Source: an uncultured Gemmatimonadales bacterium | GTDB taxonomy: Bacteria; Gemmatimonadota; Gemmatimonadetes; Longimicrobiales; RSA9 | Assembly: GCA_963708135.1 (NCBI GenBank) | Contig: OY970192.1 | Span: forward strand, 576,001-640,000 | DNA length: 64,000 nt | Direction: 5' to 3' | Shown here: in pieces, positions 1-64,000 of the stretch | Position numbering within the stretch: the first letter of the stretch is position 1 | How the letters are laid out: each line of letters begins with the position of its first letter | Notes under the pieces: generated by a model | Databases searched by the model: none | Told to the model about the DNA's origin: nothing | The model's input: the letters and a program-made list of their open reading frames with translations, nothing else | Translations under genes and position numbers: made by a program

Positions 1-1111
1 GGTCGTAGCGGGCTCGATCCGTGGTCACGAAGCGCAGCCCGTTCACGGCGACGCCGGCGTACTTGCCGTCCGCGGGGTGCTCCGGCGTGAACCGCACCGC
101 GTCGAAGCGGACGCCCGGCAGTTCCCGCGCGTTGAGCCGGGCCGCGACGGCCGCCGCATCGAGCCAGGGCGCGCCCACCTGCTGGAAGGCCAGCGGCGTG
201 CCGCGTCCGACGGACAGGTTCGTCCCCTCGAAGAGGCACGTGCCCGGATAGTCGATCGCGCTCTCCAGCGAGGGCATGTTCGGGGAGGGGGCGGTCCAGG
301 GCAGCCCCGTCTCGTCGAAGTAGAGCCCCCGCTGCCACCCCGCCATCGGCACGACCGTGAGCTTCGCGCCGATGCGGAACGAGCCGTTCAGCATGCGGGC
401 GAGCTCCCCGGCGGTCATGCCGTAGCGCATCGGCACCGGGTAGAGCCCCACGAACGTGGCGAACGTCGTATCCAGCACGTTGCCCTGCACGGCCGCGCCG
501 CCGAGCGGGTCCGGCCGGTCCAGCACGATGAACTCCAGCCCGTGGCGCGCGGCCGCCTTCATCGCCAGCGCCATTGTCCAGGCGTACGTGTAGTAGCGCG
601 TGCCCACGTCCTGGATATCGTAGACGAGGGCGTCCAGCCCGGCCAGCATCGAGTCCGTGGGCGCCTCCGTCTCACCGTAGAGCGAGTAGATCGGCAGGCC
701 CGTGCGGGCGTCCCGCCCGCCCGTCACTTTCTCACCCGGCCTCGCCGTGCCGCGGATGCCGTGCTCCGGCCCGAAGAGCGCCGTCAGCTCGAAGCCGGGC
801 CGCTCGTGCAGCACGTCGATCGTGCTCTCTCCCGTGGCCGTCCGGCCCGTGTGGTTGGTGATCAGCCCGAGCCTGCGGCCGCGCAGGAGCGTGTCGAGCT
901 CGCCCGCGGCCACCCGATCCACGCCCAGCCGTACCGTCGCTTCGGAGCGCGGCGGCGGCGGACCGTGCACGGGCGCCGCGCCCGCCCCTCCGCCCGCCGG
1001 GGACGCCGGCGTCCCGGCTCCGCCGCCCGTGCTCGCGCATGCGGCCACGAGGGCCGGCAGCAGCACCGCCGCGCGTTGCGCAACTCCCTTGCTCCGTCTA
1101 CGTTTGGCCAT
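1..1111 (-). CDS. namZ: exo-beta-N-acetylmuramidase NamZ / DUF1343 family lipoprotein (3'-truncated at window edge)
   Basis: Missing from the ORF track because it runs off the edge. Manual minus-strand translation from ATG 1111 gives MAKRRRSKG..LVAAC (lipoprotein-like signal), then VRLGVDR..LGLITNHTG and ALFGPEHGIRG, typical DUF1343 motifs. Confidence 0.85.
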   Translation of the reverse strand, partial: MAKRRRSKGVAQRAAVLLPALVAACASTGGGAGTPASPAGGGAGAAPVHGPPPPRSEATVRLGVDRVAAGELDTLLRGRRLGLITNHTGRTATGESTIDVLHERPGFELTALFGPEHGIRGTARPGEKVTGGRDARTGLPIYSLYGETEAPTDSMLAGLDALVYDIQDVGTRYYTYAWTMALAMKAAARHGLEFIVLDRPDPLGGAAVQGNVLDTTFATFVGLYPVPMRYGMTAGELARMLNGSFRIGAKLTVVPMAGWQRGLYFDETGLPWTAPSPNMPSLESAIDYPGTCLFEGTNLSVGRGTPLAFQQVGAPWLDAAAVAARLNARELPGVRFDAVRFTPEHPADGKYAGVAVNGLRFVTTDRARYD

Positions 1112-1180
1112 TCCAGAAACTCCGATCAGTGCACCGTGCGCAGCGCCGTCCGCGGACCCGCCGCGCGGCCGGAAACGAGT

Positions 1181-3121
1181 ATGCCGAAACTTCAGAATCG
1201 CCCGGCGGCGAGGTTGGCCGCCGCCCTTCTCGCCGCCGCGCTGCTTGCCGGCTGCGCGGCTGCCGCAGGCCCCTCCGGCGCTCCGGCGCCGGGCGCCGGC
1301 CGCGCGGCCACGGCCGCCCCGGCGCCGCCCCCGCCCGTGGGCCCGAACGGCGCCCGTCCCGACCGCCGCTGGGTCGAGCGCACGCTCTCGCATCTGACGC
1401 TCGAGCAGAAGATCGGACAGATGGTCGTGCCCTGGCTCGACGGTGCCTACATGCCGCTGGACGGTCCCGCCTACCAGCGACTGCGGCACCTCGTCGTGGA
1501 CGACGGCGTGGGCGGCCTCGTCATGTCCATCGGCGCTCCCCTCGAGGTGGCGCAGAAGCTCAACGAGCTCCAGCGCCTCGCCGCCGTGCCGCTGCTCGTG
1601 GCGTCGGACGTCGAGCACGGAGCCGGGATGCGGCTCAAGGCGGGCGTCGCGCTGCCGTACGGGATCGATCTCGGCGGCGCCACCGAGTTCCCGCCGCTCA
1701 TGGCGTTCGGCGCCGCCGGTGACCCTCGGCTCGCCTACGAGCTCGGCCGGATCACCGCGCTCGAGTCCCGCGCCGCCGGGATCCAGATGGCCTATGCCCC
1801 CGATGTGGACGTCAATAATAACCCGGCCAACCCGATCATCAACGTGCGCAGCTTCGGCGGCGATCCGGGCATCGTCGAGGCCATGGCCACCGCCGACATC
1901 CGCGGCATGCAGGACAACGGGCTGCTCGCCACGGCCAAGCACTTCCCGGGGCACGGCGACACCGGCACCGACTCGCACCTGGCGCTGCCGATCCTGAACG
2001 TGTCGCAGGCGCGGCTCGATTCCGTCGAGTTGCCGCCCTTCCGCGCCGCCGTGCGCGCGGGCGTCTCGGCGGTGATGAGCGCGCACATCGCCTTCCCCGC
2101 GCTCACCGGCGACACGGTGCCCTCCACGCTCAGCCCGCGCCTGCTCACCGGGCTGCTCCGCGACACGCTCGGATTCCGCGGGCTCGTGGTCACCGACGCG
2201 CTTGACATGGGCGGAATCGTGCGGAAATACGGCCCGGCCGACGCCGCCGTCCTTGCCGTCCAGGCGGGGGCCGACGTCCTGCTCATGCCGCCCGACGTGC
2301 CGGCCGCGATCGCCGCGGTGGCGGCCGCCGTCCGGGACGGCCGCATCCCGGAGGCCAGGATCGATGCCTCCGTCCGCAAGCTGCTCGACCTCAAGAGCCA
2401 GGTCGGGCTCGACCGCCGCCGCGCGGTGGACCTCTCCATGATCCCGCGCGTCGTCGGCATCCCGGCCCACCAGGCGGTGGCCGAGCAGGTCGCGCGCCGC
2501 GCGCTCACCGTCGGCCGCGACCGCGACCACCTGCTCCCCGTGGACCCCCGCCGCGTCGATCGCATCCTCAGCATCGTTTACAGCGACGACGCCGATCCCC
2601 TCGATGGGCGCGCCCTCCAGAAGGCGCTCGGCGCGCGCTACCGTGCCGTCGCCACGGCGTTCCTCGACCGACGCGCCGGGGAGCCCCAGCTCGACTCGCT
2701 GCTCGCCGCCGCCGACAGCGCCGACGTGGTCTTCTTCTCGCCCTTCGTGCGCGTCCTCGCGCGCAAGGGCGGCGTGGCCATCGCGCCCCGCGTCGTCGCC
2801 TTCGCGCGGGCGCTCGCCGCCCGCCGGCCCACCGTCGTGACCTCGTTCGGAAACCCCTACCTGCTCTCGGAGCTCCCGGACGTCTCGACCTACGTGCTCG
2901 CCTGGGGACCCGAGGACGTGATGCAGCAGGCCGCGGCGGCGGGGCTGGCCGGGGAGCAGCCGATCACCGGCTCGCTGCCCATCCGCATCCCGCCCGACCT
3001 GCCGCTCGGCAGCGGCGTGCGCATTGACGCGCTGCCGCGCACGGGCGCGGCCGCTCCGCCGCGGAGCGGCCACGCGCGGCGCCGCGGTGCCGGGCGCGCG
3101 GCCGCGGGGGCGCTCCGATGA
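1181..3121 (+). CDS. GH3 beta-N-acetylhexosaminidase (NagZ-like) lipoprotein
   Basis: LEQKIGQM, ASDVEHG, NPIINVRSFG, KHFPGHGDTGTDSH (NagZ KH-F-PGHG-x4-DSH motif) and VVTDALDM; lipobox LAGC. Start set at ATG 1181. Confidence 0.9.
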   Translation: MPKLQNRPAARLAAALLAAALLAGCAAAAGPSGAPAPGAGRAATAAPAPPPPVGPNGARPDRRWVERTLSHLTLEQKIGQMVVPWLDGAYMPLDGPAYQRLRHLVVDDGVGGLVMSIGAPLEVAQKLNELQRLAAVPLLVASDVEHGAGMRLKAGVALPYGIDLGGATEFPPLMAFGAAGDPRLAYELGRITALESRAAGIQMAYAPDVDVNNNPANPIINVRSFGGDPGIVEAMATADIRGMQDNGLLATAKHFPGHGDTGTDSHLALPILNVSQARLDSVELPPFRAAVRAGVSAVMSAHIAFPALTGDTVPSTLSPRLLTGLLRDTLGFRGLVVTDALDMGGIVRKYGPADAAVLAVQAGADVLLMPPDVPAAIAAVAAAVRDGRIPEARIDASVRKLLDLKSQVGLDRRRAVDLSMIPRVVGIPAHQAVAEQVARRALTVGRDRDHLLPVDPRRVDRILSIVYSDDADPLDGRALQKALGARYRAVATAFLDRRAGEPQLDSLLAAADSADVVFFSPFVRVLARKGGVAIAPRVVAFARALAARRPTVVTSFGNPYLLSELPDVSTYVLAWGPEDVMQQAAAAGLAGEQPITGSLPIRIPPDLPLGSGVRIDALPRTGAAAPPRSGHARRRGAGRAAAGALR

Positions 3122-6100
3122 GAGCTCCCGCGCGCACCGCCCCGCTGGCGGCCGCCTGCCTCCTCGCCCTGGCGGCGTGCGGGCCGCCGGCCGGCCCCGC
3201 GCCGTCCGCGCCCGCGCCCTCCGGCGACGCGCAGGCGCGGTGGGTGCAGAGTACGCTGGGCGCCATGACGCTCGACGAGAAGGTGGGGCAGATGCTCGTC
3301 GCCCGGGTCTGGGGCGACTTCAGGAACGTGGGCGACCCCGCGCTCGCTTCCGTGCTGCACGACGTCCGCGACCTGCACGTGGGCGGGGTGACGATCAGCG
3401 TTGGCTCGCCGCCCGAGATCGCCGGCAAGGCCGCGGCGCTCCAGCGGGCCGCGAAGGTGCCGCTCCTCATCTCGGCCGACCTCGAATACGGCCCCGGGAT
3501 GCGGCTCTGGCGCCCCGTCTACCCGCCCTACATGACCGAGGGTGGCGGCGGCACCGTGCTCCCCTACAACATGGGACTCGCCGCCACGGGCGATCCGGCC
3601 CTCGCGGAGAAGGCCGGCCGGCTGACCGCCGAGGAGGCGCGCGCCGTCGGCATCAACTGGATCTTCGCGCCGGACGTGGACGTGAACACGAACCCGGCCA
3701 ACCCGGTCATCAACGTGCGCAGCTACGGCGCGGACCCGCACGAGGTCTCCCGCTTCGCGGAGGCGTTCATCCGCGGCGTGCGCGCGGGCGGCGCGCTGAC
3801 CACGGCCAAGCATTTCCCAGGGCACGGCGACACGGGCATCGATTCGCACCTCTCGCTTCCCGTGCTGCCCTTCGACGCGGCCCGGCTGGACAGCGTCGAG
3901 CTCGTGCCGTTCCGCGCCGCCATCGCGGCCGGCGTGGATGCGGTGATGCTCGGTCACCTGGCCGTGCCCGCGCTCACCGGAGGCGACGTCGTCCCCGCCA
4001 CCCTCTCGCCCGCCATCGCGACCGGACTGCTCCGCGACAGCCTCGGCTTCAAGGGGATCGTCGTCACGGATGCGATGACCATGGGCGCGCTGCGGAACCT
4101 GCCCGGATGGTCGCCCGGCGGCATCGCCGTGCGCGCCGTCGAGGCGGGCGCCGACGTGGTGCTCTCCCCCCCCGACGTGGACGCCGCGCACGCGGCGCTC
4201 CTGCAGGCGGTGCGCAGCGGGCGCATCCCGGAGGCCCGCATCGATGCCTCGGTGCGCAGGATCCTCGCCGCCAAGGCGCGCCTCGGGCTGGAGCGCCGCC
4301 CCGCGCCCGACCTCGACTCCGTCGTCGATCGCGTGGCGAGCCCGGCCCACGACTCGCTCGCCGCCGCGCTGGCCCGCCGCTCGATCGTGCTGGTCCGGGA
4401 CTCGGCGCGGCTCGTGCCGCTGGAGGCGCGCCACGCGCGCTCGGTGGCCGCCGTCGCCTACGGCTCCGCCAACGACTTCAACACCGGCCGCGCACTGGCC
4501 GACGCGCTGCGCCGCATCTACGGCCGCTCGGACTGGCTGAAGGCGTCCGCCGCCACCACGCCCGCCGAGGCCGACAGCATCGCGGCGCGCGCGGACAGCG
4601 CGGACGCCGTCGTGCTCGGCCTCTTCCTCGGGCCGGTCTCGGGGAAGGGCACGATCTCGCTGCCGGAGCCCGCGCGGCGCCTGGCCGAGCGGCTGGCGGG
4701 GACCGGCAAGTCGCTCATCGTCGTCTCGTTCGGCGACCCGTACGGCGCGGCCAACCTGCCGCAGGCCTCCACCTACCTGCTGGCCTGGCAGCCGGACGGC
4801 CGCTGGGCACAGGAGGCCGCGGCCCGCGCCATTGCCGGGCGGGATGCCATCACCGGACGGCTGCCGATTCCTCTGGCCGGCCTGCCGATCGGCGGCGGGC
4901 TCCGGCGCGCCCCGCTCGCGGACACGCTGGTCTCGGCGGCGCCCGCGGCGGTCGGTATGGATCCGGGGGTGGTGGCGCGGGTGGACTCGATCATCCGCGC
5001 CGGCATCGCGGACGGCGCGGCGCCCGGCGTGGCCGTGGCGATCGGCCGGCACGGAAACCTCGTCGAGCTGCGCGGCTTCGGCCGCATCGACTGGGCGCCC
5101 GGCTCGCCCGCCGTGACCGACTCGACGCTCTACGACCTGGCCTCGCTCTCCAAGGTGATCGGCACGACCACGGCGGTGATGCAGCTCGTCCAGGGCGGTG
5201 AGCTCGACCTCGACGCGCCCGTCGCCCGCTACCTGCCCGAGTGGACCGGCTCGCCCGAGAAGATGGCCGTGACGGTGCGCCAGCTCATGCTGCACGAGGC
5301 CGGCTTCCCGCCCTTCGAGCCGCTCTGGCGCACGCTGCGCGGCCGCGAGCAGTACCTGCACGCCATCGCCACGATGCCGCTCCAGTACACGCCCGGAACG
5401 AAGAGCGTCTACAGCGACTTCAGCATGATCACCATGCAGTTCATCATCGAGCGCATCACGGGCGTGCCGCTCGATGTCTACCTGCGCGAGCACGTCTTCG
5501 CGCCGCTCCGGATGCGCGACACCCGCTACAACCCGGTGGCGGCGGGCCCCGTGCCGCCGGGGAAGGACTGCACGGCGGTGGCGGACATGGAGTCGCCGCT
5601 GCTCGGCCGCATCGCCTACGAGGAGGTGGACACCGTCTATCGCCACATCCACGTCCATGGCGTCGTGCACGACGAGAACGCGTGCGCGCTGGGCGGCGTG
5701 GCCGGTCATGCCGGCCTCTTTTCCTCCGCCCGCGACCTGGCGAAGTTCGCGCAGATGATGCTCGACGGCGGCCGCTACGGCAATGTCAGGATCCTCGATC
5801 CCGAGACGATCGCGCGCTTCACCACGCGCAAGGTGGAGTTTTCCAGCCGCGCGCTCGGCTGGGACACGCCGGCCGGCGTCTCCTCCGCCGGCGACTACCT
5901 GAGCGAGCGCTCCTTCGGCCACACCGGCTTCACCGGCACGAGCATCTCGGATGGACCCCGTGCACGATCTCTTCATCGTGCTCCTCACCAACCGCGTCGA
6001 CCCCACCCGCGCCAACGAGAAGCACCTGGCGCTCCGCCGCGCCGTCGCGGACGCCGTGGCGCTGTCCATCACCGACCAGAAGGTGGAGAAGCGCGCGAAC

Positions 6101-6124
6101 GCGGAGGACCATGCAACTCGCTGA
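3118..6124 (+). CDS. GH3 beta-N-acetylhexosaminidase fused to a beta-lactamase-family serine hydrolase (AmiE-like); apparent +1 frameshift at ~5948
   Basis: GH3 motif KHFPGHGDTGIDSH; serine-hydrolase motifs LASLSK (SxxK), YSDF and FGHTGFTGTS. Removing C5948 restores WMDPVHDLFIVLLTNRV and a TGA at 6122-6124. Confidence 0.85.
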
Positions 6125-7913
6125 CTGGCTGATCATCGCGGCGTACTTCGTAATCTCGGCCGCCGTCGGCCTCGCCTACGCGCGCCGCGCCGGAAAGAAC
6201 GTCACCGAGTTCTTCGGCGCCGGCCGCTCACTGCCCTGGTGGCTCGCCGGGACCTCCATGGTGGCGACGACCTTCGCCGCCGACACGCCGCTCGCCATCG
6301 CCGGCATGGTCGCGGCCAACGGCGTCGCCGGGAACTGGCTCTGGTGGAGCATGGTCATGAGCGGGATCCTGACCGTGTTCTTCTACGCCCACCTGTGGCG
6401 CCGCGCCGAGGTGCTGACCGACGCCGAGTTCGCCGAGATCCGCTACGCCGGCGGCCCCGCCGCCGTGCTGAGAGTGTTCCGCGCCCTCTACAGCGCCTTT
6501 CCCATCAACCTCATCATCATGGGCTGGGTCAACCTGGCCATGCTGAAGATCCTGGGCGTGGTGCTCGGGGTGAACCCGCTCGTCGCGTTCGGTTTCATGT
6601 TCCTCGTGACCATGTCCTACTCCGTCCTCTCCGGCCTCTGGGGCGTGGTCGTCACAGACTTCATCCAGTTCGGCATCGCCATGGGCGGCTCCATCGTGCT
6701 GGCCGTCTACGCCGTGCGGGCGGCCGGCGGCATCGACGGGCTCGTGGCGCAGCTGCCCCGGCACTACGGCTCCGCCGACGCCGCGCTCGCGCTACTGCCG
6801 TCCTCCGGCGCCACCTGGATGCCGCTCACCGCCTTCCTGGCCTACCTCGCCGTGCAGTGGTGGGCCACCTCCTACCCCGGCGCCGAGCCCGGCGGCGGCG
6901 GCTATATCGCGCAGCGCATCTTCAGCGCCCGCACCGAGCGGGATGGCGTGCTGGCCACGCTCTGGTTCAACGTGGCCCAGTACGCCGTGCGGCCGTGGCC
7001 ATGGATCCTGACCGCGCTGGCGGTGGTCGTGATCTACCCCGGCATCAACGACCCCGCCACGGCGTATCTTACGGCCGTGGTGCGGCTGCTGCCGACAGGC
7101 CTCAAGGGGCTGCTCGTGGCCGCGTTTGCCGCAGCCTACATGTCAACCATCGCCACGCAGCTCAACTGGGGCGCCTCCTACCTCATCAACGACATCTATC
7201 TGCGCTACCTCCGGCCGGACGCGCCCGAGCGACGCGTGATCTGGATCTCGCGCGCGGCCACCGCGTTCATGTTCCTCTGCTCCTCGGGCGTGACCTACTG
7301 GCTCTACGTAGCGGGCTCCATCGAGGGGGCGTGGCGGATCATCATCGCGCTCGGGGCCGGCACGGGCCTGGTCATGATCCTGCGCTGGTACTGGTGGCGG
7401 ATCAACGCGTGGTCGGAGATCAGCGCCATGGCGGCCGCGCTCATCGCCTTCACCGTTCTCTCCGCGGGCGGCGTGTTTGATCCCACGGACGCGCTCCAGG
7501 GCACCTATCTGATGCTCGTCACGACCGTGATCACCACCATCGTGTGGCTCGTCGTGACCTACATGACGGCGCCCACGCCGCGCGAGAAGCTGGAGGCGTT
7601 CTATCGCCGCGTGCGCCCCGGCGGCCGCGGCTGGCGCAGGATTCAGGACGGGCTCGGCTACCCGCACGAGCCGGTCGCCGGCGGCGCGCTCTCCTGGACC
7701 AACTGGGTGGCCGGCGTCGTGAGCGTCTACGCCTCGCTTTTCGGCGTGGGCAAGCTCATCTTCGGCCCGCGCTGGGAGGCCGTCCTCTTCCTGGCCATCG
7801 CCGCGGCCGCGTTCGCCTGGATCGCCGTGGCGCTGAAGCGCACTCAGCCGTGGCACCTCGAGCCCCTGCCGGCAGCGAAGTTGCAGCGGGCCGAAGCCGA
7901 GCAGCCGACCTGA
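6111..7913 (+). CDS. sodium:solute symporter (SSS) family protein
   Basis: MQLADWLIIAAYF start with GGAGG upstream; GRSLPWWLAGTSMVATTFAADTPL; GLWGVVVTDFIQF; many TM helices. Confidence 0.9.
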   Translation: MQLADWLIIAAYFVISAAVGLAYARRAGKNVTEFFGAGRSLPWWLAGTSMVATTFAADTPLAIAGMVAANGVAGNWLWWSMVMSGILTVFFYAHLWRRAEVLTDAEFAEIRYAGGPAAVLRVFRALYSAFPINLIIMGWVNLAMLKILGVVLGVNPLVAFGFMFLVTMSYSVLSGLWGVVVTDFIQFGIAMGGSIVLAVYAVRAAGGIDGLVAQLPRHYGSADAALALLPSSGATWMPLTAFLAYLAVQWWATSYPGAEPGGGGYIAQRIFSARTERDGVLATLWFNVAQYAVRPWPWILTALAVVVIYPGINDPATAYLTAVVRLLPTGLKGLLVAAFAAAYMSTIATQLNWGASYLINDIYLRYLRPDAPERRVIWISRAATAFMFLCSSGVTYWLYVAGSIEGAWRIIIALGAGTGLVMILRWYWWRINAWSEISAMAAALIAFTVLSAGGVFDPTDALQGTYLMLVTTVITTIVWLVVTYMTAPTPREKLEAFYRRVRPGGRGWRRIQDGLGYPHEPVAGGALSWTNWVAGVVSVYASLFGVGKLIFGPRWEAVLFLAIAAAAFAWIAVALKRTQPWHLEPLPAAKLQRAEAEQPT

Positions 7914-7932
7914 ACCAGGCGAGCGACGGAAG

Positions 7933-9930
7933 ATGCCCGACAGCGTGAGCCCAGCCGACCATACCGCCGCGATGGAGCGCCAGCACGAGCGCGTGCGCGT
8001 CGTCATCGCGAACGAGTACGACGAGATCGCGCGCCGCGTCGCGCGCCGCATGGCGGAGATCATCCGCGAGCGCGCCGCCGCCCGCCGCCCGGCCGTCTTC
8101 GGGCTGGCCACCGGCTCGACCCCGATCGGCATCTACCGCGAGCTGATCCGGATGCACCGCGAGGAGGGGCTCGACTTCGACGGTGTGGTGACCTTCAACC
8201 TCGATGAGTACTACCCGATGGACCCGGCGAGCATCCACAGCTACCACCGGTTCATGTGGGAGAACCTCTTCGATCACATCGACATCCCGAAGGAGAACGT
8301 CCACATCCCGCGCGGCGACCTGCCCCGCGCCGACGTCGAGCACCACTGCGCCGCCTACGAGGCGGCGATCCGGCGGGCGGGCGGCATCGACTTTCAGATC
8401 CTCGGCATCGGCAAGACCGGCCACATCGGCTTCAACGAGCCCGGCTCCGGCCGCGACTCGCGTACCCGGCTCGTCGCGCTCGACACCATTACCCGGCGCG
8501 ACGCCGCCTCCGACTTCTTCGGCGAGGAGAACGTGCCGACGGAGGCGATCACGATGGGCGTCGCCACCATCATGGACGCCCGCGAGATCGCCCTCATCGC
8601 CACGGGCGAGCACAAGGCGCCGATCGCGAGGCGGGCGGTCGAGGGCCCGCTCAGCCCCGACGTCGCCGCCACGTACCTGCAGGAGCACCCGGACGCCACC
8701 TTTTACCTCGATGCCGCCGCGGCGGCCGAGCTGACCCGCGTGAAGACTCCCTGGATCGTGGGTGAGATGGAGTGGACGCGCCCCGCCGAGATCCGCGCCG
8801 TCTGCTGGCTCAGCGAGATCACCGGCAAGTCCGTCCTCAAGCTGGACGACAACGACTACCGCGAGCACCACCTGAGCTCGCTCCTCGTCCGCTACGCCAG
8901 CGCCGGGCCGCTCAATGGCGACGTGTTCAACGCGCTGATCTCCAAGATCCGCGGGCGCAGCAAGCTCCCGGCCGAACGGCGCATCATCGTCTTTTCGCCC
9001 CACCCCGATGACGACGTCATCTCGATGGGCGGCATGCTCAACAAGCTGCACCAGAACGACAACGACATCGTCGTCGCCTACCAGACCTCCGGCAACATCG
9101 CCGTCTTCGACCACGAGGTGCGCCGCTATCTGGACTTCCTGCGCCGCATGGGCGGCGCCTTCGAGGCGTGTGGCGGCACCGACATGGACGCCCTCGTCGG
9201 CGAGGTCGAGCAGTTCCTCGCCACCAAGGAGCCCGGCCAGGTGGACAGCGAGCCCGTGCAGCGCATGAAGAAGATCATCCGCGAGGCCGAGGCCGTTTCC
9301 GCCATCGAGACCTTCGGGATGGGACGCGCGCAGGCCCGTTTCCTCAACCTGCCCTTCTACCAGACCGGCAAGGTGCGCAAGGACCCCGTCGGGCCGAGAG
9401 ATGTCGAGATCACCCTCGGCCTGCTCGAGGAGCACCGCCCCGAGATCATCTTCGTGGCCGGCGACCTCTCCGATCCGCACGGCACCCACCGCATGTGCCT
9501 CGAGGCCGTGCGCGGCGCGCTGGAGGACTACTCGGGCGAGGCGCCCGAGATCTGGTACTACCGGGGCGCGTGGCAGGAGTGGCCGGTCCACGACGCCGAC
9601 GTGCTCGTGCCGCTCTCCAAGGACGAGCTGCGGCTCAAGGTCTCGGCCATCTTCAAGCATCAGAGCCAGAAGGACCGCGCGCCGTTCCCCGGCCTCGACG
9701 ACCGCGAGTTCTGGCAGCGCGTCGAGGAGCGCAACAAGACCACCTCCGAGCTGGTGGACCACCTCGGCCTGCCCGAGTACTTCGCCATGGAGTCCTACGT
9801 CGTCCGCCGCGACGGCCGCCCGATCGTCACCGAGCACGTCCCCACGAGCGCCCTCGGCGCCGCCCCGACCCCCGTCCCCGGCGGCACCGAGCCCGGTGCT
9901 CCGGGCGGTCGCACGCCGCAGCCCCGCTGA
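7933..9930 (+). CDS. nagB: glucosamine-6-phosphate deaminase fused to a PIG-L-like deacetylase domain
   Basis: GLATGSTP, FNLDEYY and GHIGFNEPGS (NagB); SPHPDDDVISMGG and DPHGTH (PIG-L/LmbE). Confidence 0.92.
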   Translation: MPDSVSPADHTAAMERQHERVRVVIANEYDEIARRVARRMAEIIRERAAARRPAVFGLATGSTPIGIYRELIRMHREEGLDFDGVVTFNLDEYYPMDPASIHSYHRFMWENLFDHIDIPKENVHIPRGDLPRADVEHHCAAYEAAIRRAGGIDFQILGIGKTGHIGFNEPGSGRDSRTRLVALDTITRRDAASDFFGEENVPTEAITMGVATIMDAREIALIATGEHKAPIARRAVEGPLSPDVAATYLQEHPDATFYLDAAAAAELTRVKTPWIVGEMEWTRPAEIRAVCWLSEITGKSVLKLDDNDYREHHLSSLLVRYASAGPLNGDVFNALISKIRGRSKLPAERRIIVFSPHPDDDVISMGGMLNKLHQNDNDIVVAYQTSGNIAVFDHEVRRYLDFLRRMGGAFEACGGTDMDALVGEVEQFLATKEPGQVDSEPVQRMKKIIREAEAVSAIETFGMGRAQARFLNLPFYQTGKVRKDPVGPRDVEITLGLLEEHRPEIIFVAGDLSDPHGTHRMCLEAVRGALEDYSGEAPEIWYYRGAWQEWPVHDADVLVPLSKDELRLKVSAIFKHQSQKDRAPFPGLDDREFWQRVEERNKTTSELVDHLGLPEYFAMESYVVRRDGRPIVTEHVPTSALGAAPTPVPGGTEPGAPGGRTPQPR

Positions 9931-9939
9931 CGACGACGC

Positions 9940-11445
9940 ATGGGCCACTTCACCACCCTCGACGTCGTCGTCATCGCCGTCTACATCGCCGGGGTCACCG
10001 CCTTCGGCACGCTGCTCGGCCGTCGCCAGAAGAACGCCCGCGACTACTTCCTGGCCGACCGCAGCATCCCCTGGTGGGCCGTCTGCTTCTCCGTCATCGC
10101 CACCGAGACCAGCGCGCTCACCTTCATCAGCGTGCCCGCCACGGCCTACACCAGCGACTTCTGGATCCTCCAGCTCACCTTCGGCTACCTGATCGGCCGC
10201 ATCGCCGTGGCGATCGTGCTCCTGCCCGGCTACTTCCGCGGCGAGCTGGCCACCGCGTACGCGCTGCTCGAGGAGCGCTTCGGGCTGGACACGCGGCGCT
10301 TTGCCTCCCTCATCTTCATGGTGACGCGCGCGCTGGCCGACGCCGTCCGCGTCTTCGCCACCGCCATCCCGATCAAGCTGATCACCGGCCTGCCGTACTG
10401 GGAGGCCATTCTCCTCACCGGCCTCTTCACCCTGATCTACACCTACTACGGCGGGCTCAGGGCCGTGGTCTGGATCGACGTGGTCCAGCTCTTCATCTAC
10501 ATCTTCGGCGGCGTGGCCGCCCTCGTCGTGCTGCTGCACGTCGTGCCGGGCGGCTGGCACACCATCCTCGCCGCAGGCCGCGCGGCCGGGAAGTTCAAGC
10601 TCTTCCACATGAGCGGCGGCTTCGGCAGCGGGCAGTGGTTCTGGACCGGCATCGTGGGCGGCGCCTTCCTCTCCATGGCCTCCCACGGCGTGGACCAGCT
10701 CATCGTGCAGCGGCTGCTCGCCTCGCCCTCGCTCCGCGACGCCCGCAAGGCCGTCGTCACCAGCGGCATCGTCGTCATCGGCCAGTTCGCTCTCTTCCTC
10801 GTCGTCGGCGTCGGCCTCTTCGCCTTCTACCACGCCCGGACCTTCACCACCCCCGACGAGATCTTCCCCCGCTTCATCGTGGACTACCTGCCGCCCGGCA
10901 TCTCCGGCCTCGTCGTGGCCGGCATCCTGGCCGCCGCCATGTCCACGGTGGCCTCATCGCTGAACTCGCTCTCCTCCGCCACGACCCTCGACATCTACGC
11001 GCCCCTCGCCGGCCGCGTCGGCGACGATGAGCACCTCATGCGCGCCGGCCGCGCCTTCACCGTCCTCTGGGCCGCCATCCTCATCGGCGGCGCGATCCTC
11101 TTCCAGTTCGCCGCGCAGGGCACGCCCGTCGTCGTCATTGCCCTGGACATCGCCTCCTTCACCTACGGCGGGCTGCTGGGCGGATTCCTGCTCGGCGTGC
11201 TGGTCCCCCGCGCCCGCCAGCGCGACGCGATCCTCGGCATGGCCATCGCCATCGTCCTCATGACGACGCTCTGGATCCTCCAGCGCGTGCACGTCCTCCC
11301 GAACCTCCTCAATACCCTCTGGTTCGCCCTGTTCGGATCCGCCATCACCGTGGCCGTCGGGTGGCTGAGCAGCCGCTTCGGGCCGCCGCGCGCCGCGCCC
11401 GCCACCGCCGCGCCGGGGGACGCCGCCTCGCCCGCCGCGCCATGA
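9940..11445 (+). CDS. sodium:solute symporter (sugar/amino-sugar type)
   Basis: DYFLADRSIPWWAVCFSVIATETSALTFISVP, YGGLRAVVWIDVVQ, HGVDQLIVQRLL, AAAMSTVASSLNSL. Confidence 0.9.
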   Translation: MGHFTTLDVVVIAVYIAGVTAFGTLLGRRQKNARDYFLADRSIPWWAVCFSVIATETSALTFISVPATAYTSDFWILQLTFGYLIGRIAVAIVLLPGYFRGELATAYALLEERFGLDTRRFASLIFMVTRALADAVRVFATAIPIKLITGLPYWEAILLTGLFTLIYTYYGGLRAVVWIDVVQLFIYIFGGVAALVVLLHVVPGGWHTILAAGRAAGKFKLFHMSGGFGSGQWFWTGIVGGAFLSMASHGVDQLIVQRLLASPSLRDARKAVVTSGIVVIGQFALFLVVGVGLFAFYHARTFTTPDEIFPRFIVDYLPPGISGLVVAGILAAAMSTVASSLNSLSSATTLDIYAPLAGRVGDDEHLMRAGRAFTVLWAAILIGGAILFQFAAQGTPVVVIALDIASFTYGGLLGGFLLGVLVPRARQRDAILGMAIAIVLMTTLWILQRVHVLPNLLNTLWFALFGSAITVAVGWLSSRFGPPRAAPATAAPGDAASPAAP

Positions 11446-12362
11446 GCCTCTTCGTCGGCATCGACGGCGGCGGCACCCGCGCCACCGCGCTCGCCGTTGA
11501 CGGGGAGGGGAAGCAGCTCGCCCGCGTCGAGGGCGTGGCCGGCCTCGTCCTGCCCGACCGGCCCGAGGCCGGCGTGGACGGCCTGGCCGATCTCGCCGCC
11601 CGGGCCGTTCGTGCCGCCGCAGGCGACGCTCCCGCCGACGCACTCTGCTGCGCCCTGGCCGGCGCCGGCCGCGAGGCCGCCCGCGCCGCCGTCGAGCGCG
11701 GCCTCGCGGCCAGGCACGTCGCGCTGCGCGTGCACGTGACCACGGATGCCCACGCGGCCCTCGTGGACGCCTTCGGCAAGGGACCCGGCATTCTGCTCGT
11801 CGCCGGCACGGGCTCGATCGCGTGGGGCCGGAGCGCGCACGGGCGCACCGCCCGCACCGGCGGCTGGGGCGTGCTGCTCGGGGACGAGGGGAGCGGCTAC
11901 GCCCTGGCCCTCGCGGGACTCCGTGCCTGGCTCCGCGCCGCGGACGGCCGCGGCACCGCCACCGCACTCGCCGCCCTCCTGCCGGATGCCCTCGGCTTGG
12001 CCGGCGACGCGGACGCCGCCGCCGCGGCCGTCGTTCCCTGGGCCGCGCACGCGGACAAGGCCGCCATCGCCGCGCTCGCGCCGGTCGTGCTGGAGGCCGC
12101 CGCCGCCGGGGACGAGGTGGCGGGGCGGCTCGCGGACGAGGCGGCCGCGGCCCTCGCGCGGCACGTCGCCGCGCTCCACCGCCGGCTCGGTCCCTGGGCG
12201 GCGCCCGTCCCGGTGGCGCTGTCCGGCGGCGTGATCGCGTCCGGCCGCACGCTCCGCCCCCGCGTCGAGACGGCTCTCGGCCGGCTCGCGATCGAGCTGG
12301 AGATCCTGCCTCGCCGCGTCGATGGCGCCCGCGGCGCCGCCACGCTCGCCCGCGCCCTCTGA
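11442..12362 (+). CDS. BadF/BadG-family N-acetylglucosamine/N-acetylmuramic acid kinase (MurK-like)
   Basis: GIDGGGTRA, VAGTGSIAWG, GGWGVLLGDEGSGY; ATGA overlap with the upstream symporter. Confidence 0.85.
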   Translation: MSLFVGIDGGGTRATALAVDGEGKQLARVEGVAGLVLPDRPEAGVDGLADLAARAVRAAAGDAPADALCCALAGAGREAARAAVERGLAARHVALRVHVTTDAHAALVDAFGKGPGILLVAGTGSIAWGRSAHGRTARTGGWGVLLGDEGSGYALALAGLRAWLRAADGRGTATALAALLPDALGLAGDADAAAAAVVPWAAHADKAAIAALAPVVLEAAAAGDEVAGRLADEAAAALARHVAALHRRLGPWAAPVPVALSGGVIASGRTLRPRVETALGRLAIELEILPRRVDGARGAATLARAL

Positions 12363-12495
12363 GGCACGGCGGCCGCGGCTCCCCAGCGCACGAAGCTTCG
12401 GCAAGAGGCCGCCCGCGGGCCGCGCACCCCCACACGCACCGGCACACGGTCCATTTCTCACCCACCCGAGACTGCGAGTAATCCGATCCCGCCGC

Positions 12496-12525
12496 TTGCC
12501 AAGCCGCCGGCCTCTGCTCTAGGTT
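12496..12525 (+). promoter_or_regulatory. putative sigma70-type promoter for tyrS
   Basis: TTGCCA-N18-TAGGTT about 195 bp upstream of the tyrS ATG. Confidence 0.4.
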
Positions 12526-12719
12526 CGCCCCCTTCAATCACCTGGGCCGCCGGCAGAGTGCCGGCGCGCGTCCGCTCGGCGACGGTTGCGAGCCCGCCCG
12601 GATTTTCGAGCCCGGCAGCTCCCCCGCGCGCGGCAAGCCGGAGCGAGTCGGCGGGAGGTCCCGCCGGTGGGCCTTTCGTGAACGGATGCGTGTCCGCATG
12701 CGCATGCGAGGATGAGCCA

Positions 12720-13964
12720 ATGCCGTTTCCGCCGATCAACGAGCAGATGGACCGCATCCGCAGCGACGCTGTGGAGATCATCCCCGAGGAGGAGCTGGAG
12801 CGGAAGCTCCGGGCGAGCCGGGACTCCGGCCGGCCGCTCATCGTCAAGCAGGGCTTCGACCCGACCCGCCCCGACCTCCACATCGGCCACGCCGTCTCCA
12901 TGCGGAAGCTGCGCACCTTCCAGGAGCTCGGACACCAGGTCGTCTTCGTCGTCGGCGACTACACCGCGCGCGTCGGCGATCCCAGCGGCCGGAGTGAGAC
13001 CCGCCCCCGTCTCTCCCCCGAGCAGATCGAGGAGAACGCCCGCACCTATCAGGACCAGGTGGGAACCATTCTCGACCTCGACCGCGTTCGCGTGCAGCCG
13101 AACTCGAAATGGCTCGCGCCGCTCGACCTCGCCGCCCTCCTCGAGCTGACCTCGACCTACACGGTCGCACGCATGCTCGAGCGCGACGACTTCGACAACC
13201 GTATGCGCGAGCAGCGCCCCATCTCGATCATGGAGTTCATGTATCCGCTCATGCAGGCGTACGACTCCGTGGCGCTCCACGCCGACGTGGAGCTCGGCGG
13301 CACCGACCAGAAGTTCAACCTGCTCGTGGCCCGTACCGTCCAGGAGCGCTACGGCCAGGAGCCGCAGGTCTGCCTCGTCATGCCGCTCCTGCGCGGCACC
13401 GACGGACAGCTCAAAATGTCCAAGTCCTACGACAACTACATCGGCATCACCGAGCCGCCCGAGGAGCAGTTCGGCAAGACCATGTCCATCCCGGATGACC
13501 TGCTCCAGGAATGGATCCGTCTCGCCTCCGGCCTCGAGGGCGACGACGCACAGACCCTCGCCCGCATGGCCGACAATGACCCGTACCACGCCAAGCTGCG
13601 CCTCGCGCACCTCATCGCCGCCACCTACCATGGCGAGGCCGGCGCCGAGGCGGCCGAGGCCCACTTCGACCGCCTCTTCCGCCAGAAGGACCTCCCCGAG
13701 GACATCCCCGAGCTCACCCTCTCGCTCGGCGACGCCGCCCTGCGCTACCATCCCGATCGTGGCGTGTGGCTCCCCGGCGTCCTCGTCGCCGCCGGGCTCG
13801 CCGCCTCCAACAGCGAGGCCGCCCGCCTCATCGAGCAGGGTGCCGTGGCCGTCGACGAGCGCCGCGTCCAGGACCGCGGCGCCCATATCCCGGTGCAACC
13901 CGGTGGCTCCGTCGTGCTGCGTCGTGGCAAGCGTCACTTTTCGAGGGTCACGTTCGTTGTATAG
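12720..13964 (+). CDS. tyrS: tyrosine--tRNA ligase
   Basis: GFDPTRPDLHIGH (HIGH), YPLMQAYD, GGTDQKFN, KMSKS and a C-terminal S4 domain (RRGKR). Confidence 0.97.
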   Translation: MPFPPINEQMDRIRSDAVEIIPEEELERKLRASRDSGRPLIVKQGFDPTRPDLHIGHAVSMRKLRTFQELGHQVVFVVGDYTARVGDPSGRSETRPRLSPEQIEENARTYQDQVGTILDLDRVRVQPNSKWLAPLDLAALLELTSTYTVARMLERDDFDNRMREQRPISIMEFMYPLMQAYDSVALHADVELGGTDQKFNLLVARTVQERYGQEPQVCLVMPLLRGTDGQLKMSKSYDNYIGITEPPEEQFGKTMSIPDDLLQEWIRLASGLEGDDAQTLARMADNDPYHAKLRLAHLIAATYHGEAGAEAAEAHFDRLFRQKDLPEDIPELTLSLGDAALRYHPDRGVWLPGVLVAAGLAASNSEAARLIEQGAVAVDERRVQDRGAHIPVQPGGSVVLRRGKRHFSRVTFVV

Positions 13965-14269
13965 CCGTAAGCTCTGACACCTCGGATGTAGCAGTTGGAG
14001 GCGCCATCTGGTCTGTGAGCCGCCTCGAACCTTCGATAGATCATTGCAGCGTGGGCAGATAGACGGATCCTTCCGCTGCCGTTTGCTCGAGCGAACGTTC
14101 GTTCAGCGATCCGGCAGTGACGGTCATGGATCAACTCCGGACCGCGGCCCGAGCCGCCGCCCGGAAGCGTTGCACTGGAGATCACGCGAACCCTGGACAG
14201 GAGGAAAGCGTCGAACCTGCTACGGAACGACTCGCGATCGAACTGCAACCTTTTTCGAGGGAAGCGCAG

Positions 14270-17200
14270 ATGAATGCTGCAAGACTACGCCGGGTGTTCG
14301 GCGCCCTGGCCGTGACGGCGGGATCGCTGGCGGTCCTGGGTGGCAACGTGCAGGCGCAGGAGCGCGGCACGATCACCGGGACCGTGGTGGACAAGGCGAC
14401 GGAGCAGCCCCTGACGGGGGCGCAGATCGTCCTGGAGGGGACGAATCAGGGGACGCTGACGGACGCGAAGGGTGCCTATCGGCTCGGCGGGATCCGGGCA
14501 GGGGCGGCCACGGTGAGGGCGGTGATGCTGGGCTACGAGAGCGTGTCCCGGACCGTGGCGGTGCCGGCGGGCGGCACGGCCACGGCGGACTTCCAGCTCA
14601 CGCAGTCGGCGATCTCGCTGAACGAGGTGGTGGTCACGGCCACGGGCGAGCAGCAGAAGCGGCAGCTCGCGAACGCGGTGTCCCACATCAATGCGGCGGC
14701 GGTGACCGAAGCTGCGCCGATCTCGAGCTTCTCGCAGCTACTGAACGGACGCGCGTCGGGTGTGAACGTGCTGCAGAGCTCGGGCACGGTCGGCACCGGC
14801 TCGCGCATCCGCGTGCGCGGTGCGAACAGCGTCTCGCTGAACAACCAGCCGATCATCTACATCAATGGTGCGCGCGTCTACAGTTCCGATGACGCCCTCT
14901 CGGTCGGCACGGGCGGCCAGACGGTCTCCCGGCTGAACGACATCAACCCCGAGGACATCGAGTCGATCGAGGTGATCAAGGGCCCGTCGGCGGCCACGCT
15001 GTACGGCACGGACGCGGCGAACGGCGTGATCCGGATCACGACCAAGCGGGGCCGCTCCGGCGCGCCGCGCTGGAACGCGTTCGTGGAGCAGGGTGTGCTG
15101 ACGGACCCGAACAACTACCCGCTTAACTACCGCGGCAAGGTGGCCAACGACCCGGGCGCGGCGAGCTGCTACGCATTTCAGGTGAGCGCGGGCAGCTGCA
15201 CGCAGGCGGCGATCCTGTCGTACCAGCCGCTGAACGACCCCGTGGTCAGCCCGATCGCCAACGGGCGCAGCCAACTCTTCGGGCTGAGCGTCAATGGCGG
15301 CGGCGATGCGGTGAACTACTTCCTGTCCACGGACTGGACGAAGCAGGTCGGCACGATGGAGCTGCCGGACTCGGCGCAGAAGGCGTTCAGCGGGCCGATC
15401 CCGGACTGGACGCTCCACCCCAACGATGACCGCAAGGTCAACCTGCGCGCGAACATCGGCGCCCGCGTGGCCGACGGCCTGAACGTCAACGTCTCGAGCG
15501 GCTTCGTGACCAGCCGGCTGCACCTGCCCCAGAACGACAACAATGCGCTGGGCATCGTGCCGAGTGGGCTGCTGGGCAGCTACTCGCCGCTCCTGGGCCA
15601 GCACGGCTACGGCTTTCTGACGCCCACCGAGGTCTTCTCCATCGAAACGATGCAGGAGATCAACCGCTACACGGCCAGCACGCAGGCCACCTACCTGCCG
15701 CCGTTCGCGACCTGGCTATCCGCCCGCGCCACGTTGGGCATGGACGTCACGGACCGACACGACTCGAGCTTCTCGCCAGTGGGCGCGGTGACCGAGTTCG
15801 GGCCCGTGCGCGCCTCTGGGCTGCGCACCTCGAACCGCATCCTCGTCCAGGCCTGGACGGGCGATGCCAGCGCCACGGCCTCCTTCGGGCTCACGAACGA
15901 CCTCACCTCGCGCACCACCGTCGGCACGCAGTACTTCAAGAACCTCTTCCGCGGCACCTTCGCCAACGGCGACGGGCTCACGCCCGGGACCAAGTCCCTG
16001 GGCGCGTCCTCCGAGCAGTTCGCCAGCGAGAACACGACCGAGAGCATCACCTTCGGCGTCTACGGCGAGCAGCAGTTCGGCTGGAAGGACCGCCTGTTCG
16101 TGACCGCCGGGCTGCGCGGCGACGACAACAGCGCGTTCGGCAAGAACTTCAAGGCCACCTACTACCCGAAGCTCGGCGCCTCGTATGTGGTGCTCGATGG
16201 CTCCGGTCCGGCCTATTTCGGCGTTCTCAACTCGCTCCGGCTGCGCACCGCCTGGGGCGCCTCCGGCGTGGCGCCCGGCACGCTCGACGCGCTGCGCTAC
16301 TACGATGCCTCGGTGGCCAGGATCCAGGGCTCCGAGCAGCCGGGCGTGACGATCGGCGCGGTCGGCAACGCCGACCTCAAGCCGGAGCGCTCGCAGGAGC
16401 TCGAGGCGGGGTTCGATGCCGGCCTGCTCGCCGGCCGCCTGGGACTCGAGTTCACCTACTACCACAAGAAGACGAGCGACGCGCTCATCTCGCGCACGCT
16501 CGCGCCGTCCCTCGGCGCGGCCTCGTCCCGCTTCGAGAACATCGGCTCCGTGCTGAACGAGGGCATCGAGGCAACGCTGAACGCCACGATCCTGAACTCC
16601 AATACGGCCAAGCTCGATCTGGGCATCTCCGGCGCCCACAACAGGAACAAGCTGCTCCAGCTGGGCGAGGGGATCGAGCCGATCATCTTCGGGATTCAGG
16701 AGCACAAGCCCGGCTACCCGCTTGGCGGCTACTGGTCTAAGCCGGTCTCCTTCAACGATCAGAACGGCGACGGCATTATCACCAAGGACGAGGTCACGAT
16801 CGGCGACACCGCCGTCTTCCTCGGCAACGTCCTGCCCGCCAACGAGATCTCGGTCACGCCCTCCCTGACGCTCTTCAACCGCGTGCGGGTGACGAGCCTC
16901 TTCGACTACCGTGGGGATTTCCGCCAGGACAATTTCACGGAGGAGTTCCGCTGTCGGTTCTCGACGTGCCGGGGCCTGAACGATCCCAACGCTCCACTGG
17001 CGGAGCAGGCGCGCGCGGTGAACACCGGCCTGTTCGGCGGCGGCCGCTCCAGCGAGCCCTACGTAGAGGACGCCTCCTTCTGGAAGCTCCGCGAGCTGTC
17101 CGTCACGCTGATGGCGCCCGACTCCTGGGCCCACAAGCTCGGCGGCAGCCGGCTCAACCTGGTGCTCACCGGCCGCAATCTCGGGACGTGGACCAATTAC

Positions 17201-17314
17201 GACGGCCTCGACCCCGAGATCAACGAGAACGGCGGCGCCAACTTCTCACAGGACGAGTTCCTGACGCAGCCGCCGATCCGGACCTGGCTCGCGCGCGTGA
17301 ACTTCAGCTTCTGA
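14270..17314 (+). CDS. SusC/RagA-family TonB-dependent outer-membrane receptor
   Basis: N-terminal carboxypeptidase-regulatory-like domain, LNEVVVTATG, plug motif DINPEDIESIEVIKGPSAATLYGTDAANGVIRITTKRG, LKPERSQELEAG, C-terminal Phe. Confidence 0.93.
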   Translation: MNAARLRRVFGALAVTAGSLAVLGGNVQAQERGTITGTVVDKATEQPLTGAQIVLEGTNQGTLTDAKGAYRLGGIRAGAATVRAVMLGYESVSRTVAVPAGGTATADFQLTQSAISLNEVVVTATGEQQKRQLANAVSHINAAAVTEAAPISSFSQLLNGRASGVNVLQSSGTVGTGSRIRVRGANSVSLNNQPIIYINGARVYSSDDALSVGTGGQTVSRLNDINPEDIESIEVIKGPSAATLYGTDAANGVIRITTKRGRSGAPRWNAFVEQGVLTDPNNYPLNYRGKVANDPGAASCYAFQVSAGSCTQAAILSYQPLNDPVVSPIANGRSQLFGLSVNGGGDAVNYFLSTDWTKQVGTMELPDSAQKAFSGPIPDWTLHPNDDRKVNLRANIGARVADGLNVNVSSGFVTSRLHLPQNDNNALGIVPSGLLGSYSPLLGQHGYGFLTPTEVFSIETMQEINRYTASTQATYLPPFATWLSARATLGMDVTDRHDSSFSPVGAVTEFGPVRASGLRTSNRILVQAWTGDASATASFGLTNDLTSRTTVGTQYFKNLFRGTFANGDGLTPGTKSLGASSEQFASENTTESITFGVYGEQQFGWKDRLFVTAGLRGDDNSAFGKNFKATYYPKLGASYVVLDGSGPAYFGVLNSLRLRTAWGASGVAPGTLDALRYYDASVARIQGSEQPGVTIGAVGNADLKPERSQELEAGFDAGLLAGRLGLEFTYYHKKTSDALISRTLAPSLGAASSRFENIGSVLNEGIEATLNATILNSNTAKLDLGISGAHNRNKLLQLGEGIEPIIFGIQEHKPGYPLGGYWSKPVSFNDQNGDGIITKDEVTIGDTAVFLGNVLPANEISVTPSLTLFNRVRVTSLFDYRGDFRQDNFTEEFRCRFSTCRGLNDPNAPLAEQARAVNTGLFGGGRSSEPYVEDASFWKLRELSVTLMAPDSWAHKLGGSRLNLVLTGRNLGTWTNYDGLDPEINENGGANFSQDEFLTQPPIRTWLARVNFSF

Positions 17315-17327
17315 GGACGGAACCGAG

Positions 17328-18722
17328 ATGAACAACAGAACCCAAGACCGGGCCGCCTGCGGGGCGTTGGTGCGCTTCGCCCTGCTGGGCGGCATCCTGG
17401 TCCTCCCCCTGGCGGGCTGCGGCTCGGACCTGCTCAAGGTGACGGACCCGGACATCGTGACGCCCTCGAGTCTCTCCGGAGACATCGGCCTCAAGACCCT
17501 CTACGCCGGCGCCGTCGGAGACTTCGAGCTCGCCTATCAGGGCGGCACGGGCAACGGCAGCTTCCCGGACAACGTGGTCACAGCAGCCTCACTCATGTCG
17601 GATGAGACGATCCTCTCCGGCACCTTCCCGACGCGCACGGAGTTCGACCAGCGCAGCATCGACGTGAAGAACGGCACGCTGAGCGGCATGTTCTTCCGCC
17701 TCCAGCGTGCCCGCGCCTCCACGGAGAACGCGGCGGCCGCGATCGCGGATGCGGCGGGCGCGGCCGGCGATTCCCGGGTCGGCCGTCTCAGGGGGCTGGA
17801 GGGATTCGCCTACTTGGGATTCGCCGAGAACTACTGCGACGGCGTCCCCTTCAGTACGGCGGATGCGAGCGGCAATCTGACTTACGGCGAACAGCAGTCC
17901 AACGCGGACATCCTGACCGCGGCGGTCACGCTATTCGACAATGCCGCCGCCGCCGCCGCCGGCGACGCCGACGTGAACAACCTGGCTCTGGTCGGCAAGG
18001 CGCGTGCGCTCCTCGACCTCGGGCAGTACGCCAATGCCGCGGCCGCCGCCTCCCAGGTGCCGACCGACTTCGTCTACAACCTGGAGCCATCCATCAACTC
18101 GTCCACGCTCGGCTTCTCTCTCGAGAACGGCTTCTACAGCGCGAACACCGCGCAGCGCCGCCTCTCTGTCGCCGACGCGCAGGGGGGCAACGGCCTGGAT
18201 TTCCGTACGGCCGGCGACCCGCGCGTGCCCGTTGAGGAGAATCCGCAGGGCGGCTTCGACTCGACCAGCAAGCAATACAACCTGATCACCTTCGCGCAGA
18301 ACGGCGAGACGCTCGGCCGCGAGGCCAAGTTCCCTCTGGCCAGCGGCATCGAGGCCCGGCTGATCGAGGCCGAGGCCCGCCTGCAGGCGTCCGACGCGGC
18401 CGGGATGCTCAGCATCCTGAACGACCTCCGCGCCACCATGGCGGGTCTCGATCCCCTTACGGATCCAGGCACGCAGGCCGCCCGCGTCGATATGCTCTTC
18501 CGCGAGCGCGCCTTCTGGCTCTACGGCACCGGGCATCGTCTGAGCGACCTGCGCCGGCTCGTCCGGCAGTACAACCGCGACGCCGAGTCGGTCTTCCCAA
18601 GCGGAACGTACGAAAAGGGCGGATCCTACGGCTCGGATGTGAACTATCCGATCCCGTTCAACGAGCTCAACAACCCCAACCTTCCCACGAACGGCGAAAC
18701 GTGCACGGACCGGAGCGCCTGA
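17328..18722 (+). CDS. SusD/RagB-family lipoprotein
   Basis: Lipobox LAGC, EARLIEAEA, FRERAFWLYGTGHRLSDLRR, YPIPFNELNNPN; directly downstream of susC. Confidence 0.9.
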   Translation: MNNRTQDRAACGALVRFALLGGILVLPLAGCGSDLLKVTDPDIVTPSSLSGDIGLKTLYAGAVGDFELAYQGGTGNGSFPDNVVTAASLMSDETILSGTFPTRTEFDQRSIDVKNGTLSGMFFRLQRARASTENAAAAIADAAGAAGDSRVGRLRGLEGFAYLGFAENYCDGVPFSTADASGNLTYGEQQSNADILTAAVTLFDNAAAAAAGDADVNNLALVGKARALLDLGQYANAAAAASQVPTDFVYNLEPSINSSTLGFSLENGFYSANTAQRRLSVADAQGGNGLDFRTAGDPRVPVEENPQGGFDSTSKQYNLITFAQNGETLGREAKFPLASGIEARLIEAEARLQASDAAGMLSILNDLRATMAGLDPLTDPGTQAARVDMLFRERAFWLYGTGHRLSDLRRLVRQYNRDAESVFPSGTYEKGGSYGSDVNYPIPFNELNNPNLPTNGETCTDRSA

Positions 18723-18751
18723 CGGCGTAGACTCCACCTGCACCGGATCAT

Positions 18752-18786
18752 GGAGAGGGGCCGCTTCGGCGGTCCCTCTCCTTCTT
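18752..18786. terminator. intrinsic terminator hairpin between convergent genes
   Basis: GGAGAGGGGCCGC-TTCG-GCGGTCCCTCTCC stem with a C(UUCG)G tetraloop, followed by TTCTT. Confidence 0.75.
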
Positions 18787-18800
18787 CCGGACGAGGATCC

Positions 18801-19205
18801 TCAGCCGCCTCGCTTCGTCTCGATGACGAGCACGCCGTCGCCGGAGTTCTGGCCGTAGTACGTGGTTCCGTTGATGCCGCTCATGTAGTGAATGCGCAGA
18901 ACATCCCGGGCGGGAATGTCGACCAGCGAGTGGTAGTCGGCCAGCCGGGCCCCGTCGACGATCACCGCCGGCGCGTCGGTCAGGTAGACGCTGGAGGGAC
19001 CTCGGTGGTTCATGCCGTTGCCGTCGAAGCCGAGATGCGGCATCGTCAGGCGGAGCGCTTCCCACGCGGTGCGCGCCCCGGTCTTCTCGATCTGGGCGGC
19101 GGTCACGACGCGTCCCGCGCTGGCGTCCGGCGGCGGCTGGTGCAGCGGGAAGCAACCGACGGCGAGCGAGGCGGCGAGGATGGCGAGCGGAGCGGTGGGA
19201 CGCAT
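18801..19205 (-). CDS. stand-alone TonB-receptor plug-domain lipoprotein
   Basis: Signal with AVGC; VVTAAQIEKTGARTAWEAL, PAVIVDG, and YYGQNSGDGVLVIETKRG, which resembles a plug C-terminus; no barrel. Confidence 0.7.
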   Translation of the reverse strand: MRPTAPLAILAASLAVGCFPLHQPPPDASAGRVVTAAQIEKTGARTAWEALRLTMPHLGFDGNGMNHRGPSSVYLTDAPAVIVDGARLADYHSLVDIPARDVLRIHYMSGINGTTYYGQNSGDGVLVIETKRGG

Positions 19206-19347
19206 GGGGCACCTCCTGGGGAAGGGGCCGCGGAGAGGGAGACCGACCGTCGTAGGGTATGAGAAAATATCGCGCGAAAGGGGCGGCGGTGCAACAGGAT
19301 CGGCGCCGACGCGGGCGGCCGTGGGACGGAGCGTCGCCTGCTGCATC

Positions 19348-19376
19348 TTGTTGCGGCGTCTGGGCGGGCTTACAAT
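19348..19376 (+). promoter_or_regulatory. putative sigma70 promoter for the cupin-folK unit
   Basis: TTGTTG-N17-TACAAT followed by an AGGAGG RBS. Confidence 0.5.
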
Positions 19377-19403
19377 CCCGCCCCCGACAGGAGGAGCCGA
19401 GGG

Positions 19404-19751
19404 ATGGACGTGACGAGGGTCGAGAAGCCATGGGGCCACGAGCTCATCTGGGCCCGAACCGATCGCTACGTGGGCAAGATCCTGCACGTGAAGGCGGGCC
19501 ACGCGCTCTCGCTCCAGTACCACGAGCGGAAGGATGAGACGATCCACCTGCTGCGGGGGGAGATGCGGTTCTGGGTGGGCCCCTCGGCGGAGGCGCTCCG
19601 CGAGGTGGCGCTGCGGGCGGGACAGAGCTACCACGTCGTGGCGGGCACGGTGCACCGCATGGAGGCGGTGACGGACGTGGACATCCTGGAGGCCTCGACG
19701 CCCGAGCTCGACGACGTGGTCCGGCTGGAGGACCGCTACGGGCGCGCGTAG
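19404..19751 (+). CDS. cupin domain protein (type II mannose-6-phosphate isomerase C-terminal-like)
   Basis: VEKPWG, LSLQYHERKDET, GTVHRM, EASTPELDDVVRLEDRYGR. Confidence 0.85.
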   Translation: MDVTRVEKPWGHELIWARTDRYVGKILHVKAGHALSLQYHERKDETIHLLRGEMRFWVGPSAEALREVALRAGQSYHVVAGTVHRMEAVTDVDILEASTPELDDVVRLEDRYGRA

Positions 19752-20271
19752 GCCGGCCGTCGCCTACCTCGGTCTGGGCACCAATCTCGGCGACCGGGAG
19801 CGGAACCTGCGCGAGGCGCTGGGCCGCCTGGCCGCCGTGGTGTCGCTGGAGGCCGCATCCGCGGTGTACGCCTCCGAGCCGATCGGCTACACGGAGCAGC
19901 CCGAGTTCTGGAACATGGCGGTGCGGGCACGCACGGACCTCGCCCCGGGCGCCCTGGTGCGGCGTGCGCGCGAGATCGAGCGCGAGATGGGACGCGCGCC
20001 GTCGTTCCGGAACGGGCCGCGCCTGATCGACATCGACCTGCTGCTCTATGACCGGGAGCGGGTGAGCGAGCCGGGCGTCGAGGTCCCGCACCCGCGGCTG
20101 ATGGAGCGCGCCTTCGTGCTGCGCCCGCTCCTCGACCTCGACCCGGCGCTGACCCACCCCGTGTCCGGGACGGCCCTCGCGGATCGTGCCGCCGCGCCGG
20201 GACTGGGGCGGGTGGAGCGGTTGTTCCCGGGAGATGCCCTGCTCGAGGAAGGCGACGATGCGGACGTATGA
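19738..20271 (+). CDS. folK: 2-amino-4-hydroxy-6-hydroxymethyldihydropteridine diphosphokinase
   Basis: The conserved N-terminus AYLGLGTNLGDRERNLREAL lies upstream of the ORF-track GTG; also QPEFWN, RNGPRLIDIDLLLY, VPHPRLMERAFVLRPL. The best-placed start candidate is ACG 19738, 6 nt after GGAGG. Confidence 0.88.
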   Translation, partial: TGARRPAVAYLGLGTNLGDRERNLREALGRLAAVVSLEAASAVYASEPIGYTEQPEFWNMAVRARTDLAPGALVRRAREIEREMGRAPSFRNGPRLIDIDLLLYDRERVSEPGVEVPHPRLMERAFVLRPLLDLDPALTHPVSGTALADRAAAPGLGRVERLFPGDALLEEGDDADV

Positions 20272-21613
20272 CCCCGCGGCCCCACGCCTGCACCCCCGCC
20301 GGAGCGCCCTCCTGGCCGCGCTGCTGCTCATCCCCCTGGCGGCCGTCGGCTGCCGGGGGCAGGCCGGCCGGAAGAGCGCGGCCGCGCCCGCGACGAGCGA
20401 GCTGGCCCGTGGCGGCCCGCCGGAGCTGCGCGCGATGGTGGATTCCATGCTGCCGCGGCTCGAGGTGCTCTCCGGCCTCGCGGCCGAGCACCCGATCCGG
20501 CTGGCCACGACGAGCCGGCAGGCGGTGCGCGCGTACGTGGTCCACCGGCTGGACGAGGACCTCCCTCCCGCGCAGCTCGAAGGCGTGCGCGCCACCTACG
20601 CCGCCCTCGGCCTCATCCCCGACACGCTCGACCTGCGCCGGCTGCTCGTGAACCTCTACACGGAGCAGGTGGGCGGCTATTACGATCCGCACACCAAGAC
20701 CTTCTACACGCTCGAGGGCACCCCGCCCGACCAGCTCCGCACCGTCCTCGCCCACGAGCTGGTGCACGCGCTCCAGGACCAGCACGCCGACATCGACTCC
20801 CTCATCGCCCCCGCGCGTGGAAACGACCGGGACGAGGCGGCGCAGGCCGCCATCGAGGGGCAGGCCACAGCCGTGATGTTCGCAATGCTCGCCGAGCGCG
20901 CCAGCGGCGGCGCCGCCGATCCCGCCCGCCTTCCCGACCTCGGCGCCCAGCTCCGTCCCGCGCTCGAGATGCAGAACGCGCAGTTCCCAGTCTTTCGCTC
21001 CGCGCCCGTCATCATCCGCGAGACCATGCTCTTTCCCTACCTCGGCGGCGCCTCCTTCGTGCAGACGCTCTGGCGCCGCGCGGAGCGCGAGCGCGGCGGG
21101 CGCATGGGCGTGCGGCCGTGGCCCGCGCCCTTCGACTCGCTGCTCCCGCTCTCGACCGAGCAGGTGATGCACCCCGACAGTGCCTTCTTCCTGCGCCGCG
21201 ACACGGCGACCGCGATCGTTCTCGGTCCCACTCCCGCCGCCGCGGCGGGGGCGTGGACCACCGTCCACGAGGACGTGCTCGGGGCGCTCGAGACCGGCAT
21301 CTTCCTGCGCCAGCATCTCGGTCCCGCCGCCTCCGCTCGCGGCTGGGACGGCGACCGCTTCCGCCTGCTGCGCTCGCCGGCCGGAGGCGAGGCGCTCGTG
21401 TGGTACTCCGTGTGGGATGATGCCGGCGCCGCCGACGCTTTCGCGGACGCCTACCGCCGGACGCTCGCGAAGCGGCCGGGACGCACGGCGGTGGTCGCGC
21501 GCGTGACTCTCGAGGGACGCCCGGGCGTGCGAGTGGTGGACGTGACCGCCGGAGTGGATGCCACTACGGTCCCGCTGCCGCCCGTGACCGCGCTGCGGCC
21601 CGTCACGCGCTGA
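20258..21613 (+). CDS. hypothetical lipoprotein with a zinc-metallopeptidase-like HExxH..E motif
   Basis: Signal peptide ending AVGC; GGYYDP, VLAHELVHALQDQH, AAIEGQAT, LFPYLGG. Confidence 0.7.
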   Translation: MRTYDPAAPRLHPRRSALLAALLLIPLAAVGCRGQAGRKSAAAPATSELARGGPPELRAMVDSMLPRLEVLSGLAAEHPIRLATTSRQAVRAYVVHRLDEDLPPAQLEGVRATYAALGLIPDTLDLRRLLVNLYTEQVGGYYDPHTKTFYTLEGTPPDQLRTVLAHELVHALQDQHADIDSLIAPARGNDRDEAAQAAIEGQATAVMFAMLAERASGGAADPARLPDLGAQLRPALEMQNAQFPVFRSAPVIIRETMLFPYLGGASFVQTLWRRAERERGGRMGVRPWPAPFDSLLPLSTEQVMHPDSAFFLRRDTATAIVLGPTPAAAAGAWTTVHEDVLGALETGIFLRQHLGPAASARGWDGDRFRLLRSPAGGEALVWYSVWDDAGAADAFADAYRRTLAKRPGRTAVVARVTLEGRPGVRVVDVTAGVDATTVPLPPVTALRPVTR

Positions 21614-21746
21614 GGGAACCGACGCGCTCGCCCCGCCGCTCCTCCGCCTCGGTGGTGCGCCGTGACAAGACCCGGCGCGCCGCGGTGGCACGCCGGGTCT
21701 GTGGCCGGGCCTCGGCCCGGTCTACCGCCGCGAGCGGGTCGGCGGT

Positions 21747-23075
21747 TCAGACGTCCATCGGGACGAGCTCCGGCGCCACCCTCCCGTTCCCGTTCGAAAC
21801 GGCCTTGCCGTTGGCGGAGGCCTTCCCGCCGCCCCGGCGGCCGTTCCCATTGCCGTTCGCGCTCCCGCCGGTCCGCGTCTTCGCGCTTCCATCCGGCTTC
21901 GCGCCGGCGGCGCCGCCCACCGGCGCTCGGCCGTTCCCGCGCCCCCGCCCGGCCGGCTTTCTGCCGATCGGGATCACACCCGTCTCCGCCGCGATCTCGC
22001 AGCCGCCCTCGCCCGGTACCGTATCCGGCTTCGGCAGCGGGTAGCGGTAGATGTCGCCCGCATAGTTGCGGAGCACGACCTCGCTGTCGGTGACCGACTG
22101 CACGTACTCGGGGAGGATCGGGATCTTGCCGCCGCCCCCGGGCGCGTCGATGACGAAGTGCGGCACGGCCAGGCCGCTGGTCCAGCCGCGCAGGGCGCGG
22201 ATGATCTCGATGCCCTTCTCGAGCCCCGTGCGGAAGTGCTCGCCGCCCGCCACCACGTCGGCCTGGTAGATGTAGTAGGGCCGCACGCGCGCCTTCACGA
22301 GCCGCTGCATGAGCTCCTTCATCACCATCGGGTCATCGTTCACGCCCTTGAGCAGCACCGTCTGTGAGCCGAGCGGTGCGCCGGCATCCGCCAGCATGCC
22401 GAGCGCCTTCACCGCCTCCGGCGTGAGCTCGTCGGGATGGTTGAAGTGCACGTTGATGTAGACCGGGTGGTACTTCTTCACGATCTCGCACAGCTCGGGC
22501 GTGATGCGCTGCGGCAGGTGGCTCGGCATGCGCGAGTGGATGCGGATGATCTCGAGGTGCGGGATCGCCCGTAGTGTGGACAGGAAATACTCGATGCGCC
22601 GGTCCGAGAGCATGAACGGATCGCCGCCGGACAGGATCACGTCCCGCACTTCGGTGTGCTCGCGCAGGTACGCGAACGCGGAGTCGAACTGGTTCAGCGG
22701 GATCTTCTCCGGGTCGCCCACCTTGCGTCGCCGCGTGCAGAAGCGGCAGTAGGTCGAGCAGACCGGCGAGATCAGGAACAGCACGCGGTCCGGATAGCGG
22801 TGCGTGAGGTTCGGCACCGGCGAGTCCGCGTCCTCGTCCAGCGAGTCCACGATCCCGTCGTGCACCTCGTTCTCCGCGCCCGTCGGCACGTACTGCCGCC
22901 AGAAGGCGTCGCCCGGCGCCTTGATCTGCGCCAGCGCCGCCGGAGTGATCCGCAGGTTGAAGGTGTCGATCGCCCGCTGCACCGCGTCGCGGTCGATGTT
23001 CTCCGCGCCGAACCGCTCGACGAGATCGTCGACGGTGGTGACGCTCTCACGCAGAATGTCTTGCCATTTGTCCAT
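21747..23075 (-). CDS. kamA: KamA-family radical SAM lysine 2,3-aminomutase
   Basis: LTHRYPDRVL, CSTYCRFC (CxxxCxxC), ILSGGDP, HFNHPDE, QTVLLKGVND, DAPGGGGKIP (PLP lysine); low-complexity Gly/Asn tail. Confidence 0.9.
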   Translation of the reverse strand: MDKWQDILRESVTTVDDLVERFGAENIDRDAVQRAIDTFNLRITPAALAQIKAPGDAFWRQYVPTGAENEVHDGIVDSLDEDADSPVPNLTHRYPDRVLFLISPVCSTYCRFCTRRRKVGDPEKIPLNQFDSAFAYLREHTEVRDVILSGGDPFMLSDRRIEYFLSTLRAIPHLEIIRIHSRMPSHLPQRITPELCEIVKKYHPVYINVHFNHPDELTPEAVKALGMLADAGAPLGSQTVLLKGVNDDPMVMKELMQRLVKARVRPYYIYQADVVAGGEHFRTGLEKGIEIIRALRGWTSGLAVPHFVIDAPGGGGKIPILPEYVQSVTDSEVVLRNYAGDIYRYPLPKPDTVPGEGGCEIAAETGVIPIGRKPAGRGRGNGRAPVGGAAGAKPDGSAKTRTGGSANGNGNGRRGGGKASANGKAVSNGNGRVAPELVPMDV

Positions 23076-23077
23076 TT

Positions 23078-23656
23078 TCAGGCCCGCCCAGATTCGAGTT
23101 GGATGCGCTTGGAGTAGATGACACGGTCATCGCCGTCCGAGTAGAAGTCCGGGACTCGTGCAACCTCGCAGTATCCGCGCCGCAGATAGAACTGCCGTGT
23201 CGGCTCATAGAACGGCTGGGACGAGGTCTCGATAATCACGAGTCGTGCATCCGTGCGGGCAAGCCTTCGCTCCACCTCCTGTAGCAGTCGGGTGCCGACC
23301 CCCAGGTTCTGCGCCGCCGGCGAGACCGCGATCCAGTACAGATCAATGGTGCCCGCCGTGAGCGGCGTGGGGCCGTAGCAGACGTAGCCGAGCAGGTCAC
23401 CCTCGGGGGTGAAGGCGCCCAGGACGGTGTAGTCCTGCTCGGGTGCGACGAAGTAGGCATCCAGCACGTCCAGCGCGACGCCGATCTCCTCGTCGCGGAA
23501 GAAGCCGGTCTCGCGCAGCAGCCGCTCGACCTTGCGGCGGTGGCGCCGATTGAGCGCCCGGAGCGCGACGGGCTCGGGGCTCTCCGCGGCGGCCGGGTCA
23601 CCCGCGCGGGCGTGCGTCGCCTCGGCGCGCGCGTTCGGCTCATTTGGCGTGCTCAT
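23078..23656 (-). CDS. GNAT-family N-acetyltransferase
   Basis: DLYWIAVSPAAQNLGVGTRLL (acetyl-CoA motif A), IETSSQPFYEPTRQFYLRRGY; ATGA overlap with the upstream ligase. Confidence 0.85.
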   Translation of the reverse strand: MSTPNEPNARAEATHARAGDPAAAESPEPVALRALNRRHRRKVERLLRETGFFRDEEIGVALDVLDAYFVAPEQDYTVLGAFTPEGDLLGYVCYGPTPLTAGTIDLYWIAVSPAAQNLGVGTRLLQEVERRLARTDARLVIIETSSQPFYEPTRQFYLRRGYCEVARVPDFYSDGDDRVIYSKRIQLESGRA

Positions 23657-24612
23657 GCGGCCTCCCGCACGATGCGCTCGACCAGCTCCGCGTAGCCGAG
23701 GCCGTCGGCGGCGGCCATGCGGGTGAGGCCGGCGGAGGGTGCCAGGTCCGGGTTCGGGTTCACCTCCAGCACGAAGAGCCGGCCGTCGGCGTCGCCCCGC
23801 AGGTCCACCCGCCCGTAGCCCCGCCCCTCGACGGTGGCCCAGGCGGCCAGGGCGAGGCGGCGCGCCTCCGCCAGCATCTCGGGCGCGAGCGGCGCCGGGC
23901 AAAGCGGCACGGTGGCCAGGTCCTCGACCGACCCAGGCGCCCACTTGGCCGCATAGCCGACCATCGGCCAGCTGCCCTCGGGCGTGGCGGCGAAATCGAT
24001 CTCGGCCACGGCCAGCACGCGCTCGCCGACGATCCCGACGTTCAGCTCGCGGCCGCGCAGGAACTCCTGCACGAGGAGCGGCGCGTGCTTCCACCCGGCC
24101 GTGAGGGCGCGCTCCAGCTCGGCCGCATCGCGCGCGACGCACGCCTGCGTGATCCCCACGGAAGCGTCCTCCGCGGCCGGCTTCACGATGGCGGGGAAGC
24201 GGTTCCAGGCCGGCGCGGTGGCGCCCTCGGCGGACGCCGTCCAGCTCGGCACCGGCACGCCCGCCCGCTCGAGCAGCGCGTTCGTCCGGTCCTTCCGGCG
24301 CGCGAGGGCCAGCGTCTCGGCCCCGCTGCCGGTGAGCGGCAGCCGCATCAGCTCGATGACGGCGGCCACCCGCGCCTCTCCCGCACTCGACCCGGCGGCG
24401 CCCTCGCACAGGTTGAAGACCAGGTCGGGCGCGGCGTCTCGCAGCGCGCCGACCCACGCGTCCACATGCGCGCCCACGCCCACGCGGACCGGCGCGTGGC
24501 CGAGGTCGCCGAGCGCCACGTCCACGGCCTCCACCGCCTCGAGGACGCCGCGCTCATCGGCGGTGGCGCCCGCGCGGGCGTCCACGTCGTCGTACAGCAC
24601 GGCGATCCTCAT
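23653..24612 (-). CDS. D-Ala-D-Ala-ligase-like ATP-grasp enzyme (copy 2)
   Basis: VFNLCEG, PLTGSG, IVKPAAEDASVGI, VQEFLRGRE, YAAKW, GRVDLR, LEVNPNPDL. Confidence 0.85.
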   Translation of the reverse strand: MRIAVLYDDVDARAGATADERGVLEAVEAVDVALGDLGHAPVRVGVGAHVDAWVGALRDAAPDLVFNLCEGAAGSSAGEARVAAVIELMRLPLTGSGAETLALARRKDRTNALLERAGVPVPSWTASAEGATAPAWNRFPAIVKPAAEDASVGITQACVARDAAELERALTAGWKHAPLLVQEFLRGRELNVGIVGERVLAVAEIDFAATPEGSWPMVGYAAKWAPGSVEDLATVPLCPAPLAPEMLAEARRLALAAWATVEGRGYGRVDLRGDADGRLFVLEVNPNPDLAPSAGLTRMAAADGLGYAELVERIVREAA

Positions 24613-25688
24613 GGCCGGATCCCGTAGCGCCGGAGCGCGAAGCCGAGCACCAGGTTCAGCATCTCATCGTAGCCGATGCCCGCAGCGCGCGCCGCCTTCG
24701 GGAAGCAGGAGTTCTGCTCCGGTCGCGGCAGGATGCCCGGCAACGGATTGATCTCGATCACCTGCGGCGCGCCGGCCTCGTCCAGACGCAGGTCCACGCG
24801 CGCCCAGTCCCGGCAGCCCAGCGCGTGAAAGGCCGCGAGCGCGGTCCGCGCGAGCGCGCCGCTCAGCGCCTCGTCCACCTCCGCAGGGCACTCGAAGATC
24901 CGCAGCGGCGCCTCCTCGGTGTCCCATACCCACTTGGCCTCGTAGCCGTAGAGCGGAGCGGCCCCCGACGGCAGGGCATCGAAGCGGATCTCGACCGGTG
25001 GCAGAGCGATCGCCTCCGCGCCGTTTCCGAGGACCGCCAGCGTGAACTCGCGGCCGGGCAGGAAGCGCTCGACCAGCGCCGGCTGCCCATACTCGGCCGC
25101 GATCTCCTCGACGCGTGCGCCCACCATCGCCGCCGTCGTGCAGAACGCCCGCTCCGGGATCCCCTTGCTCGAGCCCTCGAAGAGCGGCTTGACGACGACG
25201 GGCAGCGCCGGCCTCCCGGGTGCGCCTCCGTTGCCCGCCCGCCCCCGGCTGCCGTCCACGACGGCGAACGCGGGCGTGGGCACGCCGCGCGCGAGCCAGA
25301 CCTCCTTGGCCCGCCGCTTGTCCAGCGCGAGCGCCAGCGTCAGCGGGTCGCTGCCCGTGTACGGGATGTCGTAGAACTCGCAGATGGCCGGGACGTGGGC
25401 CTCCCGGTTCGGGCCGTAGAGCCCTTCCGCGATGTTGAAGACAATGTCGGGGTGGGTCTCGCGGAGCACCAAAGGAAAGTCCGCATTGGCCTCCATGCGG
25501 ACGACGGTGCCGGCGCGGCGGAGCGCCGCCTCGACGGCGGCGATGGTGGCGGGCTCGTCCCACTCCGCGTAGCGGTCGTGGGACGGCGCGTGCGGAGGGC
25601 GCCCCCCGCCGGGAGGCTCCTCGCTACTGGGAGGCTCTTCGTCCTCCCCTGGCTTCTCGTTGTATGCGAACCCGATCCGGAGCGTCAT
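24609..25688 (-). CDS. D-Ala-D-Ala-ligase-like ATP-grasp enzyme (copy 1)
   Basis: MTLRIGFAYN, YAEWD, VFNIAEG, PYTGSDPLTLALALDK, VVKPLFEGSSKGI, ERFLPGREFT, YEAKW, RVDLR, EINPLPG. Confidence 0.88.
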   Translation of the reverse strand: MTLRIGFAYNEKPGEDEEPPSSEEPPGGGRPPHAPSHDRYAEWDEPATIAAVEAALRRAGTVVRMEANADFPLVLRETHPDIVFNIAEGLYGPNREAHVPAICEFYDIPYTGSDPLTLALALDKRRAKEVWLARGVPTPAFAVVDGSRGRAGNGGAPGRPALPVVVKPLFEGSSKGIPERAFCTTAAMVGARVEEIAAEYGQPALVERFLPGREFTLAVLGNGAEAIALPPVEIRFDALPSGAAPLYGYEAKWVWDTEEAPLRIFECPAEVDEALSGALARTALAAFHALGCRDWARVDLRLDEAGAPQVIEINPLPGILPRPEQNSCFPKAARAAGIGYDEMLNLVLGFALRRYGIRP

Positions 25689-25830
25689 CGCTGCCTTGCG
25701 TCCCCTCGGCGTACCCCTAAGAAAAAGCGCGTCTCCCTCGCGAAGACGCGGCTGCCGTCGGTCGCGCCGCTCGGCGGCGGCGCAAGTCCCGTGCTCGGCT
25801 GCACGGAACCTCTCGTTTTTGCCCCGCACC

Positions 25831-25859
25831 AGTATAGCGCCGCGCCGCGCTGGATGGAA
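25831..25859 (-). promoter_or_regulatory. putative sigma70 promoter of the ATP-grasp/GNAT/kamA operon
   Basis: Minus-strand TTCCAT-N17-TATACT in the divergent intergenic region. Confidence 0.4.
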
Positions 25860-25952
25860 GGGCCATGTGCCGTCGTCCGTTGCCGCCGTTGCACCCCTCG
25901 GGCTAGCTTCCCCGCCGGGACGAACTTGCACGGGGAAAGGGCAGATCGAGTC

Positions 25953-27065
25953 ATGCCGACCCTCACGATCGCGCCGCCTCCCGACGAGGCGGCGCCCTAC
26001 GCGGTGCACATCGAGGCGGGCGTGCTGGACCGCCTTCCCGGCGTGCTCTCCGCCGCCGCCCCGGCCCATCGCTACGTCATCGTGACGGACGGGGTCGTGA
26101 ACGCCCTCCTCGGCGCGCGCGTGGCGGGGGTGCTCCGCGACGCCGGGCTGCGCGTCAACATCGTGCCGGTGCCCGCCGGCGAGGCCGCCAAGACGATCCG
26201 CACATGGGAGGAAGTCCAGGAGGCCATGCTCGGGCTCGGCGTCGGCCGCGACGGCTGCGTGCTCGCGCTCGGCGGCGGCGTCGTCGGCGACCTGGCCGGC
26301 TTCGCCGCGGCCACCTACCTGCGCGGAATCCCCGTGGTGCAGGTGCCGACCACGCTGCTCGCGATGATCGATGCCTCCGTGGGCGGGAAGACGGGCGTGG
26401 ACACGCGCGCGGGGAAGAACCTGATCGGCGCGCTCCACCAGCCGCGCGCGGTCGTGGCCGACCCGGAGGTGCTCGCCACGCTCCCTGCTTCCGAGCTGCG
26501 CTCCGGCCTGGCGGAGGCGCTCAAGCACGGCGCCATCCGGGAGCGCGCCTACCTGGAGTGGATCGTGGCGCACGCGGCGGACGTGCTCGCGGGCGACGTC
26601 GCCATCCTCACCGAGCTCATCGCCCGCTCGGTCCGGATCAAGGCCGCGTTCGCGGCCGCCGACCCGCGCGAGGCCGGCCCCCGCCAGGCCCTCAACTTCG
26701 GCCACACGATCGGCCACGCCATCGAGGCGCTCACCGGCTACGCTCTGCGTCACGGCCACGCCGTCGCGGTCGGGATGGTGGCCGAGGGCGCGCTGGGCGA
26801 GCGCATCGGCGTGAGCACGCCCGGCACGGCCGCCGTGCTGCGCAGCGCCGTCGAGGCGCTCGGCCTGCCCGCCCGCGTCCCTGCCGGCATCGCACCCGAC
26901 GACATCCTGGCCGCCGTCCGTGCCGACAAGAAGGCGCGCGCATCCCGCCCCCGCTACATCCTCCTGCGCACGGTCGGCGAGATCGCGCGCGCGCCGGACG
27001 GCGCCTGGACCCACCCCGCCGACGACGCCGCCGTGCGGACGGCGCTCTCGATCCCGGACCGCTGA
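25953..27065 (+). CDS. aroB: 3-dehydroquinate synthase
   Basis: GEAAKT, ALGGGVVGDLAGFAAATYLRG, VPTTLLAMIDASVGGKTG, LNFGHTIGHAIE, HGHAVA, DKK. Confidence 0.95.
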   Translation: MPTLTIAPPPDEAAPYAVHIEAGVLDRLPGVLSAAAPAHRYVIVTDGVVNALLGARVAGVLRDAGLRVNIVPVPAGEAAKTIRTWEEVQEAMLGLGVGRDGCVLALGGGVVGDLAGFAAATYLRGIPVVQVPTTLLAMIDASVGGKTGVDTRAGKNLIGALHQPRAVVADPEVLATLPASELRSGLAEALKHGAIRERAYLEWIVAHAADVLAGDVAILTELIARSVRIKAAFAAADPREAGPRQALNFGHTIGHAIEALTGYALRHGHAVAVGMVAEGALGERIGVSTPGTAAVLRSAVEALGLPARVPAGIAPDDILAAVRADKKARASRPRYILLRTVGEIARAPDGAWTHPADDAAVRTALSIPDR

Positions 27066-27140
27066 TCGGCACCCGTTTCCGCTCCCGGAGCCGGACCCGA
27101 TCCCGCTCCCGATCCTCCACTTTTCCGCCTGCCACTTCGT

Positions 27141-27170
27141 TTGACGGCGATCACCCCCGGCCGCTATGTT
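27141..27170 (+). promoter_or_regulatory. putative sigma70 promoter for the acyl-CoA ligase gene
   Basis: TTGACG-N18-TATGTT. Confidence 0.45.
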
Positions 27171-27240
27171 TCGTGCCGTTGTCGTTGCCGCCCCGCCGCG
27201 CGGGCGCGGCCGACGTGGAGCGACCCCCGACGGAGGCGTA

Positions 27241-28842
27241 ATGGCGCTCGAGGAGCGCGTTCGTGGCCGGTCTGTCGCCGAAGCATTGCAGGCACGGGCG
27301 GCCGAAGAGCCGGACCGTGTATTCCTGTATTTCGGCGAGCGCAAGTTCACGTACGGACAGGTCGAGGCGCGGGCGTCCGCGCTCGCGGCGGCGCTGCACG
27401 AGCTCGGCCTCGAGCGCGGCGACCGTATCGCGCTGGACCTTCCCAACTGGCCCGAGTTCGTCATCTCGCTCTTCGCCGCCGCGAAGCTCGGCGCGATCAT
27501 CGTGCCCCTCAATCCGCACTTCACCGTGCCCGAGTTGCAGTACATGCTGCGGCACTCGGAGGCGGCGGTCGTGGTCAGCGCGGAGACCTTCGCCGGGATC
27601 GACTACCTGCAGCTCTTCGAGGGCTTCCTGACCTCGCTGCCGGACCTGCAGTACCTGGTCACGGTGGGCGAGGAGGACCTCTGGTACGACGACCGCGTGT
27701 ACCAGTTCGAGGACCTGCTCTCGAGCGGTGAGGGCCGCCCGGTGCCCGACGTCGCGATCGACCCCGCCGAGGACCCCTTCGCCATCCTCTACACCTCCGG
27801 CACCATGGGCAAGCCGAAGGGCGTCGTGCTCACGCACGGCAACCTGCTCTCCACCGCCGCCCGGACCGTGGAGGGAATCGGCCTCACGCCCGATGACGTC
27901 GTGTTCGGCGTGACCACCGTGTTCCACGTGTTCGGGCTGGGTCCAGGGGTGCTCGGCACGCTCGCCGCCGGCGCCTCCCTCGTGCTGCAGGAGCAGTTCG
28001 ATCCGGCGCGCGCCCTCGATCTGATCGAGGCGCACCGCGTGACCGTGCATTACGGCGTGCCGACGGTGTTCATCACCGAGCTGCGCGAGCTCGAGCGTGT
28101 GCGGCCGAACCTGTCCTCGCTGCGCACGGGCATCGTGGCCGGTGCCCCGATCGGCGACGAGCTGGTGCGCCGCATCCGGGGACAGCTCTGTCCGGGGCTC
28201 CAGGTGGCCTACTCGCTGACCGAAACGGCCTCCACGCTGTCCATGACCCGGGCGGATGATCCGGAGAGCAAGCAGACGTACACGGTCGGCCGGCCGCTCG
28301 AGCGGACCGATGTGCGCGTGCTCGACCTGGACGGCACCATCCTCCCGATCGAGAGCCTCGGCGAGATCGCGGTCCGGGGACCGGGGGTGATGAAGGGCTA
28401 CTACCGGCAGCCGGGAGAGACGGCACAGGTGTTCGACGAGGACGGCTATTTCCTCACCGGTGACCTCGGGATCATCGACGAGGAAGGCTACGTCCACATC
28501 GTCGGCCGCCGGAAGGAGCTCATCATCCGCGGTGGCTTCAATGTCTACCCGCGCGAGGTCGAGGACCGGATCCACGCCCATCCGGCCGTACTGGACGTGG
28601 CCGTCGTGGGACTCCCGAACGAGGTGCTGGGCGAGCTGGTGTGCGCTTGCGTCGTCCCCGTGGAGGGCGCGATCATCACCGGCGAGGAGATCAAGGAGTG
28701 GTGCCGCGGCGCGCTGGCGGACTACAAGCTGCCCGACCTGGTCCGCTTCTTCGATACCTTCCCGCTCACGGGAAGCGGCAAGGTGCGGCGCGTCGAGCTG
28801 GCCCGCATGGTCAGCGCCGACGAGTCCAGCCGTCGGCCCTAG
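27241..28842 (+). CDS. AMP-binding long-chain-fatty-acid--CoA ligase family protein
   Basis: ILYTSGTMGKPKG, YSLTE, FLTGDLG, GRRKELIIRGGFNVYPREVE, TGSGKV; GGAGG RBS. Confidence 0.9.
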   Translation: MALEERVRGRSVAEALQARAAEEPDRVFLYFGERKFTYGQVEARASALAAALHELGLERGDRIALDLPNWPEFVISLFAAAKLGAIIVPLNPHFTVPELQYMLRHSEAAVVVSAETFAGIDYLQLFEGFLTSLPDLQYLVTVGEEDLWYDDRVYQFEDLLSSGEGRPVPDVAIDPAEDPFAILYTSGTMGKPKGVVLTHGNLLSTAARTVEGIGLTPDDVVFGVTTVFHVFGLGPGVLGTLAAGASLVLQEQFDPARALDLIEAHRVTVHYGVPTVFITELRELERVRPNLSSLRTGIVAGAPIGDELVRRIRGQLCPGLQVAYSLTETASTLSMTRADDPESKQTYTVGRPLERTDVRVLDLDGTILPIESLGEIAVRGPGVMKGYYRQPGETAQVFDEDGYFLTGDLGIIDEEGYVHIVGRRKELIIRGGFNVYPREVEDRIHAHPAVLDVAVVGLPNEVLGELVCACVVPVEGAIITGEEIKEWCRGALADYKLPDLVRFFDTFPLTGSGKVRRVELARMVSADESSRRP

Positions 28843-29185
28843 GCGCGCGCGGCGGAACGCCTTCTGCGACCCTGCGCGGGTCCGCGTGCGGGCACGCACG
28901 CGCCGCCGCAGGCGGCGGGGGAAAGGCCCGGGCTTCGCGGGGTATGAAGCCCCGGCAGCGAGCGGAGCGGCAGGTGCCGCGCAGATGGCCGGGATGAGGA
29001 TGGACAGGGTGCGCGCCGCAGCCCGTCGGCATCCGCTCGCGAAACTCAACGCATGCGTGCCCGCATGCGTAGCAATGGATGCGGGGCTCCTTCTCTGATC
29101 CCGCGGCGCCCCCCCGGATGGGGCTGGCGGCCGCGCAGAGGGGAAGAGGTCCCGCGGAAGGGAACAGTTGACAAGCTCAGGAGAA

Positions 29186-31345
29186 ATGGTCGCCAATTTC
29201 GCACGGTCGCCCCAGGGGCGGCCCACAGTGCCGGTGTACAATGCACCGCATGCTGCGCTGCTCATCGACTTCGACAACGTGACGATGGGGATCCGCAGCG
29301 ACCTCACGAAGGAACTCAAGAACCTCCTCAACAGCGACATCATCAAGGGCAAGGTGGCCGTCCAGCGCGCATACGCGGACTGGCGCCGCTATCCCCAGTA
29401 CATCGTGCCGCTGTCGGAGGCGTCCGTGGACCTGATCTTCGCGCCGGCCTACGGCAGCTCGAAGAAGAACGCCACGGACATCCGCCTGGCCATCGACGCG
29501 CTGGAGCTGGTCTTCACGCGTACCGAGATCGGCACCTACATCCTGCTCTCCGGCGACTCCGACTTCAGCAGCCTCGTGCTCAAGCTGAAGGAGTACGGCA
29601 AGTACGTGATCGGCGTCGGGATCCGGGAGTCGGCCTCCGACCTGCTCGTGCAGAACTGCGACGAGTACTACTCCTACTCGATCCTCACCGGCCTGACGCG
29701 GGCGAGCGACGAGGAGCAGGTGCCGAGCGAGGATCCGTGGGTGCTGGTCGAGCGCGCCATCCGGCAGATGGCCGAGGACGGCGACGTCATGCGCTCCGAC
29801 CGCCTCAAGCAGGTCATGCTCGAGCTCGACCCGAACTTCAACGAGTCCACGCTCGGCTTCAGCAAGTTCAACAAGTTCGTGCAGGAGTCCGCGACCCGGA
29901 ACCTGCTCTCGATCCGCAAGCTGGAGAATGGACAGTACGAGGTCCGGCCGGTGGAGGAAGGCGAGCCGAAGCGAGAGCGCGAGAGCGCCGGCGGTCGCGG
30001 CCGCGCGCGCGGCCGCGACCGGGAGCGGGATCGGGATCGGGATCGGGAGCGGGATCGGGAGCGGGAGCGGGAGCGGGAGCGGGAGCGGGAAAAGCCCCCG
30101 GCCGCAGAGCCGGCGCCGCCCGCCCGCCCGCGGGCGGAGGAGCGCGTCGAGGTGGCCGCCCCGGCGCCGTCGGCCCCCGCGGGCGGCAACGGCCGGGGTC
30201 ACGACCTGCGCGCCGCCTACGATCTGCTGCGTCGCGCCGTGTCGGACGTGGCCGACGGCGCGGGCGAGGCGGCGCGGGATTCGGACGTGAAGCGTCGCAT
30301 GCTGGAGCTCGAGCCCGGTTGGGACGAGAGCACCTTCGGCTTCAGCAAGTTCAGCCGCTTCCTGCGCCAGGCGCATGATGCCGAGGTGATCAACCTGCAG
30401 AAGGCGGACAACGGCATCTACGAGGTGCTCCTTCCCGAGGGCGCCGGCCGGCGCCCGGCCGAGGAGCCGGCGGAGTCCGCACCGCGTGGACGCGTCCGCC
30501 GCGGCGGACGGCGCGAGGCGGAGCCGGAGCCCGCCGAGCCGGCGAAGCCCGCTCCCGAGTCGGCCGCGGAGTCGCGGCCCTCGAAGCCCACCGCGGAGGC
30601 CGCGCCCGCGGAGGCGGAGAAGGTCGCGCCCGCCGTCGAGCGGAAGCAGCCGCCGGCAGCGCCGGCGGAGAAGCCGGCTGCGGCGCAGCAGGCCGCGCGC
30701 CCCGCTCCGGTCAGCCGGCTGGGGCTGCGTCGCGGGACCCGCCGTGGCAGTGCACCTTCCGGCCCGCCGCCGATCCTGCCGGGTCAGGCGGTGCCGAGCA
30801 GCAAGGCGGCGAGCGGCAGGGCGGAGAAGGAGGCCGTCCCCGCGGCGGCGGCGGAGCAGGAGTCTGCGGCGCCGGCCGTGAAGGGGCGTCGCAGCCGCGG
30901 CGGCCGTGGCCGGGGCGGGAAGCGGGAGGCCGCGCCGGAGACCGCGCAGAAGCCGGAGGAGGTTCCGGCCGCGCACGGCCTGGCCGAACGGCTGGAGCTG
31001 CCGACCGACCGCGAGGGCGTCGTCAGCTACCTGAGCCGCCGCTACAAGGGCATCGGGCGGAAGACGGCCGAGATGCTGGCCGATGCCGCGGGACCCGAGC
31101 ACGTGTTCCAGGTGCTGCACGACGAGCCTGACCGGGTCCGCGAGGTGCTGGGCGGCAAGCGGGCGGAGACCCTGCTCGAGGCCTGGGCGGCCGATTACGC
31201 CGGCCGTGCCGCGCGGGATGGAGCCGTGGCGACCGCCGCGACCGAGCCGGAGGAAGGCGAGGAGCCGAAGAGCGGCGCACGAACGCGCGGCCGGCGTGGA
31301 GGGCGGCGCGGTGCCCGGAAGAAGAAGGCCGCCGCCCCGGAATGA
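29186..31345 (+). CDS. NYN (PIN-like) domain protein with two OST-HTH/LOTUS domains and a C-terminal HhH module
   Basis: ALLIDFDN, KNATDIRLAID, LLSGDSDF, LVQNCDEY (NYN); two copies of (L/V)KxxMLELxPx(F/W)xESTxGFSKF (LOTUS); YKGIGRKTAE (HhH); AGGAGA RBS. Confidence 0.88.
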   Translation: MVANFARSPQGRPTVPVYNAPHAALLIDFDNVTMGIRSDLTKELKNLLNSDIIKGKVAVQRAYADWRRYPQYIVPLSEASVDLIFAPAYGSSKKNATDIRLAIDALELVFTRTEIGTYILLSGDSDFSSLVLKLKEYGKYVIGVGIRESASDLLVQNCDEYYSYSILTGLTRASDEEQVPSEDPWVLVERAIRQMAEDGDVMRSDRLKQVMLELDPNFNESTLGFSKFNKFVQESATRNLLSIRKLENGQYEVRPVEEGEPKRERESAGGRGRARGRDRERDRDRDRERDREREREREREREKPPAAEPAPPARPRAEERVEVAAPAPSAPAGGNGRGHDLRAAYDLLRRAVSDVADGAGEAARDSDVKRRMLELEPGWDESTFGFSKFSRFLRQAHDAEVINLQKADNGIYEVLLPEGAGRRPAEEPAESAPRGRVRRGGRREAEPEPAEPAKPAPESAAESRPSKPTAEAAPAEAEKVAPAVERKQPPAAPAEKPAAAQQAARPAPVSRLGLRRGTRRGSAPSGPPPILPGQAVPSSKAASGRAEKEAVPAAAAEQESAAPAVKGRRSRGGRGRGGKREAAPETAQKPEEVPAAHGLAERLELPTDREGVVSYLSRRYKGIGRKTAEMLADAAGPEHVFQVLHDEPDRVREVLGGKRAETLLEAWAADYAGRAARDGAVATAATEPEEGEEPKSGARTRGRRGGRRGARKKKAAAPE
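30020..30091 (+). repeat. tandem hexamer repeat (CGGGAN)x12 encoding an RE/RD tract
   Basis: 12 consecutive CGGGAG/CGGGAT/CGGGAA units inside the NYN gene. Confidence 0.9.
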
Positions 31346-31968
31346 GCGGGAGGCGAACGACGGCGGGGGCGGCGCTCCCGCCGTCTTTCTACGAGCGGGA
31401 CACGCAGCGGGTCGCGCGCGAGCTGCTGGGCAGCGTGCTGGTCTCCCGCGTTGGTGGCGTGTGGACGGCCGGGCGCATCGTGGAGACGGAAGCCTACGTC
31501 GGGCCGCACGACCCGGCCTCGCACGCCGCCGAGCGGATCGGCCGCACGGCCCGCAACGCGGCGATGTTCGGCCCGCCGGGTCGGGCCTACGTCTACCGCA
31601 TCTACGGGCTGCATTGGTGTCTGAACGCCGTCACCGGTCCGGAGGGGCAGGGGACGGCGGTGCTCATCCGGGCACTCGAGCCGCTGGAGGGGCTCGAGGT
31701 GATGGCGGAGCGCCGTGCCACCGGAAGCCGGAGCGGGGCCGCGCCGCCGCCCCTTGCCCTCGCGAGCGGCCCCGCGCGGCTCGCGCAGGCGCTGGGCATC
31801 ACGGGGGAGCTCGACACCCACCCGCTGGATGCGCCGCCACTCTGGATCGAGGCGGGCGCGCCGGTCCCGCCGGACGCCGTGGCCGCCGGGCCGCGAATCG
31901 GCGTGACGCGGGCCGCGGACTGGCCGCTCCGCTTCGTGGTCCGGGGCAGCCGCTGGCTCTCTCGCTAG
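31342..31968 (+). CDS. DNA-3-methyladenine glycosylase (MPG/AAG family)
   Basis: GRIVETEAYVG.HDPASH, AMFGPPGRAYVYRIYGLHWCLN, AVLIRALEP, GPRIG. Confidence 0.93.
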   Translation: MSGRRTTAGAALPPSFYERDTQRVARELLGSVLVSRVGGVWTAGRIVETEAYVGPHDPASHAAERIGRTARNAAMFGPPGRAYVYRIYGLHWCLNAVTGPEGQGTAVLIRALEPLEGLEVMAERRATGSRSGAAPPPLALASGPARLAQALGITGELDTHPLDAPPLWIEAGAPVPPDAVAAGPRIGVTRAADWPLRFVVRGSRWLSR

Positions 31969-32006
31969 CGCGCTTCGATTCGCTATGTGTTGATCTGATA
32001 TTCGGT

Positions 32007-32021
32007 TGGCACGCCTCCTGC
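32007..32021 (+). promoter_or_regulatory. putative sigma54 (-24/-12) promoter
   Basis: TGGCACG-CCTC-CTGC gives GG-N10-GC with a consensus -24 box; an AT-rich patch lies just upstream. Confidence 0.55.
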
Positions 32022-32077
32022 GCTTTCGGTGGAGTGCGGCAACGCACCCGAATCGTAGTTGAGCAAGGAGGCGAGAG

Positions 32078-32272
32078 ATGGCGAGTGTACCCGGACCGCA
32101 ACCCGGGCGGCCGCTCCCGACGCCGGGCGCTCCGGCCGAGGAGCCGGTCCATGCGCCGGAGGAGCAGCCGGGGGTCTCGGAGCCCGATCGGGGTGCCGAT
32201 CCCGAGTGGCTGCCGCGGCCGTACGACCCGGAGCGCGAATACGAGGAGCCGGAGCTGCCGGCCGGCGTCTGA
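32078..32272 (+). CDS. small Pro/Glu-rich hypothetical protein (64 aa)
   Basis: Strong AAGGAGG RBS, own putative promoter and downstream terminator; fills an intergenic gap. Confidence 0.55.
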   Translation: MASVPGPQPGRPLPTPGAPAEEPVHAPEEQPGVSEPDRGADPEWLPRPYDPEREYEEPELPAGV

Positions 32273-32297
32273 CGCCGGCCCGACCAGGTCATAGAGG

Positions 32298-32330
32298 AAC
32301 GCCCCCGCGCCGTCCGCGCGGGGGCGTTTT
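32298..32330 (+). terminator. intrinsic terminator
   Basis: AACGCCCCCGCGC-CGTCC-GCGCGGGGGCGTT perfect 13-bp stem running into TTTT. Confidence 0.8.
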
Positions 32331-32406
32331 CGTTGGTGGACAGAGCTCCATGGGCGGCCTACATTGCCGGCGGAAGTCGTGTGCTGACGACCGAAAAGGA
32401 GCTGTC

Positions 32407-33156
32407 GTGAAGACCTTCGTTTGCATCAAGCGTGTCCCGGACACGGAGGCGAGGATCAAGGTCGGCGCGGATGGGCGCTCGATCGATCCGGCCGGGATCA
32501 AGTTCGTGATCAGCCCGTACGACGAGTTCGCGCTGGAGGCCGCGCTGCGGCTGAAGGAGGCGGCGGGCGAGGGCGAGGTGGCGGTCGGGACGGTGGGAGA
32601 TGCAGCCTCCGGAGAGCAGCTGCGCTCGGCGCTCGCCATGGGTGCCGACCGGGCCGTGCTCCTCAAGGGCGGGACCACGCTCGACGGTTTGGCCACGGCG
32701 CACGCGCTGGCGGAGGAGCTGAAGGGAGCCGGCGCGGACCTGGTGCTGTTCGGGATGAAGGCCGCCGATGACGACCAGCAGCAGGTCGGGCCGATGGTGG
32801 CCGAGCTACTCGATCTGCCCTGCGTCACCGCGGTGGCGGCCATCGAGGTCGCCGATGGAAAGGTGGTCTGCCACCGCGAGGTCGAGGGCGGCGTCGAGAT
32901 CGTCGAGGCGCCGCTCCCCGCGGCCGTGACGATCACGAAGGGGAAGTTCGAGCCGCGCTACCCGTCCCTGAAGGGGATCATGGCGGCCAAGAGGAAGCCG
33001 CTCGAGGAGAAGGATGCTGCGCTGGGCCGGGCCCGGATCGAGGTGCGCTCGCTGGTGCCGCCGCCGGAGCGGCCGGCCGGCAGGATCGTGGGCGAGGGGC
33101 CGGACGCGGTGCCGGAGCTGGTCCGGCTGCTGCGCGACGAAGCGAAGGTGCTCTAA
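32407..33156 (+). CDS. etfB: electron transfer flavoprotein beta subunit
   Basis: GTG start after AAAGGAG; VCIKRVPDT, SPYDEFALEAALRL, ALAMGADRA, EPRYPSLKGIMAAK. Confidence 0.95.
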   Translation: MKTFVCIKRVPDTEARIKVGADGRSIDPAGIKFVISPYDEFALEAALRLKEAAGEGEVAVGTVGDAASGEQLRSALAMGADRAVLLKGGTTLDGLATAHALAEELKGAGADLVLFGMKAADDDQQQVGPMVAELLDLPCVTAVAAIEVADGKVVCHREVEGGVEIVEAPLPAAVTITKGKFEPRYPSLKGIMAAKRKPLEEKDAALGRARIEVRSLVPPPERPAGRIVGEGPDAVPELVRLLRDEAKVL

Positions 33157-33166
33157 GGGAGAGATC

Positions 33167-34141
33167 ATGCCGAACGTTCTTGCATTCACGGAGCAGCGGG
33201 ACGGCACGCTCCGGCGCGTCTCGACCGAGGTGGTCACGGCCGCGCGCACCGTGGCCGATGGCATCGGCGGCGCCGTCGATGCGCTTCTGCTCGGCCCCGC
33301 CGGCGTGGAGGCGCAGGCCGCCGAGCTCGGCCGCTACGGCGCGGAGCGGGTGCTCGTCGGGGAGAGCGACGTCTTCGGGAGCTACGATCCGGAGGCGTTC
33401 ACTGCGGCGGTCGTGGCGCAGGTCCAGGGGAAGGCTTGCTTCGCCGTCCTGTTCCCGGCCAGCTCGGTCGGGAAGGACCTCGCCGCCCGGGTGGCGGCGC
33501 GCCTCGATGTGCCGCTCGCGGCAGACGCGACCGGCCTCGTGGTCGAGGGCGGCGAGCTCGTGGTCACGCGCCCGGTATACGGCGGCCGCGCGTTCGCGAC
33601 GCTCACGCTGGCCGCGGAGCCGCGGCTCGTCTCGGTGCGCTCGAACGTGGTGCGGGCGGAGGAGCGGCCGAGGCAGCCGGCCGTCGAGCGCATCGACGTG
33701 AGCGGCATCCAGCCCGGACGCGTCCGGATCCGGTCCGTCGAGGCCGCAGGGGGCGAGAAGCTGGACGTCGCGGAGGCGCCGGTGGTGGTGAGCGGCGGAC
33801 GCGGCATGCGCGAGCCCGACAACTGGAAGCTGCTCGAGCAGTTGTGCGAGGCGCTCGGCCCGCAGTGCGCGCTCGGCGCGTCGCGCGCGGTCGTGGACGC
33901 CGGCTGGCGGCCCCATGCCGAGCAGGTCGGGCAGACCGGCAAGACGGTCTCGCCGCAGCTCTACATCGCCGTCGGTATCAGCGGCGCGATGCAGCACCTG
34001 GCCGGCATGCGGAGCGCGAAGACCATCGTCGCCATCAACAAGGATGCCGATGCGCCGATCTTCAAGGTCGCCGACTACGGCATCGTCGGCGACGCCATGG
34101 AGATCGTGCCGCGCCTGACGAAGGAGCTCGCCGGCGGCTGA
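33167..34141 (+). CDS. etfA: electron transfer flavoprotein alpha subunit
   Basis: [58 protein letters not shown]. Confidence 0.96.
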
Positions 34142-34317
34142 GCTGTCGTCCAGCGGGAGTCATCCGGGCTTCCGGCGTCGAGCCGCGGTGCCGCGTCGCG
34201 CGTGGGTCACGCGGGCGGGGCTTGTCTTTCACGCCGGGCCGGTGAAGCTTCCGGCCTGACGGGCCGCCGCCGACCGGGTCGGGGGCCGCTTCCGATTCAC
34301 CCCAGCGGGACTTCGCG

Positions 34318-35511
34318 ATGCCCGATCCTCACGCGGCCGGCCCGGGCCGGCCCCGCCGCCCGTTCCGCGTCCTCCTGCTGCTGGCCGCGGGCGTCTCGCT
34401 CGCGGTCGTGGCCGCCCTCGCCTCCCGCAGGGCGACGCCGCCCGCCACGTCCACCCTGGCGGTGGTGAACGGAACGCCCGCCCAGTCAACGGGACCCACG
34501 CTCCGGCTCCGGATGGACGGCGCGGCGCACGAGGCGCTGCTCGAGCTGGGGCCGATCGACCTTCCCGCCGGCTGGTCCCATCACCAGGTCCGGCAGCCGC
34601 GCGCGCAGGAGGTGGCCTTTCCGGGCGCCGGCTGGCTGCACGGCTACTCGGTGGAGCTGGTGGACCGCGATGGGCGGCCGGTGCCGCACGCGGTGCTCCA
34701 CCACCTGAATCTCATCGAGCCCACGCAGCGCGAGCTGTTCAGCCCGATCATGCTCCGCGTGGGCGCCATGGGCTCCGAGACCTCACCCGTGCACCTGCCC
34801 CGCCTGCTCGGCTATCCCGTCCGGCAGGGAGACTCGCTGCTGGTCACGGCCATGTTCCACAACCCGACGAGCGCATCGTACGCGGGGGTCACGCTGCGCG
34901 TTCACCTCGAGTTCACGCCCGCCTCGACGTGGCTGCCGCCGTTCTCGTTCCACCCGATCTACATGGATGTCATGCCGCCCGCCGGCACCCACGCCTACGA
35001 CCTGCCGAGCGGCCGCTCCAGCCGCAGCTGGGAGGCACGGCCGGCGCTGTCCGGCCGCATCCTCGGTCTCGGCGGCCACCTGCACCGCTACGCCACGCTG
35101 CTCCGGCTCGAGGACGTCACCGCCGGAAAGGTGCTCTGGGAGAGCCGCCCGATCCTCGACGCCGCGCGCGACGTGGTCGGGATGCCGCAGACCATGCTGT
35201 ACTGGCGCGGCGGCATCAGGATCGATGCCGAGCATCTCTACCGCCTCACCGCCTTCTACAACAACCCCACCGGCCGGATGATCCCGGAGGGCGCCATGGG
35301 CGCGCTGGGCGGCGCTTTCATCCCCGCGCGCGGCGCCGCCTGGCCCGCCATCGACCGCCACGATCCGGAGTACCTCAGGGACGTCCAGGTCACCTGGGCC
35401 GGGATGCGCGAGATGAGCGGGATGGGAGATATGGGCGGGCGGTCCGGAATGAGCCGGGGCGGCGCGAGCGGCGGGACGTCCGGCAACCGAGAGCCGCCGC
35501 CCGGCCACTGA
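34318..35511 (+). CDS. exported hypothetical protein with PHM/copper type II monooxygenase-like His/Met motifs
   Basis: N-terminal hydrophobic signal; VLHHLN, MFHN, GGHLH, EGAMG; Met/Gly-rich tail. Confidence 0.55.
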   Translation: MPDPHAAGPGRPRRPFRVLLLLAAGVSLAVVAALASRRATPPATSTLAVVNGTPAQSTGPTLRLRMDGAAHEALLELGPIDLPAGWSHHQVRQPRAQEVAFPGAGWLHGYSVELVDRDGRPVPHAVLHHLNLIEPTQRELFSPIMLRVGAMGSETSPVHLPRLLGYPVRQGDSLLVTAMFHNPTSASYAGVTLRVHLEFTPASTWLPPFSFHPIYMDVMPPAGTHAYDLPSGRSSRSWEARPALSGRILGLGGHLHRYATLLRLEDVTAGKVLWESRPILDAARDVVGMPQTMLYWRGGIRIDAEHLYRLTAFYNNPTGRMIPEGAMGALGGAFIPARGAAWPAIDRHDPEYLRDVQVTWAGMREMSGMGDMGGRSGMSRGGASGGTSGNREPPPGH

Positions 35512-35617
35512 GCGGCCCCGGGGGCGGCCCGGAACTCGCGGGAGCGCCGGCCGGTACACGGTGAACTGCCCGCGCGCTGGAGCGCCGGCGGCCAACCGTC
35601 CCGAATGGAGACGCCCC

Positions 35618-36202
35618 ATGCGAGCTTCCGCTTCGATCCTTCTCGCCGCCTCGGTCGTGCTCGTGGCCGCCGCCGGCGCCGATGCCCAGGGTCTGCGCGT
35701 CACGCCGATGATCGGCGCCTATGTGCAGGGAAACAGCTTCAACCAGCTCCGCAGCAACGCCGATATGATCGACGTGAGCCGCTCCTCCGCGCTGGCGCTC
35801 GGCGCCGCCGTGGAGTTCGGCTTCCTGCGCGGAAGCCTTGCCTACGCCTCGGGCGCCACGGTGTCGCAGAACGGCGTCCAGGGCGACGTCGGCACGGGCA
35901 AGCTCCTCGCCGGCGCCGTGGACCTGGTGCTGCGCCCGCTCCCGCGCGTCATCGTGATCCAGCCGTACGTGCTCGGCGGGATCGGCTTCAAGAACCAGGA
36001 TTACTCCTGGAACAGCAGCCGGTTCGACGCCTTCCCCAGGAGCCAGCGCGGCACCGCGTACCACCTCGGGGTGGGCGCGGATCTCATGCTCGGCGGCTTC
36101 GGCATCACCGCCGAGGTGACCGATTACATCAGCAAGAAGGTGGGTGGCGGCCTCGGGCAGCACGACGCCTTCGCCATGCTGGGCGTGAAGCTCGGCCTCT
36201 GA
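35618..36202 (+). CDS. outer-membrane beta-barrel domain protein
   Basis: Signal peptide ADA|Q, QPYVLGGIG, alternating amphipathic strands. Confidence 0.65.
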   Translation: MRASASILLAASVVLVAAAGADAQGLRVTPMIGAYVQGNSFNQLRSNADMIDVSRSSALALGAAVEFGFLRGSLAYASGATVSQNGVQGDVGTGKLLAGAVDLVLRPLPRVIVIQPYVLGGIGFKNQDYSWNSSRFDAFPRSQRGTAYHLGVGADLMLGGFGITAEVTDYISKKVGGGLGQHDAFAMLGVKLGL

Positions 36203-36244
36203 GCCGCTCGTGAAGGTGCAGGGTGACCGCTGCCCCGCGAGGCA

Positions 36245-37921
36245 CTACATGCGACGGTACTTCGGCCCGCTTCCCCCCTCCCGCGGCGTCCATCTCGGCC
36301 CGATGTCGTCGGTCGCCTTGCAGTCCACGCAGTTGGGCGCGTTGACCACGAGCGCGTCGCCGTCGCGCTCGTAAACGCCGGCGGGGCACATGTGCTGGTA
36401 GAGCTCGGCCAGCTCGGGCGGGACCTGCTCGCCGACGATCAGGTGGGAGGGGATGTCGTCGCGCGTGGCGTTGCCGGACCTGAACACCGCGTCCAGCTTG
36501 CGGAACGTCAGGGTGCCGTCGGGCACGAGCGGCGGCCGGCCATCGCCCTGGCGCGGCACGCGGGCATCCGCCTCCATGGCGATGCGGCCGCCGGGGAAGG
36601 CGCCTCCCGTGATGGACATGAGCGCCGCCTTGACGCCGCCGACCCAGAAGCCGTCCCTGAAGGCGAGGCGCATGTTGCGGCGGGCGTGCAGCTCGCGCGT
36701 GACGAAGGAGTCGTCCATCATGCGGTCGTAGCTCCCGAGCCGCTGGGCCGACGTGTCGCCCTCCTTCAGCGCGTCGAAGATCGCGCGCGCCGCGCAGATC
36801 CCCGAGTACATCGCGTAGTGGATCCCCTTGAGCGAGGCCACCTCGACGTAGCCGGCGGAGTCTCCGACGATCAGCACGCCATCCCCGTGGCGCCGCCTGG
36901 GGATGGCGTAGTAACCGCCCTCCGGGATGGTCTTGGCGCCCCACTCGACCATCTCGCCGCCCTCGAGGTAGGGTCGGAACACCGGGTGCAGCTTCATGCG
37001 CTGGAGCAGATCGTGGACGTCGAGGTCGAGCTGCTTGTAGTCCAGCCCGACCACGAGACCGAGGGCCACCACGTTCGGCTCCAGCGGATACATGAAGCTG
37101 CCGCCGAAGGCATCGTTCGGCACCGGCCAGCCCATGGTGTGAATGATGGCGTCCAGCGGCCGCCTGGTCTCCCAGATCTCCTTCACCCCGAGCGCGTAGA
37201 TCTGCGGGTTCTGCGACGGCACCGCCTGCCACTGCAGGAACGCCTGCGAGAGCATCCCGCGCGTGCCCTCCGCCAGCACGGTCACCCGGGCCGTCACGTC
37301 CGTGGGCGGCATGTACCCGGTCCCCGGCTGGCCCTCGCGGTCCAGGCCCGTGGGCGTGGTGCGGATCCCCCTGACGCGTGTGTCCTCGACCAGCAGCGCG
37401 CCGGCGGGGAAGCCGGTGAAGATGTTCACGCCGGCGGCCTCGGCCTTCTCGCCGAGCCAGCGCACGATCTCGCAGATCGAGGCGATGTAGTTGCCGTGGT
37501 TGCGCATGGTGGGCGGCGTAGGCAGGCGCACCGAGCCGTTCTCCGTCAGCAGCAGCACGCGCTCGTTCTCGACCGGGCCGCGGAACGGGAACTCCTTCGC
37601 GTCCATGCCGGGAAACAGCTCGTGGAACGCGCGCGGGTTCACCACGGCGCCGGAGAGGCAGTGCTCGCCGAGCGACTCGGCCTTCTCGAGCACGCCGATC
37701 TCGATGGCGCCGAGCGTGCCGCCCCGCTCCGCGTCCTCGCGCACCAGGCGCGCGAGCTCGATCGCGCCGGCCAGCCCCGCCGGGCCGCCGCCCACGAACA
37801 ACACATCCATCTCGACGGCTTCCTCCTCGGGCGGATCGGACAGGATCAGCCGGTCCAGCGGCAGCGACGGCTGATACTCGGCCGGAACCACCGGGAGGCG
37901 ACGCTTCGCACCGTCGGGCAT
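36245..37921 (-). CDS. electron transfer flavoprotein-ubiquinone oxidoreductase
   Basis: VGGGPAGLA, HCLSGAV, LAEGTRG, GAKTIPEGGY, KGIHYAM, C-terminal CPAGVYE..NCVDCK and PREGGSGP. The Cys normally following CxxCK is missing (CKATD). Confidence 0.92.
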   Translation of the reverse strand: MPDGAKRRLPVVPAEYQPSLPLDRLILSDPPEEEAVEMDVLFVGGGPAGLAGAIELARLVREDAERGGTLGAIEIGVLEKAESLGEHCLSGAVVNPRAFHELFPGMDAKEFPFRGPVENERVLLLTENGSVRLPTPPTMRNHGNYIASICEIVRWLGEKAEAAGVNIFTGFPAGALLVEDTRVRGIRTTPTGLDREGQPGTGYMPPTDVTARVTVLAEGTRGMLSQAFLQWQAVPSQNPQIYALGVKEIWETRRPLDAIIHTMGWPVPNDAFGGSFMYPLEPNVVALGLVVGLDYKQLDLDVHDLLQRMKLHPVFRPYLEGGEMVEWGAKTIPEGGYYAIPRRRHGDGVLIVGDSAGYVEVASLKGIHYAMYSGICAARAIFDALKEGDTSAQRLGSYDRMMDDSFVTRELHARRNMRLAFRDGFWVGGVKAALMSITGGAFPGGRIAMEADARVPRQGDGRPPLVPDGTLTFRKLDAVFRSGNATRDDIPSHLIVGEQVPPELAELYQHMCPAGVYERDGDALVVNAPNCVDCKATDDIGPRWTPREGGSGPKYRRM

Positions 37922-37976
37922 CTCGTGCTCCTTTTCGGGTCAATTCGCGGCGGCCCGCTGCCCGGCCGCCGGGGGT

Positions 37977-39260
37977 TCAGAAGCCCGGCTCCGCGCGCGC
38001 GTCGTCCGCGCCGCGCAGGGGCAGGGCCGTGAGCGTCGCGCCCTTCTCGACGCGCTCCACGTCCAGCGGGATCACCAGCAGCGCATCCGCCTCCGCCATC
38101 GAGCTCAGGATCCCCGAGCCCTGCGGGCCCGTGAGCCGGGCCAGCCAGCCGCCCTTTCCGTCTGCCTCCAGCCGCGCGCGCAGGAAGCGCACGAGGCCGG
38201 GCCTCGACTCGATCCTCTCCGCCGCCCGCACGCGCAGGGTGGCCGCGTGCACGTCGCGCCGGCCGACCATGCGGCGCAATGCGGGGCGGACGAGCACCTC
38301 GAAGGTGACCAGCGCGGAGACGGGGTTGCCCGGCAGGCCGAAGACGGCGGTGTCGTGCCAGGTGCCGAAGGAGAACGGGCTGCCGGGGCGGATCTTCACA
38401 CGCCAGAAGCCGAGCGAGAAGCCGAGCTCCTCCAGCACGTCCTTCATGATGTCGTGGTCGCCGACGCTCGCGCCCGCCGTCGTGACGAGCGCGTCCGCTC
38501 CCGCGCCCTGCTCGAGCAGCGCCCGCAGGCTCGCGGCCTCGTCGCGCGCGATGCCGAGCGGCAGCGGCGTGCCGCCCGCAGCGCGCACCGCGGCCGCCAG
38601 CGCGTAGGCGTTCGAGTTCACGATGCGGCGGCCGGCGAGCACCTCCTCGTACCGGTCGAGGTCCACGAGCTCGTCGCCGTTCGAGAGGATCGCCACGCGC
38701 GGTCGCCGGTGCACCCGCACGCGCTGGCGGCCCATGGTCGAGAGCAGCCCGATCTCGGCCGGACGCAGCATCCGGCCCGGCTCCAGCACGGTCTTCCCCG
38801 CCACCAGGTCCTCGCCACGGGGGCGGATGTTGCGCCCCGCGTCGCTGTCATCCAGCACCGCGACCCGCTCGTCCGACACCGCCATGGTGTGCTCCAGCCG
38901 GATCACCGAGTCCGCGCCCTCCGGCACCGGCGCGCCCGTCATGATCCGAACCACCTCCCCCGAGCCGACGGCGCGCGAGGGGAACGCGCCAGCGGCCACC
39001 TCGCCGACCACGCGCAGCACGGCCGGCGCGTCATCCCGCGCCCCGCGCACGTCCTCCGCACGCGCCGCGTAGCCGTCCATCGCGCTGTTGTCCCACGGCG
39101 GCTGGTGGATCGGCGAGGCCACGCTCTCGGCCAGCACCCGGCCGTACGCCTCGTCCAGCGGCACCATCTCCGTGGGGAGCGGCGCCACCGCACCCAGGAT
39201 CCGCTCCAGCGCCTCTGAGATCGTCAGCCAGTCGGGCGCGCGCGCCGGCCGCTCAGCCAT
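37977..39260 (-). CDS. moeA: molybdopterin molybdotransferase
   Basis: PPWDNSAMDGYA, RIMTGAPVPEGADSV, SNGDEL, GASVGDHD, GLPGNPVS, QGSG. Confidence 0.95.
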   Translation of the reverse strand: MAERPARAPDWLTISEALERILGAVAPLPTEMVPLDEAYGRVLAESVASPIHQPPWDNSAMDGYAARAEDVRGARDDAPAVLRVVGEVAAGAFPSRAVGSGEVVRIMTGAPVPEGADSVIRLEHTMAVSDERVAVLDDSDAGRNIRPRGEDLVAGKTVLEPGRMLRPAEIGLLSTMGRQRVRVHRRPRVAILSNGDELVDLDRYEEVLAGRRIVNSNAYALAAAVRAAGGTPLPLGIARDEAASLRALLEQGAGADALVTTAGASVGDHDIMKDVLEELGFSLGFWRVKIRPGSPFSFGTWHDTAVFGLPGNPVSALVTFEVLVRPALRRMVGRRDVHAATLRVRAAERIESRPGLVRFLRARLEADGKGGWLARLTGPQGSGILSSMAEADALLVIPLDVERVEKGATLTALPLRGADDARAEPGF

Positions 39261-39933
39261 GCTCCCCTCCTCGCGCGAGCGCCTCGGCCCGCTCCCGCTC
39301 CTCCGCCGTGTTCACGTTGAGGAACAGCGCCGCCGGGTCGCCGTAGGCGCGAACCTCCTCCAGCGGCAGCGTCCGCACGCGCACCTCGGGGAAGAAGCCG
39401 ACGATGTGGCGCTCCCCGCGCGCGAGCTCCGCCTCGATCGCCGCGATGCAGCCGGTGCCGTAATAGGCGCACAGCGGCTCCACGCCGCGGCGGCTTTCGC
39501 TGCCCGGCGCGACCACATCGGGGCCCGTCCCGGCGTTGCCACCAGCCGTCGCGGCCGCCGCCCCGCTCGCCGCGGCCTCGAGCAGCCGGGCCAGCAGCGC
39601 GGGCGAGAGGAAGGGCATGTCGCACGCCACGGCGAGGACCCCGGGGCGGCCCGCCTCCCGCGCCCACAGGAGCGCCGTGTAGATGCCGCCCAGCGAGCCC
39701 ATGCCCGGCAGGGCGTCCGGGCGCATCGGCAGCCCCGCCCCGCCGTAGACCTGCGCGTCGTTGGCGATCAGCACGAGATCCGGCAGCACGGCCCGGAGCG
39801 CGGCCTCCACGCGCTCGAGGATCGGCCGGCCGCCCACCGCCGCGAGCGCCTTGTGCGCGCCGTAGCGCCGATTCTCGCCGCCGGCCAGGATGGCGCCGAA
39901 CGGCGGCTGCCGGACCCCGGGGCGGGTGCTCAC
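39253..39933 (-). CDS. mobA: molybdenum cofactor guanylyltransferase
   Basis: GAILAGGENRRYGAHKAL, GSLGGIYTAL, ACDMPF, EPLCAYY, FLNVNT; GTG overlaps the fdhD stop. Confidence 0.9.
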   Translation of the reverse strand: MSTRPGVRQPPFGAILAGGENRRYGAHKALAAVGGRPILERVEAALRAVLPDLVLIANDAQVYGGAGLPMRPDALPGMGSLGGIYTALLWAREAGRPGVLAVACDMPFLSPALLARLLEAAASGAAAATAGGNAGTGPDVVAPGSESRRGVEPLCAYYGTGCIAAIEAELARGERHIVGFFPEVRVRTLPLEEVRAYGDPAALFLNVNTAEERERAEALARGGEHG

Positions 39934-40685
39934 GCGACATCCCCGCGGCCGACATCCCCGTCCTCCGCCGCGTCTTCCCCCGCGCCGAAGATGTAGGCGT
40001 CCCTGCCGGCGGCGCGCGCGATGATCGGGAAGCCGGCGGCGCGGGCGGACGCCACCGCGAGGGTGGTGGGGATCGAGCGGCTGGCGACCCACGCCAGTCC
40101 CGCGCGCGCCGCCTTGCGCGCGATCTCGGCGCTCACCCGCGAGGAGACCACGAGCCCGAGCCGGGAGAGGTCGGCCTCCGCCAGCAGCGCGGCGCCGATC
40201 GTCTTGTCCACGGCGTTGTGGCGGCCCACCTCCTCGCAGCCGTAGACGAGGCTCTCGCCATCCGAGAGCGCCGCGGCGTGCATCCCGCCCGTATCGCGCG
40301 AGCGCTCGGCGCCGGCGTAGAGGTCGCGGAAGAGCTCGTGGAAGCGCTCGAGTGGGGGCGGCGCGCGGCGCGCCGGCGCGGCGGCGGGGCGCGGGGGTGA
40401 GCCGGGCCGGGGCGGCAAGTCGGCATCGTCGCCGGCGGGACGGTCCTCGGGCAGGGCCAGCCGCTCGGGCGGGATCCGCGCCCGCACGCCGAGCGCGCCG
40501 TCCGGCTCGTGCACCACCTGGAGCGAGAGGAGGTCCGCCGCCCGCGCGATGTAGCCGTCCGCCAGGAGCCGTCCGGCCGCGAGCGCCTCGGGCAGCTCGG
40601 GCGTGCACGTCCAGGCGCGGATCCGCCGGCCGTTCACCTCGAGCCAGAACGGCACCTCGTCCACGGCGGCAACCCGGCGTCGCAT
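39930..40685 (-). CDS. fdhD: formate dehydrogenase accessory sulfurtransferase
   Basis: TGGMHAAAL, EEVGRHNAVDKTIG, SSRVSAEIARKA, SRSIPTTLAV. The usual CGxC loop is replaced by a Pro-rich stretch. Confidence 0.85.
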   Translation of the reverse strand: MRRRVAAVDEVPFWLEVNGRRIRAWTCTPELPEALAAGRLLADGYIARAADLLSLQVVHEPDGALGVRARIPPERLALPEDRPAGDDADLPPRPGSPPRPAAAPARRAPPPLERFHELFRDLYAGAERSRDTGGMHAAALSDGESLVYGCEEVGRHNAVDKTIGAALLAEADLSRLGLVVSSRVSAEIARKAARAGLAWVASRSIPTTLAVASARAAGFPIIARAAGRDAYIFGAGEDAAEDGDVGRGDVA

Positions 40686-40694
40686 GTGCCCTCG

Positions 40695-41222
40695 TCAGAT
40701 CACGCGCGGGCTGACGCCCAGGAGCACGGCGATGATGACGGCCACGCAGATGTAGGCGAAGAAGCCGATAAGCGCGGTGAGCAGCGCGCGGCCCGTGCCG
40801 AAGTCGAGCGCCTGCCGGATCGCGATCACCCCCGCCACGAGCAGCCACACGGCCACGACCAGCACGACGAGCCGGCCCAGGATCGGGACGAGCACGAAGA
40901 GGAAGAACACGCCCGGCGACTGCGCGAAGCCCAGCGTCCGCAGCAGCTCGCCCCACGTGGCCGTCCCCCCCAGCAGGCTGCCGATGCCGTACGTGATGGC
41001 GGACCAGAGGAGCCACCCGAGGTAGGCGGAGATCAGCCCGCCCAGCACGCCGCCCGCGCCGCCGCGCGCGCCGCCGATCGCCGCCGCCACCGCCACGATT
41101 CCGACCACCAGCGCGGCCTGGCCCGTGGCCGTCGTGTCCGCCTCCACCTCCTCGTAGAGGCTCGTGTCCAGCCGCGCCGCCGCGATCATCCGCTCGACCA
41201 GGGACCTCCGCCTGAACTCCAT
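40695..41222 (-). CDS. YIP1-family membrane protein
   Basis: LYEEVEADTTATGQA, ELLRTLGFAQSPG, AIRQALDF; about 5 TM segments. Confidence 0.75.
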   Translation of the reverse strand: MEFRRRSLVERMIAAARLDTSLYEEVEADTTATGQAALVVGIVAVAAAIGGARGGAGGVLGGLISAYLGWLLWSAITYGIGSLLGGTATWGELLRTLGFAQSPGVFFLFVLVPILGRLVVLVVAVWLLVAGVIAIRQALDFGTGRALLTALIGFFAYICVAVIIAVLLGVSPRVI

Positions 41223-41328
41223 CTTCGCCCTCCGTGCCGGGGGAGCGCCGCCCACGATCAACGGTATCATACTGCCCGGCCCGGAGCGCAGAAAGTCGCG
41301 CGGCCAGCCGGCGCCGCGGGGCCCTTGC

Positions 41329-41344
41329 CGGCATCAATGTTGCA
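41329..41344 (+). promoter_or_regulatory. putative sigma54 promoter for the BON gene
   Basis: CGGCATCAATGTTGCA gives GG-N10-GC with a consensus TTGCA -12 box. Confidence 0.5.
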
Positions 41345-41396
41345 ACCCTCGTCGTCCCATCGGACCCTACCGGAACGGCGGCAAAGGAGCGCGAGC

Positions 41397-41948
41397 ATGG
41401 CGTACGGAAGCGAGTGGCGCGGACGGCGTGGGGGCCGCGATCGCGGAGACCGCTGGGAATCCTCTCGCGAGTGCACGCGCGGGCCGTGGCGCGACTGGAG
41501 CCCCGGCCAGGCGGGTTGGGGCGGCGGGCGCCGGGGCAGGGGCTGGCCCTACGGCGTCGGCTACGAGCGGGGCAGCGAGGGCGACTTCGGCGAGTGGGAG
41601 GCCGGATCGCCTCCGGGCCGCGGGCCCTACGGCCCGCCGTGGTTCGCCGAGCCGGGACCCGGGACGGCGCCGGAGCCGGCGCACCCGCCGCGCTACCGCC
41701 GGCGCGCGTCCGCCCCGCGCCGGCGGCCGCGCGACGACGAGGTCCGCGAGAGCGTGCACGAGTGCCTGTTCCAGGACAGCTGGGTCAGCCCCGGCGGGAT
41801 CGAGGTCGAGGTCAGGGATGGCGTGGTGACGCTGCGCGGGCGGGTGAAGGACCACATGGAGGCCCGCTTCGTGGTCGACGACGCCTGGGACGCGCCGGGT
41901 GTGCGCGGCGTGATCAGCGACCTGAGGGTCCAGGGCGAGGAGGGCTGA
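41397..41948 (+). CDS. BON domain protein with a Gly/Arg/Trp-rich N-terminus
   Basis: AAAGGAG RBS; DDEVRESV..IEVEVRDGVVTLRGRV..DAWDAPGVRGVISDLRV. Confidence 0.75.
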   Translation: MAYGSEWRGRRGGRDRGDRWESSRECTRGPWRDWSPGQAGWGGGRRGRGWPYGVGYERGSEGDFGEWEAGSPPGRGPYGPPWFAEPGPGTAPEPAHPPRYRRRASAPRRRPRDDEVRESVHECLFQDSWVSPGGIEVEVRDGVVTLRGRVKDHMEARFVVDDAWDAPGVRGVISDLRVQGEEG

Positions 41949-41975
41949 GGCGCGCCTCGCGCTCGCTCGGCCGGC

Positions 41976-43082
41976 TCAGGGACGCCGCGCCGCGGGAAAG
42001 ACGCGCAGCGCCGTCGCCTTGAGTTGCGCGATGACCTCGCGGCCGGGCCGCAGCTCCAGCGCCTCCGCGCTCTGCCGCGTGAGCAGCGCCGTGAGCGGCG
42101 GCTCGCCGGACAGCCGGACCCGCACCAGCGCGCCCGCCGGCACCACCGAGGCGACGGCGAGCCGGAACCGGTTCCGGGCGCTGCTCTCGCCCGCGGCGCC
42201 GGGCGCGGAGAGCGTGACGTCTTCCGGCCGGTAGGCCACGTGCACGGGCGCGCCCGCCTCGCCGGCGTCGCCGCCGGGATCGAGCGCCCACACGCGGGCC
42301 GTTCCCGCGAGCTCGACCCGCACCAGCCGCTCCTCGCGCGCAGCCACCACCCCATCCAGCAGCAGCTCCGCGCCCGTGAACGCGGCCACGAACGGCGTGG
42401 CGGGCTCCATCACCAGCGTGTCCGGAGTGCCGATCTGCACCACCCGCCCCGCCTCCAGCACCGCGATCCGGTCCGCCAGCGCGAAGGCCTCCGCCGGGTC
42501 GTGGGTGACCAGCACCGCCGCCTGCGAGCGCTCGCGGACCAGCCGCTCGACGTCTCGCTGGAAGCGCCGGCGCTGCGTGACGTCCAGGCTGGACGTCGGC
42601 TCGTCGAGCAGCACCAGCTCGGGACGGAGCACCAGCGCGCGCGCGAGCGCCACCCGCTGCGCCTCTCCGCCCGAGAGCGTGCGCACGTGCGCGGCCGCGA
42701 GAGCGCCGAGCCCGACCCACTCCAGCGCCTCCGCCGTGCGCCGCTCCCGCTCCGGCTTCTCGAGCCGGCGCAGCCGGAGCCCGTAGCTGACGTTCGCCGC
42801 TACCGAGCCCGAGAACAGGAACGGCCGCTGGAACACGCCCGCCATCCGACGCCGTGCCTCACGGTCTCCGGCGCGCACCTCCCGTCCGTCCAGCCGCAGA
42901 CGCCCCGCGTCGGGCCGCTCCAGCAGCAGCAGCAGCCGGAAGAGCGTCGACTTCCCGGCGCCGTTGGGCCCCAGCACCGCGAGCACCTCGCCGCGCGAGA
43001 CGGAGAGCGCCGCCACGTCCACGACCGTACGCCGGCCGTAGCGGCGCACGAGCCCCTCGACGGAGAGGATCGGCCCCTCCAT
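41976..43082 (-). CDS. tungstate/molybdate ABC transporter ATPase with TOBE domains (TupC-like)
   Basis: GPNGAGKST, LSGGEAQRVALARAL, LLDEPT, VTHD; C-terminal TOBE (ALLTRQSAEALELRPG). Confidence 0.88.
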   Translation of the reverse strand: MEGPILSVEGLVRRYGRRTVVDVAALSVSRGEVLAVLGPNGAGKSTLFRLLLLLERPDAGRLRLDGREVRAGDREARRRMAGVFQRPFLFSGSVAANVSYGLRLRRLEKPERERRTAEALEWVGLGALAAAHVRTLSGGEAQRVALARALVLRPELVLLDEPTSSLDVTQRRRFQRDVERLVRERSQAAVLVTHDPAEAFALADRIAVLEAGRVVQIGTPDTLVMEPATPFVAAFTGAELLLDGVVAAREERLVRVELAGTARVWALDPGGDAGEAGAPVHVAYRPEDVTLSAPGAAGESSARNRFRLAVASVVPAGALVRVRLSGEPPLTALLTRQSAEALELRPGREVIAQLKATALRVFPAARRP

Positions 43083-43810
43083 CAGGCGATCGGCCGCTCG
43101 GCGGCGGCCATGGCGAAGGGCGCCCGCCCCTGCTGGATCCGGGTGAGCACCAGGTTCACCGCGAAGGCCACGAGCAGCAGCACGAAGCCCATGGCCAGCG
43201 CGAGCGCGTACTCGCCGCGCCGCGTCTCGAGCACGATGGCGGTGGTGAGGACCCGCGTGTGCCCCTCGATGTTGCCGCCCACGATCATGGCGGCGCCGAC
43301 CTCGTGGAAGACCGCGCCGAACGCGGCGATCACGCCGGCGGAGAGGCCGAGGCGCGCCTCGCGCAGATGGGCGAGGAGCGCCTGCGCGGGCGTGGCGCCG
43401 AGGGCCCGCGCCTGCAGACGCACGTCGGGGGGCACCGCCTGGACCGCCGCCAGGCTGATCCCGGCCACGTAGGGCGCCGCGAGCAGCGCCTGCGCGACGA
43501 TCATGGCCGCGGGCGTGAAGAGCAGCCCCAGCGGTCCCGCCGGTCCCTCGCGTGAGAGCATCATGTAGACGAGCACGCCCACCGCCACCGGCGGCAGCGC
43601 GAAGCCGGTATGGACCAGCGTCACGAGCAGCCCGCGTCCGCGGAAGCGGCCGAGCCCCACGCCCACGCCGACCGGCAGCCCGAGCAGCACGCCGAGCAGC
43701 ACGGCGATGCCGGACACGCGCAGCGACAGCGCGAGGATCCGCAGCACGTACGGATCGCCGCGCACCAGCAGCAGGATCGCCTGCTTCCCCGCATCGAGGA
43801 AGAGATCCAT
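43082..43810 (-). CDS. tupB: tungstate ABC transporter permease
   Basis: LPPVAVG, LLFTPAAMIVAQ, EVGAAMIVGGNIEGHTRVLTTAIVLETRRG. Confidence 0.88.
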   Translation of the reverse strand: MDLFLDAGKQAILLLVRGDPYVLRILALSLRVSGIAVLLGVLLGLPVGVGVGLGRFRGRGLLVTLVHTGFALPPVAVGVLVYMMLSREGPAGPLGLLFTPAAMIVAQALLAAPYVAGISLAAVQAVPPDVRLQARALGATPAQALLAHLREARLGLSAGVIAAFGAVFHEVGAAMIVGGNIEGHTRVLTTAIVLETRRGEYALALAMGFVLLLVAFAVNLVLTRIQQGRAPFAMAAAERPIA

Positions 43811-43847
43811 GGGGCGCTCCGGTGGGGGTGCGTGGCGGGGCGCGGTG

Positions 43848-44237
43848 CTAGCCGACGCCCGTCCCGAACAGGCTGAAGAGAAGCAGCCCGAGCACGAGGG
43901 CCGTCACGATCACGTACATCCTGTCGTGCTGGAGCACGAACGCCACGAGCGAGAGCGCGACGCGCGCCACGGGCGTCGCGATGAGGAGCAGCAGCCCGAA
44001 CTGGATGATCCAGCGGCTGCGCAGCCCGAGCACGCCGCCCAGCACCCCGTGCACGCTGTCCAGCCCCGGCGCCACCGCGTGGAAGGTCCGGTAGTCGACC
44101 GGCTCGCCCGCGTGCACCGCCGTGTGGATGATGCCGCCCACGAGCGCCACGGCCGCGGCGGTCAGGACGCCGTAGCGCAGGAGGCTGCCGATCCAGGCCT
44201 CCACCTCCTCATCGCTCCAGCGGCGGTGGCGTGCCAT
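43848..44237 (-). CDS. DUF1634-family membrane protein
   Basis: IGSLLRYGVL, IIQFGLLLLIATPVARV, DRMYV; usual neighbour of TauE genes. Confidence 0.8.
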   Translation of the reverse strand: MARHRRWSDEEVEAWIGSLLRYGVLTAAAVALVGGIIHTAVHAGEPVDYRTFHAVAPGLDSVHGVLGGVLGLRSRWIIQFGLLLLIATPVARVALSLVAFVLQHDRMYVIVTALVLGLLLFSLFGTGVG

Positions 44238-44238
44238 G

Positions 44239-45075
44239 TCAGATCGCTCCCGTGATGCCCTTGTAGAGCATCTGCAGCGCCATGACGACCAGTACCACGT
44301 TGAACACCAGCCGCAGCCGCTCGGTCGGCGCGCGCGTCAGCACCCGCGCCCCCGCGAGCGCGCCCGCCAGGACGCCGAGCATCACCGGCAGCGCCAGCGT
44401 GGGATCGATGTAGCCGCGGTGCAGGTAGATCCCCGCGCTCCCCGCCGCCGTCACGCCGATCATGAAGTTGCTGGTCGTCGTCAACACCTTGAACGGCAGC
44501 TTCATGGCCTGGTCCATGGCCAGCACCTTGACCACGCCTGAGCCGATGCCGAGCAGCCCCGAGATGATCCCCGCGCCGATCATGAGCGAGAAGCCGGTCG
44601 GCACGTTCTGCACCGCGTACTCCTCCATGACACCGTGCGAGGGGTAGCTGTCGTTCAGCCGCATGCGGACGGCCAGCGGGTGGCTGCGTCCGTGCGTGAC
44701 CTGCTCCTCCGGCGGGAAGACCGAGCGGTAGGCCGACAGTAGCAGGACGAGCCCGAAGATGATCGAGATCACGCTCGTCGAGACCAGGCCCGCGATCGTC
44801 GCGCCCACCAGCGCGCCCGACACGGTGGCCACCTCGAGCAGCATCCCGACCCGCACGTTGGTGTAGCCTTCCCGCACGTAGGCCGCCGCCGCGCCCGACG
44901 ACGTGGCGATCACCGACACCAGCGAGGCGCCGATCGCGTAGCGGATGTCGACGTGGAACACCAGCGTCAGCATCGGCACGATTACGATCCCGCCGCCGAG
45001 GCCGGTCAGCGCGCCGAGCAGCCCCGCGAGCACCGCGCCCAACGCGACCAGCAGCGTCAGCGCCAGGAGCGTCAT
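44239..45075 (-). CDS. sulfite exporter TauE/SafE family protein
   Basis: GALTGLGGGIVIVP, AIGASLVSVIATSSG, SGLLGIGSG, TTSNFMIGVTAA; ATGA overlap with the tupA stop. Confidence 0.88.
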   Translation of the reverse strand: MTLLALTLLVALGAVLAGLLGALTGLGGGIVIVPMLTLVFHVDIRYAIGASLVSVIATSSGAAAAYVREGYTNVRVGMLLEVATVSGALVGATIAGLVSTSVISIIFGLVLLLSAYRSVFPPEEQVTHGRSHPLAVRMRLNDSYPSHGVMEEYAVQNVPTGFSLMIGAGIISGLLGIGSGVVKVLAMDQAMKLPFKVLTTTSNFMIGVTAAGSAGIYLHRGYIDPTLALPVMLGVLAGALAGARVLTRAPTERLRLVFNVVLVVMALQMLYKGITGAI

Positions 45076-45905
45076 CGGCCGCCGCTGACCGCGTCGGCGT
45101 GAAAGAGCGCGTGGCCGAAGCCCGCCCTGCCGTAGTCGGCGATCACGCGCTGTCCCGCCGGCGAGGTGATCCAGTCGGCGAAGGCGCGCGCGCCGGCGGC
45201 GTTGCGCGCGCCCACCACGAGGATCACGCTGTAGGGGTTGAACAGCCGCGGGTCGCCCTGCGAGAGCGCCGGCAGGTGCACGCTCCCGTTCGCGCTCAGG
45301 AACTCCCAGCTCGGCCTGTCCGTCAGCGTGTACGCCTGCTGCTGGTCGGCCATCTGGAGCACCGCGCCCATCCCCTGTCCCGCCCGCTCGTACCAGGCGC
45401 CCCCGGGCGCGATGCCCGCCAGCTTCCAGAGCGCCAGCTCCTTCTTGTTCGTGCCCGAGTCGTCGCCGCGCGAGACGAAGCGGGCCCCGCTCCGCGCGAT
45501 GCGCCGGAACGCATCCACCGCGTCGCTGTCGCCGCGCACGCCCGCCGGGTCCGCGGCCGGTCCCACGATCAGGAAATCGTCGTGCATCACCGCCCGCCGA
45601 TCCTTCCCGTAGCCGCCGGCGACGAACGCGGATTCGGCCGCCGGCGCATGCACGAGCAGTACGTCGGCGTCCTTGCGCCGGCCCATGGCCAGCGCCTCGC
45701 CCGTGCCGACCGCGACGACCTTCACCGGGTAGCGGGGATGGGCCTTCTCGAACGCGGGGATGAGGACGTCGAAGAGCCCGGAGTCCTGGGTCGAGGTGGT
45801 CGACCCCAGGACAATGCTCGACGTGGCGGGGTTGCCCCGCCCGCCGGCGCACGCCAGCAGGGCGAGGGCGGCGACGATCGGCGTCGCCCGAAGCAAGGAT
45901 CTCAT
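45072..45905 (-). CDS. tupA: tungstate ABC transporter substrate-binding lipoprotein
   Basis: Lipobox LLAC; STTSTQDSGL (TupA TTTS-like motif), VGTGEAL, ADVLLVHAP, FVSRGDDSGTNKKE, YTLTDR, LFNPY. Confidence 0.88.
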   Translation of the reverse strand: MRSLLRATPIVAALALLACAGGRGNPATSSIVLGSTTSTQDSGLFDVLIPAFEKAHPRYPVKVVAVGTGEALAMGRRKDADVLLVHAPAAESAFVAGGYGKDRRAVMHDDFLIVGPAADPAGVRGDSDAVDAFRRIARSGARFVSRGDDSGTNKKELALWKLAGIAPGGAWYERAGQGMGAVLQMADQQQAYTLTDRPSWEFLSANGSVHLPALSQGDPRLFNPYSVILVVGARNAAGARAFADWITSPAGQRVIADYGRAGFGHALFHADAVSGGR

Positions 45906-45918
45906 CCCCCGGAAGGGT

Positions 45919-46407
45919 TCGGTGCGTCTCCTCGGACCAGCTGCCCTCCTGCACCGGCCGGTCCGGCGGCTCGTAGCTCGTGCCCCCCTCGATCGCCTTG
46001 TGCAGGTCGTGGGTGCCATAGAGCTCCGCGTCCAGGTCCTGCAGCAGGTGCTCCGCCGACGGCTCCGTCCGCCGGCCCTCCTCGCCGAGCTGCGACTCCA
46101 CCGCCGCGTCCTCCGCCACCGCCTCGTCCGCCGCCTCGCTCTGCTCCGCCCGCTCCAGCTCGTCGACGGTGATCTCGTTCGAGTAGCTCGAGATACCGAG
46201 CACGTCCGTCACCACCTGCGAGATCTCCTGCATCTCCTGCTCGGTGCCGACACGGCCGCCAAGCGTGACGAACCCGTCCTCCACCCGCACGTCCACCGCG
46301 TCCGCATCGATGTCGGGGTACTCCTGCAGCTGCTGGACGATCAGGTCCTGCAGCTCCTGGTCGTCCATGTCCTCGATGTCGTGCAGATCCTCGTAGTCCC
46401 TTGGCAT
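45919..46407 (-). CDS. acidic BON domain protein; expected stop appears as CGA
   Basis: DIDADAVDVRVEDGFVTLGGRVGTEQE (BON). Acidic protein-like sequence ends at ..WSEETH, followed by CGA (45919-45921) just before the tupA start. Confidence 0.7.
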
Positions 46408-46482
46408 TGGTCTCCCCTTCCGCGCATCCGCGCCGAGACCTGCCGTCCACCCGCGCCCACTCCGCGCGGCGCACGGTGCCCG

Positions 46483-47175
46483 CTAGAAGTGGAACGCCAG
46501 GCCGGCGCCGACCGAGGCGTTCTGCGTCCACTCGCTCGCGGGATACTTCTGCGTGAGCAGGAACGCCTGCGGCGTCTTCAGCTTCCAGAGCACGCCGCGC
46601 ACATCGCCGTACAGCGCCAGACGGCGGGTCAGATACCATTCGATTCCGCCGCCGAACTGACCGGCGAAACTCGTGCCGAAGCGGAATCTGGCGTCAGGCA
46701 CCACCGCCGCGTCCGCTCCGTTCGTCCCGGTGGTCGAGATCACCACGCCGCCGCCGAAGAGGACGTACGGCTGGAGCCGGTGCCAGGTGCGCGCGCCCGT
46801 GAGGTCGAAGCGGACCGCGCCGAGCGCGAGGATGAGGTTCTGGTCGGCGTCGCCGCGGTTCACGTAGGACGTGTCGGTCTGTGACACGAACGCGGTGTCG
46901 AGCACCGAGCGCGTGCTCTTGAAGTAGTCCAGGTCCGCCTGGATCACGAACGGCCCGTTCAGCCGGATCGCCCAGCGCACGCCCGCGAACGCCGCCGGCT
47001 TCGGGCCGAGCCCCACCGAGCCCCGGCTCGTGTCCAGGTAGCCAGCCGTCACCGCGAGCGACTGCGAGGGATCGATGTATTCATAGGGCGATGTGATCCG
47101 CTGCGCCGCCGCCGGTCGGGTCGCGACCCCGAGCAGTGCGGCCGCGAGCAGCGGCAGGATTCGCAGGAAACGCAT
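46483..47175 (-). CDS. outer-membrane beta-barrel protein
   Basis: Signal AAA|Q, QPYVLFGGG, GGGIEW, C-terminal LAFHF. Confidence 0.7.
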   Translation of the reverse strand: MRFLRILPLLAAALLGVATRPAAAQRITSPYEYIDPSQSLAVTAGYLDTSRGSVGLGPKPAAFAGVRWAIRLNGPFVIQADLDYFKSTRSVLDTAFVSQTDTSYVNRGDADQNLILALGAVRFDLTGARTWHRLQPYVLFGGGVVISTTGTNGADAAVVPDARFRFGTSFAGQFGGGIEWYLTRRLALYGDVRGVLWKLKTPQAFLLTQKYPASEWTQNASVGAGLAFHF

Positions 47176-47235
47176 GGCGTGGTCCGGGCACGGGTTCTCG
47201 GCCCCTCGGCGCCTTCGCCGGGCCGAGGGCAGGAG

Positions 47236-47307
47236 AAGCTAGACGCGGCTGTAGGGGGGCGCAAGCGAGCTCGCCGCGTTGACAGCCTCCCCGGTGCCGT
47301 CTAGCTT
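47236..47307. promoter_or_regulatory. back-to-back divergent sigma70 promoters
   Basis: Plus strand TTGACA-N17-TAGCTT (47279-47307); minus strand TTGCGC-N17-TAGCTT (47264-47236). Confidence 0.6.
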
Positions 47308-47346
47308 TTCCACGATCTCAACCGCTTCGACCGTCCCGGCCTCCCG

Positions 47347-48360
47347 ATGCCCAGGGTCCTGCTGCCAGTCCTCGCCCTCCTCTGCTGTTCGAGCGCCGCG
47401 CGGGCACAGATCGCGCGCGTCGCCACCGCCGACACCCTGCGTGCGGCCCCTGGCGGCGACCGGCTGGCGACCCTCCAGCGCGGCGCGACCCTGCGGGTCG
47501 GCGCCCCACGAGCGGGCTGGCGTGCGGCCACCCTCGAGGGCTGGGTCCCCGATTCCGCCGTGAGCGCCCAGCCGGGAGGCGTGGCGGGGCTGGTCGTCCG
47601 CGAGCGCGACGGCGTGGATGCCCGTGCCGTCCAGGGCGGCGCGCCGATCGCACACGTCCCCGGCGGCGTCTTCCTCGAGTTGCTGGAGCGCCGGGGCCAC
47701 CAGCTGCGCGTGCGGCGAGGGGGCTGGGTTCGCGCCGGGGGGCTGGTGGATCTCCCGCCCGCGCCCCAAGATACCGGGAGCGCCGCAGCCGCGGCAGCGG
47801 CGACACCCGCCGGAACCGGCGGTGGCACGCCGTCTCCGGCCGCAGCGACCGCCGGCTATGCGCGTGCGGGGGAGACCGGCGCACCGGTCCTCGGCCATCC
47901 CGGCGCGGATACCGTGGCGCGCCTGGCGCCGCTCGCGCAGGTCGAGGTGCTCGCGCGCGAGGGGGCGTGGACGCGCGTCCGCGTCGAGGGCTGGGTGAGC
48001 AGCGGAGCGCTCGCGGCGCCGACCGACTCCGGCGGCGTGCTCATGGACGTGAGCGGCGTCGCCGTGCGCGAGAACCCGGAGGCTTACCGCGGGCGCCTGG
48101 TCCTCTGGCCCGTGCAGTTCCTGGCCCTGGAGCATGCGGAGAAGATCCGCACGGACTTTCCCGAGGGCGCGCCCTTCCTGCTCACGCGTGGACCCGGCGC
48201 GGAGACGGGCTTCGTCTATGTCGGTGTGCCCGCCGCGCTGCTCGACCGCGTGAAGCGACTCGAGCCGCTGCAGCGGATCCGCATCCTTGGGCGGGTGCGC
48301 GAGGGGCGTTCGCCCCTCATGGGTGGCCCCGTCCTCGATCTCGTGGAGGTGCGACCGTGA
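47347..48360 (+). CDS. exported multi-SH3-like domain protein
   Basis: Signal ARA|Q; repeated LRAAPGG..LATL..GW...EGWV and EVLAREGAWTRVRVEGWV SH3b-like units. Confidence 0.65.
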   Translation: MPRVLLPVLALLCCSSAARAQIARVATADTLRAAPGGDRLATLQRGATLRVGAPRAGWRAATLEGWVPDSAVSAQPGGVAGLVVRERDGVDARAVQGGAPIAHVPGGVFLELLERRGHQLRVRRGGWVRAGGLVDLPPAPQDTGSAAAAAAATPAGTGGGTPSPAAATAGYARAGETGAPVLGHPGADTVARLAPLAQVEVLAREGAWTRVRVEGWVSSGALAAPTDSGGVLMDVSGVAVRENPEAYRGRLVLWPVQFLALEHAEKIRTDFPEGAPFLLTRGPGAETGFVYVGVPAALLDRVKRLEPLQRIRILGRVREGRSPLMGGPVLDLVEVRP

Positions 48361-50600
48361 GCCGCTTCATCGGACCGGCGGGCGCGCTGCTCGCCAGCGC
48401 GCTCGCGCTCGCCTCCTGCGGGCACGACGGCATCACCGAACCGGGCACGGGCGCCGGCCCGAACCCGGCCAACCTGGCGATCGGCGTGCAGGGGGGAGAC
48501 CGCCAGTTCGGCGCCGCGGGCGCGCTGCTCTCCGCGCCGCTCCAGGTCGTGACCATCGACTCGCGTACCCGCGAGCCCGTCGGCGGGGTCACCATCCAGT
48601 GGCGGATCACCGCGGGCACCGGCACCCTGGCTTCCGCGAGCTCCGCGACCGACTCCACCGGCGTCGCCTCCAACCAGCTCACGCTCGGCGCCTCGGGCAC
48701 GGTGAGCGTCCAGGCGACGTTCCAGGGGAACGTGACGCCTCCCGCGCAGTTCACGGCCCAGGTGGCCGCCACGCCGTCCGTGCTCGGTGTCACGCCTGCC
48801 CTCGCCACGGCGGGCGACACGGTGACCATCTCCGGCACCGGCTTCAGCCCGAATCCACAGGATGACGTGGTCCTGTTCGGCGCCACCCACGGCGCCGTGC
48901 TCACCGCCACGGCCAGCGCGCTCACCGTCGTGGTCCCGCTCTGCCTGCCCAGCGGCACGACGGACGTGCGCGTCCTCCTCGGAAGCCTCGCCAGCGCGTC
49001 CATCTCCCTCGCCGTCACCGGCACCGACCGCCCGGCGGTGGCGCTCGAGCGCGGCGAGGTCCTCACTGTCTCCGATCCGGCGCAGGCGCAATGCCTGCGA
49101 CTGGCCGGCGGACAGGCCGGAGCGAGCTACCTCGTCGTGGTCGAGAACGCCACGGATGTGAGCAACCGGCCAATGCCGTTCCAGCTCATGGCGTTTGCCG
49201 GGGGGGTGGCCACGGCGGCCGCTCCGGCCGCGCCCGCCGCCCCGCGGCCCGTCGCGTCCGCGGCCGCCGCGAGCGAGCTCGACGGCTCCGCCTTCGGCCC
49301 TCGCGCCGACGCGTGGGAGCGCTCGCTCCGGCTGCGCGAGCAGGAGCTCGCGCGCGCCGCCGGCGCGCGGCGGCGCGTCCCGGCGCCCGCGCCGGGCATC
49401 GAGTCGGCGGCCGAGCTGCCGACCATCGGCAGCCGGCGAACCTTCAACGTGATCGACAAGGACAACAGGTTCGAGAAGGTCACGGCGGTGGCGAAGGTGA
49501 TCAGCACCCACGCGATCGTCTACGAGGACGTGAAGGCGCCGCCCGGCGGGTTCAGCGACGCGCAGTACTCGCAGTTCGCCGCGCTCTTCGATGATCCGAT
49601 CTACGACACGGACGTCGCCGTCTACGGCGCGCCGAGCGACCTCGATCAGAACGCTCACATCATCATCCTGTTCACGCCCGTCGTGAACGCGATGACGCCG
49701 AAAGGCTCCACCACCGGCGGCTACATCGCGGGCTTCTTCTACGGCTGCGACCTCGTGAGCGCCGCCGAGTGCAGCGGCACCAACCAGGGCGAGATCTTCT
49801 ACTCGCTCGTGCCCGACCCGACCGGGCAGCACGGCATCGTCCAGACCGCGGCCAACGTGCTGGCCGGCACGCCGCCGGTGCTCGCGCACGAGTTCATGCA
49901 CATGATCCACTTCAACCAGCGCGTCCTCGTGCGCGGCGCGCCGGAGGAGGCGCTCTGGTTGTCCGAGGCCATGGCGCACGAGGCGGAGGACACCGTCGGC
50001 GGCGTCTTCGCCGCGCGCGGCGACGCCACCCATGCCGCCTACTTCCAGCGGCAGAACTTCAACCGCGCGGGCCGCTTTCTGCTCGACCCCGCGGCGGTGT
50101 CCCTGCTCGCCTACATCACGCCGGGAACCCTCGAGGAGCGCGGCGCCGGCTGGCTCTTCGTCAAGTACCTGATGGGACGCTTCGGCGGCGGGATCCTCGG
50201 GCGCCTCGCTCAGACCTCGAACAGCAGCACCCAGAACATCACGGCGGCGGCGGCCACCGGGTGGCCGGCGCTGATCGGCGACTGGAGCGTCGCGCTCTGG
50301 GCCGACGAGGCCCCCGCGCTCGCGGGCGTGAACGTCGACCGGCGCTTCACCTTTCCGAACCTCGACCTGCGCGCGGCGGTCTCTGCCTTCTACGGCGGGA
50401 CCTACCCGCTCCAGCCGCTCGTCGAGGGCTACCGCGACTTCACGGTCGAGGACACGCTGCGCGCCGGCAGCGCGCAGTATGTCCTGGTCAGCGCCGGCAC
50501 CGGGCTTTCCGTGCCCCTGGACCTGGTGCTGGACGGGCAGGGCGGACTGCCGTTCCCGGATGGAAGCACGCCGCAGATCAGCCTGCTGCGCGTGCGCTGA
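48357..50600 (+). CDS. lipoprotein with Ig-like and IPT/TIG domains and an HExxH zinc metallopeptidase domain (M30-like)
   Basis: LASC lipobox; TDSTGVAS (Ig), GDTVTISGTGFS (IPT), GYIAGFF, LAHEFMHMIH, WLSEAMAH. Confidence 0.75.
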   Translation: MSRFIGPAGALLASALALASCGHDGITEPGTGAGPNPANLAIGVQGGDRQFGAAGALLSAPLQVVTIDSRTREPVGGVTIQWRITAGTGTLASASSATDSTGVASNQLTLGASGTVSVQATFQGNVTPPAQFTAQVAATPSVLGVTPALATAGDTVTISGTGFSPNPQDDVVLFGATHGAVLTATASALTVVVPLCLPSGTTDVRVLLGSLASASISLAVTGTDRPAVALERGEVLTVSDPAQAQCLRLAGGQAGASYLVVVENATDVSNRPMPFQLMAFAGGVATAAAPAAPAAPRPVASAAAASELDGSAFGPRADAWERSLRLREQELARAAGARRRVPAPAPGIESAAELPTIGSRRTFNVIDKDNRFEKVTAVAKVISTHAIVYEDVKAPPGGFSDAQYSQFAALFDDPIYDTDVAVYGAPSDLDQNAHIIILFTPVVNAMTPKGSTTGGYIAGFFYGCDLVSAAECSGTNQGEIFYSLVPDPTGQHGIVQTAANVLAGTPPVLAHEFMHMIHFNQRVLVRGAPEEALWLSEAMAHEAEDTVGGVFAARGDATHAAYFQRQNFNRAGRFLLDPAAVSLLAYITPGTLEERGAGWLFVKYLMGRFGGGILGRLAQTSNSSTQNITAAAATGWPALIGDWSVALWADEAPALAGVNVDRRFTFPNLDLRAAVSAFYGGTYPLQPLVEGYRDFTVEDTLRAGSAQYVLVSAGTGLSVPLDLVLDGQGGLPFPDGSTPQISLLRVR

Positions 50601-50609
50601 GGGGGGCGC

Positions 50610-51728
50610 CTAGGAGACCTTGTCGAGCCGTGCGTTCGGCTGGTGGCGCCGCCCCTCCTTGGCGAGCGGGCGGCCCTCGAGCTCCACGACGTCGGCCGTG
50701 AAGTCGTAGCGGTCCTTGAAGAGCGAGGAGCCCACGCCGTAGGAGTCGACCGGCACGCCGAGCTCCTCGAAGTGGCGGATCTTCTCCGCGTCGAAGCCGC
50801 CCGAGACCACGATCCTCACGTGCTGGAACCCCTCCGCATCCAGCGCGCGGCGCACGTTCCAGACGAGGTGCGGGTTCACGCCGCGCGGATCGAACTGGCC
50901 CATCTGCGGCAGGATCGAGCGGTCCACCATCGTCTCGGACGTGTCCAGCCGGACCCCCCACAGCCGGTCCCCGAGCGCGCGTGCCACGGCCAGCGAGGTG
51001 GCGACCGAGTCGTTCTCGAAGTCCACCAGCGAGATCACGTGCACGTCCTCCGGCATGTGCCGCGCGAAGGCCGCCGAGGCGAGCACGGTGTCGCCGTCGT
51101 ACGCCGCGATCAGCGCGTGCGGCACGGTGCCGATTCCCTTCGAGCCCCACCACGACGCCTGTGCGTCCGTGGACACGCCGATCGCGCCGGCCACGTGCGC
51201 CGCGTAGCCATCGCCCGTCTGTACCAGCCAGTGGTCGTGGCGGGCGGGGAAGAACATCACCGTCTTCGGCCATGCCGCCTCGACCACCTTCCGCGTGTTG
51301 GTGGCCACCTTCGTGCGCCGGGCGAGCACGCCCAGGTAGAGCGTCTCCAGGTGCGCGAACGCGGCGTAGGGCCCCGTGATCAGGAGCACGGTCTCCCACG
51401 GCCGGATCCGGTCGCCGTCGCGCATCGCCCGCACGTCCAGGTCGCTCCACTCGTAGCCCTCCGTGAGGCAGAGCTTCAGGATCGCGATCGCCTCGTCCAC
51501 CCCGCCCAGCCACGCGTGCTTCTTCTGGAAGACCTGCACGGTGACGAGCGGCTCCCGGCCGTCCTCCAGCAGCACGTCGCGCGCGTAGACGAAGTACTTG
51601 TCCGAGTAGTAGCCGGCCCGCATGCGCGCCGCCGGAAGCTGAAAGATCGAGGGATCGAGCCGCTCCGGCCTGCGCAGCGGCGGCGGGGGCGTGGGGCGAG
51701 GCGGGGTCTCCGGCGGCTGATCGCTCAT
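50610..51728 (-). CDS. nicotinate phosphoribosyltransferase-like protein (NAPRTase/QPRTase fold)
   Basis: GYYSDKYF, LETLYLG, GTVPHALIA, LVDFEND, GVRLDTS, IVVSGGF, YGVGS. Confidence 0.85.
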   Translation of the reverse strand: MSDQPPETPPRPTPPPPLRRPERLDPSIFQLPAARMRAGYYSDKYFVYARDVLLEDGREPLVTVQVFQKKHAWLGGVDEAIAILKLCLTEGYEWSDLDVRAMRDGDRIRPWETVLLITGPYAAFAHLETLYLGVLARRTKVATNTRKVVEAAWPKTVMFFPARHDHWLVQTGDGYAAHVAGAIGVSTDAQASWWGSKGIGTVPHALIAAYDGDTVLASAAFARHMPEDVHVISLVDFENDSVATSLAVARALGDRLWGVRLDTSETMVDRSILPQMGQFDPRGVNPHLVWNVRRALDAEGFQHVRIVVSGGFDAEKIRHFEELGVPVDSYGVGSSLFKDRYDFTADVVELEGRPLAKEGRRHQPNARLDKVS

Positions 51729-52966
51729 GCTTCTGCCTCCCTGCGTCGCTTCGTGGCGAAGTGGAGCCCGACCGAGCCCAGCAGCGTGAGCACGCCCGCC
51801 ATCGGCCACATGAACGGATACCCCCGGTACTGCGGGAACACGTGCGCGCCGACGTCGATGGCGACGCCCACCAGCATCGGCGCGAAGATGCGCCCGAAGC
51901 TGACGCTCAGGATGTAGAGCCCGGTGTAGCGGCCGATCGCCTTGTTGCCCACTATGCCCGCGAAGAGCGGGTACGGCAATGCGACGAGCGCCGCCGCGCC
52001 CACGCCGGCGCCGAGCAGCAGCAGCACCGCCGTTCCCAGGGTCCGCATGAACACGCCCGCCAGCATGACCACGCCGAGCAGCCCCGCGCCGACCTGGAGC
52101 AGCACCGCGCGGTCGTAGCGGTCGCCCAGCCGGCCGATCACCACCGACCCGATCGCCAGCCCCACCACCAGCAGCGTCATCATGAGGGAGGCCTGCGCCA
52201 CGGTGATGCCCAGCACGACCGTGCCGAACAGGAAGAAGTAGGGCCGCACGCCATCGACGGCTCCCGTCCACAGCGCGTTCGAGACCAGGAACAGCAGCGC
52301 GGCCGGCCGCTGGCGCAGGTCCGCCCAGAGCGCCCGCAGCCCGCCCGAGATGCGTTCCTCGTGCATGGCAAGGTCGAGTCCCGCGGGCGGCGCCGCCCAG
52401 ATCGTCATCCAGGTCATCCCGAGGATCAGCAGGGCGCCCAGCAGGAACGGGAGCGGCGGCCAGATCGCGTACAGCAGCCCGCTCGCCACCAGGCCGAAGC
52501 CGAGCCCCGCCGAGTGCAGCACGCCGCGTACGCCCTGCACCCGGCCTCGCCGCTCATCCGGCACCGAGTCAACCATCAGGGCCCAGAGCGGCGTCAGATA
52601 TCCGTGCAGCGCGGCGAAGAAGATGAAAGCGACCCCGGCCAGCGGCCAGTAGCCGCGAAGGAACGGTGCCGTGGCCAGGGCGGCGGCCATCAGCGGTGCG
52701 GTGATCATGAGGAAGAAGGTGCGCCGCCCGAAGCGGCGCGTCAGTCCGGCGGGCAGATGGTCGCTGAGCGTGCCGATCCAGTACGGGACCAGCAGCGCGA
52801 AGATGCCCTCGCCGCCCACGGCGAATCCGATCAGGAACGCGGAGCGGGCGTAGCGCGCGAGCAGCACCGGCAGGACGGCGACCATGAGCGTCTGCCCGGA
52901 CGTCGAGCCCAGGGTGCCCGCCGTGATGCCGTACTCCTTCAGGATCCGTCCGCGCCGGCTCGTCAC
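51725..52966 (-). CDS. MFS transporter
   Basis: GTLSD..RFGRR and GRLGDRYDR motif-A loops; about 12 TM helices; ATGA overlap with the NAPRTase gene. Confidence 0.85.
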   Translation of the reverse strand: MTSRRGRILKEYGITAGTLGSTSGQTLMVAVLPVLLARYARSAFLIGFAVGGEGIFALLVPYWIGTLSDHLPAGLTRRFGRRTFFLMITAPLMAAALATAPFLRGYWPLAGVAFIFFAALHGYLTPLWALMVDSVPDERRGRVQGVRGVLHSAGLGFGLVASGLLYAIWPPLPFLLGALLILGMTWMTIWAAPPAGLDLAMHEERISGGLRALWADLRQRPAALLFLVSNALWTGAVDGVRPYFFLFGTVVLGITVAQASLMMTLLVVGLAIGSVVIGRLGDRYDRAVLLQVGAGLLGVVMLAGVFMRTLGTAVLLLLGAGVGAAALVALPYPLFAGIVGNKAIGRYTGLYILSVSFGRIFAPMLVGVAIDVGAHVFPQYRGYPFMWPMAGVLTLLGSVGLHFATKRRREAEA

Positions 52967-53132
52967 CGATTCACTCGTCCCCTCGCTCTGCCGTCCCTCG
53001 AATCCGGCGGCCGCGGCCGCGGGGCCAATCTGGCGCGCCTGCGTCGAACGTCAAGCAAGGCCGGGGCCCGCGCGCCGTCCGGATGGACGCTCGGGACCCG
53101 ACCGGCCTGGCGCTTGCACCCTCCATCGCCTC

Positions 53133-54236
53133 ATGCGCGCAGCCAGCCTCCTGCTTCCCCTGGTCCTTGCCGCCGCGCCGCTCTCGGCCCAGGCGATCCG
53201 GCTCCGCGCCTTCACGCTATCCACCGGACCCCGCCTCTCCGCCGGCACGCGCGGCACCGCCCTCTTCGCCGCCGCCGCCGACCTCTCGTTGCCCTGGCTG
53301 GGAGCCGGCCGGGCGCGGGTGGAGCTCGGCACGTCGAGCGCGCCCCTCGACCCGGAGGACGGTCCCGGGACGCGCCGGGACCGCCAGGCGACGCTCGGAT
53401 ACGCCCGCTGCCTCGGCTCCGCCGCCGCCGTCGGCCTCGGCGGCATCCGGCCGCGGGTCGGCGTCGGCATCGCCCTCCACTGGGTGCGCACCGACGCTCT
53501 CGCCCATGCCGGGGACACGACCGGGGACGGGCGCTTCGCCCGCCGGAGCTCCGCCGTGCGCCCCGCGCTCCACGCCGAGACCGGCCTCGCCCTGCCCCTC
53601 GCTCGCAACCACCGCCTCGACCTCGAGATCGCCGCGCGGGCGGCGGCCCTCCTGGGCGGCCCAGACGCGCTCGAACTCCGCTTCGGCGTGCGCTACGCGC
53701 TCGACGGCCGACCTTCCGGGTTGGTCGCCGGGGAGCCTGTGGCCGCGCCTCCGGACCCACCGGCCGACGTCGAGCCGGCCCCGGCGCCGGGTGTGGCCGC
53801 ACCCGGCGCCACCGGCGCCGCTGCGCTCCCCGCCGCCATCCGCGCCGCCTTCCGGACGGCGCTCTCCAACGCCCTCGCGGACGCCGCGGATCGGGGGCTT
53901 ATCCGGGAGGAAGGGCCCGGCTTCGCCCTCCTCGACTCCGCCTTCATCGGCGGCCGGCTGCGGCCCGAGACGGCCGCGGCGCTGCGGCGGGCCGGCGCTC
54001 GCCTGACCACGGCGGGCGCCCGGGTCTCGATCCTCGCCGACGAGGACGCGGATGCGACGGCCCGTCCGTCCACCGCCACGCTGCGGGCCGTGGCGGTGGC
54101 GCAGGCGCTCGCGGCCGGCGGGCTCGCGCGCTCCGCGATGCGCCTGGAGGTGGTGCGCCGGGCCGCCGGCGGCGACGTCGCCGTGCGGCCCCGCCGCCTC
54201 AGCGCCCGCGCTGCGCCAGCGTCACCCCGCCGATGA
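53133..54236 (+). CDS. hypothetical exported protein (beta-barrel-like N-terminus, degenerate OmpA-C-like C-terminus)
   Basis: Signal LSA|Q; amphipathic strands ending LRFGVRY; Pro-rich linker; LRAVAVAQALAAGGL. Confidence 0.45.
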   Translation: MRAASLLLPLVLAAAPLSAQAIRLRAFTLSTGPRLSAGTRGTALFAAAADLSLPWLGAGRARVELGTSSAPLDPEDGPGTRRDRQATLGYARCLGSAAAVGLGGIRPRVGVGIALHWVRTDALAHAGDTTGDGRFARRSSAVRPALHAETGLALPLARNHRLDLEIAARAAALLGGPDALELRFGVRYALDGRPSGLVAGEPVAAPPDPPADVEPAPAPGVAAPGATGAAALPAAIRAAFRTALSNALADAADRGLIREEGPGFALLDSAFIGGRLRPETAAALRRAGARLTTAGARVSILADEDADATARPSTATLRAVAVAQALAAGGLARSAMRLEVVRRAAGGDVAVRPRRLSARAAPASPRR

Positions 54237-54511
54237 TGACCGCGGCGCCCACGAGCTGGAGCGCACGCGGAACCTCGCCGAGCCAGGCCCACGCGACGAG
54301 CAGCGCCAGCACGGGCACGAGGTTGGAGTACGTCGAGGTGCGTGTATTGCCGAGACGGCTGACGCCGCGGTACCAGAGCAGGTACGCCAGCCCGATGCTC
54401 AGCGCGCCCGAGAACGTCACGGCCGCCCATGCCTCCAGGGGCACGGCGTCGAGATCCACGCCGCGCAGCGCCGGTAGGCCCATGAGACACCCTGTGTCAA
54501 CCCCCCTGTGT

Positions 54512-55759
54512 TCAAGCAGCCGCCGCGGTGGGTTCCGCGGGGGTGAAGAAGGGGATAGCCCGTCCGTGTCGGGAGGGGTCGTAGGTGGACCGATTGTGCC
54601 AGCAGCGCCACAGCACGCGGACCCAGGCTCGGGCGAGGATTCGGATTGCGTGCGGGTGATCGCAGCCGCGGGCACGGGCGCACTTGTAGACGGCGGCGGC
54701 CCAGGGGTGGGCATGGCGGGAGTTGTCCGCCCAGGTGGTGAGGGCTTGTCGCAGGCGCTTGTTGCAGGCGAAGCGGCAGGCGACGCCGCGATGCTTGCCG
54801 GAGCTGTGCGTAACGGGGGCGACGCCGGCTTCGGCGGCGAGCTGGGCGTCGGTGGCGAAGCGGAGCCGGTCGTCGCCGAGCTCGGCGAGAATCTGGGCGG
54901 CATTGATGGTGCCGGTGCGGGGGAAGGACTTCAGGATCTCACCGTCGGGATGCTGCGCGAGGTGAGCGGCGATGAGCCCGTCGAGCTCGCGGATCTGAGC
55001 CACGAGAGGGCGGAGGACGGCGACCAGGGAACGGACGAGCTGACCTTTGGTCTCGCTCTCGAGCTCGGCGGCCTGCCCTGCGGGGGCGGAGCGGAGCCGC
55101 TCGAGGAGCTGATCGACCGGCCGGCGGCCGCAGTAGGCAGTGCGCTTGAGGAATCGTTCGAGGCGCTTGGGCCCGAGGCGGGCGGCGCTCTCCGGGGTGG
55201 GGTAGGCGTCCAGGAAATCGAGGGCGATCGGGCTATCGACATCGGCGAAAATGGCGGCAGCGCCGGCCCAGAAGCTGTCGAGCAGGCTGCGGAGCTGATT
55301 GGCGAGCTGGACGCGGGTCGCGACCAGGTCATCGCGGGTGCGAACGGCGGCGCGAAGCGCCTTGGTGCGATCGGAGGGGACCCGGAGCGGCCGGAATCGA
55401 TGCCCATCGGTACGCAGGACGTCGGCGAGGATGTAGGCATCACCGGGATCGCTCTTCCCCGGAGCCGCGGCGTAGCGGGGCCGGGTGGCCTTGAGGGCGT
55501 TCGGGTGGATCGGAACGACCGGGAAGCCGGCCTCGACCAACGTATCCACCAGAAGTCCGGACGGCCGCTCGATGGCGATGGGCAGCTGCGCCGGAGAGCT
55601 GACGCGACGCAGGCGCCGGATCAGCTCACTCAGCCCACCGGCCGTGTGAGGGATGGTGAACGCGTCAACGAGGGCGCCGCTGAGATCGAGCACACAGACG
55701 TCATGCTTGTCGCTGGCCCAGTCAATTCCGACGAGGTAGCTTGGATCCAGTCCTTCCAC
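54512..55759 (-). CDS. IS110-family transposase/recombinase
   Basis: RuvC-like DEDD residues in GIDWAS, AIERPS and KSDPGDA; Tnp domain AGVAPVTHSSGK (catalytic Ser), NKRLRQAL; GGAGGTGA RBS before the GTG. Confidence 0.95.
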   Translation of the reverse strand: MEGLDPSYLVGIDWASDKHDVCVLDLSGALVDAFTIPHTAGGLSELIRRLRRVSSPAQLPIAIERPSGLLVDTLVEAGFPVVPIHPNALKATRPRYAAAPGKSDPGDAYILADVLRTDGHRFRPLRVPSDRTKALRAAVRTRDDLVATRVQLANQLRSLLDSFWAGAAAIFADVDSPIALDFLDAYPTPESAARLGPKRLERFLKRTAYCGRRPVDQLLERLRSAPAGQAAELESETKGQLVRSLVAVLRPLVAQIRELDGLIAAHLAQHPDGEILKSFPRTGTINAAQILAELGDDRLRFATDAQLAAEAGVAPVTHSSGKHRGVACRFACNKRLRQALTTWADNSRHAHPWAAAVYKCARARGCDHPHAIRILARAWVRVLWRCWHNRSTYDPSRHGRAIPFFTPAEPTAAAA

Positions 55760-55789
55760 GCCTCACCTCCGAGCAGAGATTCACTCCCT

Positions 55790-56000
55790 CGCTCCGGCGT
55801 TGGAAGGTCTCACCGATCGCTCACTGAAAGGCGCTCTCGGCTTCAGGTGCCGTGGCGCTACACCCTGTGGTCGGTTGGGGCCTTCCACGCCGGGCAGGGG
55901 AGCGGGTCTCATGCGGGCCGTCGAGCGGCAAGCGACGCTGGCTCTCCCTACCCGGACGCCGAAGCACTTCTCTTGAGCGGCGCGAATCTACGCCCCGCTG
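55790..56000 (-). ncRNA. putative IS110 bridge RNA (5' hairpin, target-binding loop, donor-binding loop)
   Basis: Stems 55941-55955/55890-55903 and 55881-55893/55794-55807 enclose internal loops. Loop strands CACAGGGUGU and CAGUGAG match the circle junction, and CAUGAG matches the target site. Confidence 0.75.
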
Positions 56001-57011
56001 AGGGTAAGGTGCACCAGTGAGCACGATGCCCGCCGTGCCGCACCACAGCGTCCAGGCGGTGACCGGGATCGGGCCGTAGCGCTCCACGAGGTCGCGCGCC
56101 CCGACCGTGTAGAGCGACCAGGAAGTCGATGCGCCCAGCATGATCGCCTCGCCGGCCGCCGAGGAGCCGCCCGCCTGCGCACCCGGGCCGCCCAGCACGA
56201 CGAGCGCCATCCCCGCCACCGTCGCCACCACCCCCACCCACGTGGCGGCACCCACGCGCTCGTGCCCGACGGCCGCCGAGAGCAAGGCCGTCAGGACCGG
56301 CGAACCGGCCAGCAGCAGGCTCGCGATCCCCGCCCGCGTCATTGCCAGCCCCGAGATGAACAGGATCTGGTAGAGCACGTTTCCCACCAGCCCCAGGACG
56401 AGCACCCGCGGCACGTCCGCTCGAGCCGGCAGCGGCACCGGGCCGCGTGCCCGCAAGACGGCGTAGACCACGAGCGAGGCCAGGGGGAAGCGGAGCGCGT
56501 TGAAGCCGAGCGGCGGAAGGACCGCGAGCGCATCCTTCGCGACGGAGAAGTTCACGGCCCAGATGACGACCATCACGAGCAGGCCGCGGCCCGGGTTCCA
56601 CGGCGCGGGCGCGTGGCCGGTGGTCCCTGCCGGGCCCCGCGCGGAGCCGCGCACGGCGGGGAGAGGCCTCACCGGTACGCGACCGCGGCGAGGACGTTCG
56701 CCAGCGCTGGAGGCGGGTGGGTGGACCCGTGGACGAGACAGACGAGGCTCACGAGGTCTCCGGTGCACACACGGTCGGACAGGGCCGGCGGCCACGAGGG
56801 CCGCCTGCCGGCAAGATCCGCGGCCTTGCCGGACCCCGCAAGCGCGCGCGCCGTGCCACGTGGAGCGGCGGCGAGTCTCTGCACGAAGGCACTCGGAGCT
56901 GAGCCCTGGCCGGCCAACCCGCGCCGCGGAGCACTGCTTGCGGCGCCCGCTCGCGCGGGCCAACTTCAGCCGCTGGACGGCCGTGGAGGCACGCTCGCGA
57001 AGGAGGGCGCA

Positions 57012-57287
57012 TTGGTTGCCGCAGTGGTGCTGATCCGGGTCGCGCGCGAGCACATACCGCAGGCAGCGCGCGAGGTGGCCGGGATCGAGGGGGTGTCGGA
57101 GGTCTACTCGGTCTCCGGTGACTGGGACCTCGTCGCCATCCTGCGCGTCCCGGAGTGGGAGCAGATCGCGCAGGTGGTGACGGAGCGGCTCGCGGCGATC
57201 GGCGGCATCGAGTCGACCAACACGCTCGTGGCGTTCCGGGTCTACTCGAAGCAGGACCTGGAGGGCGCGTTCGACATGTTCGAGTAG
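57012..57287 (+). CDS. Lrp/AsnC ligand-binding (RAM) domain protein
   Basis: TTG start after AGGAGG; IEGVSEVYSVSGDWDLVAILRV, GIESTNTLVAF. Confidence 0.85.
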   Translation: MVAAVVLIRVAREHIPQAAREVAGIEGVSEVYSVSGDWDLVAILRVPEWEQIAQVVTERLAAIGGIESTNTLVAFRVYSKQDLEGAFDMFE

Positions 57288-57295
57288 GCGGGCCT

Positions 57296-58048
57296 CTACT
57301 CGCGCACTTCGTTGGGTGGGCGGGTGGCAGCCTCCGGCGCCGGCGGCTCCTCTGCGGTGGGCCGGGCAGGGGCGTGGCGCTCCGGCGCGGCGTAGCGGTG
57401 GCGCTGGTACATGTCGCGCGCGATCTCGCCGGCGATGCCCTGGGCACCAAGGCCGAAGGCGATGCCGGCGGCCAGCGCGCCGGCGCCGACCACCGCGATG
57501 AAGAAGACGAGCACGATATCCTGCGCGATGTCGAGCTGCTCCAGCGCCATGAAGGCGGCCAGCAGGATGACGGCCGCCTTCGCCGCGCGCGCCAGGGTCG
57601 GGCCGCCCGAAACCCCGCCGGCGGAGGCGAGCACGAGGTCCTTGACGAACTCGCCGAGCAGGATGCCGAGGACGAGCACTGCCACGGCGGCCATGACGTG
57701 AGGGATGTAGGCGAGCAGCTCCGCGAAGAGCGAGCTTACCGCGTCCACGCCGAGCGCGTTCGCCGCCAGCAGGATCACGAGCAGCATGAGGGTCCAGAAG
57801 ACCAGCTTGGCCAGGACCGTCGATGGGTCCAGCGAGGTGCCGGCGCGCTCCAGCGCCTCGATGACGCCGCCATCGCGCATCCAGCGATCGAAGCCAACGC
57901 GGTGCAGCGCGATGTCGGTCCCTCGCTCCACCATCTTGGCGATCGCGTAGCCCGCGAGCAGGAGCCCGAGCGCGGCGGCGAGGTGGGGCAGGAACTCGAC
58001 GATCTGGACGATTCCGTCCTGGAGTCGCTGGCTCAGGGCTTCCTGCAT
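57296..58048 (-). CDS. TM_helix / small mechanosensitive-channel-related membrane protein (CmpX-like)
   Basis: FLPHLAAAL, YIPHVMAAVAVL, MALEQLDIA, GIAFGLG. Confidence 0.75.
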   Translation of the reverse strand: MQEALSQRLQDGIVQIVEFLPHLAAALGLLLAGYAIAKMVERGTDIALHRVGFDRWMRDGGVIEALERAGTSLDPSTVLAKLVFWTLMLLVILLAANALGVDAVSSLFAELLAYIPHVMAAVAVLVLGILLGEFVKDLVLASAGGVSGGPTLARAAKAAVILLAAFMALEQLDIAQDIVLVFFIAVVGAGALAAGIAFGLGAQGIAGEIARDMYQRHRYAAPERHAPARPTAEEPPAPEAATRPPNEVRE

Positions 58049-58125
58049 CAGGGCGGCCTCCGTCGGGGGTCGAGCGGAACGCTGGGGCCGTGGCCTGGGA
58101 CGCGCAAGGGGCGGGAGGTTGCACG

Positions 58126-58350
58126 ATGCGCCGATTCAGCGATGCGTGGGGGAGGGAGTGGGACGTCGTGGTGGGGAGGGAGTCCTGGGGCACCCTCTAC
58201 GCCCTCTTCGTGCCCGTGGCGGGAACGGAGCCCGTGCGGCAGGTGATGCTCGACTCCGCCGGCTACGAGCAGGCGCAGCTCGAGCTCTCCGACATGGACG
58301 ACGCGGCGCTGGCGGAGCTGTTCCGCCGGACCGGTCCAAAGCAATCCTGA
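58126..58350 (+). CDS. small hypothetical protein
   Basis: GGGAGG RBS; MRRFSDAWGREWDVVVGRESWG. Confidence 0.6.
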   Translation: MRRFSDAWGREWDVVVGRESWGTLYALFVPVAGTEPVRQVMLDSAGYEQAQLELSDMDDAALAELFRRTGPKQS

Positions 58351-58362
58351 GATGAGCCGACC

Positions 58363-58662
58363 ATGAGAACCTTCGAGGATGAGACGGGACGCGCCTGGAT
58401 CGCCACCGCGGAGGAGGAGGACACGCCGCGACACCACGGCCGCTGGTACCTCGTGTTCCGCCCGGCCGACGCGGAGAAGCCCCGGCTCGCCATGCCGGAG
58501 GTCCGCTGGAAGAACCTCCAGACGGCGGAGCGTACCATCGCGACCATGGGGACGGTCGAGCTGCGCCGGCGGCTGCGCACCCTGATGCGGCGGACCGGGA
58601 TCCCCGAGGCGACGGTGCTCGCGCCCGCGCCCGACCGTGGCCGCGACGCGAACGCCGGGTGA
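58363..58662 (+). CDS. small hypothetical protein (N-terminus similar to the upstream ORF)
   Basis: MRTFEDETGRAWIA..GRWYLVF..TMGTVELRRRLR. Confidence 0.6.
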   Translation: MRTFEDETGRAWIATAEEEDTPRHHGRWYLVFRPADAEKPRLAMPEVRWKNLQTAERTIATMGTVELRRRLRTLMRRTGIPEATVLAPAPDRGRDANAG

Positions 58663-59021
58663 GGTTCGGAACGGCCTGCGGGAACACACCTTGCACCGTT
58701 CCGGGCCGGACCCCGACCGACAGGAGCAGGCCCGTGTATCCCAGACGCGTCACCCGCACGTGGAGGGCGTTCCCGAGCGCGGCCCGGCGCCGCATCGAGG
58801 AGGACCTCGACTGCGGCCACAGACCCTGCTGTCCGCGCTGCGGCACCCCGCTCGCCGCGCAGCCCGGCACCCGCCTCGCCGCGGTGCTGCCCGCCGGTGC
58901 GCGCGGCCACGACCTCGAGTGCCGTGGCTGCCGCCGCTTCCATGCCCGCGTGCTCCATACGCCACGATCCCTGTACGTCCAGCGCATCCGCCGGCTCGCG
59001 GCCGCCGTGCTGCGCGCCTGA
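58659..59021 (+). CDS. hypothetical Zn-ribbon protein
   Basis: GTGA overlap; CCPRCG and ECRGCRR pairs. Confidence 0.45.
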   Translation: MRFGTACGNTPCTVPGRTPTDRSRPVYPRRVTRTWRAFPSAARRRIEEDLDCGHRPCCPRCGTPLAAQPGTRLAAVLPAGARGHDLECRGCRRFHARVLHTPRSLYVQRIRRLAAAVLRA

Positions 59022-59040
59022 CGCCCAGGCCCGAGCGCGC

Positions 59041-60216
59041 ATGAGCCGCTACGACGTCGCTGCGCTGCGCGCCACGGAATACCCGCGGGCGGCCGAGGCC
59101 ACGTACATGAACGCCGCGGGGGTCGGCCCGATCCCCGCCCGGGCGCGGCGCCGCATGGAGGAGCTGGCCGAGGTGCGCTCGGCGCCGCACCTGCTGCGCG
59201 ACGGCGAGATCCCGGAGGGGCTCGCCGCGGCCCGGGCCGCCCTCGGCCGCCTCGTCGGCGGCGAGCCGGCCGAGATCGCGCTCACGCCCAACACCAACGT
59301 CGGCATCGCCATCGGCACGCAGCTGCTGCTCGGCCGCGCGCTGAATGGTCGCGAAAGCCGGCGCCGGATCGTCCTGAGCGAGGGAGAGTTTCCGGCCAAC
59401 GTCTACCCCTGGCTCTCCCTCGAGCGGCACGGCTTCGCGGTGGAGCGGGTGCCGACCGACGCCCTCGGCCGTCCCGACGAGGACCGGCTGCTGGAGGCGC
59501 TGGACCGCCCTGATGTCGCCGCGTTCGCTCTCTCCGCCGTCCAGTTCTCGACCGGCTGGGGCGCGGACCTCGCTCGCTTCGGAGAAGTCTGTGGCCGGCG
59601 CGAGATCCTCTACGTGGTGGATGCGATCCAGGCGCTCGGCGCCGCGCCGCTCGAGCCGCGCCCGGCTGGCATCGACCTGCTGGCCGCCGGCGGCCAGAAG
59701 TGGCTGTGCGGCCCCTGGGGCAGCGGCTTCGCCTGGGTCCGTCCCGAGCTGCTCCGGGAGGAGCCGCTTATCGCCGGCTGGCTCTCCTTCACGTCCTCCG
59801 CCGACTTCTCGCGGCTCACGGACTATCGGTGGGAGCTGCTCCCCGACGCCCGCCGCTTCGAGATGGGCACGATCCCGCTGCAGGCGTTCCTCGGCCTGAC
59901 GAGGGCCGTAGAGCTCATCCTCGAGCTCGGCCTCGAGGCCATCCGCGACCACATCCGCGACGTCCAGGCTCCGCTGCTCGAGTGGATCGATGGCCGCGAC
60001 GACATTACCGTCGTCTCGCCCCGCGACGAGCCGCACCGCAGCGCCATCGCGTGTCTCCGCCCGCCGGACGCGCCCAGGGTGCACGGCGCGCTCACCGCGG
60101 CCGGCGTCGTCTGTGCGCTGCGCGAGGGCGCGATCCGCCTCGCGCCGCACTTCTACAACACGCCGGAGGAGATGGCGCGGGTGGTCGACGTGCTGGACGG
60201 CGCGGTGGCGGGATGA
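59041..60216 (+). CDS. aminotransferase class V-fold PLP enzyme (cysteine desulfurase/kynureninase-like)
   Basis: YMNAAGVGP, EFPANVYPW, VVDAIQALG, GGQKWLCGPWG (PLP Lys), RRFEMGT, IRLAPHFYNT. Confidence 0.88.
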   Translation: MSRYDVAALRATEYPRAAEATYMNAAGVGPIPARARRRMEELAEVRSAPHLLRDGEIPEGLAAARAALGRLVGGEPAEIALTPNTNVGIAIGTQLLLGRALNGRESRRRIVLSEGEFPANVYPWLSLERHGFAVERVPTDALGRPDEDRLLEALDRPDVAAFALSAVQFSTGWGADLARFGEVCGRREILYVVDAIQALGAAPLEPRPAGIDLLAAGGQKWLCGPWGSGFAWVRPELLREEPLIAGWLSFTSSADFSRLTDYRWELLPDARRFEMGTIPLQAFLGLTRAVELILELGLEAIRDHIRDVQAPLLEWIDGRDDITVVSPRDEPHRSAIACLRPPDAPRVHGALTAAGVVCALREGAIRLAPHFYNTPEEMARVVDVLDGAVAG

Positions 60217-61259
60217 ACGCGGTCGAGGCGCTGGTCGAGCAGGTGCGGCGCGAGTTCGCGCCCGAGCCGCGCATCGCCATCTTCGAGGTGCGCGTGGATG
60301 CGCGCGAGGATGGCGTGGCGCTCACCGGCGTCACCACGGAGCCGGCCGCCGCGCGCGCCCTGCTCGAACGCGTGGCCCGGCTCCAGGCCGGCCGCCTGCT
60401 CGACGAGATCGTGCGGCTCCCGGATCCCTCCCTCGGCGAGGCCTGCTGGGGCCTCGTGCGCGCGGCGATCGCCCCCGTTCACGTCGCGCCCAGCATCCGC
60501 GCGACCCAGACCTCGCAGTACGTGATGGGCGCCCGCGTCGAGCTCCTGGCCCGCAGCGGTCCCTGGCTGCGCGTCCGCGGCGAGGACGGCTACATCGGCT
60601 GGGTCAACCAGGGCTACCTCCGGACGGGGGCGCGCAATGCGATCGACGCCCTCCTGGCCGCCGACGGCGGCACGCCCGTGGTCTCTCTCGGCGCCCGCCT
60701 CGAGGATGCGGCCGGCCGTCCGCTCTCTCCCTTCCCCTGGGGCGCGCGGGCGATCCGGATGCCCGACGGCCGGCTTCGCCTGCCGGACGGCCGGCAGGCC
60801 CGCCTCGGCGACGGGCGCGTGGCGCCGGCCGCCTCGCTCCTGGAGCGGTTCCCCGCCCGCGGCCCGGCCATCGTCGAGAGCGCCCGACTCTGGCTGGGGG
60901 CGCCCTACGTCTGGGGCGGCGGCACCCACCTGGGCGTGGACTGCTCGGGCTTCGTCCAGGCCATCTACGCGCTCCACGGCGTGCGGCTGCCGCGCGACTC
61001 GGAGCTGCAGGCCCGCACCGGCGCGGAGGCGGAGACCGGCGAGATTTTCGCCGCCGTGCGCGCCGGCGACCTGCTCTTCTTCACCGAGGTGCCCGGCCAC
61101 ATCACCCATGTCGCCCTCTCGATGGGCGGCCCCCGCATCATCCACTCGTCGCTCTCCAACGGCGGTGTCGCCATGAACGACCTCGGCGGCGAGCACGGGC
61201 CGGAGCCCGCCCTCCGCGAGATGTTCGTGGTGGCCAGGAGGGTCCTGCGGGAGGACTGA
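60213..61259 (+). CDS. SH3b + NlpC/P60 peptidase (YkfC-like gamma-D-glutamyl peptidase)
   Basis: WLRVRGEDGYIGWV (SH3b), GAPYVWGG, GVDCSGFVQ (catalytic Cys), LPRDS, ITHVAL, IIHSS. Confidence 0.88.
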   Translation: MNAVEALVEQVRREFAPEPRIAIFEVRVDAREDGVALTGVTTEPAAARALLERVARLQAGRLLDEIVRLPDPSLGEACWGLVRAAIAPVHVAPSIRATQTSQYVMGARVELLARSGPWLRVRGEDGYIGWVNQGYLRTGARNAIDALLAADGGTPVVSLGARLEDAAGRPLSPFPWGARAIRMPDGRLRLPDGRQARLGDGRVAPAASLLERFPARGPAIVESARLWLGAPYVWGGGTHLGVDCSGFVQAIYALHGVRLPRDSELQARTGAEAETGEIFAAVRAGDLLFFTEVPGHITHVALSMGGPRIIHSSLSNGGVAMNDLGGEHGPEPALREMFVVARRVLRED

Positions 61260-61271
61260 GGGGGCTGCGCC

Positions 61272-63434
61272 TCAGGGGATCCGGATCCGCTTCCCGGGCA
61301 GCAACCGCCGCGGGCTCAGGCCCGGATTCGCCTTCTCGAGCGCGCTCACGGTGGTGTGGAACCGGTCCGCGATCCCGCTCAGCGTATCGCCCTTCCGGAT
61401 GGTGTAGCGCCGGGCCCCGGCGCTCGGCGCCGCAGGCGACGGGGCCGCCGCGGTCCCGCTCGCGCTCGCCGCCTCCTCGCCCACGCCCGGGAGCTGCAGC
61501 ACCTTGCCCGGCAGCAGCCGTCTCGGATTCAGGCCCGGATTCGCCTTCTCGAGCGCATCCACCGTGGTGTGATTGGCGTCGGCGATGGAGGTCAGCGTCT
61601 CGCCCGCCTGCACGGTGTCCGTGCGGGGCTCGGCCGGGGCGGTCGCGTTGGGCGTCGGCGGGGCCGGCGCCGGTTGCGCGGTCGTGGATCCGGCCGGCGC
61701 CGGCGCCGCCACGCTCGTCGAGCCTCGCGGCGCCGCGGCGAGAGCGGGAGGAGCCTGCGCGCCGGGGAGCGGCGCCGGCGCCGGGGGGGCGGCCGCGGGC
61801 CCGCTGGGTGGCGAGGCAGGGAAGCGGTCGGCCAGCCGGCCGGCCGACGGCTGGTTCGCCACCTCTCCGGCGGGCCGGCTGAAGGAGGCCAGGCGCGCGC
61901 CGATCGCGTCCTCGATGCGCTTGGCCTTCCACGTGGACGGGTCGCCGTTGCTGATCATGCTGAACACTAGGTGCTCGCCGTCGGCCGCGGTGACGTAGCC
62001 GGAGAGGGCGGAAACGTGGTCGATGGTGCCCGTCTTGGCGTGCAGGTTCCCCCACGCGGGCGTGTGGTACATGCGCCGGAGATGGCGCTCGCCGGCGGCC
62101 GGCATGAAGGAATGCAAGCTGTCGTAGAGAGTGGGGTGCACCGCCACGAGGCTCAGCAGCCGCACGATCGTCCGGCTGTCGGTCCGGTTCAGGGGCGAGA
62201 GCCCGGAGCCGTCGTGCATCTGCAGGACGAACGGCTGCGCTCCGGTCTCGCAGTGCAGCATGTTCTCGATGGCCTGATAGCCGCTCTTCACGGAGCCGTC
62301 CCCCAGGGCCACGCGGCCCACCGTACGCAGCGTCTGCTCGGCGAACATGTTGTGGCTCAGCTTGATGAGCGTGCTCAGGATGTCGCCGAGCGGCGGCGAC
62401 TGGTGCACCGTCAGCACGTGCAGCGGCGGACCCTGGTGGAACGCCGGAGCGAACACCGCCCGTCCGGTGACCGGTGATTCCGCGGCCGTGTGGACCGCGC
62501 GGATCCCGCCCGTCACGGCGATGCCGTGCTCGGCCAGCACCTGCCGGAACACCGCGGCGGTGTAGCGCGCGGGATCCGCTGCCGGAACCACGCGCGTGAG
62601 CGGTCTCGCGCCCCGGCCGATCCGGCCGGCCACGATCACGGGCCCGCCGTAGCCGTCGCGGGCGATGCGCAGGCTGGTGCGGCCGCCCGCGACGGTCGTC
62701 GCCTGGTTCACGATGTCGGCGTCGGGACCGCCCGGCACCGCCTCGACCGTCGGTGGCTCGCCCACCGTGGCGGCCGGCGTGACCCGAACGCTCATGAGGT
62801 TCTCGTTTAGCGAGAGCGCGCTCGCCGGCACCGCGTACGACGCGTTGGCGTAGCTCGTCTCCCATCCCTCGCCGGTGGCCGGCCCCGAGAAGTAGGATGC
62901 ATCGCCCACGACCGCGCCCCGCACCTGCCGGATCCCGAGCGCCGCGAGACTGTCCGCGAACGCGTCCAGCACCGTCGTCTGGCTCGGGTAGTAGCGGCCC
63001 GACATCGTGGGATCACCCGTGCCGTAGAGCACGAGGTCCCCATCCAGCACGCCGTTCTGCACGGTGCCGCTCGAGAGGACGTAGGTCGTGTAGCGGTAAG
63101 AGGATCCGAGGTAGTAGAGCGCAGCGGATACCGTGAACAGCTTCATGTTGGAGGCCGGCGCAAGCGGCTGGTCCGACTGGTGCTCCACCAGCGTGTCCCC
63201 GCGCTCGAGCGAGTAGACGGTCACGCTCCATGTGTCGCCGTGCCATCCCGGACTCGCGATCAGCCGGTCGATGTCCGAACGCAGGTCGAGCGTGGCCGCG
63301 CCCGGGCCGACCGGGCGCGCTGCGCTCGCCACGGCTGCCGCGCGCGCCGGTGGCGGGACGGTGCGGCGCGCCGGAGCCGGCGTCGCGGCCAGGACCAGCC
63401 AGGCCAGGAGGATGCGCAGCGGATTCGAGATCAT
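61272..63434 (-). CDS. dacB: D-alanyl-D-alanine carboxypeptidase/endopeptidase (PBP4, S13) with two C-terminal LysM domains
   Basis: PASNMKLF (SxxK), LSHN (SxN), DGSGLS, AKTGT, ALSGYV; LysM repeats VQAGETLTSIA..ALEKANPGL and IRKGDTLSGIA..ALEKANPGL. Confidence 0.9.
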   Translation of the reverse strand: MISNPLRILLAWLVLAATPAPARRTVPPPARAAAVASAARPVGPGAATLDLRSDIDRLIASPGWHGDTWSVTVYSLERGDTLVEHQSDQPLAPASNMKLFTVSAALYYLGSSYRYTTYVLSSGTVQNGVLDGDLVLYGTGDPTMSGRYYPSQTTVLDAFADSLAALGIRQVRGAVVGDASYFSGPATGEGWETSYANASYAVPASALSLNENLMSVRVTPAATVGEPPTVEAVPGGPDADIVNQATTVAGGRTSLRIARDGYGGPVIVAGRIGRGARPLTRVVPAADPARYTAAVFRQVLAEHGIAVTGGIRAVHTAAESPVTGRAVFAPAFHQGPPLHVLTVHQSPPLGDILSTLIKLSHNMFAEQTLRTVGRVALGDGSVKSGYQAIENMLHCETGAQPFVLQMHDGSGLSPLNRTDSRTIVRLLSLVAVHPTLYDSLHSFMPAAGERHLRRMYHTPAWGNLHAKTGTIDHVSALSGYVTAADGEHLVFSMISNGDPSTWKAKRIEDAIGARLASFSRPAGEVANQPSAGRLADRFPASPPSGPAAAPPAPAPLPGAQAPPALAAAPRGSTSVAAPAPAGSTTAQPAPAPPTPNATAPAEPRTDTVQAGETLTSIADANHTTVDALEKANPGLNPRRLLPGKVLQLPGVGEEAASASGTAAAPSPAAPSAGARRYTIRKGDTLSGIADRFHTTVSALEKANPGLSPRRLLPGKRIRIP

Positions 63435-63609
63435 TGGCTTCGGTCGGGTCCCACGAGTCGATGGCCGGATCTGCAAGCTAACATCACGCCCGCCCCGAAG
63501 TGCAAGAGGAAGGCCATGATCCACCGTTGCGCGCGGCCGCCTTCCACGCCGCCGGATGCGCGTTGCGGCGCGCCTTTCGGCTATCACGCCCCGCCACCAT
63601 ATTCGCCCC

Positions 63610-63987
63610 ATGATCATCGGAGCCGGCACCGACCTGGTCGAGGTGGACCGATTCCGCCGCTTTCTCGAGCGGCGCGGCGCCCGCGCGCTCGAGCGCCTCT
63701 TCACTCCTGCCGAGCGCGCCTACTGCCTGCGTCAGGCGGTTCCCGCGTCCTCGCTGGCCGCCCGCTTCGCCGCCAAGGAGGCCTTCTTCAAGGCGCTCGG
63801 CACCGGCTGCGGCCAGGCCGGCCGCTGGCGCGAGGTCGAGGTCGCGCGCGGCCTCGCGGGGCGCCCCATGCTCCGCCTCCACGGCGCGGCCGAGCGGAGC
63901 GCGCGCGCGGCCGGCGCCCGCGCGCTCCACGTCTCGCTCAGCCACACCCGCGAGCATGCCACGGCGATGGTGGTCCTCGAGAGCTGA
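63610..63987 (+). CDS. acpS: holo-[acyl-carrier-protein] synthase
   Basis: MIIGAGTDLVEVDRF, FTPAERAYC, AARFAAKEAFFKALGTG, HVSLSH. Confidence 0.95.
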   Translation: MIIGAGTDLVEVDRFRRFLERRGARALERLFTPAERAYCLRQAVPASSLAARFAAKEAFFKALGTGCGQAGRWREVEVARGLAGRPMLRLHGAAERSARAAGARALHVSLSHTREHATAMVVLES

Positions 63988-64000
63988 GCGCGCGCCGCAA

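Follow-up and report, generated by a model that had tools for sequence, protein, structure and literature searches.

A predicted two-module bridge RNA in the left end of an IS110-group insertion sequence from an uncultured Gemmatimonadales bacterium

Among the described systems closest to the element reported here is IS621 (Durrant et al. 2024, PMC11208160; Hiraizumi et al. 2024, PMC11208158). In the available portions of these two reports, its recombinase is described as a DEDD RuvC-like domain joined to a Tnp domain with the catalytic Ser, its ends as a CT core on both sides of a long left end (LE) and a short right end (RE), and its RNA as a 5′ stem-loop with a target-binding loop and a donor-binding loop. 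The left target guide and left donor guide (LTG and LDG) are described there as the top strand of the left half-sites, the right guides (RTG and RDG) as complements of the core plus the right half-sites, and 2-nt handshake guides as lying 3′ of RTG and RDG (PMC11208158). The element described below resembles IS621 in each of these traits. ISCro4/IS622 (PDB 9t56; 10.1101/2025.05.14.653916, in its accessible part), is a distant orthologue from the same protein family, likened to our element by the protein alone. The element in our window, the whole 64-kb stretch of DNA that was analysed, is a further member of the bridge-RNA class described in 2024, the mechanism of which is already known.

IS900 reportedly targets translation initiation signals, as the title of a 1997 paper by Doran et al. 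is said to put it, and Siddiquee et al. are said to have described in 2024 elements of the IS1111 group with a seekRNA or bridge RNA. The hed ORF of IS900, from Mycobacterium avium subsp. paratuberculosis, is complementary to the transposase, spans the whole element and is without its own ribosome-binding site or start codon, according to the accessible part of PMC8141618; going by that description, our element resembles IS900 in being an IS110-family member with a second ORF that spans it on the complementary strand. With the IS1111 group, as presented in the available portion of PMC11208160, it shares a DEDD recombinase of the same family that is very probably RNA-guided; in that group, however, the guide RNA lies in a long RE and the subterminal inverted repeats are longer. 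The IS1111 layout (a long RE with the RNA, a short LE and subterminal inverted repeats of 7–17 bp) does not fit our element, in which the RE measures 25 nt and the LE 260 nt.

Boundaries, genome copies and recombinase

The element occupies 1533 bp on the minus strand (56019-54487) and is bordered by CT on both sides, the left copy of this core dinucleotide lying at 56020-56021 and the right copy at 54485-54486. The genome carries four copies with 0–2 differences among them, a sign of recent activity, each with CT at both ends, and comparison of their flanks placed the boundaries directly: the flanks part ways exactly between CT and CACTG... on the left and between ...GGGTGT and CT on the right, an independent delimitation. 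A right-end CT was likewise found in 39/39 relatives with a located right end. All features given below lie on the minus strand unless stated otherwise. The non-coding LE (55760-56019) begins with CACTG (nt 1–5, 56015-56019), the right donor half-site (RD), which together with the core is complementary to RDG. The RE (54487-54511) ends in the 10-nt left donor half-site (LD; 54496-54487) and contains TTGACA (54500-54495); relatives have TTGACA, TGGACA or TCGACA 5′ of LD. CT cores, an LE far longer than the RE and the lack of long terminal inverted repeats are the ends of an IS110-group element. The window copy interrupts an EamA-family transporter gene, leaving a 3′ part (54202-54483) and a 5′ part (56022-56621), each of which matched PF00892 (E = 8.1e-17 and 1e-24). 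Its left target half-site is CATCGTG (56022-56028) and its right target half-site CATGG (54480-54484).

Between the two ends lies a recombinase gene of 415 aa (54512-55759) with a GTG start and GGAGG 6 nt upstream. The protein matched PF01548 (E = 2.4e-37) and PF02371 (E = 2e-17), giving the IS110-group combination of a DEDD RuvC-like domain and a Tnp domain with a catalytic serine. D13, E64, D104, D107 and S320 were invariant in an alignment of 20 sequences, from which the relative L078 was left out for its in-frame stop, and in alignment these DEDD and Ser residues coincide with the catalytic positions of IS621 (8wt6). A phmmer search of the PDB with the single recombinase sequence gave no match, and only the 20-sequence profile did so, reaching the IS621 transposase 8wt6 at E = 4.5e-16 and ISCro4 9t56 at E = 3.4e-15; the protein relation to IS621 is one at profile level only (E = 4.5e-16). 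Taken as a whole, the locus is an intact, apparently active IS110-group insertion sequence with a genuine bridge-RNA recombinase. An intact RNA-guided recombinase had been inferred in the sequence-only reading, and this is supported; the cores, both RNA modules, all four guides, the handshakes, the DEDD/Ser residues and the IS621 profile match are present.

Fold, covariation and possible expression of the left-end RNA

Folding of the LE, which the sequence-only reading had suggested as a check, recovered a 5′ hairpin followed by two stem/internal-loop modules, the arrangement of an IS110-group bridge RNA, with a minimum free energy (MFE) of -123.3 kcal/mol (z = -3.0) that was equalled by 0/200 shuffles. 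The 5′ hairpin (55976-55999) was seen in the MFE fold, and its region aligns poorly across relatives. About 64 nt of the LE lie 5′ of the target module, a point of difference from IS621. The same two modules were obtained from the 169-nt core of the window copy alone and in the RNAalifold consensus, in which compensatory changes occurred in 26/36 pairs. A search of Rfam returned four matches, all with E > 3 and none within 55790-56021.

The helices varied in step across relatives. The basal stem of the target-binding module (helix 1; 5′ strand 55941-55955, 3′ strand 55890-55903) comprises 14 pairs, 13 of which changed on both sides, with 97.1% of cells paired; the distal hairpin of the target-binding loop (helix 2; 55917-55929) has compensatory changes in 3 of its 4 pairs. 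The basal stem of the donor-binding module (helix 3; 55881-55887 with 55801-55807) has compensatory changes in 6 of 7 pairs. Its inner stem (helix 4; ACCGA at 55871-55875 with UCGGU at 55812-55816) is 100% paired, and two of its four pairs covary, being split about half and half between pair types; the distal hairpin of the donor-binding loop (helix 5, GCGC/GCGC; 55831-55858) is 100% paired and almost invariant. Over this named structure, both partners had changed in 25/33 pairs, and the share of paired cells was 97.8%, compared with 78.0% in shuffles and 37–44% when the partners were slid. Compensatory changes of this kind maintain the helices that flank the loops, a constraint at the RNA level. 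The second stem had earlier been drawn as 55893-55881 pairing with 55807-55794, followed by ACCGA/UCGGU. Both pairings exist in the window copy, where the two strands reach 55893 and 55794, but the outer 6 bp (CCGGCG/CGCCGG) stand outside the consensus: they are found in the window copy and its two closest relatives only, and the 3′ strand of the first stem, as it stands in the family consensus, covers four of these bases (CCGG).

One could also suppose that LE conservation is driven mainly by an antisense ORF for a hed-like protein, with the RNA fold secondary. LE length is 2 mod 3 in 37/39 distinct LEs, and the antisense frame of the LE is free of internal stops in 31/39, compared with 17% of shuffled LEs, as such an ORF would lead one to expect. 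In this frame the LEs nevertheless lack codon periodicity, with GC of 0.66, 0.67 and 0.71 and column entropy of 0.95, 0.91 and 0.97 by codon position, a Pfam search returned no family, and protein coding cannot account for compensatory base-pair changes. Coding and RNA constraints may coexist, and we regard the antisense ORF as an extremely improbable main cause of LE conservation.

Signals and traces of expression were also sought. A scan of the integrated copy predicted no sigma-70-type promoter and no terminator. The RNA of an IS621-like element would be transcribed from a promoter formed anew where RE and LE meet. On inspection of the joined ends, the -35 alone is convincing, a perfect TTGACA in the RE 8 nt from the core; a good -10 was not found, the best candidate, at an 18-nt spacing, being CACCTT (2/6 matches). 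This conserved CACCTT (56006-56011) contains the nearly invariant LE bases A10, C11 and C12. On the plus strand it reads AAGGTG, which resembles a Shine-Dalgarno sequence and is followed after 5 nt by the regenerated GTG. Judged by sequence, CACCTT may serve as a Shine-Dalgarno-like motif on the plus strand or, alternatively, as a weak -10 element in a promoter across the junction. In RNA libraries, two contigs of close relatives (176 and 194 nt, from two studies) fell on 55762-55935 and 55728-55915. Their sources are two public metatranscriptome runs (word shares 0.05 and 0.04), the only ones recovered; such contigs tell nothing of strand, ends or level, and they leave most of the element uncovered. 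RNA libraries of this kind can contain DNA. The contigs give a weak hint of LE transcription in relatives.

Guides and handshakes in the two loops

In the donor-binding loop, LDG (CACAGGGUGU, 55860-55869) has the same sequence as the final 10 nt of the RE, and RDG (CAGUGAG, 55820-55826) is the exact reverse complement of CTCACTG at 56021-56015, that is, of the core together with LE nt 1–5. Both matches had been read from the window at the outset, and the coordinates and strings given for them proved exact. The DNA counterpart of LDG, CACAGGGTGT, is found at two places in the 64-kb window, each on the minus strand (55869-55860 and 54496-54487), where shuffles led to 0.07 expected occurrences and 0/100 shuffles had two or more. 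The RDG 7-mer alone is not significant in the window (4 matches versus 6.6 expected), and its match is meaningful because of its covariation in relatives.

The covariation set comprised the window copy and 41 distinct LEs of relatives with 54–81% protein identity. RDG matched its core and RD as a perfect 7-mer in 42/42, in 4 co-varying classes, with RD bases 1–2 fixed by the rule for including an LE; the guides CAAUGAG, UGAUGAG and GAAUGAG go with LE starts CATTG, CATCA and CATTC. RDG also foretold the LE start in 12/15 loci that had been kept out of the alignment. For LDG, 359/390 positions matched LD in relatives, with the RE anchored by 4 invariant LD bases, and five LD variants were each matched by their own guide; guides with G, AT, AA or A substitutions all had a right end to match. 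The two donor guides thus behave as in an IS110-group donor loop. The suspicion that LDG stops short of the core is borne out across the clade, where position -1 matches in 22/39 relatives and the base opposite the core C is C in only 10/42. LDG here is 8–10 nt long and ends before the core, whereas that of IS621, as given in the accessible part of PMC11208158, is 8 nt long and reaches as far as the first base of the core. The 7 nt of RDG are contiguous here, compared with a discontiguous RDG with flipped-out U residues in IS621.

The first loop is the target-binding loop, an identity that the sequence-only reading had missed. Its RTG (GCAUGAG, 55908-55914) is the complement of CT-CATGC and fits CT-CATG(C/G) at all four insertion sites in the genome, matching at 6/7, 6/7, 7/7 and 7/7 positions. 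Across relatives, RTG matched the right target at 253/266 positions and perfectly in 27/38 elements, by means of 14 distinct guides. It spans at least 7 nt, compared with 4 in IS621 according to the available portion of the IS621 reports. The LTG (AGCGUCGCU, 55931-55939; 7 nt plus the core) is weak at its own sites yet covaries: it matched 3, 4, 5 and 6 of 9 positions, core included, at the four genome copies, and over 42 elements 252/378 positions matched the element's own left flank, compared with a permuted mean of 201.9. Each of the four guides varies together with the ends or flanks of its own element, and 0/10000 permutations, which ignore relatedness, reached any observed value; alignment of homologous left ends for such loop/donor covariation had been proposed beforehand, and it was found. 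An alternative LTG register with a bulged U raised the four own sites to 6–7/9, yet relatives fitted worse (by hand count, 6 versus 7 in L013 and 4 versus 6 in L017, two relatives with an identical LTG), and the register was rejected.

When the genome was scored against the predicted 14-nt target, the four occupied sites reached 7, 8, 10 and 11 of 14 (hand count from the flanks). None of the 2346 CTCATG sites was perfect; two reached 13/14, and 157 unoccupied sites scored at least 11/14. The natural target here appears to be a short start-codon motif, compared with the longer and more specific site described for IS621 in the accessible text of its reports.

Handshake guides were found 3′ of both right guides. 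The AC of the target loop (55906-55907) pairs with the donor GT just 5′ of the core, its first base in 39/39 and its second in 38/39 relatives; versus its own target, the corresponding counts were 0/42 and 11/42. The CG of the donor loop (55818-55819) pairs with the target CG or TG before the core; the first of the two bases is paired to target position -1 in 41/42, including two G-with-C switches (L036 and L083), whereas matches to its own donor numbered 1/39 at the first position and 1/39 at the second. Handshakes that pair with non-cognate DNA are a further trait of IS110-group bridge RNAs, described for IS621 in PMC11208158.

Two other explanations of the guide matches were weighed. The LE lies directly 5′ of the recombinase start and its Shine-Dalgarno sequence, and IS110 small RNAs are discussed as regulators of recombinase expression in the available part of PMC11208160; the LE could on these grounds be a mere structured 5′ leader for recombinase translation or mRNA stability, the matches being by-products of ancestry. 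A leader does not predict that loop bases follow host flanks at independent sites, as RTG and LTG do, nor that handshake dinucleotides pair only with non-cognate DNA, and this explanation is extremely unlikely. Alternatively, the matches might be subterminal repeats at the DNA level, with the RE end repeated directly and the LE start repeated in inverse orientation inside the LE, both read as DNA by the recombinase protein with no guide RNA. Covariation between guide and DNA alone cannot separate RNA-DNA pairing from protein reading of repeated motifs. The matches, however, fall precisely on both strands of internal loops, the helices flanking these are kept by compensatory changes (25/33 pairs, 97.8% of cells paired), and the target loop tracks locus-specific host flanks with its 14 RTG variants, for which a fixed protein-DNA code fails. 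In addition, the recombinase is related at profile level to that of IS621, where RNA guidance was shown structurally, as reported in the accessible portion of PMC11208158. Reading of repeats by protein is accordingly very unlikely.

We conclude that the 260-nt LE of this IS110-group element very probably encodes a two-module bridge RNA that guides its recombinase. From these data we infer transcription, a circle intermediate, catalysis and reprogrammability of the element. By homology with IS621, the element would be excised as a circle in which the joined RE and LE form the donor site CACAGGGTGT-CT-CACTG. The RNA-loaded DEDD/Ser recombinase would hold this donor in one loop and a genomic ...CG-CT-CATG(C) site in the other, cut 3′ of CT and swap strands, with the handshake guides AC and CG assisting. 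The junction would then be resolved, giving insertion without target duplication apart from the shared CT.

Start-codon sites and the antisense frame

The insertions cluster on start codons of genes on the opposite strand. Of the four copies in this genome, three sit at the ATG-AG of an ORF on the opposite strand, and two of these ORFs were confirmed as RnfD and amidase genes; gene-start-like sites made up 24/35 compared with a 24% baseline. On the plus strand, a stop-free frame (54482-56020) runs from a flank-derived ATG (54482-54484) to a TGA (56018-56020) that overlaps the rebuilt start codon GTG (56017-56019). The element lengths are multiples of three, and the antisense frame is wholly open in 27/39 relatives and ends one codon earlier in 5 more. 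The 512-aa antisense product matched no Pfam family, and the LE part of the frame, having no codon periodicity, lends no support there to a conserved antisense protein.

Two traits of IS900 thereby recur: a complementary ORF over the whole element without its own start signals, and insertion at translation initiation signals. In what is probably a difference from IS900, insertion here is directly after ATG-AG, so that the element takes over the start codon of the host gene and re-creates one at its far end. ISPpu9 was considered as a precedent for start-codon targeting and rejected, as it inserts into REP sequences according to the available part of PMC12288879.

We tentatively suggest, as a possibility that falls somewhat short of probable, that the target loop of this clade is set to an (A/G/T)TG-AG start motif and that the element is an in-frame, stop-free antisense cassette, a translationally coupled cistron. 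The site would often be an xTGA stop/start overlap between two operon genes. From the captured host start codon a frame would extend across the RE, then the recombinase gene and finally the bridge-RNA region, and this frame would close at a TGA made of the LE end and the core. The TGA would overlap the regenerated GTG or ATG, in frame with the interrupted gene and with the Shine-Dalgarno-like motif before it. The downstream host gene might in this way stay translatable, which would lower the cost of insertion, or the antisense frame might be expressed in a host-dependent manner. If true, such a cassette would amount to a mechanistic reading, through the bridge RNA, of the 1997 IS900 hed observation.

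The element adds a natural orthologue that is well documented and comes from a soil lineage rich in GC. Its four guides and two handshakes are backed by natural covariation, it seems to have been active recently, and its long RTG, contiguous RDG and LDG set off the core could help to establish design rules for bridge recombinases. The start-codon sites and the antisense frame, if they hold, would outweigh the bridge RNA itself in importance. A whole clade of RNA-guided insertion sequences would then aim at translation starts, with selection for 3n length and for a stop-free antisense strand even across the RNA-coding LE. The programme of the target loop would be tied to the fitness cost of insertion, and the long-unexplained hed-type ORF would gain a testable function.

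Element ends and recombinase

The 1533-bp element, on the minus strand, consists of a non-coding left end of 260 nt (56019-55760) flanked by CT (56021-56020), a recombinase ORF of 415 aa (55759-54512) with a GTG start and GGAGG 6 nt upstream, and a right end of 25 nt that stops at 54487 and is directly followed by a second CT (54486-54485). The genome, a single contig of 5.45 Mb with 72% GC, contains four full copies with 0, 0, 1 and 2 differences, all outside the left end; scanning it with the element gave one further match, of 36 nt and unrelated. The flanks of the four copies diverge precisely at CT-CACTGG... and ...GGGTGT-CT, which sets the element ends without recourse to any RNA model. 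The window copy interrupts an EamA-family gene, with PF00892 found on each fragment. Very long spurious ORFs on both strands (51761-56020, plus, and 55821-58193, minus; 1419 and 790 aa) are typical for DNA of 72% GC, and open frames by themselves are weak evidence here.

The recombinase contains the domains DEDD_Tnp_IS110 (PF01548, E = 2.4e-37) and Transposase_20 (PF02371, E = 2e-17). A PDB search with the single sequence gave no match, and a profile of 20 sequences matched the transposase of the E. coli reference element IS621 (8wt6, E = 4.5e-16) and ISCro4 (9t56, E = 3.4e-15). Residues D13, E64, D104, D107 and S320 were invariant among the 20 sequences, and the profile alignment places them on the IS621 catalytic positions.

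Fold, donor loop and expression of the predicted bridge RNA

Searching a single genome for each species yielded 141 relatives. The best 80 loci (54-89% identity) were kept; the MAGs they come from carry the labels Gemmatimonadales, Longimicrobiales and many other phyla. Those with 285 nt or more of upstream sequence, 63 loci, entered an alignment with the window. Removal of 7 exact duplicates and of 15 loci with left ends that failed to align as CT followed by CA gave alignment A2, comprising 41 distinct left ends and the window. In 12 of the 15 left-out loci, the motif predicted from the locus's own right donor guide was found once: in seven (L016, L018, L022, L023, L037, L044 and L062) it sits 313-370 nt ahead of the ORF, their left ends being simply longer, and in five its position is -232 to -250, the core being AT or GT. 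Two of the remaining three had no upstream sequence and one had no motif match.

The full left end of the window copy folds at -123.3 kcal/mol (z = -3.0), and a 169-nt core forms two stem/internal-loop modules. The RNAalifold consensus of A2 likewise contains two modules, with compensatory changes in 26/36 pairs. For a named structure of five helices and 33 pairs, standard pairs occupied 97.8% of cells, compared with 78.0% after shuffling and 37-44% when partners were slid by 1-3 columns; both-sided changes occurred in 25/33 pairs, and the covariation score was 0.549 versus 0.171 for shuffled alignments, with 0/500 shuffles attaining 0.549. The stems and loop strands lie where the sequence-only reading had placed them, except that the outer CCGGCG/CGCCGG of its second stem is absent from the consensus, being confined to the window copy and its two closest relatives. 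In the window copy, CCGG at 55890-55893 is claimed by two helices, the target-module stem (in its 3' strand) and the donor-module stem (in its 5' extension), so the first stem and this extension cannot both form fully.

The proposal that the donor loop encodes both halves of the circle junction held. The left donor guide CACAGGGTGT occurs in the window only at 55869-55860 and at the right end (54496-54487), with 0.07 matches expected and two matches in 0/100 shuffles. The right donor guide CAGTGAG (55826-55820) complements CTCACTG (56021-56015); this 7-mer alone is not significant (4 matches versus 6.6 expected). The left donor guide had also been said to end ahead of the core, and indeed the A and G that follow it face core C and T. 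Across the clade, the base opposite core C is C in 10/42, and position -1 is matched in 22/39. As the IS621 left donor guide is described in PMC11208158 as 8 nt extending just to the first core base, the distinction from IS621 is modest and one of degree.

Prediction of sigma-70-type promoters and terminators on the integrated copy gave none. The right end contains a perfect -35-like TTGACA (54495-54500), 8 nt from the core and overlapping the left donor half-site, where relatives have TTGACA, TGGACA or TCGACA. This would fit the expectation, set out in PMC11208160, of a promoter rebuilt across the circle junction in bridge-RNA elements, but the best -10 candidate in the joined left end is poor. 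Parts of the element were present in only two public RNA libraries, as contigs of close relatives (176 nt over 55762-55935 and 194 nt over 55728-55915), a weak hint of left-end transcription.

Target loop and guide-DNA covariation

The first module, whose role the sequence-only reading left unnamed, holds the target-binding loop. Its 14-bp basal stem (55955-55941 with 55903-90, minus strand) encloses an internal loop made of CAGCGUCGCUU (5' strand) and CCGCAUGAGACCC (3' strand), as well as a distal hairpin. The four copies occupy CATCGTG-CT-CATGG, GTGCGCG-CT-CATGG, GAGCTCG-CT-CATGC and TGCCGCG-CT-CATGC. The right target guide GCAUGAG is the complement of CT-CATGC and therefore matches 6, 6, 7 and 7 of 7 positions, and the left target guide AGCGUCGCU matches just 3, 4, 5 and 6 of 9 positions in the left halves. 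The 2 nt after each right guide behave like the handshake guides that PMC11208158 describes for IS621: AC after the right target guide pairs with the donor GT ahead of the core, and CG after the right donor guide pairs with target CG or TG.

Among 2346 CTCATG sites in the genome, none fully matched the predicted 14-mer, 2 matched at 13/14 and 21 at 12/14, and the four occupied sites score 7, 8, 10 and 11 of 14. As occupied sites score low while better CTCATG sites exist, the right half together with positions -1 and -2 appears to be decisive for insertion in this genome. Target choice with a poor match to the full 14-mer recalls the half-match insertions reported for IS621 (10.64898/2026.08.31.748434).

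Right ends of relatives were anchored by T[TGC]GAC and the next four bases, which hardly vary; they were not located in L033, L039 and L083, and in L069 the flank was too short. All four guides track their DNA partners among homologous elements, the observed totals being attained by 0/10000 permutations in each test; the permutations ignore relatedness, so counting the independent variant classes is more informative. The right donor guide matched at 294/294 positions and perfectly in 42/42, with CACTG (22), CATTG (13), CATCA (5) and CATTC (2) each met by a matching guide. The left donor guide matched at 359/390 positions (perfect in 15/39; 12 guides, 5 donor variants), with matches near-complete at positions 2-9 (38-39 of 39) and fewer at position 1 (27) and position 10 (22); where the guide carries a G, AT, AA or A substitution, its own right end agrees in each case. 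For the right target guide, 253/266 positions matched (perfect in 27/38), and the 14 distinct guides have targets including CTCATCG, CTCATAC, CTCACGC, CTCTTAT, CTCAAGC, CTCCTCC and CTGGTTG. The left target guide matched at 252/378 positions and perfectly in 0/42 (34 guides, 41 flanks), matches declining away from the core (42, 42, 41, 31, 21, 26, 24, 19 and 6 of 42).

The target-loop handshake pairs with the donor in 39/39 and 38/39, its bases being nearly invariant. The first base of the donor-loop handshake pairs with target -1 in 41/42, including two C->G with G->C switches (L036 and L083). Cognate controls gave 0/42 and 11/42 for the target loop and 1/39 and 1/39 for the donor loop.

L078, L080, L081, L082 and L085 form a more distant branch whose junctions read AT (left) and GT (right), with guides shifted to fit these cores (right donor guide CAGTAATG); in L085 the left junction reads GT, its right end not being located, and the L078 ORF contains an in-frame stop. 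The left target guide AGCGTCGCT is identical to that of the window in L013, L017, L035, L039 and L048 at only 63-71% protein identity, and the right target guide is the same or nearly so in these loci except L048; the target programme thus predates much of the protein divergence. In L028, the left flank (about 905-950) repeats the opening ~20 nt of the element's own left end directly before the CT and left end, which may reflect insertion beside or into a donor-like site.

Gene-start insertion and the antisense frame

CT-CATG is the complement of CATG-AG, and three of the four genome copies directly follow ATG-AG of opposite-strand ORFs of 219, 598 and 337 codons (54480-54486 and 56020-56028 in the window; L002, L003 and L004 are the other copies). 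Two of these ORFs are confirmed genes with profile matches from the N-terminus: one encodes RnfD/NqrB (E = 3.5e-105), the other an amidase preceded by a twin-arginine-like leader; the third is the 219-codon ORF. The comparison took in 35 sites whose right half is of start-codon type (CAT, CAC or CAA) and whose flanks each extend for at least 60 codons; a left flank counted as coding if its frame was open for at least 60 codons and highest in GC3. The left flank was coding in the exact start-codon frame at 25/35 sites, with a frame change upstream in 24 of these 25. In 14 of the 35, the upstream same-strand ORF ends at an overlapping TGA, making the site an xTGA stop/start junction inside an operon. 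Applied to every CATGAG motif of this genome, the same criteria class 24% as gene-start-like, compared with 24/35 sites (binomial p ~3e-8, the baseline being from this genome alone). Non-start right target motifs (CTCTTAT, CTGGTTG, CTCCTCC, CTCCCCC and CTGCTAG) occur among L045, L049, L064, L065, L062 and L055.

On the plus strand, a stop-free antisense frame (54482-56020) ends at a TGA overlapping a regenerated GTG. Of 39 relatives, 37 have an element length divisible by three (18 distinct such lengths, 1455-1653 bp), and the frame from the flank start codon is stop-free across the whole element in 27/39, closing at a TGA made of the left-end terminus and the core. Five more close one codon sooner, at TGATGAG; the other two frames have 4-20 stops. 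A GTG or ATG, complementary to the first three left-end bases, overlaps the terminal TGA and shares its reading frame with the interrupted gene. L064 has neither a 3n length nor an open frame any longer, whereas L045 and L065 retain both.

Over the recombinase gene the antisense frame runs codon-on-codon and is open anyway because of GC-rich codon usage. This does not explain the left end, whose length is 2 mod 3 in 37/39 distinct left ends (13 distinct lengths) and whose antisense frame is without internal stop in 31/39, compared with 17% of shuffled left ends; by hand arithmetic, the same rule fits 11/12 additional loci whose left ends are longer or variant. The left-end frame showed no codon periodicity, and a Pfam search of the antisense product found no family, so the constraint appears to be to stay open and in frame more than to conserve a protein.

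The conserved left-end CACCTT reads AAGGTG on the other strand, 5 nt upstream of the regenerated start. This arrangement, AAGGTG-5 nt-GTG opposite the left-end start CACTGGTGCACCTT (56006-56019), looks like a putative Shine-Dalgarno sequence and start codon. Where relatives have other left-end starts, a purine-rich stretch is retained 5-8 nt ahead of an ATG or GTG, as in GAGGTTGCCTGATG. The nearest precedent for a whole-element antisense frame is the hed ORF of IS900, an element reportedly the subject of Doran et al. 1997. As described in PMC8141618, hed covers the element from end to end on the complementary strand and has neither a ribosome-binding site nor a start codon of its own. A limited search of the literature from 2024 on did not find "host expression dependent", alone or with "bridge RNA".

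Collectively, the observation is real and the bridge-RNA interpretation correct: the element is an IS110-group bridge-RNA system and no new kind. What it adds is a complete natural covariation record and a start-codon/antisense-frame design, the latter worth experiment.

Follow-up and report, generated by a model that had tools for sequence, protein, structure and literature searches.

Guide register, natural sites and gene-start insertion of an IS110-family element with a predicted bridge RNA

A 64,000-nucleotide stretch of DNA from an uncultured Gemmatimonadales bacterium (the window; all positions below refer to it) carries an IS110-family insertion element inside a transporter gene. A first-pass annotation made from the letters alone had read a hairpin in this element as the target-binding loop of a bridge RNA, and had derived from it a preferred target of about CAGCGT(C)GCTCATG. 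One strand of the loop matched the right side of the reconstructed empty site at every position (CAUGAG against CTCATG, 6/6). The other strand matched only GCT when no gap was allowed, but 8 of 9 positions when one C of the guide was bulged. The arithmetic of both alignments is correct. Does the left guide of this element pair with its target around a bulge, or is its register different from that suggested by a single insertion site? The features needed for an answer are as follows.

54487 to 56019, minus strand: body of the IS110-family element, 1533 bp (3 x 511), with four copies in the genome that show 0-2 differences and sharp common ends
56020 to 56021, minus strand: left copy of the core dinucleotide CT, directly before the element at 4/4 copies
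54485 to 54486, minus strand: right copy of the core dinucleotide CT, directly after the element at 4/4 copies
54512 to 55759, minus strand: recombinase ORF, 415 aa (Pfam DEDD_Tnp_IS110 and Transposase_20; NCBIfam NF033542)
56022 to 56651, minus strand: upstream part of an EamA/DMT transporter gene (Pfam EamA, E 1.3e-24)
54202 to 54483, minus strand: downstream part of the same gene (Pfam EamA, E 8.1e-17)

The recombinase matched PF01548 (DEDD_Tnp_IS110, E 2.4e-37) and PF02371 (Transposase_20, E 2e-17), and it scored 204.7 bits against NCBIfam NF033542, 'IS110 family RNA-guided transposase', which has a cut-off of 140. It has both the DEDD RuvC-like N-terminal domain and the Tnp C-terminal domain that define the family. 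The EamA/DMT gene is split by the element, and each half matches PF00892. CT is present at both ends of the element (56021-20 and 54486-85). The five uninterrupted orthologues examined all run on directly from one half to the other, with just the one codon between that the empty site predicts. The empty site CATCGTG-CT-CATG of the first-pass annotation was correct; with one more base it is CATCGTG-CT-CATGG. An orthologue of the EamA gene was found in 37 of 40 genomes of the family, a tally that includes two flagged as unpublished. In a DNA search of 73 genomes of the same family, the element was detected in only two others, both times as fragments. Among the sequencing runs it was present in one only, the probable source, with small shares in 19 and next to none in 1. 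Because the copies differ at no more than 2 of 1533 bases, the insertion in the window is recent.

Two loops are encoded between the recombinase ORF and the left end of the element, which is its high-coordinate end in the window.

55890 to 55955, minus strand: target-binding loop (TBL) of the predicted bridge RNA, with compensatory changes at 13/14 and 3/4 pairs among 115 relatives
55813 to 55874, minus strand: donor-binding loop, with guides that match the element ends and stems backed by covariation (helices 3-5)

The coordinates and strings that had been given for the TBL all proved correct on the minus strand. Its outer stem is formed by CCGGGUAGGGAGAGC (55955-55941) and GCUCCCCUGCCCGG (55903-55890), with 14 pairs and one bulged A. 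Its inner hairpin consists of GCCG (55929-26), CUCGA and CGGC (55920-17). The two loop strands between them are CAGCGUCGCU (55940-31) and CCGCAUGAG (55916-08). Among 115 distinct relatives, the outer stem had changes on both sides at 13 of its 14 pairs and was paired in 95.8% of cells; for the inner hairpin the values were 3 of 4 pairs and 99.1%. The whole left-end RNA has six helices with 94.3% of cells paired and 28 of 36 pairs changed on both sides. The covariation score was not equalled in any of 500 shuffles, and pairing fell from 94% to 41-49% when the 3' partners were shifted by 1-3 columns. By these comparative measures the TBL structure is more than chance.

A single-sequence minimum free energy fold of the left end gave a different structure from which the TBL was absent, and the comparative structure was used instead. 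Rfam gave no match at the gathering threshold in the window, nor any at E up to 1 in 55700-56100.

The second loop carries guides for the ends of the element itself. Its left donor guide (LDG), ACAGGGUGU (55868-60), is identical to the last 9 nt of the element at the right end, and its right donor guide (RDG), CAGUGAG (55826-20), fits the left end as the reverse complement of CT-CACTG. The same rule located the ends of the element in the relatives. The second loop is therefore the donor-binding loop and the first is the target-binding loop, in agreement with the original interpretation of the hairpin, which is also supported by covariation of the first loop with the flanks (see below). Taken together, a structured non-coding RNA with two internal loops lies upstream of the recombinase ORF. 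By its sequence, the element is a bridge-RNA-guided member of the IS110 family, IS110 group, with the RNA in the left end, and RNA-dependent recombination is predicted for it. A sigma-70-type promoter across the circle junction was looked for by eye; TTGACA occurs in the right end, with no convincing -10 at 17-19 nt.

In the window (55856-55859, minus strand) and in the same columns of relatives, the two bases after the LDG are AG, UG or CG and not the core CU. The last base of the LDG is often mismatched to the right end in relatives of this clade. The left donor guide thus appears, from these columns, to do without core pairing in this clade, unlike in IS621.

For the register of the target guides, we collected 160 loci encoding relatives of the recombinase, anchored on the protein (54-89% identity in the best segment). 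They gave 145 unique sites with 124 usable left flanks and 117 usable right flanks. A few places were sampled twice; for example, L019 and L123 are one place seen in a metagenome-assembled genome (MAG) and in a metagenome. Loop columns were taken from the alignments, and element ends were located with each locus's own donor guides. Boundaries of the left end derived from the alignments failed for a subgroup with longer left ends, for which the donor guide was used. Covariation between guide and flank was tested against 1000 permutations.

The first loop covaried with the target on both sides of a shared core. The covariation was strictly diagonal and ungapped in the 124 left and 117 right flanks. 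Left guide positions -1 to -6 covaried with flank positions -1 to -6 at z = 11.5, 9.1, 7.5, 7.2, 4.4 and 3.5, and no covariation was found at -7 to -9 (z = 0.2 at -7). Right guide positions covaried with flank positions +1 to +5 at z = 10.6, 12.3, 13.2, 14.0 and 8.6, and there was none from +6 onward (z = -0.8 at +6). These positions define the two target guides.

55931 to 55938, minus strand: left target guide GCGUCG with core CU, from covariation at -1 to -6
55908 to 55914, minus strand: right target guide GCAUG with core AG, the reverse complement of CT-CATGC, from covariation at +1 to +5

Read in this diagonal register (left 6+2, right 2+5), the guides specify GCGTCG-CT-CATGC as the optimal target, rather than the proposed CAGCGT(C)GCTCATG: the register of the family is ungapped, with 6 nt plus core on the left. 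The longer left guide assumed before does not hold, as positions -7 and -8 (A, C) are invariant in the family and lack covariation with the target. The same is true of the two 5' Cs of CCGCAUGAG, which belong to a constant part of the loop. In distant relatives, changes of the core from CT to AT or GT were tracked in the left guide, the right guide, the right donor guide and the left flank. The left end was placed such that the core had to agree with the final two bases of the left guide; the left core match was thereby imposed and is not independent evidence.

In L081, L084 and L085, of a distant subgroup, AT is the core set by the left, right and right donor guides and is present at the left junction; GT is found at the right junction, so that the cores at the two junctions differ. 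L021 and L025, in one MAG, have different target loops at near-identical sites (...GAGCCTCTCGG-CT-CATACGGCTCC...). The loop of L021 fits its site and that of L025 does not, which suggests that the loop changed after insertion or that there was exchange between copies. At about 1440-1500 of L031, a partial copy of the element's own left end precedes the element (GCTCATTGGTGCACCTTCGG, then GCTCATTGGTGCACC), and this element looks like one inserted into or beside the end of another copy.

The natural sites matched the two arms to different degrees. In the flanks of the family, the right arm matched at rates of.98,.96,.97,.91 and.78 for +1 to +5. The left arm matched at rates of.99,.79,.55,.54,.54 and.40 for -1 to -6, against.87,.54,.29,.27,.38 and.27 in permuted pairs. 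By these rates the right arm and core are close to obligatory, and the left arm is read loosely, at about 50% per position beyond -2. Two or fewer left matches were seen at 16 of the 124 sites, where permutation gave 49%; no more than about a quarter of the natural sites of this clade would therefore look random in the left arm. Relatives with exactly the left guide of the window element had a mean of 4.07/6 ungapped matches over 14 sites (seven sites at 4, five at 5, one at 3 and one at 1), and the right arm matched 5/5 at 12 of 13 of their sites.

The first-pass annotation had named insertion sites lacking GCTCATG as one observation that would speak against its reading. All four insertion sites in the genome have G-CT-CATG in common, so this objection does not arise. 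Their left matches were 2, 1, 3 and 4 of 6 and their right matches 4, 4, 5 and 5 of 5, the second copy being that in the window.

56022 to 56027, minus strand: left target of the occupied window site, ATCGTG, 1/6 against GCGTCG (only G at -1)
54480 to 54484, minus strand: right target of the occupied window site, CATGG, 4/5 against CATGC

With these values the window site was the poorest of 18. It is not complementary to both guides, which concerns the quality of the site and not the membership of the element in the family. The genome holds 1453 GCTCATG sites, and 279 sites at which the right arm is perfect and three or more of the six left positions match. On the scale of 11 positions one site reaches 11/11, 32 reach 10/11 and 418 reach 9/11, and the scores of the four copies are 9, 8, 6 and 5; the 11/11 site and all 32 sites at 10/11 are unoccupied, and only the copy L004 is among the 9/11 sites. 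The ungapped left matches of the four sites were no better than those of random GCTCATG sites, so that no ungapped left signal was seen in this genome. The sole perfect 13-bp target in the genome, GCGTCG-CT-CATGC (G000:C1, about 47316, minus strand), is empty; read on the other strand it is ATG AGC GAC GC, which could be a gene start.

We consider it likely that insertion was guided in the ungapped 6+2/2+5 register, with a right-arm half-match in the window, and that the bulge is a coincidence. The 5' loop strand (GCGUCG-CU) would pair with the bottom strand left of the CT core, as in IS621, and the 3' loop strand (GCAUG-AG) with the top strand right of the core, and this pairing between guide and target would drive the choice of site. 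The window copy would have entered the EamA gene through the core and 4 of 5 right positions, with G at -1 alone on the left, as an off-optimum event. As a rule for the guide, the bulged match was not borne out: off-diagonal z values ranged from -2.1 to 0.7, and P was about 0.11 at GCTCATG sites. A single guide bulge takes 11.4% of the 1453 GCTCATG sites to 5/6 or better; at this chance level the bulged match at the window site alone is not significant, and the 8/9 alignment is most likely coincidental as judged from these counts. Bulges in the target strand gave a weak excess (7 of 50 against 6.6% expected, p = 0.045).

The left guide might nevertheless slip. Its quasi-repetitive sequence CAGCGUCG could loop out one nucleotide and keep 5-6 pairs, in which case sites such as CATCGTG-CT would be guided on both arms; we judge both parts of this explanation unlikely. 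With one guide bulge, three of the four sites in the genome reach at least 5/6, where the chance per site is 0.114; simple arithmetic puts this at about 0.005, post hoc and for four sites. The bulge would lie at -3 in L001, at -2 in the window copy and at -4 in L003 (6/6), a different position in each. Among 50 sites with 3/6 or less ungapped, 10 reach at least 5/6 when bulged, against 8.6% (p = 0.009), but three of the 10 are copies from this genome, and L019 and L123 are one site counted twice. Five relatives (L019/L123 taken once) have 5/6 with a bulge at -4, and L089 at -2/-3. For IS621, some off-targets seemed tolerant of insertions in the target in the available text of Durrant et al. 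2024 (PMC11208160). What decides against slipping for us is the family: off-diagonal covariation is absent from the 124 flanks, two of the invoked matches fall at guide positions -7/-8, where the family shows neither variation nor covariation, and the same guide reads its targets ungapped in the 14 relatives, with the mean of 4.07/6 given above.

The equality of the four ungapped left matches with random expectation could also mean that the left guide is essentially idle in this host, and that core and right arm (G-CT-CATG) decide together with another factor such as the state of transcription or translation or survival of the insertion. That the high-scoring sites of the genome (11/11, 10/11, 9/11) are mostly empty, and that three of the four occupied sites lie at gene starts, would fit this explanation and the factors it invokes, both of which we hold to be improbable. 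Positions -1 to -6 covary strongly with targets throughout the family, and the exact left guide of the window also tracks targets in the relatives. Four sites are too few to show the absence of a left-arm effect, and empty perfect sites may be lethal or rare events. Alteration of the left flank after insertion, or arrival of this copy in the EamA gene by homologous recombination, would account for the poor left match; it has no direct support, and we give it hardly any weight. Both junctions are precise and bear CT, like those of the other copies, removal of the element restores an EamA frame collinear with that of 5/5 orthologues, and the event is recent. Guided insertion in the ungapped register, with a half-match at the window site, thus remains the preferred reading.

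The reverse complement of CT-CATG is CATG-AG, which makes the idea of insertion at gene starts testable. The first-pass annotation had supposed that targets could often coincide with ATG-AGC gene starts, and this was supported: the core lies 2 nt after a start codon of the opposite strand at three of the four sites in the genome and at 107 of 123 sites in relatives (ATG 75, GTG 26, TTG 6). At the three sites in the genome a long ORF begins with the ATG and runs antisense to the element. One ORF encodes a 336-aa RnfD/NqrB-family protein, with the Pfam match starting from residue 10; one has 597 aa with an amidase domain from residue 179, and its true start is uncertain; one has 218 aa and no family. 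Shine-Dalgarno (SD)-like boxes (GGAGG, GAGG, GAGAG) precede all three. The window copy is the exception, as it lies within the EamA gene on the same strand. In the relatives, an SD-like motif lies 4-16 nt upstream of the start codon in 52 of 105 cases, against 16 and 19 of 105 in control windows, and the frame stays open for at least 100 codons at 52 of 77 sites, against 18 and 39 for the other frames.

Two unoccupied sites in the window had been singled out as similar to the target.

23646 to 23658, plus strand: GGCGTG-CT-CATGC (left 2/6, right 5/5), at the start of a GNAT gene
51718 to 51730, plus strand: TGATCG-CT-CATGC (left 3/6, right 5/5), at the start of a QRPTase-family gene

Their positions were correct, and both are real starts of minus-strand genes. 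As special targets they did not stand out, since with 7/11 and 8/11 they are ordinary among the 279 comparable sites of the genome.

The strand opposite to the recombinase gene is open over the whole element.

54482 to 56020, plus strand: antisense ORF spanning the entire element and sharing the frame of the site's ATG at 54482; open to the junction in 102 of 123 relatives

In the window this ORF ends at the TGA at 56018-20, formed by the last two bases of the element and the A of the core, and the same frame belongs to an ORF at 51761-56020 (plus strand). Its product matched no Pfam or NCBIfam family. Of 123 unique relatives, 102 keep this frame free of stops as far as the junction; the two remaining antisense frames have medians of 10 and 11 stops, and no more than one stop occurs in just 1 and 0 elements, respectively. 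The element length is a multiple of three in 109 of 123 relatives (33 of 43 distinct lengths), and in 113 of 123 (23 of 30 distinct lengths) the 'non-coding' left end has a length that leaves 2 on division by three. The overlapping part could stay open through the codon bias of the recombinase gene. Such bias cannot account for the left end, where the 109 elements with lengths in multiples of three have 11 stops in total in the antisense frame, against 106 and 194 in the others.

Very long ORFs at 51761-56020 (plus strand, 1419 aa) and 55821-58193 (minus strand, 790 aa) run antisense to or across real genes. Such ORFs are typical of high-GC DNA, and their length alone is no evidence of a gene here.

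The outward terminus of the element (56000-56019, plus strand, and relatives) reads GGAAGGTGCACCA(G/A)TG, also written AAGGTGCACCA(G/A)TG, and the core AG comes next. In 120 of 123 relatives the last three bases of the terminus are GTG (69) or ATG (51). An SD-like motif precedes this terminal start by 4-16 nt in 111 of 123 relatives, where control windows have it in 13 and 9 of 123. The terminal GTG or ATG overlaps the junction TGA and sits at the place of the host ATG relative to codon 2, which suggests translational coupling that would leave the host gene expressed. The terminal sequence is also needed for recombination, so its conservation is not specific evidence for coupling.

We put forward as a tentative idea, possible but not probable on these sequences, that the design of the clade allows insertion at the start of a gene while the gene stays active, through translational coupling. 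The right target guide would read the antisense of a start codon followed by AG, so that the element would land 2 nt after ATG and always antisense to the gene. The RBS and ATG of the host would then translate an ORF through the entire element, which is kept open and stops at the TGA created at the far junction; the lengths of the element and of its left end would be held at fixed residues modulo 3. The left terminus would supply an outward AAGGT(G) SD-like box, a spacer of 5-6 nt and a GTG or ATG overlapping this TGA (GTGA/ATGA). From there the displaced gene could re-initiate by coupling, and the continuous translation would protect the read-through transcript from polarity. If this is true, the IS900-type 'hed' ORF would be at least partly a coupling device and not an independent protein-coding gene.

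Insertion of IS900 is said to fall between RBS and ATG. The clade studied here inserts 2 nt after ATG, with an antisense ORF that borrows the host start codon. As far as the available text of PMC8141618 describes it, hed is an ORF on the complementary strand that spans the whole of IS900 and has no RBS or start codon of its own; IS900 targets translation initiation signals, by the title of Doran et al. 1997 cited there. Compared by these descriptions (PMC8141618), our clade is similar in two respects: its complementary-strand ORF spans the whole element without a start or RBS of its own, and it inserts at host translation initiation signals in one orientation. Searches of the literature on IS110 bridge RNAs with start codons and on IS900 hed brought up no paper that connects the right target guide with start codons or with hed.

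The comparison with IS621 follows the available text of Durrant et al. 2024 (PMC11208160), in which the RNA is in the left end, its first loop reads the target and its second the donor. The two systems share a DEDD + Tnp recombinase, a two-loop RNA in the left end with the target loop before the donor loop, a CT core in the guides, and a left guide in the sense of the top strand with a right guide in reverse complement (PMC11208160). They differ in that the left guide is 6+2 here and 7+2 in IS621, and the right guide 5+2 here and 2+2, extendable to 7, in IS621; longer right guides than that of IS621 are described for some of its orthologues (PMC11208160). The bases after the left donor guide are AG, UG or CG here and the core CU in IS621, the natural target is a start-codon context here and ATCAGGC-CT-AC in IS621, and the left arm is matched only loosely in the natural sites of this clade, unlike in IS621 (PMC11208160).

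For IS621, complementarity across the core and one arm is enough for recombination in vitro in the available text of Xie et al. 2026 (bioRxiv 10.64898/2026.08.31.748434). The window site, with core and right arm and 1/6 on the left, resembles such a half-match; for IS621 the half-match comes from in vitro and re-analysed data, while here it is inferred from a natural site (bioRxiv 10.64898/2026.08.31.748434). Events guided by the right target only were not scorable for IS621, whose right guide is 4 nt, according to the same text (bioRxiv 10.64898/2026.08.31.748434). In ISPpu10, as the available text of bioRxiv 10.64898/2026.03.19.712850 has it, target choice adds a stem-loop in the target DNA to the pairing. 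ISPpu10 is likewise an IS110 element whose natural target choice goes beyond the pairing of loop and target (bioRxiv 10.64898/2026.03.19.712850).

The published rules for bridge RNAs could be read from raw sequence at this locus. A single insertion site was a poor basis for the register of the guides, and the relatives corrected the target to GCGTCG-CT-CATGC. That right arm and core are stricter than the left arm bears on the off-targets of bridge recombinases as genome editors, and the natural sites of this clade would be a natural counterpart of the recently described half-match reaction. The regularities of the clade, namely start-codon targeting, an antisense ORF through the whole element, lengths in multiples of three and an outward SD-like box with a start codon, tie the 1997 observation of IS900 'hed' to the bridge-RNA mechanism. 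Combined, they lead to a testable idea of how such elements may limit the damage that they do.
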